DNA of 42,629 nt. Origin: Hyphomicrobiales bacterium. GTDB taxonomy: Bacteria > Desulfobacterota > Desulfobacteria > Desulfobacterales > SpSt-501. The notes under the pieces are model-generated. The model was not told the origin of the DNA, did no database searches, and saw only the letters and a program-made list of their open reading frames with translations. Below are positions 1-42,629 of this stretch, in pieces (position 1 is the stretch's first letter; every line of letters starts with the position of its first letter). The position numbers and the translations under genes were made by a program. The DNA lies in contig JBLMXM010000002.1 in the NCBI GenBank assembly GCA_050257775.1, positions 1 through 42,629 on the forward strand, written 5' to 3'.

Positions 1-1
1 C

Positions 2-1093
2 GAGCACCAGTCGAAGCTGACCCTGATGTCCGAGTCGCTGCGCAACGACGGGCGCGTATGGGTGCCGCAGAAGGCACGCGACACCCGCGCTCCGAGCCAG
101 ATTCCGGAAGCCGCGCGGGACTACTACCTGGAGCGCAAGTATCCGAGCTTCGGCAACCTCGTGCCGCGCGACGTGGCTTCCCGCAACGCCAAGGAGCAGT
201 GCGACCAGAGCAAGGGCGTGGGCGAAACGGGCCTGGCAGTCTACCTGGATTTTGCAGACGCCATCCGGCGCGACGGCCGCGCCGCCATCGAAAAGAAGTA
301 CGGCAACCTGTTCCAGATGTATGATAAAATCACCGGCGAGGATCCTTACCAGACTCCGATGATGATCTACCCGGCCGTGCACTACACCATGGGAGGCCTG
401 TGGGTAGACTACAACCTCATGAGCACCGTCGACGGCCTGTTCGTCCTCGGGGAAGCCAACTTTTCGGACCACGGCGCCAATCGCCTGGGGGCGAGCGCCC
501 TGATGCAGGGGCTGGCCGACGGGTATTTTGTAATCCCCTACACCATTGGAGGTTACCTGGCCGGATCACGCTTCGCGGAGATCACCTGCGACCACCCGTC
601 CTTCATCGATTCCGTGAAACAGGCCCAGGAGCGGACCGCCAGGCTCCTTTCGATCCGCGGCCGACGCACCGTGGACGATATCCATCGGCAGCTCGGCCTG
701 ATCATGTGGGACTACTGCGGCATGTCCCGCAATAACGCCGGCCTGCAGAAAGCCTGCGGCATGGTGCAGGAGCTGCGCGCGGAGTTCTGGAAAAACGTCC
801 GGGTGCCCGGGGTAGAGAACGACTTCAACCAAAGCCTTGAAAAAGCCGGGCGGGTCGCGGATTTCCTGGAGTTCGCGCAGCTCTTGATCGTCGATGCGCT
901 GGCCCGGCAGGAATCCTGCGGCGGGCATTTCAACGAGGCCTTCCAGACCCCGGAAAACGAGGCCCAGCGAGACGATGCCAACTTCTGCCACGTGGCCGCC
1001 TGGAAGTTCACCGGCGATGACCGGGAACCGGTCCTGCACAAGGAACCCCTGGTGTTCGAAAACGTGCACCTCACCCAAAGGAGCTACAAGTGA
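2..1093 (+). CDS. sdhA: Succinate dehydrogenase/fumarate reductase flavoprotein subunit, 5'-truncated by window edge
   Basis: [41 protein letters not shown] and ESCGGHF motifs; frame open from base 2; overlaps Fe-S subunit gene. Confidence 0.95.
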
Positions 1094-1854
1094 GCAAGTC
1101 CATCAACCTGACGCTGAAGATCTGGCGGCAGAGCGGCCCTGCTGATAAGGGCCGTTTCGAGACCTATGCGGCCAAGGACGTTTCCACGGACATGTCCTTC
1201 CTCGAGATGCTGGACGTGGTGAACGATCAGCTGACGCTGGAAGGCAGGGAGCCGATCGCCTTTGATAATGACTGCCGAGAGGGCATCTGCGGCACATGCG
1301 GCGGCATGGTGAACGGCCGCGCCCACGGGCATCTCAGGGGCACCACCCTTTGCCAGCTGCACATGCGCCACTTCTCCGACGGCGACACCCTCGTGATCGA
1401 GCCCTTTCGGGCCCGGGCCTTCCCGATGATCAAGGATCTGGTGGTGGACCGCAGCGCCTTGGACCGCATCATTCAGGCGGGGGGCTTCATCTCGGTCAAC
1501 ACCGGCAGCGCTCCCGAGGCCAACACTTTGCCGGTGCCGCTCGACCGCGCCGAACGTGCCATGGATGCCGCCGCCTGCATCGGCTGTGGGGCTTGTGTGG
1601 CCTCATGCCCCAATGCCTCGGCCATGCTCTTCGTGAGTGCAAAGGTATCCCAATTCGCCCTTCTGCCCCATGGCCGGCCTGAGGCCGCCCGACGCGCCAT
1701 CGGCATGGTCCGGGCCATGGATGCCTGCGGGTTCGGCAACTGTTCCAACCACCGGGAATGCGAGAAAACCTGCCCCAAGGAGATCTCCATCGTCAACATC
1801 GCACGACTGAACCGCGAGTACTACAAGGCAAGCTTCATTTCTCTCGAAGCCTAA
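1090..1854 (+). CDS. sdhB: Succinate dehydrogenase/fumarate reductase iron-sulfur subunit
   Basis: [21 protein letters not shown] and [12 protein letters not shown] cluster motifs; GTG start overlaps sdhA stop. Confidence 0.95.
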
Positions 1855-1875
1855 GGCCCCCGGGGCTTAGGCTTC
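1846..1875 (+). terminator. Hairpin spanning the sdhB stop (no U-tract; terminator or 3'-stabilising stem)
   Basis: gaagcctaag / cttaggcttc perfect 10-bp inverted repeat with GC-rich inner part. Confidence 0.5.
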
Positions 1876-1881
1876 CCCAGT

Positions 1882-2131
1882 TGAAGCGATTTTATCGAGC
1901 GGCACCTGAGCCCAGAGGGGCATGCGACCGGGTGAGGACGGCGGCTGACTGGTCGAGCCGCTTACGGGGTCTTGGCCCGGACCCGATACCGAAAGAGCGG
2001 TAAAGCCTCGGCATTCCGAGGCACCTCCTGCGGCTATACTGGAGACGGGCCTGGTCCGGGCATAGACCCCGTTGGCGGCGAGTTTCAGCCGCGACCCGAA
2101 ACCGCTTACCCGGGCGCTTGCTCCTCCGGGC
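1882..2131. repeat. Long rod-like palindromic element, copy A of dispersed family 1 (modules X+Y)
   Basis: Nested stems 1928-1936/2105-2113, 1941-1948/2085-2092, 1964-1972/2064-2072, 1975-1983/2053-2061; sequence shared with 7261-7299 (reverse) and 35963-36096. Confidence 0.8.
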
Positions 2132-2163
2132 CTTGCTGAAAAAAATCCAGCAGAGGGAATCTC

Positions 2164-3438
2164 TCAGGTCGGGTTTTCGGACAGAAGAGTTTGGACCATC
2201 TTGAGCAGCACGGGGATGTCGAAGGGCTTGGCCAGAACGTGGGCGAACCCGAGCGCGGCCAATTCATCCAGCTTGCGGTGGCCCGGAAAGCCCGTGGTGA
2301 TGATCACCTTCATGCCGGCCAGCGCCGGCTCCGCACGAATATTCCGGCAAACCTCCAAGCCATCCATCTCCGGCATGAACACATCCAGAATCAGCAGGTC
2401 GGGCCGGTAGGTGCCGAGCCGGATCGATGCCTCGATGCCGTTGGCGGCTTCCTCCAGGAGATAGCTTTGCGGAATCGCGAGCGCCTCCATGAGGATCTGA
2501 CGGACCATGGGGTCGTCATCCACCACCAGGATCTTGGCAGCCTTCCGTTTCAGCACGGTGGGCAGCACCACGCTGAATGTCGTGCCGCCGGACGGACGGA
2601 GCTCGAAGGTGATCTCCCCACCGTGAGCCTTTACCAGACTGTACGTGACGGAGAGCCCCAGACCGGTTCCGCCTTGCGCCTGTTTGTCGGTGACAAACGG
2701 CATAAAAATACGGTCGCCGAGGTCGGGGGAAACCCCCCGGCCGTTGTCCGAGATGCGCAGGTATATCCGGCCGTCTTTGGCGGTGAAACCCGTCTCGATC
2801 CTTATTTCGCCGTGGGGATGGTCAATCGCTTGAACGGCATTGATCACGATGTTCAAGACGACCTGCTCGATGTTCTGCAGATCGCCCTCGATATCGGGGA
2901 GGCTCTCCGCCAGTTCAAGCTTGACGTGGACTCCGGCCTTGCGCAGGGTGCTCTGGGACAAACGCAGAGCGTTGTGAACCGCCGTGTTGATATTGAGCGG
3001 CGCCTTCTCGGCCATGTTGGACTGACGGGAGAAGTTCTTGAGATCGGCAACGATTTTGACTACGCGGTTGGCCGCCATTTCCATATCAGCGATGAGCTGA
3101 GGCAGATGATCCTTCAGAAAATCATAAGTGAAGCCTCCGAACTTGCGCTCGGGCTGTCGCTGACGCAGATCCATCAGCACCGGCATGAAATCCGACCAGG
3201 TTTTCTGCAGCAGTGGCAAGTTGTAGAGGATGAGATTGATGGGGTTGTTGATTTCGTGGGCCACCCCTGCCACGAGGGTGCCGAGGGTCTCCATTTTTTG
3301 GGCCTGCTGCAGCTGCTGTTCGGTTTCCCTCAAGGCATGCTCGCCTTTAAGCACGAGCGACTCCAGCCGTTTGCATTCGCTGCAGGCGGCGTCCAGTTCC
3401 TGCAGCAGGTCCTCCCGACTGCGGGCCTCATCCGTCAT
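2164..3438 (-). CDS. Cytoplasmic hybrid histidine kinase (HisKA-HATPase-REC)
   Basis: H-box GVAHEINNP, N-box NIVINA, DNGRG, F-box PFVTDK, GTGLGL; C-terminal REC with VVDDD, LDVFMPEMDG and KP. Confidence 0.92.
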   Translation of the reverse strand: MTDEARSREDLLQELDAACSECKRLESLVLKGEHALRETEQQLQQAQKMETLGTLVAGVAHEINNPINLILYNLPLLQKTWSDFMPVLMDLRQRQPERKFGGFTYDFLKDHLPQLIADMEMAANRVVKIVADLKNFSRQSNMAEKAPLNINTAVHNALRLSQSTLRKAGVHVKLELAESLPDIEGDLQNIEQVVLNIVINAVQAIDHPHGEIRIETGFTAKDGRIYLRISDNGRGVSPDLGDRIFMPFVTDKQAQGGTGLGLSVTYSLVKAHGGEITFELRPSGGTTFSVVLPTVLKRKAAKILVVDDDPMVRQILMEALAIPQSYLLEEAANGIEASIRLGTYRPDLLILDVFMPEMDGLEVCRNIRAEPALAGMKVIITTGFPGHRKLDELAALGFAHVLAKPFDIPVLLKMVQTLLSENPT

Positions 3439-3452
3439 GATGTCCGTTCCTC

Positions 3453-3863
3453 TTAGGTGCGCCCTTCGGACTTCAGGATCTTTTCGACACAGCTCCGAAC
3501 GCAGGAAAGCGAAACGTCAGTGCGCATGCCGGGACAAAAGCCGGCCATGATCGTCCAATTGAGCGGGTCTTTCACAACGCTTTCGATAAACGGCCAGCGC
3601 CGGCACATGCGCGGCTTGACCGGATGGATGGCGCAGCCGCCGTCCCAGAAGATGCAATAGCCGTTATTCCGTTGCGCCAGAAGATATCTCCCCCCGGACA
3701 CCCGGCAGTATCGCTCGACGACACCGGAAGGATCGGACTGGATGAACGCGGCAATGGCGGCGATGTCCTCAGCGCTGACATAAGTCCCGCCGTAGCCCTT
3801 GCAGCAATCCCCACAGCGCCTGCAGGCAAAGATATCGTTCGGTGCCAAATCATCTGAGGGCAC
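3453..3863 (-). CDS. YkgJ-family (CxxCxxCC) cysteine-cluster protein
   Basis: CRRCGDCC, CIF...CAIHPVKPRMCRRWPF, CPG. Confidence 0.88.
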   Translation of the reverse strand: MPSDDLAPNDIFACRRCGDCCKGYGGTYVSAEDIAAIAAFIQSDPSGVVERYCRVSGGRYLLAQRNNGYCIFWDGGCAIHPVKPRMCRRWPFIESVVKDPLNWTIMAGFCPGMRTDVSLSCVRSCVEKILKSEGRT

Positions 3864-4452
3864 GTCGTGACTCCATGGCCTTCTTGAGCGTCACCTGGTC
3901 CACGTATTTCAGATCCCCCCCCATGGGAACTCCCGAAGCGATGCGCGTCACGGACACCGGCAATGCTTCGAGCCGGCCTGCAATATAGGCAGCGGTGGCT
4001 TCACCCTCCACGCTGGTGCCTGTGGCCAGTACGACCTCCCGAACCCCTTCCGCCGCCACTCGATCGACCAGTTCGCGGATATGTATGTCGTCGGGGCCCA
4101 CCCCGTTCAAGGGGGACAGCACGCCAGAGAGCACGTGGTAGACTCCGTTGAAGGAGCCGGATTTCTCCAAAGCGGCCATGTCACCCGGCTGCTCTACGAC
4201 GCACACCACCAACCGATCGCGAGCCGGATTGCTGCAGATGGCGCAAAGTTCGCCGTCGCTCAGGGAGAAACAACGCGAGCAAAGGCGGACCTTCTGCTTG
4301 ACATCCAGAATGCTGCGAGCCAGCTCCTCTACGAGATGATCCGAAGCATACAACAGGTGCAGCGCCAGCCGTTCGGCAGTCTTTTCCCCGATCCCCGGAA
4401 GCTTCGCCATGAGCTTGATGAGCTGGCGGATGGAGGCGGGATAGTGGCTCAT
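3850..4452 (-). CDS. recR: Recombination mediator RecR
   Basis: LPGIGEKTAERLA HhH, C4 zinc finger, CVVE Toprim, TRIASGVPMGGDLKYVD. Confidence 0.97.
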   Translation of the reverse strand: MSHYPASIRQLIKLMAKLPGIGEKTAERLALHLLYASDHLVEELARSILDVKQKVRLCSRCFSLSDGELCAICSNPARDRLVVCVVEQPGDMAALEKSGSFNGVYHVLSGVLSPLNGVGPDDIHIRELVDRVAAEGVREVVLATGTSVEGEATAAYIAGRLEALPVSVTRIASGVPMGGDLKYVDQVTLKKAMESRRALR

Positions 4453-4456
4453 GGGA

Positions 4457-4768
4457 TCACATCAGACCCGGGATGTTCAACCCGCCGGTGAGCTTGCTCA
4501 TCTCCGAGGCGACCATCTCCTGCGACCGGGTGAGGGCGTCGTTGACGGCTGCCAGGATCAGGTCCTGAAGCATGTCGACGTCATCCGGATTGACCACTTC
4601 CTTCTCGATACGGATGGAAACGATTTGCTGGCGGCCGTTGGCAACCACCCGGATCATACCTCCGCCCACGGCGGATTCCACCGTCTTTGCGGCCAGCTCC
4701 TCCTGCATCTTGAGCATGCGGGCCTGAAGCTTTTGCGCCTGCTTCATCATGTTGCCCATCCCCTTCAT
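4457..4768 (-). CDS. ybaB: YbaB/EbfC nucleoid-associated protein
   Basis: MMKQAQKLQ...GGGMIRV...[14 protein letters not shown]; between dnaX and recR. Confidence 0.96.
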
Positions 4769-6456
4769 TTATCCACCTCCTGGGAAACCTTGACATCCAC
4801 GAGCTTGCCGTCGAAGATCTCGATCGCATCAGCGACCAGCGGATGATTAAGAGTCTCCTTGATCCGCGCCTGGTAACGATCGCGACGCTCGTCGGTCGTC
4901 ATACTGCATTCGTCCCCAATGGCGACGGTGACTTCCGGAGACCCGCCGAAGACCTCGGCGCATGCCTTCTTGAGAATGGCCATGTGCTTGTCGCGCCGCA
5001 GGGTCGAATCGATGAAGGAATTGCCTGAAGTCGCGATTTCCACCTGCTCGGCTCCCCCGCGCTTGAGGCAGCATCGTTTCAACTTGGCCGCCAGACTGGG
5101 CTGACTGACGGCAATGCGTTCGGTGATCTTCTGCCAAGCGGCCTGTAAATCGGTGACGCGATCCGCAGAAGCTGCGGCGGAGTGGCGGTCCTCCAGCGGC
5201 GCCGTTACAGACGATCTTTCGCGCCCGGCCCCGGAACCGGCTGGGTCCTGTCCGGCAACGCCAGCGGCCGGCGGCTCACCGGTCAAGGCTGAGGCATCGT
5301 CGGCAGCGCCCTGCACGTCCCTGCGCAAGTCCTGCAGCTTGGCGATAAGGGTGTCGATGGAGAGCACGGCCCGAGTTTGCAGAACCTTGAAGAATGCCAT
5401 TTCCAGTGCCAGCTTGGGCTGGGACGAGAGGCGGACGGCAGCCTCCTCGCGATAGAGGATGTCCAGAACATGCTCCAGCGCGGGCCCCGAGTTCCGCCTG
5501 GGCTGGTCCCGCATCAGCTCGATTTCACGGCCGGGCAGGTCGACCAGTTTTTCCGGCGTCGGACTGATCTGGATCACCCAGAGGTCCCGCACATATTCGA
5601 GGAGGTCCGAGAACAATTTCTTGAGGTCGTGGCCGCGGTCGAAGATATCGTCCAGAGCGGCCAGAAACCGAGCAGCTTCCCCCGTCAGAACGGCATCGGC
5701 CAGATCATAGAGCCGGCTGCGGTCGATGACTCCGAGGGTTTCGAGAACCTGCTCCGAAGACACGGTCCGCTGGCCGCCCGAAATGACCTGGTCCAGCAGA
5801 CTCAGGCCGTCCCGCACGCTTCCGCCCGATTCCCGGGCGATCAGCTCCAGGCTCTCGGCGTCGATCTCCACGCCTTCCCGACGGCAGATGACCTCCAGAT
5901 GGCCGGCGATGGTGGAGAGCCGGATGCGTCGGAGATCGAATCGCTGGCAGCGGGACAGAATGGTGATCGGTATCTTGTGCGGTTCAGTGGTCGCGAACAT
6001 GAAGAGCGCATGAGCGGGCGGTTCCTCCAGCGTCTTCAACAAGGCGTTGAAGGCCGGGGTGCTGAGCATGTGCACTTCGTCGATGATATAAATCTTGTAG
6101 GGACTGTGAGCGGGCATGTACTTGATGTTCTCCCGCAGCTCCCGGATCTGGTCGACGCTGTTGTTCGAGGCGCCGTCGATCTCATATACATCCACCGCAT
6201 GCCCCGCCGTGATGTCCTGGCAGGAGCGGCAGGCGTTACACGGGCCCGCTGCCGGCCCCGCCTGGCAGTTCAGGGCCTTCGCCAGAATCCGGGCAATGGT
6301 GGTCTTGCCGGTCCCGCGCGGCCCTGCAAACAGAAGGGCATGCGCCACCCGGCCCGCGGACAAGGCGTTGCTGAGGGTACCGGTGACATGCCCCTGCTCC
6401 AGGACTTCGGCAAAGGTCTGGGGGCGATATTTCCGCGCTAAGACGATATAAGACAT
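4765..6456 (-). CDS. dnaX: DNA polymerase III subunit gamma/tau
   Basis: Start re-placed to [13 protein letters not shown]; Walker [21 protein letters not shown] motif. Confidence 0.97.
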
Positions 6457-6510
6457 ATGCGTGGGCGTCGAGATCCTGTCAGCTGGAACAGGGGAACGAT
6501 GGCATTCACT

Positions 6511-6680
6511 TCGCCGGTCGCGCTTGCGGCCGACCGTTGCCGGCGAGACGGAACGAGTCAAGGGCCGCCCGCACAGTGGGCGGCTTGACTCTTCGGCCAT
6601 AGACCGAAAAGTCAAAAGCACGCCAGTGCTTCTACGTTGAACCTGCACCCGCGTGCCGAGCACGGGGTTTGTATGGCAGG
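6511..6680 (-). other. Multi-hairpin structured region between tRNA-Ser and dnaX
   Basis: About five consecutive inverted repeats, two with mutually exclusive partners. Confidence 0.5.
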
Positions 6681-6687
6681 AATGATG

Positions 6688-6781
6688 TGGCGGAGAGAGT
6701 GGGATTCGAACCCACGGTGCCGTTATTAGCAGCACACACGATTTCCAGTCGTGTTCCTTCGGCCAGCTCGGACATCTCTCC
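6688..6781 (-). tRNA. tRNA-Ser(GGA)
   Basis: Acceptor GGAGAGA/TCTCTCC, G73, encoded CCA, anticodon loop CTGGAAA, long variable arm, GTTCGAATCC. Confidence 0.97.
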
Positions 6782-6841
6782 GCAAATCAGCCGCGTAGCA
6801 ATCTCAGCCCGAATGCCTCTCCGGGACCCGCTTGGCGATTT

Positions 6842-6934
6842 TGGCGGAGAGGGTGGGATTTGAACCCACGATCCCGTTTTTGACAGGATACCGCTTTTCG
6901 AGAGCGGCGCCTTCAACCACTCGGCCACCTCTCC
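6842..6934 (-). tRNA. tRNA-Ser(CGA)
   Basis: Acceptor GGAGAGG/CCTCTCC, encoded CCA, anticodon loop CTCGAAA, long variable arm, GTTCAAATCC. Confidence 0.97.
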
Positions 6935-6963
6935 GGGGCACAGCTCAACGAGTGGCAACCTTT

Positions 6964-6993
6964 AATTTAATCTTTTTCGCCAGCGGATGTCAA
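6964..6993 (-). promoter_or_regulatory. Sigma70 promoter for the tRNA-Ser/dnaX transcript
   Basis: TTGACA, 17-18 nt spacer, TTAAAT/TAAATT on minus strand about 30 nt before the tRNA. Confidence 0.7.
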
Positions 6994-7024
6994 CCTAAGG
7001 AATCACACCATGATACGAACGATT

Positions 7025-7299
7025 CTTGTTCGGGATTCTTGCGGCCAAGCCCGCAGGAGTCTGCGCTCCCCATGGGCTTACGCATATGACGCCGCGGGTT
7101 CGGCAGCGCTCCCAGGGATACAAATATGAACCCGAACAAGCGGCGACGGCAGCGGCTATCGTAGGATTTTTCTGTCGGGGGCTGTCTGAGCCTATCGCCG
7201 CGGCTGATGTTGCCGTTGTGGCGGCACCGGCAAGATTGCGGCGGCCCTGGGGGACGCAGTCCCCTCTGGGCCTCGGTGCCACTCGATATATTCGCTCCA
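7025..7299. repeat. Structured intergenic element, copy C of family 1 (module X, reverse orientation)
   Basis: 7261-7299 reverse complement matches 1882-1920 at 32/39 ungapped; stem cttgttcggg 7025-7034 / cccgaacaag 7131-7140. Confidence 0.7.
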
Positions 7300-7312
7300 T
7301 TTAGGCCATACC

Positions 7313-8053
7313 TTATGGATCAGACGATAGACCAGAGGTAAACATCGCCTGCACCTCTTCGGAGTAACCACCGGGGTCGGCGTATACGATCAACGGCGCC
7401 GAAACGGTTACACCGGGGCCCGCGTCTTTGATCCCCTCGATCAGAACCAAGCGAGCATCGCTCCCCGCATGGGAACAAATGAGTCGCATGCGTTTCGGCT
7501 CAATACGCTCGGCACGCAGGTGCCAGAAGAGGTCCGTAATACGGCTGGCCGTGTAGATCATTATCAACCGTCCGCCGGTCCTTAATAGTCGCCGGGATAC
7601 CCGCACGATCTCGGGCAGGGTGATGGCGAGTTCATGGCGGGCCAGTGCGCGCTGCTCATTCGGGTTCACTCGCCCGGAGCGCTCGTTGCGGTAAGGTGGG
7701 TTGGAGACGACCGTGTCCACCGGCGTCCCGACCAACTGTGGACGGATATCCCGCATATCGGCATGCAGAATCGTCACCTGCGACGCCATCCCGTTCTCGC
7801 GGATGTTGGCTTCCGCCACCGCAGCCAGCTGCTGCTGGAGCTCCACGCCCCAGATCCGGATGCCAGGGCGACGGAAGGCCAGAATCAACGGGATGATTCC
7901 GCAGCCAGTCCCGAGATCCACCAGCGTCTCCTGGGGCTTGGGTTGCACCGCACTAGCCAGCAGGACGGCATCGATGGAATAGCGATAACCGGAGCGGTGC
8001 TGCTTGAGCTGGATGCGCCCGTCGAAAAAACTGTCCTGCGTGACATCGTCCAT
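7313..8053 (-). CDS. tRNA1(Val) adenine(37)-N6 methyltransferase (TrmN6/YfiC family)
   Basis: QHRSGYRYSIDAVLL, DLGTGCGII, NPPY, ARHE motifs. Confidence 0.92.
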   Translation of the reverse strand: MDDVTQDSFFDGRIQLKQHRSGYRYSIDAVLLASAVQPKPQETLVDLGTGCGIIPLILAFRRPGIRIWGVELQQQLAAVAEANIRENGMASQVTILHADMRDIRPQLVGTPVDTVVSNPPYRNERSGRVNPNEQRALARHELAITLPEIVRVSRRLLRTGGRLIMIYTASRITDLFWHLRAERIEPKRMRLICSHAGSDARLVLIEGIKDAGPGVTVSAPLIVYADPGGYSEEVQAMFTSGLSSDP

Positions 8054-8078
8054 ACGGAACACTCAGGGCATTTTCGTT

Positions 8079-8396
8079 CTAAAAGGAACCGATCTTGAAC
8101 TTGATGTCGCCGACGACGGTCTGTCCCAGGTCCGAGTTGAGCCGCTCGAGCAAGTCTTTTTTCAGATACTGCAGATGATGGAGCCAAGTGGAGCTGGTCA
8201 CGTGCACTAGGAGGATCGAACCTTGGAAGCCCGCCGGCCTAGCGTTACGCGCAATGTCCGCGCCGACGACCCGATCCCACACTCCCCAAATGCGCAGCAT
8301 CCCCTGCTCCGCCTCGGGGCGGAATTGCTTCAGCAGCCCGGTGAGAATCCCGCTGATATGAGCCGCTCCGGCGGCCTTTTGGTCGTCTGGGTTCAT
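8079..8396 (-). CDS. DUF721/DciA-family protein
   Basis: WDRVVG.DIA.NARP....G.ILLVHV.SSTW...L pattern. Confidence 0.85.
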   Translation of the reverse strand: MNPDDQKAAGAAHISGILTGLLKQFRPEAEQGMLRIWGVWDRVVGADIARNARPAGFQGSILLVHVTSSTWLHHLQYLKKDLLERLNSDLGQTVVGDIKFKIGSF

Positions 8397-8435
8397 TTGC
8401 GCCCATTATACTCCGCCAGTTCCACCGGTCAACTT

Positions 8436-8562
8436 CGCCGCACTCGCCAGAACGCCAATTTCGGCGTTGCGCTGCATCCCGCTGTCGCTGCGGCATACTC
8501 CGAGTATGCCTCACTCCGCGGGAATCGCGTGCCTTGAACTTGGCGCTCTGGCGAATGCAGCG
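8436..8562. repeat. Palindromic MITE-like element, family 2
   Basis: Terminal inverted repeat 20/23, central ggcatactc-c-gagtatgcc hairpin, GGCGTT...GCCTTG motif pair shared with 34675-34816. Confidence 0.75.
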
Positions 8563-8772
8563 TTCCGCTTGTATCATTACAAGTAGAAGGATCGAATGAC
8601 TCCCCTAACGCCTTGGAATCGATTTTCACTTGACTTGATGGGGCGGGTACTTTAACAATGTTAAGAAATCTTCGTACCTTGCGGAACCGCCGTCGGCATC
8701 TGCGGCGGGTTCGGGCCAATACCCATCCGGAGGAGAGTTTCAAATGACGAACCAGGGAAGAAGGAAGCCCGC

Positions 8773-9804
8773 ATGAGTTGGGACTGGGAAAAACTCAAGC
8801 AACAGCAAAGCGGTCGCGGTGGCATTCCCCCTCAGATGGACGAGGTGGTCAAACAGTTCAAGAAATTCAGACTCCCCGGCGGACCGGCCGCCTTTGGGGT
8901 CCTGGTCATTGCCTTTCTGGCGTACAGCTCTTTTTACACGGTAAACCAGGACGAGGTCGGCATTGTCCAGCGCTTCGGACGCTATATTGAAACCACCCAG
9001 CCGGGGCTGAACTTCAAGCTGCCGCTCGGCATCGACGCCGTCACCAAGGTCAACGTCAAACGGGTTCAGACCGAGGAATTCGGGGGAACCCCCGCCGACA
9101 CCGAATTTCGGCCGCGAGGCAAACCGGGCATCGACCCGTCCAACGTCGCCCTCATGCTCACGGGAGACTTGAACGTAGCGGTGGTCCCCTGGATCGTACA
9201 GTACCGCATTAAAGATCCGTACAACTTTCTATTCAAGGTAGCCAACGTACGCCAGTTTCTCAAGGATATGTCTGAGGCGGTCATGCGCCTGGTGGTCGGG
9301 GATCGAAGCATCAACGAGGTCATCAGCAAACGCGATGAAATCGCCCTCGAGGCCATGGGGATGCTTCAAAAAGAGCTCGACCTGGCGGAAACCGGCATTC
9401 AGATCGTCACCGTCGAAATGAAGAAAACCAACGTGCCGGCTCCGGTCCAGCCCTCTTTCAACGAGGTGAACCAGGCCACCCAGGAAAAGGAGCAGATGAT
9501 CTACCAGGCGAACGAAGAATACAACAAGGCCATTCCGGCAGCGCGAGGGGAGGCGGAGCGGACCATCAAGACGGCGGAAGGTTATGCCTTGAACCGCGTA
9601 AACCGCGCCAAGGGTGATGCGACGCGCTTTCGGGATGTCTACGAGGAGTACCGCAAGGCCAAGGACATCACCAAGACCCGGCTGTATCTTGAAGGCATGC
9701 GCAGCCTGATGCCGAAGCTTGGCCCGGTATACATCGTGGACTCGGATCAGAAAAACACGCTGCCGCTTCTCAATCTAACAAGGCCGGGTGGTAAGGAGAA
9801 ATGA
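8773..9804 (+). CDS. hflK: FtsH modulator HflK
   Basis: Single TM then SPFH domain (QRFGR, PGLNFKLP, MLTGDLN); paired with hflC. Confidence 0.96.
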   Translation: MSWDWEKLKQQQSGRGGIPPQMDEVVKQFKKFRLPGGPAAFGVLVIAFLAYSSFYTVNQDEVGIVQRFGRYIETTQPGLNFKLPLGIDAVTKVNVKRVQTEEFGGTPADTEFRPRGKPGIDPSNVALMLTGDLNVAVVPWIVQYRIKDPYNFLFKVANVRQFLKDMSEAVMRLVVGDRSINEVISKRDEIALEAMGMLQKELDLAETGIQIVTVEMKKTNVPAPVQPSFNEVNQATQEKEQMIYQANEEYNKAIPAARGEAERTIKTAEGYALNRVNRAKGDATRFRDVYEEYRKAKDITKTRLYLEGMRSLMPKLGPVYIVDSDQKNTLPLLNLTRPGGKEK

Positions 9805-10751
9805 AAACCAAGAGTGTATGGATCATTTTGCTGGTCGCTGCGGTAGCCGTCGTCTACGAATCGGCTTTCACCGTCGGCGAGACTGAACAGGTGGTGATCA
9901 CCCAGTTCGGCAAGATCGTGCGGGATCCCATCCAAGACCCCGGCCTGCATTTTAAGATCCCCTTCATTGAAAAGGCCAACTTTTTCCCCAAGAACATTCA
10001 GGAATGGGACGGGGATCCCGGCCAGATCCCGACCTTGGACAAGACCTTCATCTGGGTAGATGCCTTCGCCCGTTGGAAAATCGTCGATCCGGTCAAATTT
10101 TTTCAGACCCTCAACAATCGGTTCAATGCCGTCAGCCGGTTGAACGACATCATTGACCCCGCCGTGCGCAACTTCATCACCTCGCACAAGCTCATCGACG
10201 CAGTGCGCAAATCCAACCGGGAGTTGGACACGACGGAGATCGGCCTGGAAGACCTGGAAAAAAAGCCGCAGAGCTTTTACGTCATCACCATCGGACGCGA
10301 GAAAATCACCCACGGCATTCTCGAGCAGGCGCAGCCCAAACTCGCCCAGTTCGGGATCGAGCTGGTGGACGTCAAAATCAAGAGCATCAACTATGTGGAG
10401 GAAGTTCGCAAATCGGTCTACGACCGCATGATCGCCGAACGCAAGCAGATTGCTGAAAAATTCCGCTCCGAGGGCAAAGGCGAGGCGCAGAAAGTGCTGG
10501 GACAGAAAGAGAGGGATCTGCAGCAGATCACCTCCGAAGCGTATCGCGTCGCCCAGGAGATCAAGGGCCGGGCCGACGCCGAAGCCGCCAAGATTTACGC
10601 CGACGCGTACGGGGTCGATCCGGACTTTTATGCCTTCACCCAGACGCTTGAAATCTACAACGAATCTCTCAGCAAAGACGCCTCGCTGCTGCTGTCGACC
10701 GATTCGGAGTTTCTCAAGTACTTCAAAGGCGTTCCCGCCAAATCGAAATAG
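9801..10751 (+). CDS. hflC: FtsH modulator HflC
   Basis: TQFGK, PGLHFKIPF, RMIAER, DPDFYAF; ATGA overlap with hflK. Confidence 0.96.
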   Translation: MKTKSVWIILLVAAVAVVYESAFTVGETEQVVITQFGKIVRDPIQDPGLHFKIPFIEKANFFPKNIQEWDGDPGQIPTLDKTFIWVDAFARWKIVDPVKFFQTLNNRFNAVSRLNDIIDPAVRNFITSHKLIDAVRKSNRELDTTEIGLEDLEKKPQSFYVITIGREKITHGILEQAQPKLAQFGIELVDVKIKSINYVEEVRKSVYDRMIAERKQIAEKFRSEGKGEAQKVLGQKERDLQQITSEAYRVAQEIKGRADAEAAKIYADAYGVDPDFYAFTQTLEIYNESLSKDASLLLSTDSEFLKYFKGVPAKSK

Positions 10752-10759
10752 CTTAGGTC

Positions 10760-10802
10760 AAAAAACTCAGCGCCGGCTTAGTGTTGCCCGCCGGCGCTGA
10801 GT
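10760..10802 (-). terminator. Intrinsic terminator between convergent hflC and bS22 genes
   Basis: 13-bp stem actcagcgccggc/gccggcgctgagt with A-run at 10760-10765 (U-tract on minus strand). Confidence 0.7.
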
Positions 10803-10823
10803 GGAGTTAGTCTGGAAACGGCC

Positions 10824-10919
10824 CTATTTACTTCTTCGCTGGTGCCTCGTCTTGGCCAGCAATTTCTTATGCTTGTGTTTTCGCATTTTTTTTCTGCGTT
10901 TCTTGATGACGCTGCCCAA
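10824..10919 (-). CDS. 31-aa basic protein, AURKAIP1/COX24 (DUF1713) family, 30S ribosomal protein bS22 homologue; absent from ORF track
   Basis: TTG start after AAGGGGGGTGAG; translates [31 protein letters not shown]. Confidence 0.92.
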   Translation of the reverse strand: [31 protein letters not shown]

Positions 10920-11543
10920 TGACTCACCCCCCTTCACCCCATAAGCCGACGGCCGCCCGGGAAACGAGCGGCTTTGAGGCTCCGCCACACTCCGAAAAGA
11001 CAAAAACGAGTCAGGGTTTTAAGCGCAACCCCTGCGAAAGCGTGGCACGCATGCGCTCGCTGTGACCGGAAGTCAACAACCGCCTACACCGGGCGGCTTG
11101 GGTTTTCGGCCTTGGACCGGAAAACTATTCCGGCGCTCCGAAATTGAACCTACAGCCTCGTGCCCAGCGTCCGGTTGGCATGGCGGAAATCACCTCATTA
11201 GGTAAAGTTTTTTATTACCACGTATAACCATCGATTGTCCACAATTTTTTAAGCACCTGGAATCTGCTCTATAGCTGTGCTATAGTGCGGGTGTCCAAAC
11301 GGACGACCCTGCAGGCCGCCGTCATAGAATCTGGCTCCGCTCGAAGAATCTGGCTCCGTTCAAACGACGGCAGCAGTCTTTCGGTTGGAACTCGGAAATG
11401 GCAGCATGGACACCGTACCCTTAACGATAACGCCAGCATCGGCATGGGTGGCGGCCTATTCAGAAGTCGTTCAGTCGTCGGTCGAAACCTGACATCATAA
11501 CTAAAGACGAAAACCGTTTAAATCATTTCCCTTCGCCATCCGT

Positions 11544-12086
11544 ATGGATTTTAGACCCATCTTCAAGCCGGAGCAACTGTACACCATCACTCATGCCGTG
11601 GGCATGGCTGAAGAATTGGTGAGCAACCATTACAAAATGACCACCCGGGAGTGGCTGCGACCCACTTATGACGTCAAGACTCTGGCTGAACTGGAGCCGG
11701 GTGAAATTATCGACGGCCCCTTCGCTCAGATTATTCGTTACCGCGGGCAGCCGAAGGAAGCCTCGCTCAGCTCAACCAGTTATGATTTTTACAAGATTTG
11801 TCTGCAAGACCATGCCATATTGGCGGCGCTTCAAAAGAACATCGATCTCAGGCTGCTTCCGTTTTCGCTCTACATTCTCACCCACGAACTGATTCACATC
11901 GTGCGATTCAGCAGATTCCTCCAGGGATTCGACGCCTCGCCCGACGAGCGTCTGGCTGAGGAAAAACGAGTGCACGAAAAAACCCACGCGATCCTGCTGG
12001 GGGTGAGACTGCCCGGACTAGCGGCTGTGCTTCACTTTTATGAGGACTGGCGCGTCGTCTATGAACAAATTGATAACAATCCTTGA
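11544..12086 (+). CDS. Hypothetical protein with HExxH zinc-metalloprotease-like motif
   Basis: LTHELIH followed by EE about 20 residues later; no signal peptide. Confidence 0.75.
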   Translation: MDFRPIFKPEQLYTITHAVGMAEELVSNHYKMTTREWLRPTYDVKTLAELEPGEIIDGPFAQIIRYRGQPKEASLSSTSYDFYKICLQDHAILAALQKNIDLRLLPFSLYILTHELIHIVRFSRFLQGFDASPDERLAEEKRVHEKTHAILLGVRLPGLAAVLHFYEDWRVVYEQIDNNP

Positions 12087-12110
12087 CAAATACCCCTCCG
12101 TGCCTATATT
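12083..12110 (+). promoter_or_regulatory. Sigma70 promoter upstream of zinc-ribbon gene/groESL
   Basis: TTGACA-16 nt-TATATT. Confidence 0.65.
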
Positions 12111-12158
12111 AGCGATCGCTTGAAATTGAGAATAGTCAGGTTCGGGAGGCCCCGCATC

Positions 12159-12440
12159 ATGCCAATCTACGAGTACCAATGCTCTAAGTGCGGAAACGTC
12201 GAGGAGGCGATACAGAAATTTTCGGATAAGCCACTTTCGAAGTGTCGGCACTGCTCCGGAAAGCTTCACAAACTTATTTCCCAGAGCACATTTCATTTGA
12301 AAGGCTCGGGGTGGTACGTCACTGATTACGCCAACAAATCCAAGAAGTCGTCATCCAAGCCCGACAAGACAGAATCCGCCCCAACCGATTCAGGCCCATC
12401 AAAGGAAAATGCGAGCGGACCCAAAGAGTCTGCTTCATAA
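12159..12440 (+). CDS. FmdB-family zinc ribbon protein
   Basis: MPIYEYQCSKCG...CRHCSG...FHLKGSGWYVTDY; GGAGG RBS. Confidence 0.93.
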   Translation: MPIYEYQCSKCGNVEEAIQKFSDKPLSKCRHCSGKLHKLISQSTFHLKGSGWYVTDYANKSKKSSSKPDKTESAPTDSGPSKENASGPKESAS

Positions 12441-12702
12441 CCGGGCGCCCATTTCCTGGCCATCGATTCGCGTAAATTCTAAAGATCAAGCCGAACGGCT
12501 TTTTGCTACTGACTGCAACACCAATTTGCAGTTACCCATTCATGCAAAATGAACCCAGACCAGACGGAACGAAGGGAGGTGACGTCAGCAAGTGCTCCGC
12601 AAGATCAATTTAGGAAAATAACCTTCGGCATATGAGCATCCATTGGCAAGTACCCCATAATGCATCTACTACACCAAGGAGAGAACAAGGAGAACACGTG
12701 CG

Positions 12703-12990
12703 ATGAAACTAAAGCCTTTACAGGATCGTATCCTGGTTCAACGGATCGAGGAGGAAAAGACCACCAAGGGCGGCATCATTATTCCAGACACCGCCAAGGA
12801 GAAGCCGGCGGAGGGTAAGGTGGTCGCGGTCGGCAATGGCAAGATCAATGAAGATGGCAAACGGGTCGCTCTTGAAATCAAGAAAGGGGACCGTATTCTG
12901 TTCGGAAAATATTCCGGCACTGAGGTTAAGATCTCAGGCGAAGACTATCTCATTTTGCGCGAGGACGATGTACTCGGCATAATCGAATAA
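12703..12990 (+). CDS. groES: Co-chaperonin GroES
   Basis: [25 protein letters not shown]. Confidence 0.98.
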
Positions 12991-12999
12991 GGAGGATGA

Positions 13000-14667
<1,668 letters not shown>

Positions 14668-14707
14668 CCTGCCCGTCGGCTGAAGAGCCAGCGCATCCGA
14701 AATCCTG

Positions 14708-14746
14708 AAAGCCCTGGTGACATGGTTTTGTCACCGGGGCTTTTTT
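14708..14746 (+). terminator. Intrinsic terminator of groESL
   Basis: gccctggtgaca/tgtcaccggggc stem followed by T6. Confidence 0.9.
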
Positions 14747-15020
14747 ATCGCCAACACGGGCTTGTCTTTCTGCCGGCATTATTGATGAATTTGTGATTGG
14801 GATAGTGATGGAACTATCCATAATCACACTGTTTTTTTGCGAAAGGCCGGGTTTTGAGAAAACGAGTACAGGATATCGCGCCTTAGGCATAAATATTGCT
14901 TTTATTGTTTAGAACGTTTTACTGCCGAAGGGGACGGTGCTTGGTATCGGTGGCGTCACCATGAAGACAGTCCCCTGTTCATCGCCAATCATCCATTCCA
15001 AAAAATGAGCGGAGTCTTCC

Positions 15021-16046
15021 ATGAAGCAAAAATCGATCGTTCAGCTTGGGTGCGGGGTTAGCTTAATCTGTGCAGTGATCCTGGCCTTTACCGGGCTTGG
15101 TCGGGCCTCCGACAGACAACTGACCGAGACCGAGAACGGCTATTACTACACAGTACAGAAAGGCGATACCTTGTGGGACCTTTCCCGGCGTTTTTCAACA
15201 ACCCCTTGGGTTTGGCCGGAACTGTGGCAGGAAAACAGCGAGATTATTGCCAATCCTCATCTGATCTATCCGGGCCAGAAACTCCGGCTTACCCGCCTGA
15301 AAGGCGTAAGGCCTCCAGAAAAAGCTGCTTCGGCTGAAACACCTCCGGAGGGCATATCATTCTACTATGCTTCGATGGACCAGGTCGGCTTCATCCGCAA
15401 GGTTCCGGTCGTTCCCGATGGTGTGATTTTCAAAAACAGAGAGACCGCCCGGGAGATGATCGCCCAGGACGACATCGTGTACATCAAGCCCGAAGGCCAA
15501 GCAGCGCTTGCCAAAGGGGCGCTCATGACCATTTTCCGGACCTTTGACCCGATTATCGACCAGAATACAAGAGAACTCATCGGCACCCAGCACCTGCTGT
15601 GCGGTTTGGTTGAAATTCTTCAGACGGAGCCGGAATACGCCGTCGGCAGGGTGGTCAGATCGTATCGTCCGATCCGCATCGGCGACAAGTTGATGCCTTA
15701 CCAAAAGCGCTCCCCTCGCATCGGCCTTGAGAAGAGCCAGGCAGGGATCGACGGCACCATTATTTTTTCCGAAGAGCACCAGGACATGTTCGCCGAATTC
15801 CAAACTGCCTTTATAGACCGTGGCGGGATGCATGGCATCAAGCCGGGCCAGATCTACAGCATCTATTATCGCGATGAACACAATTTCGGAACGGCGGCTA
15901 AATCCAAGAAGGTCTACACTGCCGTCGATTACGGTGAGTTGATCATCCTGCATGTAGAGGAAAACAATGCCACCGTCCTGATCACGGACTCGGACAAGGA
16001 GTTTTTCGCCGGGACCCGGGTGCGGACGCCTCTTAACATCCAGTAA
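15021..16046 (+). CDS. Secreted LysM peptidoglycan-binding protein (TsaP-like architecture)
   Basis: Signal peptide; YTVQKGDTLWDLS...WPELW..N..IANPHLIYPGQKL. Confidence 0.9.
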   Translation: MKQKSIVQLGCGVSLICAVILAFTGLGRASDRQLTETENGYYYTVQKGDTLWDLSRRFSTTPWVWPELWQENSEIIANPHLIYPGQKLRLTRLKGVRPPEKAASAETPPEGISFYYASMDQVGFIRKVPVVPDGVIFKNRETAREMIAQDDIVYIKPEGQAALAKGALMTIFRTFDPIIDQNTRELIGTQHLLCGLVEILQTEPEYAVGRVVRSYRPIRIGDKLMPYQKRSPRIGLEKSQAGIDGTIIFSEEHQDMFAEFQTAFIDRGGMHGIKPGQIYSIYYRDEHNFGTAAKSKKVYTAVDYGELIILHVEENNATVLITDSDKEFFAGTRVRTPLNIQ

Positions 16047-16054
16047 GTCCCTTC

Positions 16055-16094
16055 AAAAAAAACCGCGCCTCCATTCGGGGGTGCGGTTTTTTTT
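16055..16094. terminator. Bidirectional intrinsic terminator
   Basis: A8-ccgcgcctcc-attc-gggggtgcgg-T8 between convergent genes. Confidence 0.9.
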
Positions 16095-16226
16095 GTTCCA
16101 AGCGCTCCCGATCCAAGATCACAGGTACGGAATGCCGGCCGCAGGGAGCCGCGACATATTCTTCAGTACCTCCGGTGCTATTTCGATCAGCGGAATAAAA
16201 AGCCCGTTCCCTGCCCGGCAGACAAC

Positions 16227-16706
16227 TCACTGGATGTGGACGCCTGTCCGAGCCTTGCGAGAGTTCTTCTTGCTCAGTTCGACAGGCTTATATTTCGTCC
16301 TGGTCTCGACCGGCTTTTCAATCTCCTGCACGACGAAGGCTGCTATATAGCCGTCGGGATGGAGGACGCCTTCCACCCGCACGTATTGACCGGCGCGAAA
16401 CGAATCGCGGGATTCCGGCTTGCCTTCCCGGTTCAAATAGGACGTCCTGATCCTCTGATCTCCGCTTTCGACATCCACATCCCGGAGCTCCCGTTCCACT
16501 ACCACGATCGCCCCCGTGTCGGGCCTGACCTCCATTATTTTGCTCTGGACCGTGACGGGTTCACATTCATTGAAGTCAATCCTTCTCACCATGTTCTGGC
16601 TCGCTGGGGATCCCGGGTCAGCAGACTCCACCTCAGTCGCCAGCAAGCCGTGGGCAACCAGAAACGCAAGTGCGAAGATGCGCCACGATGCAGTCTTAGT
16701 GATCAT
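16227..16706 (-). CDS. Hypothetical secreted protein (159 aa, small beta-rich domain), last gene of the minor-pilin operon
   Basis: Start re-placed to MITKTASW after AAAGGAGAG; signal peptide; GQYVRVEG pattern reminiscent of OB-fold proteins. Confidence 0.7.
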   Translation of the reverse strand: MITKTASWRIFALAFLVAHGLLATEVESADPGSPASQNMVRRIDFNECEPVTVQSKIMEVRPDTGAIVVVERELRDVDVESGDQRIRTSYLNREGKPESRDSFRAGQYVRVEGVLHPDGYIAAFVVQEIEKPVETRTKYKPVELSKKNSRKARTGVHIQ

Positions 16707-16723
16707 GGAAACTCTCCTTTGCA

Positions 16724-19700
16724 TCAGAAGATCTGGTTCCAGTAGTATCGGTGCATGTCCTGAATGGCGATGGTCGGCAGGCTGACGATGCCGCCTTCGA
16801 CGCCGATGAACAGGCGCGCCCCGCCGCCCAGGATGGCGATGACCGGTGCAGACGGGATCGCGGTTCCGACGGCGAGCGATCGATCCAGTTTGCCGAGACT
16901 CACGGAGTTGCCGGAATGATCGGTCTCGGTCGTCGAGCTGAACTCGTGAGTAGAGGCGCCTGTCTTGTAATTGAGGGCATACAGCCTGGATACCCCCCGC
17001 ACGGTAGACGCCGCGCACGGGTCACCCTCAATCACGCCGGAGTTGTCAGACGGTGTGTAGGTCGTGAAGTAGACGACGCCCCCATACACGCGAGGGGCTG
17101 CAACCACTTTTTCCCCTGAGTTTTCGAAACAAATGTACCATCCCTTGCCCGCATCCAAGGCGGCTTTTACCTGAGCCTTTTCGTCGGCGGTGCCAAGCTG
17201 AATGAGATCGCTGGTGACATCCACAAGATCCGCCTCCGTGAGCGGGCTGGTCGCCGTCCAATCGTTCTTGACGGCATAGAACCGGTTGACCACCGATGTA
17301 TCATCCGGGTTTTCCCGGTCGCCGGTGCCGAAAAAGATGTATTCGCCGTGGGCGTCGGGTGGATATTTCTCGGCCACCGCATCCGGTGCATAGAGAATCT
17401 TGAGTTTCTTGCCGTTGGATAGGGGAGCCTGGAACAGCTTCATCCCCGACCACACGCCGTCCACCACGTTCCTAGTGACGGGCTGGCCGCACACCGTGTA
17501 GGTCTGGACCTGGTCGTCTTTCAGGGCGAACATGGCCCCGCCCAGATCGCCGAAATAGATCCGGCTGACGATGCCGTCGCCGTCATGGTCAAAACCGGCA
17601 ACATCCACGATGGAGTGGGTCAACCCCAGCGAAGGATGGGTGGCCGGGCTGAATTTGAGGTTGCTGAGGAGCGCACCCGAAGTCATGTTCAAGCCGAACA
17701 CCGCCCGGCCGACGCTGTCCGCTGAGGTCGGTGGATCGTTATCCTCATTGGTGTCATAGCCGCCGGCCAAGAGAAACACGTCGGCGGTGCTGACCGCAAT
17801 GTTCACGCCGCAGCCGCTCGTGGTCACGGTGGACCCGGTGGCCACGGTGACCTTGTCAGGCCGGGACCAGGACTGTCCCAGGTGTTCGTAATTGCTGGGC
17901 GATGGACCGAGGATACCGGGGCCAATGGTGTAAAGGTAGCGTGGGGCACTGTAGTTGGTGATGTCCAGAGCCGTATAGGACTCCCCTCCCCGGCGTGAGC
18001 CGACGACGAGGATCTTCTGACTGGTGCCGTAGAAGACTGTGGGCGAGCCGTCAACAAAGTAGTCGTGGTCGGCGTCACCGAGACGCCAGAGCCGGCCGAG
18101 CTGGTCCGGCGGGACGAAGCTCCACAGCTCCTGGCCGGTGTCATCGTCCACGGCGTGCAGCAGGCCGTCGTTGGCCCCCACGTAAATCACGGTCTTGGTG
18201 TCATAGGTGACCACCGCCGGCTCGGAATGGATGATGTCGCCGAACTCCCCGGTGCGAACGCTGGTGAAGAGGTTTTGGCGAGCCGTGTCGTTGGCCACAT
18301 TGAGCATGGCGTTGGTGATGGCCGTGTTGGTGGTCACGAAGAGGTTGGACGCATCGGTCAGCAGCGCCTGAGTCCCGGTGTACGTGTAGACATTGCGGGT
18401 CGCCCCCGACTCGACCTGCAGGCTCAGGGCCTCGGCCGCCCCGCCCTTTTCCACCGCCGGGCCGTCGCTGCCCAGGGAGGTCCACCAGGAAAGGGCGTTT
18501 TCCTTGATAAGGCCGTCGGGGGTCGTTGCTGGCATGCCCGCGGCGTCGATCAAGGTGCCGTCGTTCCGAAGTGCGTAGCGCTTGATGTTCCCGATCCACC
18601 GGCCGTTCTGCTGGGGCTTGAAGAAGCCCAGGTAAATCTTGTCTCCGGCATACACCCGGTTCATACGGCTGATGGGCACCACCGGCGCCACGTAGCAGGC
18701 GTTTTTCGCGACGATGCTGGACATGATTTGGTCGAAAGCCTCTTTCAGCTGGGAATAGTTGTCGGCTGTGAAGTACTCCCCTCCTCCCGCGGCGGCCGTC
18801 CGCTGAAGCAGCGACTGGCTGGTCTTGAAGCCGATCGTGAAGGTAGTGATGTTCTGCTTATCGAACGAGGTCCCGTCACCCATCGTCGGGTTGCAGTCCT
18901 TCTGGTAAAGGTAACGGGCGACGTCGTCCAGGTAGTCCGACCCGTTCGTGGGGTAGGCCTGGCAGCCATTGGTCGGGTTCCAGTACTCCCGGTGGTTGGT
19001 CGGATCGCAGGGGGTCTGGTCGCCGTCCTGGTCGCCGATGAAATCCCCGTTGATGTAGGCCGTGTCGTACAGCCGGTGGTCCCTATCCTCGGTAGGCTCG
19101 CCGTCGGTCATGATGATGACGTAGTTCTTCTGGCAGCGCTCCTGCATCGGGGAGACATAATGCCCTGAAGTGTAGCTCCCAGCCGGGAACCCGCCCGTAT
19201 TGAACCAGCTAGGCTTTCCGGCGAAATACAGCCCGATTTCAGCCAGAGTTTCAGCCAGGGGCGTATAGCCGTTCGGTGAAGCGTTGGCAACCGCATTGAG
19301 CAGCGTCGTCTTGTCGGTGCCGCAGGCCGCTGTGAGATGTCCGCCTTGGTAGTTGCTGTTAAACACAAACATCCCAAAGCGGACGTCCTCGGTGCTGGCG
19401 ATGAGGTCGGTCAAGACATCCTGCGCCACGCTGATCCGCTTCCTGGGCGTGCCCAACCCGGATGCATCGTAGTTCAAGTAGTTGCCGAGGCGCAGCCGAT
19501 ATTCGTTGGAGCCGCCGCAGGCAAATGGCGCAGATGAGCGAATGTTGCCTTGGGCGTAGCCGATCGTCAGCAAGCTGTCCTTGATGCTGCTACAGCCGAG
19601 GTTGTTTACGTTGTTGGTGAAGAGGCGCCATTCATACTGGTGGGTATGGTCGTTCCAGTAGCGGTAGTAGACGGCATTCGCCAAGTAGGTGCAGCCGGCA

Positions 19701-19900
19701 CAGGTGTAAGATATAGCCGGCTCGTATGGGTCGCCTGGTACATCTTCTGTATCCATGCTTAGAGAAGTGTCGAAGAGGATCATGACGTTCGGCTGGAGCG
19801 AGGGGTTGGCGACCGTTCCGTAGATCTCGGTGTCGTCCGCCCGCAGATGAACGGCGCCGCCGAGAATCATCACTAGGGTGAAAGCCAGGTATCGTTTCAT
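16724..19900 (-). CDS. pilY1: Type IV pilus tip adhesin PilY1
   Basis: Signal peptide; vWA-like DTSLSM...TPLAE...MTDG; beta-propeller GDIIHSEP, VGANDGLLHA, GQSWS, FGDLGG, FFGTGDRE, YFTTY. Confidence 0.93.
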   Translation of the reverse strand: MKRYLAFTLVMILGGAVHLRADDTEIYGTVANPSLQPNVMILFDTSLSMDTEDVPGDPYEPAISYTCAGCTYLANAVYYRYWNDHTHQYEWRLFTNNVNNLGCSSIKDSLLTIGYAQGNIRSSAPFACGGSNEYRLRLGNYLNYDASGLGTPRKRISVAQDVLTDLIASTEDVRFGMFVFNSNYQGGHLTAACGTDKTTLLNAVANASPNGYTPLAETLAEIGLYFAGKPSWFNTGGFPAGSYTSGHYVSPMQERCQKNYVIIMTDGEPTEDRDHRLYDTAYINGDFIGDQDGDQTPCDPTNHREYWNPTNGCQAYPTNGSDYLDDVARYLYQKDCNPTMGDGTSFDKQNITTFTIGFKTSQSLLQRTAAAGGGEYFTADNYSQLKEAFDQIMSSIVAKNACYVAPVVPISRMNRVYAGDKIYLGFFKPQQNGRWIGNIKRYALRNDGTLIDAAGMPATTPDGLIKENALSWWTSLGSDGPAVEKGGAAEALSLQVESGATRNVYTYTGTQALLTDASNLFVTTNTAITNAMLNVANDTARQNLFTSVRTGEFGDIIHSEPAVVTYDTKTVIYVGANDGLLHAVDDDTGQELWSFVPPDQLGRLWRLGDADHDYFVDGSPTVFYGTSQKILVVGSRRGGESYTALDITNYSAPRYLYTIGPGILGPSPSNYEHLGQSWSRPDKVTVATGSTVTTSGCGVNIAVSTADVFLLAGGYDTNEDNDPPTSADSVGRAVFGLNMTSGALLSNLKFSPATHPSLGLTHSIVDVAGFDHDGDGIVSRIYFGDLGGAMFALKDDQVQTYTVCGQPVTRNVVDGVWSGMKLFQAPLSNGKKLKILYAPDAVAEKYPPDAHGEYIFFGTGDRENPDDTSVVNRFYAVKNDWTATSPLTEADLVDVTSDLIQLGTADEKAQVKAALDAGKGWYICFENSGEKVVAAPRVYGGVVYFTTYTPSDNSGVIEGDPCAASTVRGVSRLYALNYKTGASTHEFSSTTETDHSGNSVSLGKLDRSLAVGTAIPSAPVIAILGGGARLFIGVEGGIVSLPTIAIQDMHRYYWNQIF

Positions 19901-19939
19901 GCCGAAGCCTCCTTTTCGCAAACGGCAAACCATGAAAGT

Positions 19940-20533
19940 CTAATATTTATTGAAAACCTTATAAGCCCCAACCTGGATCCGGGTGTTGCCGCTGGTCGAG
20001 GTGGCGGTAATGCCGTAGCGGCGCACCTCGAAATATTTCAAGCTGAAACCCGAACCTTCCGGAGGCGCTGACACATGCTGCTGGAGGGGCAGGCTGTTGG
20101 CCGCTGCATCCGCGGCCGCATTGGCCTCGGCAGATGCACGGCCCGAGTTGAAATCGATGGGATCGGACGTGTTTCGAACGCAACGCACCCTTACTTCAGC
20201 GACGGTTTGGCCGTTTTTATCCACCGAAAAGAATCGGTGGAAGGCGATGCCCGGACCGTCCAGAAGAAACTGATCGGTCAGCCAGTTGGTGGCTCCGACC
20301 CCTCCGGCGGTGGTCGATCCGGTGTCGTAATTCTCCAGGGCGTCAATCACGCCGCCTTCGGATGTATAGAACTCTCGCGTCAGATCGTTCTCGTTGCGGA
20401 CGACATGCATCTCGGTGGTCGAGGTCCAGAGAGCCAGGACCCCTGCCAGCAGAAGGATGGCTGAAATCAAGATCGATGCACCGAGCATGAATCCGTGTTC
20501 GTTTTCAAGGATGCGCCGGGCGGTGGTCATCAT
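19940..20533 (-). CDS. pilX: Minor pilin PilX-like
   Basis: G|FMLGA prepilin site lacking Glu+5, FY.SEGG motif, position before pilY1. Confidence 0.8.
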   Translation of the reverse strand: MMTTARRILENEHGFMLGASILISAILLLAGVLALWTSTTEMHVVRNENDLTREFYTSEGGVIDALENYDTGSTTAGGVGATNWLTDQFLLDGPGIAFHRFFSVDKNGQTVAEVRVRCVRNTSDPIDFNSGRASAEANAAADAAANSLPLQQHVSAPPEGSGFSLKYFEVRRYGITATSTSGNTRIQVGAYKVFNKY

Positions 20534-20551
20534 GACGCCGTTATGCCTTTC

Positions 20552-21166
20552 TCACATGTTACGGCACCGGACCTGGGTGGAGTAGGTCCGGGATACCTGT
20601 TGGTTGCGCCCGGCCGGGCGGCTGACGGTCAGGGCGATGCCGACCGTACGGATGTCCGCCAGGCGGGCTGCCAATTGGGCCGTGGGGATGCTGGCCCCGG
20701 TTTCGTCTATATAGGAAAAGGTCAGATTGCTAACGTTTTCCAGGAGCACCTCGGTGCCGAGGTGGTTGGTCTGCTCGAGTCGGGTTCCGTTCAAGGCGTA
20801 GGTGATGTTTTCAAACGGATCATCGAGATCGCCGTCGAAGTTGCTGTCCGCGGTAAACTGCAGGCTCGTCGGAGTGGCAGCCACGATGCCGGCGCCGGCC
20901 GTGCCCAGGGGATTAAGCCCGGCAAGCCGTATGTCCTGAACCATCATCTCCACGCCGATGCGCGCGCTTTGCTGGGTGCCGGCCTTGACGTTCTCTGCGG
21001 TATAGGACCGATTGAGCCTTTCGAACCCCGAGTAGATGGCGCCGAACATGATGGCCATCGCCCCTAAAACAAGCAGCATTTCCACGATTGAGAACCCGGC
21101 ACAGGAGAGGCGCCGGGAACTGGAGCTGTTTCGGACCGCGATGATTGAAGAGGGTCTCATGGTCAT
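20552..21166 (-). CDS. pilW: Minor pilin PilW-like
   Basis: G|FSIVEMLLVL class III signal, QQSAR...DIRLAG, C-terminal RN; ATG overlaps pilV TGA. Confidence 0.85.
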   Translation of the reverse strand: MTMRPSSIIAVRNSSSSRRLSCAGFSIVEMLLVLGAMAIMFGAIYSGFERLNRSYTAENVKAGTQQSARIGVEMMVQDIRLAGLNPLGTAGAGIVAATPTSLQFTADSNFDGDLDDPFENITYALNGTRLEQTNHLGTEVLLENVSNLTFSYIDETGASIPTAQLAARLADIRTVGIALTVSRPAGRNQQVSRTYSTQVRCRNM

Positions 21167-21575
21167 ACACCGCTTCCTTTGGTGTTCGATGAAATCACTA
21201 CGCTGCCCGGTGCGCCCCTGCGGTTCCACTGCACGGTTACCGTGATGCGGCGGGCTCCGGTTCCAAGGTTATCGATGGTCCAACTGCGGTTGTAGATGCC
21301 TCCCGGCTGTCCGTTCGCATTGACGGGGTTGTTGGGATCCTGATAAGGGCCACCAGCGGCCAGAAGATCGACATCCTGGTTCTTAAGATTTTCAAGCTGG
21401 GCCTTGGCCAGCATATTGGCCTGGGTTAGATGTTCCCCTTGGTGTTGTTGCGCGCTGAGCCGAAATGCATGGAGACGGCGGCCAACATTCCCATCGACAG
21501 TATCGCCATGGCAATCAACAGCTCGATGAATGAAAAACCCTTGTGATCCTTATGGTTGAAAACGGTAGGGCTCAT
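21163..21575 (-). pseudogene. pilV: Minor pilin PilV-like, frameshifted (one base missing near 21426-21428) or assembly error
   Basis: ATG at 21575 gives MSPTVFNHKDHKG|FSFIELLIAMAIL...GNI then TAA; remainder TQANMLAKAQLE...RRITVTVQW is in the next frame; span 413 nt = 3n+2. Confidence 0.85.
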
Positions 21576-21593
21576 AGTATGGATTCCTTGCGT

Positions 21594-22079
21594 CTACTGG
21601 GTCCTCATGCTGCCCAGACGGTTGACTCGGACCTCCTTGCGGCCCGCACTGTTCGCCAGGGGAATGGATGCCTCGGCGGCCAGATCGGGCGCCAGGCCGC
21701 GGCTATTGAACCGCAGGCGATCCATACCCGAAGGGATCGTGTCGCCCAGCACGAGCTGGACCCCCGCCGGCAGCTTGCGATATTGGACAAAGCTCTCGGT
21801 TCCGTTGCGGATCATATCCCCGGCCGTTCCGCCGCCATCGCCGTTGTCGAGGAACACGGAATAATTATCCCCCGCCAACTGGATGGCCACGAACGAACCT
21901 TCCCGTATGGCACGGACCTTGGCCATTTCCAGATCCGCCATCAGGTTGATGGCGGCGCCTCTCAACCGGTGGGCTTGAAGCCATTGTAGAAACGACGGCA
22001 TCACGGTGGTTGCCAGAACAGCGATAATCGCCAGCGTGATGGCCACCTCAAAAGCCGTAAACCCGGAATCGCGGCGCAT
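21594..22079 (-). CDS. fimT: FimT/FimU (GspH-like) minor pilin
   Basis: G|FTAFEVAITLAIIAVL, DLEMAKVRA, LRFNSRG, VNRLG. Confidence 0.88.
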   Translation of the reverse strand: MRRDSGFTAFEVAITLAIIAVLATTVMPSFLQWLQAHRLRGAAINLMADLEMAKVRAIREGSFVAIQLAGDNYSVFLDNGDGGGTAGDMIRNGTESFVQYRKLPAGVQLVLGDTIPSGMDRLRFNSRGLAPDLAAEASIPLANSAGRKEVRVNRLGSMRTQ

Positions 22080-22118
22080 GTATAGACACCCCCCTGCTAG
22101 AATTCAGAGTCATCTTCC

Positions 22119-22133
22119 TCAAAACTTGTGCCA
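22119..22133 (-). promoter_or_regulatory. Candidate sigma54 (-24/-12) promoter of the minor-pilin operon
   Basis: TGGCAC-aagtt-TTGA, 40 nt upstream of fimT; one mismatch at the -12 C. Confidence 0.5.
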
Positions 22134-22666
22134 CACCGTCTTGCCGGGCGCCTGGAGCGAGGCTGCAGTGATGGTACGAGAACCCCGTAATTACGACAAC
22201 ATCTTAAAATCAGTATATTTTATGATTAATGGATAATCAGGCGAAAGGGAGGAAAGCGGATGGGCGGGTGATCGAGCGGCAGTGCAAACCGAAAGCATAT
22301 TAATTCAACCAATTTAAATAATTATACTTTCGCGTAAAGATCGACGCAGGCCAGCCGGGATGCAATCGCCGAAAGAGCTGGCCGCTAGGATCGTTTCAAA
22401 AAATTTTATATAATTTTAAGGTATTTGCGACGTCGCCCGACAATATGATTCCAGTTGATTCAGAGCTATTACGACCGATTTTCGTATTAATTCGATTAAG
22501 ACCTTTATAAAAAAATTTAATGGGAGAGACGGCCTTCAGCCCGCGGGATATTGATAGCGAGATCAAGAATAACAGTGCTCAGGGGATAGGCATATTACGA
22601 AAGTGAAATTTGAAATCCACGAACGAAACCGCTCTTCCGGAGGATGTTGGGAAGCGACCGCCTCCT

Positions 22667-23485
22667 TCACGCGGCTTGCATATAGGCCACTGCATTTTGA
22701 AAGACTTGGAGGCCGACGGTGGGACCTACGCCGAAAGGCTTGCCTTGTCGTCTCTCGGTTTCGCGCTGCCGCAACCAGTCGGGGTGGTTCGTCCACTCGT
22801 TATATGCCTCGGGGTGAGGCATCAGGCCAAATATGCGGCCGGTCGGATCGCATATTCCCGCGATATCTTCCACCGAGCCGTTGGGATTGTAAGGGAAGCG
22901 GCCGTCCGCAGGCCTTCCGTCCGGAAGCGCATAGCGCAGGACAATCTGGTTTTCCTGCTTGAGCCGCTGGATGACCCGATGGTCCCCGTAAAGCTTGCCT
23001 TCCCCGTGGCGCACGGGAAAATCCGCATAATGGATCCCTTTCATGAAAATGCAGGGGGACTGGGGGTTGATCACCAACCGAACCCATTGATCGCGGAAGT
23101 TTCCGCACTCATTGGCGATCAGAGCCACCGAACGGGAGCGGTAGTCGCCGTCAAAGCCCGGCAGAAGCCCAAGGTTCACCAGCGCCTGGAATCCATTGCA
23201 TATGCCGATAACCAGTCGGCCCCGCTCGACGAATTCGAGAAGGCGTTGTCCCAGATTGGTCTTAAACCGAACCGCCTGAATTACCCCGGCACCGTGGTCG
23301 TCACCCCAGCCGAATCCGCCGATGAAAACAAGAATGTGCTGATCTTCGAGGCGCACGGATCCATCGATGACGGAGTTGATGTGGATTCGACGGGCTGCGG
23401 CGCCGGCCACCTCGAGCGCGTACGCCGTCTCGTAATCACAATTGAGCCCGTATCCCGTAAGGACGAGGGCATTGATCTTTGCCAT
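22667..23485 (-). CDS. purQ: FGAM synthase glutaminase subunit PurQ
   Basis: GGFGWGD, GICNGFQ, HGEG, NPNGS, LMPHPE. Confidence 0.96.
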   Translation of the reverse strand: MAKINALVLTGYGLNCDYETAYALEVAGAAARRIHINSVIDGSVRLEDQHILVFIGGFGWGDDHGAGVIQAVRFKTNLGQRLLEFVERGRLVIGICNGFQALVNLGLLPGFDGDYRSRSVALIANECGNFRDQWVRLVINPQSPCIFMKGIHYADFPVRHGEGKLYGDHRVIQRLKQENQIVLRYALPDGRPADGRFPYNPNGSVEDIAGICDPTGRIFGLMPHPEAYNEWTNHPDWLRQRETERRQGKPFGVGPTVGLQVFQNAVAYMQAA

Positions 23486-23558
23486 TCCATCACCTCTGAT
23501 GAGTTCGCCAGAAGTTCAGTTTCGTCCATCTACCGTACAGAATCTCGCCCCCAAGGCG

Positions 23559-26555
23559 CTAGATCAGTTGTCCGAAGGGCCGTTTCCAGGAAGCCTTCAA
23601 ATCGGAAACCGTGAGAGATACCAGCGGCTCGCCGCTCAACCCCTCCACCCTGACCACGGGCTCCGCCGTTACGGTCCCGATGCAGGCACAGGGCAGGCCT
23701 TCGAATTCGGACTCGAATTCGCGCCGCCGGTGCGGGTCGACCGTGACGACAAAGCGGCCGGCCGACTCGGAAAACAGCAGGATGTCGTTGCGGTCCGCTC
23801 TTTCACGCGGGATCTGGCCGGCATTCACCTGCAAGCCGAGGTTGCCGCCCATGGCCACCATGGCGAGATGGATTCCCAGACCGCCGCGGTAGATGCCGTG
23901 GGCGGAGGCCACGCAGCCCTTGTTCACGGCGCGGTTCAGGGCCCGGTAAAAAGGGATGAAATCGGTACTGAGCACCTGCGGCACATTCAATCCGACATAA
24001 CCCAGGTGGGCGTAATACTCCGAGCCGCCCAACTCATCGCGGGTGAGGCCGACCGCGTAAACCAGGTCGCCGGCCACCTTGCTGTCCAGGGTGACGCAGC
24101 GGCTGACGTCCGGCACAACCGAAATCACCGAAAACTGCATGGTCTCCAGGGCGGACACCTTGTGGATTTCCCCGTAACGGCCCGGCAGATGCCCGTCCAC
24201 GTACATGCTGTCCTTGCCCGACAGCAGGGGGATCCCGTAGGCGAGGCACATATCCCGCAGAGCCCAGCAGGCGCGCACCAGTTGGGCGGCTTTGAATTTG
24301 CCGTCGGGGTTGCTCTCGGGGTGAAACTGGATGTTGGGCCAGCAGAAATTGTCTACCCCTCCGATGTGCTCGAAATCTCCGCCCACGGCCAGAACCCGGC
24401 GCACGGCCTCATCGATGCTGCAGGCGACCATGGGGTAGGCATCGATCGCCGAATACATCGGCAGCAGCGCCTGGGCGAAGGCGAGCCCGCGCATGGATCC
24501 CAGGACAGGCCGCATGACGGCGGCGTCGCTGTTCACGTCCCGATCGGCTCCGGTCAGGGGCTTGATGACGCTGGTGCCCTGAACTTCATGGTCGTATTGC
24601 CGGATAATCCATTCCGTGGAGCAGATGTTGGGGCGCTCCAGCATGTCCAGGATCAGCCGGTTCATGTCCGTGGGGCATTTGAGCACCGGCTCGAACAACC
24701 CCCGCCGCTGTGGGGATGTCCATTCGGCCTCGAACTCCCACTGCGGGAACCCCGATTGCAAGAAATCCATATCCACGTAAGCGCAGGTCTTCCCATCGTA
24801 GGTGATGTGCAGTTTCCCGGTGTCGGTGTAGCGGCCGATCACGGTGCTCTCGACGGCATGCTGACGGGACAGCGCCATGAACCGCTCGCGGTCCTGCGGC
24901 CGGATCGCCACCGTCATGCGCTCCTGCGATTCGGAGACCCAGATCTCCCATTGGTCGAGGCCGTCGTATTTCAACGGGACCTTCTCCAGCGCCACTTCGG
25001 CCCCGTTGGAAAACCGGGCGGATTCCCCAACCGATGAGGAAAGCCCACCGCCGCCGTTGTCGGTGATAAATTGGATCAGGCCGGCGTCGCGGGCCTCCAG
25101 CAGAAAGTCGTGCATTTTTTTCTGGGTGTAAGGGTCGCCGATTTGAACGTGGCCGGCGGGTGTGTGCTCGGAGAACACCTCCGAGGAAGCGGTGACGCCA
25201 TGGATGCCGTCCTTGCCGACCCGGCCGCCGCACATGATCAGAAGGTCTCCGCGGGTCGTCCGTTTCTGTTCGGCGGGCTGGCCGTTGATGCGGGCGGGCA
25301 TGATGCCGACCGCCGTCACGAACACCAGGCACTTGCCCATATAGCCCGGATGAAACAACACCTGGCCGAACGCGGTGGGGATGCCGCTCTTGTTGCCCCC
25401 GTCGCGGACACCCTCGATCACTCCGTCCAGAAGACGCCGGGGGTGCAGCCTGGGCTTCAACGCCCCGGCGTAATCCCGGTGGCCGACACAGAATCCGTAG
25501 CTGCCCATGATGAGCTTGGAGCCCTTGCCGGTCCCCAGGGGATCCCGGTAGACTCCCACGATTCCGGTGATGGCTCCGCCATAGGCTTCCATGTTGGAGG
25601 GGGAGTTGTGGGTCTCGCCGGTGATGACATAAAAATGCTCATCGTCCAGGCGGCCGGCGCCGGCGTTGTCCCACAGTACCGATACAACCCAAGGCTTTTG
25701 CCCTGCCAGTTTGAGGGTCGGGGCCTCGATGCAGGTTTTGAAGAGGTTGTCGACTGTTTCACTCCGGCCGGCGTCCAAGTCCCGATAGCGGAAAAGTCCC
25801 CGGAAGCTGTTATGGTTGCAATGATCGCTGCGGCCCTGGGAAATGTACTCCAGCTCGACATCCGTCGGGTCGGCCAGGCCCACGGTGGCCCGAGCAGCCC
25901 GCACGCCGGGGTCGGAGAAGTACGCCCGGATCACGGGAATGTCCTTGGGGTTGAGCGCGAGGTTGCGTTCGTCGCTGATGCGCTTCAACGTGGCATCGCT
26001 GTCGATGGGGATCACGGTGACCGTCGGGGCGTGGTCCAGCCGCACTTTCGGTATGATGAGACCGATCCCTTCTTCGGAATCCCACTCCTGGGCGGACCAG
26101 ATCCGCCACTGCTGGATGATGTCGTTGGCAAGCAGCTCCCCGGCGATCCGCTGAATATCTCTCCGGCCAAGACCTTTTCCGCTGAGGCAGAAGCGCTTGG
26201 AGGTGTATACCGCCTCGCCCGCCTGGAAGCGCATACCGAGAAGGTCCTCGATCGCTTCGACGGCCGTGGCACCCGGGTTGTCCCGCACCCCCGGCCGGAA
26301 ACCGATCCAGATGATCCAGTCGCACTCCAACCCCAGGGGACGGTAAGAGGAGAGCTCAGTGACCGGGTTGGTGAAGATTTCATTCTGGATGCGGGCGAGC
26401 TGATCCGCTCCGAGACCGGCATCGATGGTCAGAACCTTCACCGTGCGGATGCGCGCCACGTCGATGCCGAAATACGCTTTGGCCTTCTTGCGAATGCCTT
26501 CGCCTTCAGGATCGATCAGATGGTCCTGGAGGGCGATTTCCAGTCTTGCGGGCAT
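23559..26555 (-). CDS. purL: FGAM synthase PurL with N-terminal PurS-like extension
   Basis: SDHCNH, ETHNSPS, GKDGIHG, DNGGGG, SESQERM, QYDHEV, SGKDSM, LFSES. Confidence 0.95.
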   Translation of the reverse strand: MPARLEIALQDHLIDPEGEGIRKKAKAYFGIDVARIRTVKVLTIDAGLGADQLARIQNEIFTNPVTELSSYRPLGLECDWIIWIGFRPGVRDNPGATAVEAIEDLLGMRFQAGEAVYTSKRFCLSGKGLGRRDIQRIAGELLANDIIQQWRIWSAQEWDSEEGIGLIIPKVRLDHAPTVTVIPIDSDATLKRISDERNLALNPKDIPVIRAYFSDPGVRAARATVGLADPTDVELEYISQGRSDHCNHNSFRGLFRYRDLDAGRSETVDNLFKTCIEAPTLKLAGQKPWVVSVLWDNAGAGRLDDEHFYVITGETHNSPSNMEAYGGAITGIVGVYRDPLGTGKGSKLIMGSYGFCVGHRDYAGALKPRLHPRRLLDGVIEGVRDGGNKSGIPTAFGQVLFHPGYMGKCLVFVTAVGIMPARINGQPAEQKRTTRGDLLIMCGGRVGKDGIHGVTASSEVFSEHTPAGHVQIGDPYTQKKMHDFLLEARDAGLIQFITDNGGGGLSSSVGESARFSNGAEVALEKVPLKYDGLDQWEIWVSESQERMTVAIRPQDRERFMALSRQHAVESTVIGRYTDTGKLHITYDGKTCAYVDMDFLQSGFPQWEFEAEWTSPQRRGLFEPVLKCPTDMNRLILDMLERPNICSTEWIIRQYDHEVQGTSVIKPLTGADRDVNSDAAVMRPVLGSMRGLAFAQALLPMYSAIDAYPMVACSIDEAVRRVLAVGGDFEHIGGVDNFCWPNIQFHPESNPDGKFKAAQLVRACWALRDMCLAYGIPLLSGKDSMYVDGHLPGRYGEIHKVSALETMQFSVISVVPDVSRCVTLDSKVAGDLVYAVGLTRDELGGSEYYAHLGYVGLNVPQVLSTDFIPFYRALNRAVNKGCVASAHGIYRGGLGIHLAMVAMGGNLGLQVNAGQIPRERADRNDILLFSESAGRFVVTVDPHRRREFESEFEGLPCACIGTVTAEPVVRVEGLSGEPLVSLTVSDLKASWKRPFGQLI

Positions 26556-26572
26556 GGCTACCTTCCCAACCG

Positions 26573-27643
26573 TCAGGAGCTGAAGAACAGCCTGGTAATG
26601 TCGTTGTAAAACACCAGGATCATCAGCATGATCAGGATGACCATGCCGACCTGCTGGGCGATCTCGCGCACCTTGAAGTTCACCGGACGGCCCTTGAGAG
26701 CTTCAATGCCGAAGAACAACAGATGCCCGCCATCCAGGATCGGGATCGGCAGCAGGTTGATGACCGCCAGGTTGACGCTGATGACTGCAATGAATTGAAA
26801 CAGGCTGCTGATACCGGCCTTGGCCTGATCGCCGGCCATCTGGGCGATCATGATTGGCCCGCCGACGGTGTCGATGGATATACTGCCGGTGATGAGCTTC
26901 ACCACGATCATCACCATCAACTCCACAATACTGTAAGTCTGGCGCAGGCTTTCCTTGGCCGCTTGAAAAAAGTTGAGCTTCCGAGAGATGGTTTCGCCCG
27001 CAGTACCGATGCCGATCACGTAGCGCTTGATATCTTCTCCCAGAAGATTCTTCGACTTGACCAACTCGGGGGTGGCCTGCAACACAACGGTTCCTCCGGG
27101 GCGATCGACGGTGATTTCAAGGGGCTTGCCATTGCTGTGGGTGATGCGGTCGGCCATCGCCTCCCAGGTCTCAACGGTAATTCCGTTAATGGCGGTAACC
27201 AGGTCTCCCGGCTTGAATCCGGCGAGCGAGGCCGGGGATCCGTCCTTAACGGAGCCGACCGACGGCTTGAGGATCATGATCCCCGATGAAAAGGCAATGA
27301 TCCAAAAAATCAGCACCGCCAGCAGAACGTTGAAAAACGGCCCTGCGAAGACAATCAGGATCCGCTTCAGGACGTGCTTGTGGGTAAATGAGATGGGAAT
27401 GAGTTCAGGGTCTAGGTCCTCGTCCGGCTCTTCCCCCACCATCTTCACATAGCCTCCCAGGGGGACCAGCGACAGGCGATAGTCGGTAATGCCTATTTTT
27501 TTCCCGAGCAGCCGCGGTCCGAAGCCGAGGGAAAATTTTTCAACCCCGACCCGGAACAGGCGGGCGATCAGAAAATGGCCGAATTCGTGGAAGAAGATCA
27601 GAATTCCGAGGACAATCAAGAAGGCAAAGACACTCGTGCTCAT
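26573..27643 (-). CDS. rseP: RIP metalloprotease RseP
   Basis: HEFGH, PLGGYVKM, PDZ domain, NLLPIPILDGG. Confidence 0.97.
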   Translation of the reverse strand: MSTSVFAFLIVLGILIFFHEFGHFLIARLFRVGVEKFSLGFGPRLLGKKIGITDYRLSLVPLGGYVKMVGEEPDEDLDPELIPISFTHKHVLKRILIVFAGPFFNVLLAVLIFWIIAFSSGIMILKPSVGSVKDGSPASLAGFKPGDLVTAINGITVETWEAMADRITHSNGKPLEITVDRPGGTVVLQATPELVKSKNLLGEDIKRYVIGIGTAGETISRKLNFFQAAKESLRQTYSIVELMVMIVVKLITGSISIDTVGGPIMIAQMAGDQAKAGISSLFQFIAVISVNLAVINLLPIPILDGGHLLFFGIEALKGRPVNFKVREIAQQVGMVILIMLMILVFYNDITRLFFSS

Positions 27644-27814
27644 AATCGTGCGGAACCCACCCTTTCATGATTGCGCCGGCACCGCCTCGCATGTGTATAA
27701 AGCCCAAACGATAAGGCGGTCAAGGGCTAAAAAAAGACGGAACCGGAGCGTCAAATTTTGCCGGCGCTTCTAAAATTGCGCTCGTAACCCGGTGCAAAGC
27801 GCGCGGTTGGTATG

Positions 27815-28978
27815 TCACGAAACCAGCTCGGCCGCCTTTTCACGCGCCCAGCCATCAGCCCCGATGATGTCCTCCAGCGCAGGATCGGCCACGGCCGTGT
27901 GAGACGCCATCGTCCGGCTGATGATGGGTGCAATGGCGGCGAACCCGATTCGATTTTCCAGGAACGCATTCACCGCCACCTCGTTAGCGGCATTGAGAAC
28001 GGCCGGCAGGGTGCCGCCTTGCCGGCAGGCCTCGTACGCCAGTCCCAGGCAGGGAAATTTCTCAATATCCGGATCCCTGAACGTCAGATCACAGCCTCCG
28101 GAGAAATCCGGAAGCGGCTGCCCCAGGGCCAGCCGCTCGGGATAGGACAAGGCGTAGGCAATGGCCGCCTTCATATCCGGAATCCCCAATTGGGCTATCA
28201 CCGCCCCATCCCGAAAAGCAACCATGGAATGAACCACGCTCTGGGGATGCACCACGACTCGAATGAGCTCGTGTGAAACGCCAAAAAGCCACTTGGCTTC
28301 CAGGACCTCAAGCCCTTTGTTCATCAGGGTGGCGGAATCCACGGTGATCTTGGCGCCCATGGCCCAGTTCGGATGCCGGAGCGCTTCGGCCGGTGTGATG
28401 TCTGCGAACGCCTCGGCCGGACGGTCAAGAAACGGCCCCCCGGAGGCAGTGAGCAGGATTCGGTCCACATCCTCTCGGCGCTGACCCTGCAGGCACTGGA
28501 AAATGGCACTGTGTTCGCTGTCCACCGGCAGGATCGAAACCCCTCGTTCGGCCGCCCTCGTCATCACCACGGCGCCGGCAATGACGAGAGTCTCCTTGTT
28601 GGCCAAGGCGATGGCTTTGCCCGCGGCGATCGCGGATAGGGTCGGTCTCAGTCCCGCGGCACCGACGACCGCTATGAGAGCCATATCGGCCGTCTCCCAG
28701 GCCGCGGCCGCCGCGTAACCGCTTTCCCCATGCAGGATCCGGGTACGGCAACTTCCGGGCAGGCGGGATTTCAATTCGCGAGCGCGGTCCTCGTCGAAGA
28801 CGGCGGCGACCTCGGGCTGGAAGGTTCGAATCTGCTCGGCCAAGAGCACCAGGTTGCCTTTGGCCGCAAGGGCCTTTACGCAGAACCGTTCAGGAAACAT
28901 CTGAACGATCCTGAGGGCGCTGCGACCGATGGAGCCGGTGGACCCCAATATGGAAAGCCGCTTCATAGGCCTCGTCAT
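27815..28978 (-). CDS. dxr: 1-deoxy-D-xylulose-5-phosphate reductoisomerase
   Basis: LGSTGSIG, LANKE, PVDSEH, HPNWAMG, NKGLE. Confidence 0.98.
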   Translation of the reverse strand: MTRPMKRLSILGSTGSIGRSALRIVQMFPERFCVKALAAKGNLVLLAEQIRTFQPEVAAVFDEDRARELKSRLPGSCRTRILHGESGYAAAAAWETADMALIAVVGAAGLRPTLSAIAAGKAIALANKETLVIAGAVVMTRAAERGVSILPVDSEHSAIFQCLQGQRREDVDRILLTASGGPFLDRPAEAFADITPAEALRHPNWAMGAKITVDSATLMNKGLEVLEAKWLFGVSHELIRVVVHPQSVVHSMVAFRDGAVIAQLGIPDMKAAIAYALSYPERLALGQPLPDFSGGCDLTFRDPDIEKFPCLGLAYEACRQGGTLPAVLNAANEVAVNAFLENRIGFAAIAPIISRTMASHTAVADPALEDIIGADGWAREKAAELVS

Positions 28979-29006
28979 GGAAAGTCGGCTGCGGCCGACC
29001 GGAAGG

Positions 29007-29837
29007 TCACCCGATAACCAGCCTCAACCCGAACGCCACCGGGGCGGCAAACAGCAGCGCATCGATGCGATCCAGAATGCCTCCATGCCCGGGCAGGAGT
29101 CCGCCCGAATCCTTGATGTTTGCTGCCCGCTTCAGTTCGGACTCGAAAAGATCGCCCACCTGTCCTGCCAGCCCGACCGCCGCGGAGAAAATCAGGCATG
29201 CGGCCCACCCAGCGTCCGGTTGAAGAATAAACTTGCCCGCGGCACCGACCGCTAAGTTGGCGCCCAGTCCCGCTATGGCGCCTTCGACGGTCTTCCCGGG
29301 GCTGATGGCCGGGCTGAGCTTGTGCCGGCCCCAAAGGGTACCTCCATAGAATGCAGCCGTGTCGCCGGCGAAAATGATGGCGCACAGCAGGAAGATCCAT
29401 ACCGTTCCGCCGGGTGCCGACCGCAATAGGACCAGCAGAGACAGAGATAACGGGATGTAGCAGATCCCCTGAATTTGTCGCGCGACTCCGTCCAGCACGG
29501 CTCGGTCGGTCGCGAATCGCAGCAGAGACAGCAAACCGCAGACCACCAGATTGATGCTCAACACAGCCAGGATCATCTCCGCCCGGCCGGTATGCGCACA
29601 TAGGATCAGCGCCAGGCTTGCGAGATATCCCACCAGAAGCATGGGCTGCAAATGCATCCGACGGCCGGGAGGGGTAACGATGCGAAAATATTCCCACAGA
29701 CATGCGACACCGGCCGCCCCCACCAGCAGGGAGAACGCCGCCCCGCCTGCGATCACGCATGCAATCAGCACCGGCAGGGCGAGCAGGCCTGTAATCCAGC
29801 GCTTGAGGTGGGCCTGGCCCGTGTTGCCCGCTGTCAT
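29007..29837 (-). CDS. cdsA: Phosphatidate cytidylyltransferase
   Basis: SPGKTVEG, GDLFES.LKR...IKDSG.LLPGHGGILDRID. Confidence 0.96.
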   Translation of the reverse strand: MTAGNTGQAHLKRWITGLLALPVLIACVIAGGAAFSLLVGAAGVACLWEYFRIVTPPGRRMHLQPMLLVGYLASLALILCAHTGRAEMILAVLSINLVVCGLLSLLRFATDRAVLDGVARQIQGICYIPLSLSLLVLLRSAPGGTVWIFLLCAIIFAGDTAAFYGGTLWGRHKLSPAISPGKTVEGAIAGLGANLAVGAAGKFILQPDAGWAACLIFSAAVGLAGQVGDLFESELKRAANIKDSGGLLPGHGGILDRIDALLFAAPVAFGLRLVIG

Positions 29838-29978
29838 GGCTGTCCTTCGCCTCGGTAGGGCCGAAATTGAAGATTTCCGCCGCAAGCGGAAGGGTCTTCC
29901 CGGTCAAATTGGTAAACTGGTTTTGGGTTGCTCGCCGATCCCGCTGCCAGCAACGGGGCGCGCGCTCGCTATGGCCGG

Positions 29979-30722
29979 TCAAACGCGCCCAAAGCGGCGT
30001 TCCCGACTCTTAAAGTCGTCGAGGATCTGCAGAAACTGCTCACGGCTGAAATCCGGCCAGAGTGTGGGAGTGACGTAAATCTCCGTATAAGCGATCTGCC
30101 ATAGCAGGAAATTGCTGATCCGCATGTCTCCGCCGGTCCGGATCAGGAGATCGGGATCGGGGGTTCCGTGCGTGTCCAAATGCGCAGACAGCATCTCCTC
30201 GGTGATGTCCTCGGGTCGCAGGCGACCATCCCGCACCAAGGCCGCCAGCGCTTGGGCGGCACGGGTGATCTCGTCACGCCCGCCATAGCTCAGGGCCAGG
30301 TTGAGATGAAGGGCTGCGTTATTCCGGGTGCTCTTCATGGCTTCGGTCAAAGCTCCCTGGAGATCCTTCGGGAGACGCTCCCACTGACCGATCACATGCA
30401 ACCGGATTCCGTTCTGGAGCAATTCCTGCAATTCGGTTTTCAGAAAGCGACGCAAAAGCCCCATCAGGGCTTCCACTTCGGCTCGCGGCCTCAGCCAGTT
30501 CTCTGTGGAAAAAGCATAAAGAGTTAGAAAGCCAATCCCCAGTTCGCGACAGGTGCGCACCGCCGTCCGCACCGCTTCTGCGCCTTTCTCGTGTCCCTTC
30601 ATGCGGGACATCAGCCGCTGTTTGGCCCAGCGCCCGTTGCCGTCCATGATGATGGCCACATGAGCGGGCAGCTCGCCCGACGCGCCCGCGCCGGGACCGG
30701 TGGAAGGCGAATTAGAACTCAA
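29979..30722 (-). CDS. uppS: Undecaprenyl diphosphate synthase
   Basis: HVAIIMDGNGRWA, YAFSTENW, RISNFLLWQ; probable TTG start overlapping the frr end (start uncertain). Confidence 0.95.
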   Translation of the reverse strand: MSSNSPSTGPGAGASGELPAHVAIIMDGNGRWAKQRLMSRMKGHEKGAEAVRTAVRTCRELGIGFLTLYAFSTENWLRPRAEVEALMGLLRRFLKTELQELLQNGIRLHVIGQWERLPKDLQGALTEAMKSTRNNAALHLNLALSYGGRDEITRAAQALAALVRDGRLRPEDITEEMLSAHLDTHGTPDPDLLIRTGGDMRISNFLLWQIAYTEIYVTPTLWPDFSREQFLQILDDFKSRERRFGRV

Positions 30723-31269
30723 GGATCTCTTTCTCTTTTTCTTTGTAGGACTCATCGATCAAGCGGATATGCTCGTCGGTGATTTTCTGGATCTTGTCCT
30801 GGGATGCGAAGGCGTCGTCCTCTGATATCTGGCCTTCCTTTTTCAGATCCTTGACCAATTCGTTGCTATCACGGCGGATGTTGCGGACCGACACCTTGTA
30901 CTCCTCGCAAATCTTGTGCACGACCTTGACGAGTTCCTTGCGGCGCTGCTCGGTCAGCGGCGGCACGGCGATCCGCACGATTTTACCGTCGCTGGACGGA
31001 GTGAGGCCGAGGTCGGATCTCAGGATGGCCTTTTCGATCTCCTTGATCACGGTGGCATCCCATGGCTGGATGGTGATTAAACGGCTCTCGGGCACCGCCA
31101 GCGTGGCCAGTTGGTTGATAGGCGTCAGCGTGCCGTAGTAGTCGACTTTGATCCCGTCCAGAAGCGACAGGGAGGCACGTCCGGTGCGAACGCGCTTGAG
31201 CTCTTTCTTCAGGACGGCGAGCGCCTTCTCCATGTTCTCCCGGGTGTCCTGGTAAATAGAATCGATCAT
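30712..31269 (-). CDS. frr: Ribosome recycling factor
   Basis: RTGRAS, DYYG, PPLTEQRR; start MIDSIY after GGAGGAG. Confidence 0.97.
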   Translation of the reverse strand: MIDSIYQDTRENMEKALAVLKKELKRVRTGRASLSLLDGIKVDYYGTLTPINQLATLAVPESRLITIQPWDATVIKEIEKAILRSDLGLTPSSDGKIVRIAVPPLTEQRRKELVKVVHKICEEYKVSVRNIRRDSNELVKDLKKEGQISEDDAFASQDKIQKITDEHIRLIDESYKEKEKEILEF

Positions 31270-31413
31270 AAGGTTCTCCTCCATCACTCGATCGGCAGAT
31301 CTCCGCGCGCGGTAGGTAGGGCCATCGATCAGGCGCCGAAGCTGGCTGGCTTCCATCGGCGGATCGGAAACGTTCGGCCATCCGACGCCCTCGGCTCTGC
31401 GGCAGGGTTCGAC

Positions 31414-32130
31414 TCAACTATTGATCCGGGTGCCCACTTCCTCGCCGCAGACCACCCGGCGGATATTGCCCTTGGTCTTCAGCTTGAATACGGCGAGCGG
31501 CAGATCGTTGTCCATGGCCAGCGAAATGGCCGTCATGTCCATCACCTTGAGCTGCCGTTCCAGCACCTCCATGTAGTTCACCCGTTTCAGCAGCTTCGCG
31601 CCCTTGTTCTGGACTGGGTCTGAATCATAAACGCCATCCACCTTGGTGGCCTTGAGCAGCAGTTCCGCGTGGATCTCCTGGCCGCGCAGCACGGCTGCCG
31701 TGTCCGTAGTGAAATAGGGATTGCCGGTACCGGCGGCAAATATGACCGCACGTCCCTTTTCCAGATGGCGAATGGCCCGGCGCACGATATACGGCTCCGC
31801 CACCTGGTGCATTCCGATGGCGGTCTGGACCCGGGTCTGGATTCCCTGTTTCTCCAAGGCATCCTGCAACGCCAAGCTGTTGATGACCGTGGCGAGCATC
31901 CCCATGTGGTCTGCCGAGGTGCGGTCCATTCCGTAAGAGCTGGCGGCGATTCCCCGGAAGATGTTACCGCCACCTACAACGATGGCGGCTTGCACGCCGA
32001 TTTCCACGATGGAGCGGATCTCCTCGGCCACGTACCGGATCATGTCCGGACTGATGCCAAACTCCTGGTTGCCCATGAGGGCTTCGCCGCTGATCTTGAT
32101 CACCACGCGCTTGTGCTGAGGCTTGTACAC
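31414..32130 (-). CDS. pyrH: UMP kinase
   Basis: [31 protein letters not shown]. Confidence 0.98.
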
Positions 32131-32136
32131 AGCCGT

Positions 32137-32733
32137 CTACTCCCCAACTTGAAAGCGGACAAAACGTTTAATACTGATGTTCTCACCGATTTTGGCAATG
32201 AGATCGTTGAGCAGATCGCCTACCGTGATGTCGGGGTTGCGCACGTAGGCCTGATGTAGCAGGCAGCTGTCCTGGTAAAATTTCTTGAGCTTGCCTTCGA
32301 CGATCTTCTCGATGACCTTTTCCGGTTTACCCGTCTCCTTGGCCTGGGCGGCGTAAATCTCCCGCTCTTTGGCGATGATTTCGGCAGGCACATCCTCGGG
32401 TCGGATTCCCAAAGGATTGGAGGCGGCGATGTGCATCGCGATATTCTTGGCGAACTCCTGGAACTGTTCGTTCTTGGCCACGAAATCGGTCTCGGAGTTG
32501 ACTTCAACCATGACTCCCAGCTTGCCGCCCATGTGAATGTAAGCGGCGATGGTGCCTTCGCTCGTGGCGCGTCCGGCACGTTTCTGAGCTGTGGCCAGCC
32601 CCTTCTTGCGCAGGACTTCCACTGCCTTGGCCATGTCCCCGTCGGAGGCTGCCAAGGCCTCCTTGCAATCCATGATGCCCGCACCGGTTTTTTCCCGGAG
32701 CTCCTTCACCAGCTTCGCAGCGATTTCAGCCAT
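32137..32733 (-). CDS. tsf: Elongation factor Ts (short 198-aa form)
   Basis: [26 protein letters not shown]. Confidence 0.98.
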
Positions 32734-33635
32734 TATGCCTCCCCTGTCGTCTGGTCGTCGTCAGGGCTGGACGGGGCCTCGGCCTCTCCAGCCGTGACGT
32801 CCGCCGTGGACCGCCGGATGACTTCCACCACCGGGCCCTGGCCGCCTTCGGAAATCACCTTGCGCTCACCCGGCTTCAGATCCGCCGCGGCGCTCAACGG
32901 CTGGGGCTGCTCCTCCGACATCTTGTCGGCATCCGCCTGCATGCGTTCGCCCCATTTCTGCTTGCCCTCGATACAGGCATCCGCCATCCGGGAGGTCAAG
33001 AGGCGAATCGCGCGGATTGCGTCGTCGTTCCCTGGGATAGGAAAGTCGATTTCATCCGGATCGCAGTTCGTGTCGACCACAGCAACGATGGGGATCTTCA
33101 GCCGACGGCCTTCATGCACGGCTATCGCCTCGTTCTTGGGATCGATGATGAAGATCGCCCCCGGCAGGCGCTCCATGCTGCGAATACCTCCCAGGTTCCC
33201 GTCCAGTTTTTCCCGGTCTTTGCCGAGCTGAATGCGTTCCTTCTTGGGGAATAGGTTGATGGAGCCGTCGTTGTGGATGGTGTTGAGGTAGTTGAGCCGA
33301 TCGATGCTTTTGCGGATGGTTTGAAAGTTGGTCATCATGCCGCCCAGCCAACGGTTGTGGACGTAGAACATCTCGCAGCGGTTGGCCTCTTCGTATATGG
33401 CTTCCTTGGCCTGTTTCTTGGTGCCGACAAAAAGAACCGACTTTCCGCCGGCGGCGGTTTCCACCATAAAATCATAGGCCGTCTTGAACATCTTCACGGT
33501 CTTCTGCAGGTCGATGATGTAAATGCCGTTGCGCGCCCCGAAAATGAACGGCTTCATCTTCGGGTTCCATCGCTTGGTTTGGTGTCCGAAATGAACTCCC
33601 GCTTCCAGGAGTTCCTTCATGCTGACATAAGCCAT
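32733..33635 (-). CDS. rpsB: 30S ribosomal protein S2
   Basis: [28 protein letters not shown]. Confidence 0.99.
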
Positions 33636-33654
33636 TTGCCTCTCCCTTCTTTTC

Positions 33655-33737
33655 GGTTTTTTTCCACCGCTGCCGTCATCCCGGCCTCCAGTCCCGACCC
33701 CGGGACACCGGGAGGCAAGTCCGGCAACGTGCGTGTT
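33655..33737 (-). promoter_or_regulatory. rpsB 5' leader (t44/S2 autoregulatory RNA-like)
   Basis: ACACGCACG start, long hairpin with GGTG and GGGGTC, ending GTGGA...AACC before the RBS; same layout as known rpsB leaders. Confidence 0.65.
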
Positions 33738-33785
33738 GAGTTAACCGCCGATAGTCCTTAGAAATTGTTTTAAATAGCAACTATC

Positions 33786-34682
33786 TTACCGAGTTGCAAC
33801 ATTTTTTTTAAACAGCCAGACCACCCGGTCATGGCCGCTGTAGTCCCTTGCCCAACCGAATCCCTCATAACTCCCGGCCTGCTCGGCGATTTGTTGCACG
33901 GCTGGCCTCTGGTCGGCACCTATCTCCAATAGCAGGCTTCCCCCCGGGGCGAGATACCGGTAAGCCTCCCCGATGATCGCTCGATAACTGCGCAGCCCGT
34001 CCGCATCGCCATCCAGAGCCAGTCTGGGCTCATAGCGCGCGATCTCCGGCGCGAGCCGGTCAATCGCTGCGCTCGGCACGTAAGGCGGGTTTGAAACGAT
34101 CAGGTCGAACATCGCCCGCCCCGGTTTCAACGCCGAGAACCAGCCGGCAACCCAAAAACCCACGCGCCGGGGCACTCCCGCGTCCTCCGCGTTGCGACGG
34201 GCGATGGCGGCGGCCGCCGGCGAGATGTCGGAGGCATAATAGCAATGCTCCGGCGCTTCGGCAGCCAATGCCAAAACAATCGCGCCTGAGCCGGTCCCCA
34301 GATCGAGAACACGGCTCCGACGGCCGGCCGGATATTTCTTCAAGACAGCCAAGGCGGTTTCCACCAGACGCTCGGTCTCAGGCCTGGGGATGAGCACCTC
34401 CGGCGTGACCGTGAGCTCAAGCGTCCAGAAGCCTTTCCGGCCGAGGATGTAAGCAGCGGGCTCCCGGCGCAGACGCCGAAGCAGCAGCTGCTTGAACACG
34501 GAAAGCTCAGGCTTCTCCAGGGGTTGGTCGTGGCGCACATAGAGTTGCACCCGGTCGGTATTGAGGGTATGCGCCAGCAGCAGTTCCGCCGTGGAGCGCG
34601 GGCTGTCAATGCCCCGCTCCTTCAGGAAAGCCGCGGCCCACTGGAGCACTTTCAGGACCGTCCAATCTAGGTTAGTGTTCAT
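33786..34682 (-). CDS. prmC: Release factor glutamine methyltransferase PrmC/HemK
   Basis: EP.AYILG, VLIPRPETE, DLGTGSG, SNPPY, EP..ALDG..DGL; downstream of prfA. Confidence 0.96.
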   Translation of the reverse strand: MNTNLDWTVLKVLQWAAAFLKERGIDSPRSTAELLLAHTLNTDRVQLYVRHDQPLEKPELSVFKQLLLRRLRREPAAYILGRKGFWTLELTVTPEVLIPRPETERLVETALAVLKKYPAGRRSRVLDLGTGSGAIVLALAAEAPEHCYYASDISPAAAAIARRNAEDAGVPRRVGFWVAGWFSALKPGRAMFDLIVSNPPYVPSAAIDRLAPEIARYEPRLALDGDADGLRSYRAIIGEAYRYLAPGGSLLLEIGADQRPAVQQIAEQAGSYEGFGWARDYSGHDRVVWLFKKNVATR

Positions 34683-34816
34683 CCAGAAATGGTAGATTTC
34701 GGCTCAGGCCAAGGCCGCAGCGATTTGGCCACCGCAGGCGTAGTGAGACTACGTCGAGGATTGCCAAGAGCGAGAACGCCGGCCTGGACCGAAAGATGCC
34801 GTTTATGGGTGCACAC
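34675..34816. mobile_element. Palindromic MITE-like element, family 2, inserted at the prfA/prmC junction
   Basis: Terminal IR 14/18 (34675-34692 vs 34799-34816), central gcgtagt-gag-actacgt hairpin, gttagtg direct repeats at 34671-34677 and 34820-34826. Confidence 0.78.
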
Positions 34817-34820
34817 CATG

Positions 34821-35900
34821 TTAGTGGCTGGCGGCCGGTTCGGCATTCTGGAGCGCTTGGGCCTGATAGTGAGTAGTCAGCCCGTCGATCAGGTCCTGGA
34901 TGCCCCCCTGGAGCACGCTGTCCAGCTTGTAAAGGGTCAGGCCGATGCGGTGGTCGGTCACTCGGCTCTGGGGGAAATTATAGGTGCGGATACGGCCGCT
35001 GCGGTCGCCCGTCCCGACCTGATTCTTTCGGTCCTCGGCCCGTTTTTTCTCCTGCTCCTGGATTTTCATGTCCAGCAACCGTGAGCGCAACACCTTGAGG
35101 GCCTTGTTTTTGTTCTTGAGCTGGGACTTCTCGTCCTGGCAGATAACCACCAGGCCCGATGGCAGGTGAGTGACGCGCACAGCCGAGTCCGTGGTGTTGA
35201 CGCTCTGCCCGCCCGGGCCACCCGACCGATAGACGTCGATGCGCAGGTCGTTGGGATTGATCTCCACGTCCACCTCTTCGGCCTCGGGCAGCACGGCCAC
35301 GGTGACCGCCGATGTGTGAATGCGTCCCTGGGTCTCGGTAACCGGCACCCGCTGCACGCGGTGGATTCCGCTCTCGTACTTCAGGACGCTGTATGCACCC
35401 CGGCCCTGGATCATGGCGATGACTTCCTTCAGCCCGCCCACGCCCGTTGGGTGATGCGAGAGAATTTCGACCTTCCACCCCCGATCCTCCGCATAGCGGC
35501 CATACATGCGGAAAAGGTCGCTCACGAAAAGTGCGGCTTCATCCCCGCCGGTGCCGGCTCGGATCTCCATGATGATATTCTTGTCGTCGTTGGGGTCTTT
35601 CGGCAGCAGCAGGACCCGCAAGTCGTTCTCGAGCTGATCTCGCTCCGCCGCAAGGGCCGCGAGCTCGTCTTTCGCCAGGGCTCGGATATCCGTATCCCCG
35701 TCGTTCAGAAGTCCGCGGCTCTCCTCGATGCGGCCGAGCACATCCTTGTAACGCCGGAAGACCGTGACGATCTTGCCGAGCTCGGAGTGCTCACGCACCG
35801 TCTTCTGGTAAACCTCGCGGTTGCCGATAACGGCGGGATCGCTCAACTGGCGCTCCAGTTCAACGAACCGCTGTTCGACGCCTTCCAGTTTGTCATACAT
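34821..35900 (-). CDS. prfA: Peptide chain release factor 1
   Basis: PVT anticodon-mimic motif, [11 protein letters not shown]; start re-placed to MYDKLEG. Confidence 0.98.
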
Positions 35901-35944
35901 GGCCTGGGTACCTATTCCCCGTTCACATGCCAAGATGCCGCGGC

Positions 35945-36148
35945 GCAGTCCGGATGAGCGGTTGAGGATGGCGGCTGATGGTCCGAGCCGTCCATGAATT
36001 CTTGGTCCGGGCTCCCTCTCCAAACCACGCCGGAGCCATAAGCCGGCGGGGCATCTCCAGCCGCAAATCGGGAACACGGGCCTGCTCCGGCCATAGGATC
36101 CCGCCTTCGACGGGACTTATCCGGGCTGCGGCGCCTGCCATATATTCG
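35945..36148. repeat. Structured element, copy B of family 1 (module Y)
   Basis: Closing stem 35945-35958/36116-36129; 15/16 and 19/21 identity blocks with copy A. Confidence 0.78.
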
Positions 36149-36348
36149 TACAGAACCCGCCCGGCCCAGCGGATCGAGGGGTTCCCGACCCCGAAAGCCG
36201 ACGGGGTCATCTGCAAATGACCGGGATTGGATGCTTTTGCGAGTGTCGGTCGGCCCTGCAGCCCCGGCTTTACAGCGTTCAGGCGATAGGGCCGCACATC
36301 AGAAAAAACGAGCCGGCCCCTTTTACGGGGTGCAAGCGGCGGGAGCAG

Positions 36349-36570
36349 CTAAGACGCTTTTTCCTTGCTCTGGTATTTCTGATACTTCTTGCGGAAGCGC
36401 TCGATGCGGCCTGCGGTATCGACCAGTTTCTGCTTACCCGTAAAAAACGGATGGCAATTGGAGCAGATTTCAACGGTGATGTTGTCCTTGGTCGAACCGG
36501 CCTCGATCACGTTCCCGCAGGCACAGCGGATTTTCGTTTGCTGATACTTCGGATGAATGTTCTCTTTCAT
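36349..36570 (-). CDS. rpmE: 50S ribosomal protein L31 (zinc-binding C+ type)
   Basis: [29 protein letters not shown]. Confidence 0.98.
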
Positions 36571-36599
36571 TATGGTCAAACCCCCTCCTGTGGAATCAT

Positions 36600-37847
36600 T
36601 TACGCATTCATGGACGCCAGAAATTCTTTATTATTTCTCGTCCCTTTCATTTTTTCAAGTAAAAATTCCATGCTGTCCACCGTGTTGAGGGTGGTGAGCA
36701 GCTTGCGTAGGATCCAGACCCGGTTGAGCACCTCCTCGGCGAGCAGCAGTTCTTCCTTGCGGGTGCCGGATCGTTTGATGTCCACGGCGGGAAAGACCCG
36801 CTTGTCGGCGAGCTTGCGGTCGAGCTGGATTTCGGCATTGCCGGTGCCCTTGAACTCTTCGAAAATAACCTCGTCCATGCGGCTGCCGGTGTCTACCAGG
36901 GCCGTTGCGATGATGGTGAGGCTGCCGCCCTCTTCGATATTGCGGGCTGCACCGAAGAAGCGCTTCGGCCGCTGCAACGCGTTGGAATCGACGCCGCCGG
37001 ACAGGATCTTGCCGCTCGGCGGCACCACCGCGTTGTGCGCGCGCGCCAGGCGCGTGATGCTGTCGAGAAGGATGACCACATCCTTCTTATGCTCCACGAG
37101 ACGTTTGGCCTTCTCGATGACCATCTCGGCCACCTGCACATGCCGCTCGGCCGGCTCGTCGAAGGTGGAACTGATGACCTCCGCATCGACCGTACGCTCC
37201 ATGTCGGTTACTTCCTCGGGCCGTTCGTCGATCAGAAGCACGAAGGGGACGACATCCTTGTGGCTCTTGATGATGGCGTTGGCAATCGACTGAAGCAGCA
37301 TGGTCTTGCCGGAGCGGGGCGGGGAGACAATCAGGCACCGCTGGCCGAATCCGATGGGGACCATGAGATCCAAAATGCGAGTCGAGTAGTTTTCCGGGTC
37401 GGTTTCGAGGCTCGTCTTGCGCTCGGGGTAAAGCGGCGTGAGGTTGTCGAAGAGGATCTTGTCGCGGGCGACCTCCGGGTCCTCGAAATTGACCGCCTCG
37501 ACTTTCAGCAGCGCAAAGTAACGCTCGGACTCCTTGGGCTGCCGGATCTGACCGGAGATGGTGTCGCCGGTGCGCAGGTTGAAGCGCCGGATCTGAGAGG
37601 GGGACACATAGATGTCGTCCGGCCCCGGGAGGTAGTTCGAACTGGGCGAGCGCAGAAAGCCGAAACCGTCCGGCAGGATTTCAAGAGTCCCCTCCCCGTA
37701 GATCATGCCGTTCTTCTCGATCTGGCTCTGCAGTAGGGCGAACATCAGTTCCTGCTTGCGCATGTTCGAGGCCCCCTCGATATTGAACTGCTTGGCCATC
37801 TGCATCAGTTCGTTGATTTTCTTTTCTTTGAGTTCAGCGATGTTCAT
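36600..37847 (-). CDS. rho: Transcription termination factor Rho
   Basis: [38 protein letters not shown]; start MNIAELK. Confidence 0.99.
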
Positions 37848-37917
37848 TAAAACGATTCCCCTTGATCTCGCATCGGACACCATCATGCATCCGCGCGTAG
37901 TTCCGGCGCCAGCGGCG

Positions 37918-38140
37918 ACCGGTGCGGCTGAGTTCAGAAGATTGCCGAGTTTGTCTTAGGTAATTGCGCCGTCAACAACTACAACCTTAACCGGGGTAGT
38001 CACTTGAAAGAAACAGGAAATAACCTTGCACCCCTATCAGGGAATATACAACCGACGGGCCATGATCAGGTGGTTAGAAGATTAGGATCCATGTCGGTTG
38101 CACAGGAGGATTTTAAGACGTTAGAAGTAAGAGAATCCTC
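37918..38140 (-). promoter_or_regulatory. Long rho 5' leader with pyrimidine-rich hairpin loops
   Basis: Three stems whose loops carry CTTCT(G)AAC; candidate -35 TTGACA at 38205-38210 (minus). Confidence 0.55.
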
Positions 38141-38342
38141 ACAACTGGCGGGTTGACCTTGTCCTCGGACCTATGGTTCTAGTTTTATATCAGAATCCTG
38201 TAACTGTCAAGCGGTTTCGTATTTTCGGGTGCTAAAAAAAATGTTACTATTTCTCCGGCAACCCGGTCCGAGAGGCCAACGGCTGGCGGCATTCAAGGCT
38301 TCCCTGTAAAATCCGCCGGCGCCTGCAGGTTGCCGGAGGGAT

Positions 38343-39656
38343 ATGGTGTTGAAGTATGCTCCCGACTGGCTTTCGGTCGTTCCAGGCGCCTACCTGGTCG
38401 GAGGCTGCGTCCGGGATCTGCTTCTGGGGCGGACCCCGGCCGACTATGATCTGGCGGTCACGGGTGACCCATCGAAATCTGCGCGGGAGCTGGCGGCGGC
38501 CAGCGGGGGCCGCGTCATCGAACTCGGTAGGGCTGGTTTCCGCCTATGGCGCGTAGCCGCCGCCGGCCGCATCATCGACGTAACTCCCGCCGCCGGCGGC
38601 AGCATCGTCGAAGACCTTCGTCGCCGGGATTTCACGATTAATGCCCTGGCCATCGACACGGCCACCGGAGAAATCATCGACATCACCGGCGGCCGCAACG
38701 ATCTCTCGGCCGGGATCATCCGCATGGTGGCCACCGCGGCTTTCAATGCGGACCCGGTGCGGCTGATCCGGGCCTTTCGGCTTGCGGCGGGCCTCGACTT
38801 CGCTATCGAACCGCTGACCCTGGCCGCTGTCCGGCGCGGGGCCGGCCTCATTCAGAATTCCGCCGGAGAGCGCATCCGCGACGAATTGTTCAAGCTGCTC
38901 GCCTGTCGGAACGCCTATCCGCACTTGGCCGCCATGGCCTCCGCCGGAATGCTCCAGGCCGTCTTTCCGGAGATGGACTTCTCCCCGCCCGGCCCCGGCC
39001 TGAGTCCCATCCAAAGCATTGAATCCCTGCTGGATGGCTTCGCTTCTTTTCCACCGGATGTCGCCGCCCGTCTTTCGGCGGAATTCCCGGCACACCGCCA
39101 GGCGCTGCTTAAGCTTGCCGCCCTGCTGAGGTCCAGCGGCAGCCGGCGGCAGGCGACCGACGACATCCTGACCCACATCCGGAATCGGCTGCGCCTGTCC
39201 AATCGCGACACGGCGCGCCTCGAGTCCCTGCTCCGTCCGGCGGCTCTGCCGTGGGAGGCGCTTTGCAGGGAGAGCTTTTCCGCGCGCGAGCAGGTGCGCT
39301 TCTTCCGCAGGTTCGGCACGGAAGCGCCCGATTTCCTCCTGCTGATGATAGCGACCGGCAGAGCGGACACCGCCGCGCTCCCGGGGCCGCCCGAGTCTAT
39401 CGAGGCCGCAATCCGAAAATGGCTGGACGCTTATTTCTTCTGGTATCTGCCTCGGGCTCTGTCACCCCCGTCCATCACCGGCAATGATCTCATCCGGGAA
39501 TTCGGGCTCAAGCCCTCGGGCCGGTTCAAAGGCATCTTGGACTCTATCGAGGAGGAGCGACTGTCTCGAGATGGGTTCACCCGCCCTGAGGCCTTGGAGC
39601 TGGTGAAAAAGTTTCTAAAAACCCATCCTGAAGCAAAAACAAGGGTCCCATCTTAA
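38343..39656 (+). CDS. Class II tRNA nucleotidyltransferase/poly(A) polymerase family; probable CC-adding enzyme with degenerate HD domain
   Basis: YLVGGCVRDLLLG..ADYD, EDLRRRDFTINA, DPVRLIRAFR, ERIRDEL. Confidence 0.9.
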   Translation: MVLKYAPDWLSVVPGAYLVGGCVRDLLLGRTPADYDLAVTGDPSKSARELAAASGGRVIELGRAGFRLWRVAAAGRIIDVTPAAGGSIVEDLRRRDFTINALAIDTATGEIIDITGGRNDLSAGIIRMVATAAFNADPVRLIRAFRLAAGLDFAIEPLTLAAVRRGAGLIQNSAGERIRDELFKLLACRNAYPHLAAMASAGMLQAVFPEMDFSPPGPGLSPIQSIESLLDGFASFPPDVAARLSAEFPAHRQALLKLAALLRSSGSRRQATDDILTHIRNRLRLSNRDTARLESLLRPAALPWEALCRESFSAREQVRFFRRFGTEAPDFLLLMIATGRADTAALPGPPESIEAAIRKWLDAYFFWYLPRALSPPSITGNDLIREFGLKPSGRFKGILDSIEEERLSRDGFTRPEALELVKKFLKTHPEAKTRVPS

Positions 39657-39695
39657 AGCGCTGCGGCGATGGAACCCTTGGTTGCTTCAGAGAGG

Positions 39696-40520
<825 letters not shown>

Positions 40521-40606
40521 TTATATCCTTCGTCATATATCTGCAGACTATCCGCCGGGGATGATTCCATTGCGTCGTTTCCGACGGCACGAAAGGGGCG
40601 ATACAG

Positions 40607-40813
40607 TTGAAGGAAATCGAAGTCAGGGTCATCGACAATGACATCGAAAAAGCAATGCGTATTCTGAAGAAAAAAATTCAGAACGACGGTCTCTTTAAGC
40701 GCTTGAAGCTGAAAAAGAGCTACGAGAAGCCGAGCGAATTCCGGCGGCGCAAGCAGCGCGAAGCGCAGCGAAGGGAACGCATTGCCGCGGCCCGGGCCGC
40801 ACGAAGACGCTAA
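40607..40813 (+). CDS. rpsU: 30S ribosomal protein S21
   Basis: IEKAMRILKKK...YEKPSE.RRRK; TTG start after AAAGGGG. Confidence 0.93.
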   Translation: MKEIEVRVIDNDIEKAMRILKKKIQNDGLFKRLKLKKSYEKPSEFRRRKQREAQRRERIAAARAARRR

Positions 40814-40834
40814 CCTCTCAATCCCGTTGAACCG

Positions 40835-40864
40835 AACCCGGTGGGCTTTCCCACCGGGTTTTTT
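40835..40864 (+). terminator. Intrinsic terminator after rpsU
   Basis: aacccggtggg-cttt-cccaccgggtt followed by T-run. Confidence 0.88.
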
Positions 40865-40865
40865 C

Positions 40866-42164
40866 ATGCCCATGCCGCACCGACAGACCCATACCGACTG
40901 CCTCAACACCCTGTTCGCCCTGAGGCGCTTCGGCATCAAGCTGGGGCTGGCCACCATGCGCCGGATCCTCGCCGGTTTAGGCAATCCCCAGCGCCGCTTC
41001 AAGAGCATTCATGTTGCCGGCACCAATGGAAAGGGGTCGGTGGCCTCGGGCTTGGCCGCCATCCTCCGCGGCTCCGGCTACCGCGTCGGACTGTACACCT
41101 CGCCCCACTTGGTGCGCTTCAACGAGCGCATCCAGGTCAACGGCGCACAGATCAGCGACGCCGACATCGTCAGGCTTTACCGCAGGGTCCACAAGGCCCT
41201 TCCCTCCGGACGGGAACCCACCTTCTTCGAGTTCACCACCGCCATGGCCTTCGATGAGTTCGCCCGCCGCAGGGTTGATTGGGCTGTGATCGAAACCGGC
41301 ATGGGAGGCCGCCTAGACGCCACCAACGTGATCTCACCGGAGCTGACGATCATTACCAACATCTCTCTGGAACATCGCGAATACCTGGGCAAGACGATCC
41401 CCCGGATCGCCTTTGAAAAGGCCGGCATCATCAAGCGCCGCCGTCCGATCGTCACCGGGGTCAGGCAACCTTCGGCCTTTGCCATCCTGTCTGAAACCGC
41501 ACGCCGGAAATCAGCCCCGGTCTATCGCTTGGGCGATGCGTTCAGTTTCCGGCGCACCGGAGCCGGCGTCTTTACCTACCGCGGCATCGACCAGGTCTGG
41601 CCCGATATGGTCACGACGCTTCAAGGCGACTACCAGGTGGAAAACGCCGCCCTCGTGCTCGCCGCCTGTGAGCTTCTGCTCCGGAAGGCCCCGCGGATTT
41701 CTCTTGAAAGCATGCGCGCAGGGCTGTTGGCCCATCGCTGGCCGGGCCGTCTCGAGGTCGTATCCGAGATGCCGCTCGTCATGCTCGACGGCGCCCACAA
41801 TCTGGATGCCGCCAAACAACTGGCGCGGCACGTGCGCACGCATTTCACGGGCCGCGATGTCACCATGGTGGTCGGCATCCTGGACGACAAGCCCTACGCG
41901 GCCATGCTGAAACTGCTCTTGCCCATGGCCAGTCGCGTGGTCGTCACCCAGGCCAAAATCAACCGTGCATTGCCGGCGGAAAAGATCGAAGCGGTTGCGA
42001 ACACGCTGGTTACCGACATCCGGATCATCCGGGATGTCGGCGAGGCCCTCCGCTTTGCCGTTGATACCGCCACATCCGAAACCATCGTCCTGGTCGCGGG
42101 TTCGCTGTACGTGGTCGGCGAGGCCAAGGCTGCCCTGGAGAAGCGATCCGTTCAGCCTGGCTGA
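40866..42164 (+). CDS. folC: Bifunctional folylpolyglutamate synthase/dihydrofolate synthase
   Basis: HVAGTNGKGS, YTSPHL, ETGMGGRLDATN, WPGRLE, LDGAHN, GSLYVVG; start at 40866 or 40872. Confidence 0.96.
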   Translation: MPMPHRQTHTDCLNTLFALRRFGIKLGLATMRRILAGLGNPQRRFKSIHVAGTNGKGSVASGLAAILRGSGYRVGLYTSPHLVRFNERIQVNGAQISDADIVRLYRRVHKALPSGREPTFFEFTTAMAFDEFARRRVDWAVIETGMGGRLDATNVISPELTIITNISLEHREYLGKTIPRIAFEKAGIIKRRRPIVTGVRQPSAFAILSETARRKSAPVYRLGDAFSFRRTGAGVFTYRGIDQVWPDMVTTLQGDYQVENAALVLAACELLLRKAPRISLESMRAGLLAHRWPGRLEVVSEMPLVMLDGAHNLDAAKQLARHVRTHFTGRDVTMVVGILDDKPYAAMLKLLLPMASRVVVTQAKINRALPAEKIEAVANTLVTDIRIIRDVGEALRFAVDTATSETIVLVAGSLYVVGEAKAALEKRSVQPG

Positions 42165-42221
42165 ACAGGCTTTTTCAGGCTTGACTAACGAGCCCTGTTC
42201 AATTATCTATTTTACTCGCAT

Positions 42222-42297
42222 GCGCCCGTAGCTCAGGGGATAGAGCGTCAGCCTCCGGAGCTGAAAGCCGCTGGTTCAAGTCCAGCCGGGCGCACCA
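42222..42297 (+). tRNA. tRNA-Arg(CCG)
   Basis: Acceptor GCGCCCG/CGGGCGC, anticodon arm TCAGC-CTCCGGA-GCTGA, GTTCAAGTCC, encoded CCA. Confidence 0.97.
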
Positions 42298-42629
42298 TAA
42301 TATCAAGCACTTATACGATTATATAAGTGCTTGATATTTTTTTTGGCTGATTTTCCAACCGTATTTCCAACCTCCAAGCACTAAAAAACGGTAAATAAGG
42401 GTAACTGGAGGTATGTTGTTTTGAGTTGCTTGGATCGGTAAAAACGCAGGCTCCTGCGAATTTAACCAGGAAAAAAATTTTATCTGTCCACCTGATCGAG
42501 CTGTCCAGAATTATTTTTCCATACCGCCAAAAATGAAAAAGCCCACTGCATTTTCACAGTGAGCCTTAAATAGATTCAGTAGCCGTTGAATTCAAATTGG
42601 GAGAAGGCCCCTGCCCTCCTATGTGATCT
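42298..42629. mobile_element. Probable left junction of a tRNA-integrated element (genomic island/prophage)
   Basis: Abrupt AT enrichment after the tRNA 3' end, long IR, tandem tttccaacc repeats; no integrase visible in window. Confidence 0.5.
42299..42344 (+). terminator. AT-rich 17-bp perfect inverted repeat plus T-run directly after tRNA-Arg
   Basis: aatatcaagcacttata / tataagtgcttgatatt. Confidence 0.75.

Follow-up and report, generated by a model that had tools for sequence, protein, structure and literature searches.

A folded rod between sdhB and a kinase gene

The window, by which we mean the whole stretch of 42,629 nucleotides analysed here, contains a folded element in the spacer between two convergent genes. 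The product of the gene on the left carries Fer2_3 and Fer4 domains and is SdhB-like, and the gene on the right encodes a hybrid histidine kinase with HisKA, HATPase_c and Response_reg domains. These domain matches agree with the initial annotation, which had placed the element between sdhB and a convergent kinase gene. The element, referred to here as copy A, extends from approximately 1876 to 2163. The stems that had been proposed for it were all found in place, namely gcccagagggg (1910-1920) with ctcctccgggc (2121-2131), ccgggtgag with cttacccgg, gcggctga with tcagccgc, acggggtct with agaccccgt, and gcccggacc with ggtccgggc. Folding of the plus strand of 1882-2140 with RNAfold gave a single rod whose tip consists of three small hairpins, as had also been described. 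The minimum free energy was -147.8 kcal/mol, compared with -109.7±5.0 kcal/mol for 200 dinucleotide-preserving shuffles, none of which equalled it (z=-7.66). The minus strand folded less well (-136.0 kcal/mol, z=-5.59), and a longer span around the element, 1876-2165, folded at -155.1 kcal/mol.

The features of copy A, together with two related loci of the window, are given below. R1 is a covariance model built on the main type of the family alone, and A1 is an alignment of 60 main-type copies from the source genome, its genus and six other MAGs.

1876-1909, plus strand: left outer arm of copy A, the module X of the initial annotation; diverged inverted partner of 2132-2163
1913-2128, plus strand: rod core of copy A (module Y and the outer stem); full-length R1 match
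1946-1957, plus strand: internal loop, 5' strand; near-invariant or invariant columns of A1, with the motif also in subfamilies B and C
1986-2046, plus strand: variable tip of the rod, which forks into two small hairpins in most copies and into three in copy A; length kept, sequence not
2079-2087, plus strand: internal loop, 3' strand (cgagtttca); invariant A1 columns A178-C183, also kept in subfamilies B and C
2132-2163, plus strand: right outer arm or flank of copy A; from a flank listing, by eye
7223-7299, minus strand: core-less short hairpin of copy A's subfamily with an adjoining X-like arm; from BLAST to X and folding
35935-36139, plus strand: degenerate second core copy, of the main subfamily, with a 3' arm deletion; R1 55.1 bits, E=9e-14

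Copy A matched R1 with 165.3 bits (E=1.4e-46, model positions 1-224), and its reverse strand with 48.7 bits. The 5' strand of the loop reads tgactggtcgag in copy A, which differs at two bases from the family consensus TGACTGTCTGAG. The two outer arms, 1876-1909 and 2132-2163, are complementary only loosely. By eye, the left arm resembles the reverse complement of the right arm as well as the left flanks of copies C288 and C351, and the right arm is like the right flank of C189 and, in inverse orientation, like the left flanks of C351 and C347. Copy A groups with these four copies, in which the outer layer is unlike that of other copies; most copies in the source genome have a common outer extension that is absent in copy A.

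The recurrence of module Y 34 kb away was recovered both by R1 (35935-36139) and by nhmmer (35960-36119). This copy lies upstream of a peptide chain release factor gene (PCRF and RF-1 domains). Module X does recur in reversed orientation, at 7252-7299 on the minus strand (79% identity, E=1.7e-4, BLAST), where it forms one of the arms of a hairpin, 7223-7281, that folds at -43.6 kcal/mol; no R1 match was listed at 7223-7299. Short-word BLAST with module X gave few further copies, all of them weak. The suggestion that Y is nested in the loop of X did not hold, as X is the outer arm of copy A's subfamily, imperfectly paired with 2132-2163. Core-less short versions are better read as having probably lost the hairpin tip by deletion.

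Copies in the source genome

Many copies had been expected genome-wide, and many were present. In the source genome (454 contigs, 88% complete), iterated nhmmer identified 41 non-overlapping loci and R1 identified 38 distinct loci, 25 of which were full length at E < 1e-44. The BLAST search for further copies that had been proposed agreed with both in finding many. R1 gave 66 matches when both strands are counted, and always scored one strand far above its complement (for example, 230 vs 69 bits). Identity to copy A among these copies was only 72-80% by BLAST, and many were truncated. The family has no conserved ORF, because 1-nt indels break every frame.

The copies are intergenic. The orientation of 26 copies was read manually from a GC3-based ORF listing: 8 have the same sense as their co-directional neighbours and 9 are antisense; convergent genes enclose 4 copies and divergent genes 2, and the remaining 3 were unreadable. 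With 8 sense and 9 antisense copies, there is therefore no orientation rule. The neighbours are unrelated housekeeping genes, including those for ABC transporters, AOR and sigma-54 activators, and a search for recurrent neighbour genes returned ubiquitous families only. We also observed that contig C351 terminates in a fold-back assembly artefact.

Conservation of the rod, the internal loop and one strand

The consensus of A1 is an unbranched rod of 49 pairs, 30 of which display compensatory double changes. Subfamilies B and C have stems too divergent for a sequence profile, which missed both, and share the architecture, the internal loop and the spacing of the main type. R1 recovered 16 copies of B and C at full length with 58-88 bits. 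In the alignment of these 16 copies (A2), which was fitted to the R1 structure so that its pair counts lean towards that structure, 95.0% of cells pair, compared with 74.0% after shuffling (0/500 shuffles as high) and 33-47% when partners were slid by 1-3 columns. Double changes occur in 36 of the 49 pairs. An artefact is unlikely here, because the effect is large and the resemblance of B and C holds at the level of sequence. Covariation is strong both in A1 and in A2, the latter fitted to the model.

The most conserved parts are not the stems. They are an asymmetric internal loop, nearly invariant as UGACUGYCUGAG opposite CGAGUUUCA, and a nearby UUA/UUG near-pairing. The loop strands can be written as (U)GA-CUGYCUGA-G on the 5' side and C-GAGUU-UCA on the 3' side, with 8 nt facing 5 nt. 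The two loop motifs are 118-123 nt apart in 33 of 36 copies, these being the copies that match the looser of two patterns tried. The tip between them varies in shape. Among 60 copies, 35 have the rod with two hairpins, 11 (copy A included) have three hairpins and 10 are unbranched.

A strand preference was seen in several measures. In the paired cells, G.U exceeds A.C by 217 to 44 in A1 and by 76 to 3 in A2. With pair sets derived from the opposite strand, the counts were 38 G.U vs 5 A.C in A2, and 21 vs 15, a slight excess, in A1, where the set consisted of only 14 pairs. Alifold energies for the plus and minus strands were -70.9 vs -11.6 in A1 and -75.8 vs -48.7 in A2, and 66 of 76 copies folded more stably as the plus strand. 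Conservation extends to some of the G.U pairs themselves, such as A1 columns 25-219 (36/60 copies) and A2 pair 23-272 (12/16 copies). These results support conservation of the rod as a structure, in one preferred strand. Among RNA libraries, only one run contained any of the window (6% of words), as assembled contigs, and the lack of cover elsewhere in the window carries no weight. One 223-nt contig of this library, which may include DNA, contains another rod copy and gives neither strand nor ends.

Subfamily B and an IS1595-family insertion sequence

Elements of subfamily B continue for approximately 35 nt past the rod on either side, and these extensions form inverted ends. The end motif GGTTATCYACAAARSCCAAGT, with up to 3 mismatches, occurred 83+84, 26+28 and 49+40 times in three MAGs, and its reversed control 0-1 times per strand. 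Inverted pairs of ends are usually approximately 270 nt apart. We examined the flanks of 10 distinct elements, obtained from 15 rows by removing 4 spurious internal pairs (47-48 nt) and 1 duplicate locus, and read the ends as three variable bases followed by GGTTATC. Direct repeats of 8 bp flanked them, with 8/8 positions identical in 6 elements, 7/8 in 3 and 3/8 in 1. Short B forms of 47-124 nt are full elements minus the hairpin tip, with deletion junctions at short direct repeats (CCGCC, GAC). In one MAG, four contigs begin in B copies with identical interiors, which points to a probable recent burst of activity.

A closely related end with a different interior was found at many contig ends. 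In a metagenome scan with this end, at least 120 stretches matched. On one metagenome contig (L233), the same ends surround a 1.08-kb element with a single ORF of 324 amino acids. The ORF has the domains Zn_ribbon_IS1595 (3.2e-7) and DDE_Tnp_IS1595 (2.2e-29), and matches the NCBIfam IS1595-family transposase at 3.7e-54. A second contig (L200) contains a frameshifted copy of this IS. The B elements and the IS have their terminal 21-26 nt or so in common, and nothing else. The interior of the IS shows no relationship to the rod, and neither contig gave an R1 match; the rod is therefore not a deletion remnant of the IS. A further metagenome element (L209) contains the rod (R1 72 bits), has both ends exact to the IS end pattern, and is flanked by an 8/8 duplication. 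A target duplication of 8 bp is presumably, going by ISfinder, a trait of the IS1595 family. In the G176 bin, the IS interior was not found. A pair of terminal inverted repeats 963 nt apart in G177 (contig C437) was also considered as an IS and rejected, as these are separate ends flanking a small unrelated ORF.

Ends of the other subfamilies

Subfamily C has its own ends (TAWCTTCTCAAT...), which by eye are inverted, and 9-nt flanking repeats were read by eye in 2 of 6 copies. The main type is built differently. Intact elements in other MAGs begin with a left module of approximately 45 nt (CTCATGGCC-hairpin-...GCATGAAA), which is followed by the rod and then by a tail (ACCTTATTTTCGTGTTAAAC). 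Both the left flank and the right end carry the sequence (T)TAAAC. On either side there is also a direct repeat of approximately 16 nt that resembles the tail, and the left flank often repeats the tail itself. In flanks read by eye at several offsets, the main type has no inverted ends and no consistent target duplication. This pattern does not look like DDE transposition; by analogy it recalls what would be expected of single-strand (Y1/HUH) transposition. In copy A, no clean terminal inverted repeats could be read, and no target duplication.

In the source genome, a pattern for the left module gave 3 matches. Two of them (C157 and C413) precede a rod, one (C307) has no rod after it, and abundant solitary left modules were not present. 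No autonomous element for copy A's subfamily was found in this genome, and a search for rod copies carrying an ORF found no 5' loop motif with a 3' motif at an IS-like distance. The only IS1595-family IS of the source genome (C286) was rejected as a partner, as its ends match neither copy A nor the main type.

Insertion polymorphism and range across genomes

The synteny of sdhB and the kinase gene is kept in 25 of 26 other genomes of the genus. The spacer between them, 309 nt here, is 14, 28, 31 and 39 nt in G006, G004, G010 and G009, respectively. Other genomes of the genus have unrelated inserts of 60-780 nt in this spacer, and two (G012 and G041) have a copy from another subfamily at the same spot. 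A contig from a marsh metagenome lacks copy A, with position 1837 joined to 2342 and 201 other letters between, and another metagenome contig matches 1913-2063 exactly. Because the spacers of relatives are 14-39 nt at the site of copy A, and because subfamily B displays the hallmarks of a transposon, we conclude that the rod family is mobile.

With R1, the family was detected in 27 of 150 other sampled Desulfobacterales genomes, and in 20 of 109 sampled genera, the source genus included. Several carrier genomes have at least 15 R1 matches each. Of 24 genomes of the source genus, 7 were positive for the family by BLAST. In a phylum-wide sample of 150 genomes, approximately 146 of which are outside Desulfobacterales, R1 gave no matches at E ≤ 1e-12. 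We also applied a gapped pattern of the two loop motifs to one genome per prokaryotic species, and at least 112 stretches matched. The pattern specifies 17 bases, and most matched stretches are therefore due to chance. The true members among the matches listed all have titles of Desulfobacterales, Desulfobacteraceae, 'delta proteobacterium' or Thermodesulfobacteriota MAGs, and eleven chance matches from other phyla had no R1 score. The family is probably a superfamily spread across Desulfobacterales and consisting of several subfamilies, namely the main one, B, C and that of copy A.

Comparison with known classes

The window was searched against Rfam 15, which we take to include the HEARO and IS605-orfB motifs, and at gathering thresholds only 3 tRNAs were found. 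Copy A gave a single noise match by E-value (E=6.4, with E ≤ 10 considered), and a subfamily B copy and an intact main-type copy gave none at E ≤ 1. The initial annotation did not recognise the element as 6S, SRP, RNase P, tmRNA or a riboswitch, and the absence of Rfam matches in every subfamily searched is in accordance with this. A literature search at the level of abstracts brought up no description of the rod family or of a structured MITE derived from IS1595 in Desulfobacterales, and a search of this extent is not proof of absence.

A relationship to REP sequences and RAYT transposases had been considered because of the X end. The source genome has a single Y1 (HUH) transposase gene, on C97, whose product consists of Y1_Tnp and a DnaA_C-like HTH. 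No family members, X or main-type ends flank it. Whether or not a genome carries the rod element, homologues are widespread in the order (106 of 151 genomes), and none was found in 5 genomes that do carry it, including G117 (at least 15 R1 matches, 98% complete). The conserved core has no GTAG-type REP. We therefore do not retain the REP/RAYT proposal, as the one Y1 gene has neither X nor family members beside it and its homologues occur independently of the element. A link to TnpB was also rejected, as PF07282 was not found in any of 6 carriers (the source genome and 5 element-rich genomes); the same search was positive in 8 of 14 reference genomes.

The initial annotation had left two possibilities, an undescribed structured RNA family or a composite REPIN/MITE-like element. 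The MITE half of the latter is upheld by the insertion polymorphism, the ends of subfamily B and the IS1595-family partner, and the REPIN half is not. That the element is structured is upheld by the covariation, the strand preference and the lack of an Rfam match.

Discussion

We consider it probable that copy A belongs, as an old and probably inert member, to a MITE superfamily that extends across Desulfobacterales and is moved in trans by a DDE transposase. Each element would be a near-palindrome of 220-290 nt without an ORF, with short inverted repeats as its outer ends. A DDE transposase from a resident insertion sequence would bind these ends in trans, move the element and duplicate 8 bp. 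For subfamily B, the match of its ends to those of an IS1595-family IS shows this predicted route; for subfamily C, the same route may be assumed from the homology of the core. The inner 190-225 nt or so, which set the family apart, constitute the rod, with its forked tip and near-invariant asymmetric loop, kept by compensatory change in one strand. From this we infer that the element must presumably fold as a single strand in order to keep propagating. The folded form could be a transcript or, alternatively, a DNA strand exposed in replication or transposition, and the loop would be a putative site at which a factor of the host or the transposon binds. The family is best classified as a new superfamily of MITEs whose core is strand-specific and conserved to an unusual degree, and an entry among the MITEs of ISfinder may exist.

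A DDE transposase needs only the ends of an element, and therefore gives no reason for a strand-specific, covarying core of 200 nt. Across the subfamilies it is the ends that are least conserved, and the rod with its fixed loop that is kept. One answer, which we regard as possible and put forward tentatively, is that the rod is a selfish or domesticated module of RNA or single-stranded DNA that was repeatedly picked up by several unrelated miniature transposons, or that invaded their hairpin centres, the structure being the unit selected. The GA-containing asymmetric loop would then be a predicted site for specific protein binding, and the module would spread by borrowing different transposases. 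On a similarly tentative footing, the rod may first of all be a functional small RNA, as a multicopy structured RNA gene or module whose loop binds a protein, which rides on different transposon ends and whose structure is kept by its RNA function. The wholesale replacement of stems between subfamilies around a near-invariant loop, with strong covariation, would be expected of such an RNA, as would the excess of G.U far above A.C with some G.U pairs conserved, the plus strand favoured in 66 of 76 copies, loop motifs held 118-123 nt apart in spite of a variable tip, and one core inside outer ends that differ by subfamily. Set against this, the flanks read by eye have no promoter or terminator conserved across subfamilies, orientation to neighbour genes is random (8 sense vs 9 antisense), copies of one genome are only 72-80% identical with many truncated, and short versions deleted at the tip persist. 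The RNA evidence for it is the one 223-nt contig, from a library that may hold DNA, with neither strand nor ends.

Other explanations concern DNA. The main subfamily, and perhaps that of copy A, might move as single-stranded DNA through a HUH/Y1 transposase, in the manner of the IS200/IS605 'PATE' elements or of REPINs, the rod serving as a DNA hairpin. Such a route fits the main type, in which inverted ends and target duplications are lacking, (T)TAAAC stands both at the left flank and at the element's own right end, and hairpin structures lie directly within the two ends (a hairpin on the left, a hairpin stem on the right). It also fits the strand-specific folding preference, and Y1_Tnp genes are common and multicopy in the order. 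We nevertheless consider it unlikely, since the C97 gene has no such ends or family members around it, its homologues (106/151 genomes) occur independently of the element and were missing from the matches in 5 genomes that carry it, the GTAG-type REP motif is absent, and the homologous cores of subfamily B clearly use the DDE route. Near-perfect palindromes are frequent among MITEs, tip deletions at short direct repeats are how unstable palindromes behave, and a fold-back artefact ends contig C351; on these grounds the rod could have arisen simply because the DNA is palindromic, without any function for the folded strand, its arms being alike through intramolecular gene conversion or repair. 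This seems improbable to us, as homogenisation of the arms would not make a loop of 8 nt against 5 nt with different sequences, would not make G.U exceed A.C 5-fold to 25-fold in one strand, and would not hold the loop invariant where the stems of the subfamilies share little sequence. That the rod is the guide-RNA scaffold (omega RNA) of TnpB or IscB, left in ORF-less IS605-type elements, would agree with a length of approximately 200 nt, heavy structure, many ORF-less copies, and the position of the rod in main-type elements at the right end, where these elements close with a TTAAAC-like motif. With PF07282 not found in the source genome or in 5 element-rich genomes, no Rfam match at E ≤ 10 for copy A or E ≤ 1 for the other copies, and ends of the DDE type in subfamily B, it is very improbable.

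The superfamily of MITEs moved in trans, our preferred reading, can be compared with known elements. Bacterial MITEs include Correia/NEMIS in Neisseria, RUP in pneumococcus and Nezha in cyanobacteria. Like these, which as the rod family are 70-290 nt in size, the elements described here are small, ORF-less, dispersed, intergenic and patchy among relatives. Inverted ends, target duplication and mobilisation in trans by a resident IS, which would apply to subfamily B, and the long hairpin are further points of likeness. Unlike in those MITEs, conservation in the rod family is greatest in an internal rod, with a forked tip and a fixed asymmetric loop, and not at the ends, its compensatory changes are found in one strand, the core is common to subfamilies with different ends, and the interior is unlike that of the partner IS. 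The IS1595-family IS and subfamily B are alike in their terminal 21-26 nt and in the 8-bp duplication. They differ in that the IS encodes a transposase with a zinc ribbon and a DDE domain and the rod element encodes nothing, the ends being all they have in common; copy A's subfamily is without these ends.

ERIC sequences are approximately 127 nt long, and REPINs are non-autonomous, hairpin-forming elements of approximately 70-110 nt associated with a GTAG motif and with a RAYT gene that they flank. The rod family resembles ERIC/IRU and the REP/REPIN sequences of proteobacteria in being composed of dispersed, intergenic, imperfect palindromes that occur across species and are able to fold in transcripts. 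It differs in its length of 220-290 nt and branched tip, in that neither a flanked RAYT gene nor a GTAG motif was seen, and in having, in at least one subfamily, DDE-type ends with 8-bp duplications.

For practical purposes, the family breaks MAG assemblies, as seen from contigs that start inside copies and one contig folded back on itself, and R1 can be used for masking or annotating it. MITEs are usually viewed as decaying stubs of insertion sequences in which the ends alone matter. Here, in contrast, the ends vary by subfamily and, throughout an order of sulfate-reducing bacteria, compensatory change in one strand holds a folded core of 200 nt with a fixed internal loop. Should the elements depend on the fold in order to spread, a step that relies on a single-stranded form or a host factor may occur in IS1595-type transposition or in how insertions survive. 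If the core acts as RNA, it would constitute a new and widespread RNA class hidden in repeats.

Transposase genes in the genome

Two transposase genes were examined in the genome that contains the window (G000), and their positions are as follows.
G000:C97:1366-2391 (835-1863 in the extracted stretch L043), minus strand: Y1 transposase-domain protein of 342 aa
G000:C286, about 10476-11395 (L316): complete-looking IS1595-family insertion sequence with a 286-aa ORF at 10515-11372

In the 342-aa protein, an IS200-like Y1 transposase domain is fused to a DnaA C-terminal-like helix-turn-helix (HTH). Homologs were present in 106 of the 151 genomes of the order, in many of them in multiple copies, and one genome (G084) harbours at least eight within a single cluster of about 35 kb. 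No connection was found between this Y1 protein and the repeat family. As for the IS1595-family insertion sequence, its inverted ends are short and unrelated to the family.

Conventional features of the window

Searching the whole window against Rfam at gathering thresholds gave matches only to three tRNA genes.
Window 6691-6781, minus strand: tRNA gene
Window 6845-6934, minus strand: tRNA gene
Window 42222-42294, plus strand: tRNA gene

Close to copy A of the repeat, we found a small perfect hairpin directly 3' of the sdhB stop codon.
Window 1850-1876: cctaaggcc-cccg-gggcttagg, -11.1 kcal/mol

The hairpin lies outside the repeat and looks like the terminator stem of sdhB itself; it is not followed by a T run on its 3' side.

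Surroundings of family members in other loci

The spacer between sdhB and the kinase gene was inspected in two relatives.
G012:C509:3570-4560 (L172): sdhB-kinase spacer
G041:C63:2750-3480 (L171): sdhB-kinase spacer

Both spacers contain runs of the 8-nt unit ctcgttac and further short tandem repeats, together with partially duplicated element ends that adjoin a full family copy.

Near the end of contig C351 in G000 (L014, about 3300-3729), the right flank of one repeat copy matches its left flank exactly in reverse complement, coding sequence included. This end is an assembly artefact, as the assembler folded back through the repeat palindrome.

In one genome, an ORF was located between two ends of subfamily B, the branch whose inverted ends match an IS1595-family insertion sequence.
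L188 (G177:C437:1150-2250), ORF at 467-922, plus strand: 151 aa

Judging from its sequence, the product looks like a putative small DNA-binding protein. The two ends are spaced 963 nt apart and seem to be parts of separate elements.

Several MAGs have a second short repeat beside or within family members; its units resemble GTTGAGYCGGTTTAGYC and are arranged in tandem-like runs.
L046, L096, L134, L146, L139 and L054: GTTGAGYCGGTTTAGYC-like repeat at family members

In L096, L134 and L146, it is placed within the 5' arm of the rod. We also observed 'solo' units adjoining full elements, in which the left module is fused straight to the tail without the rod.
L092: 'solo' unit upstream of the element
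L050: 'solo' unit downstream of the element

These units may be deletion products of the family, or else may represent the original small element.
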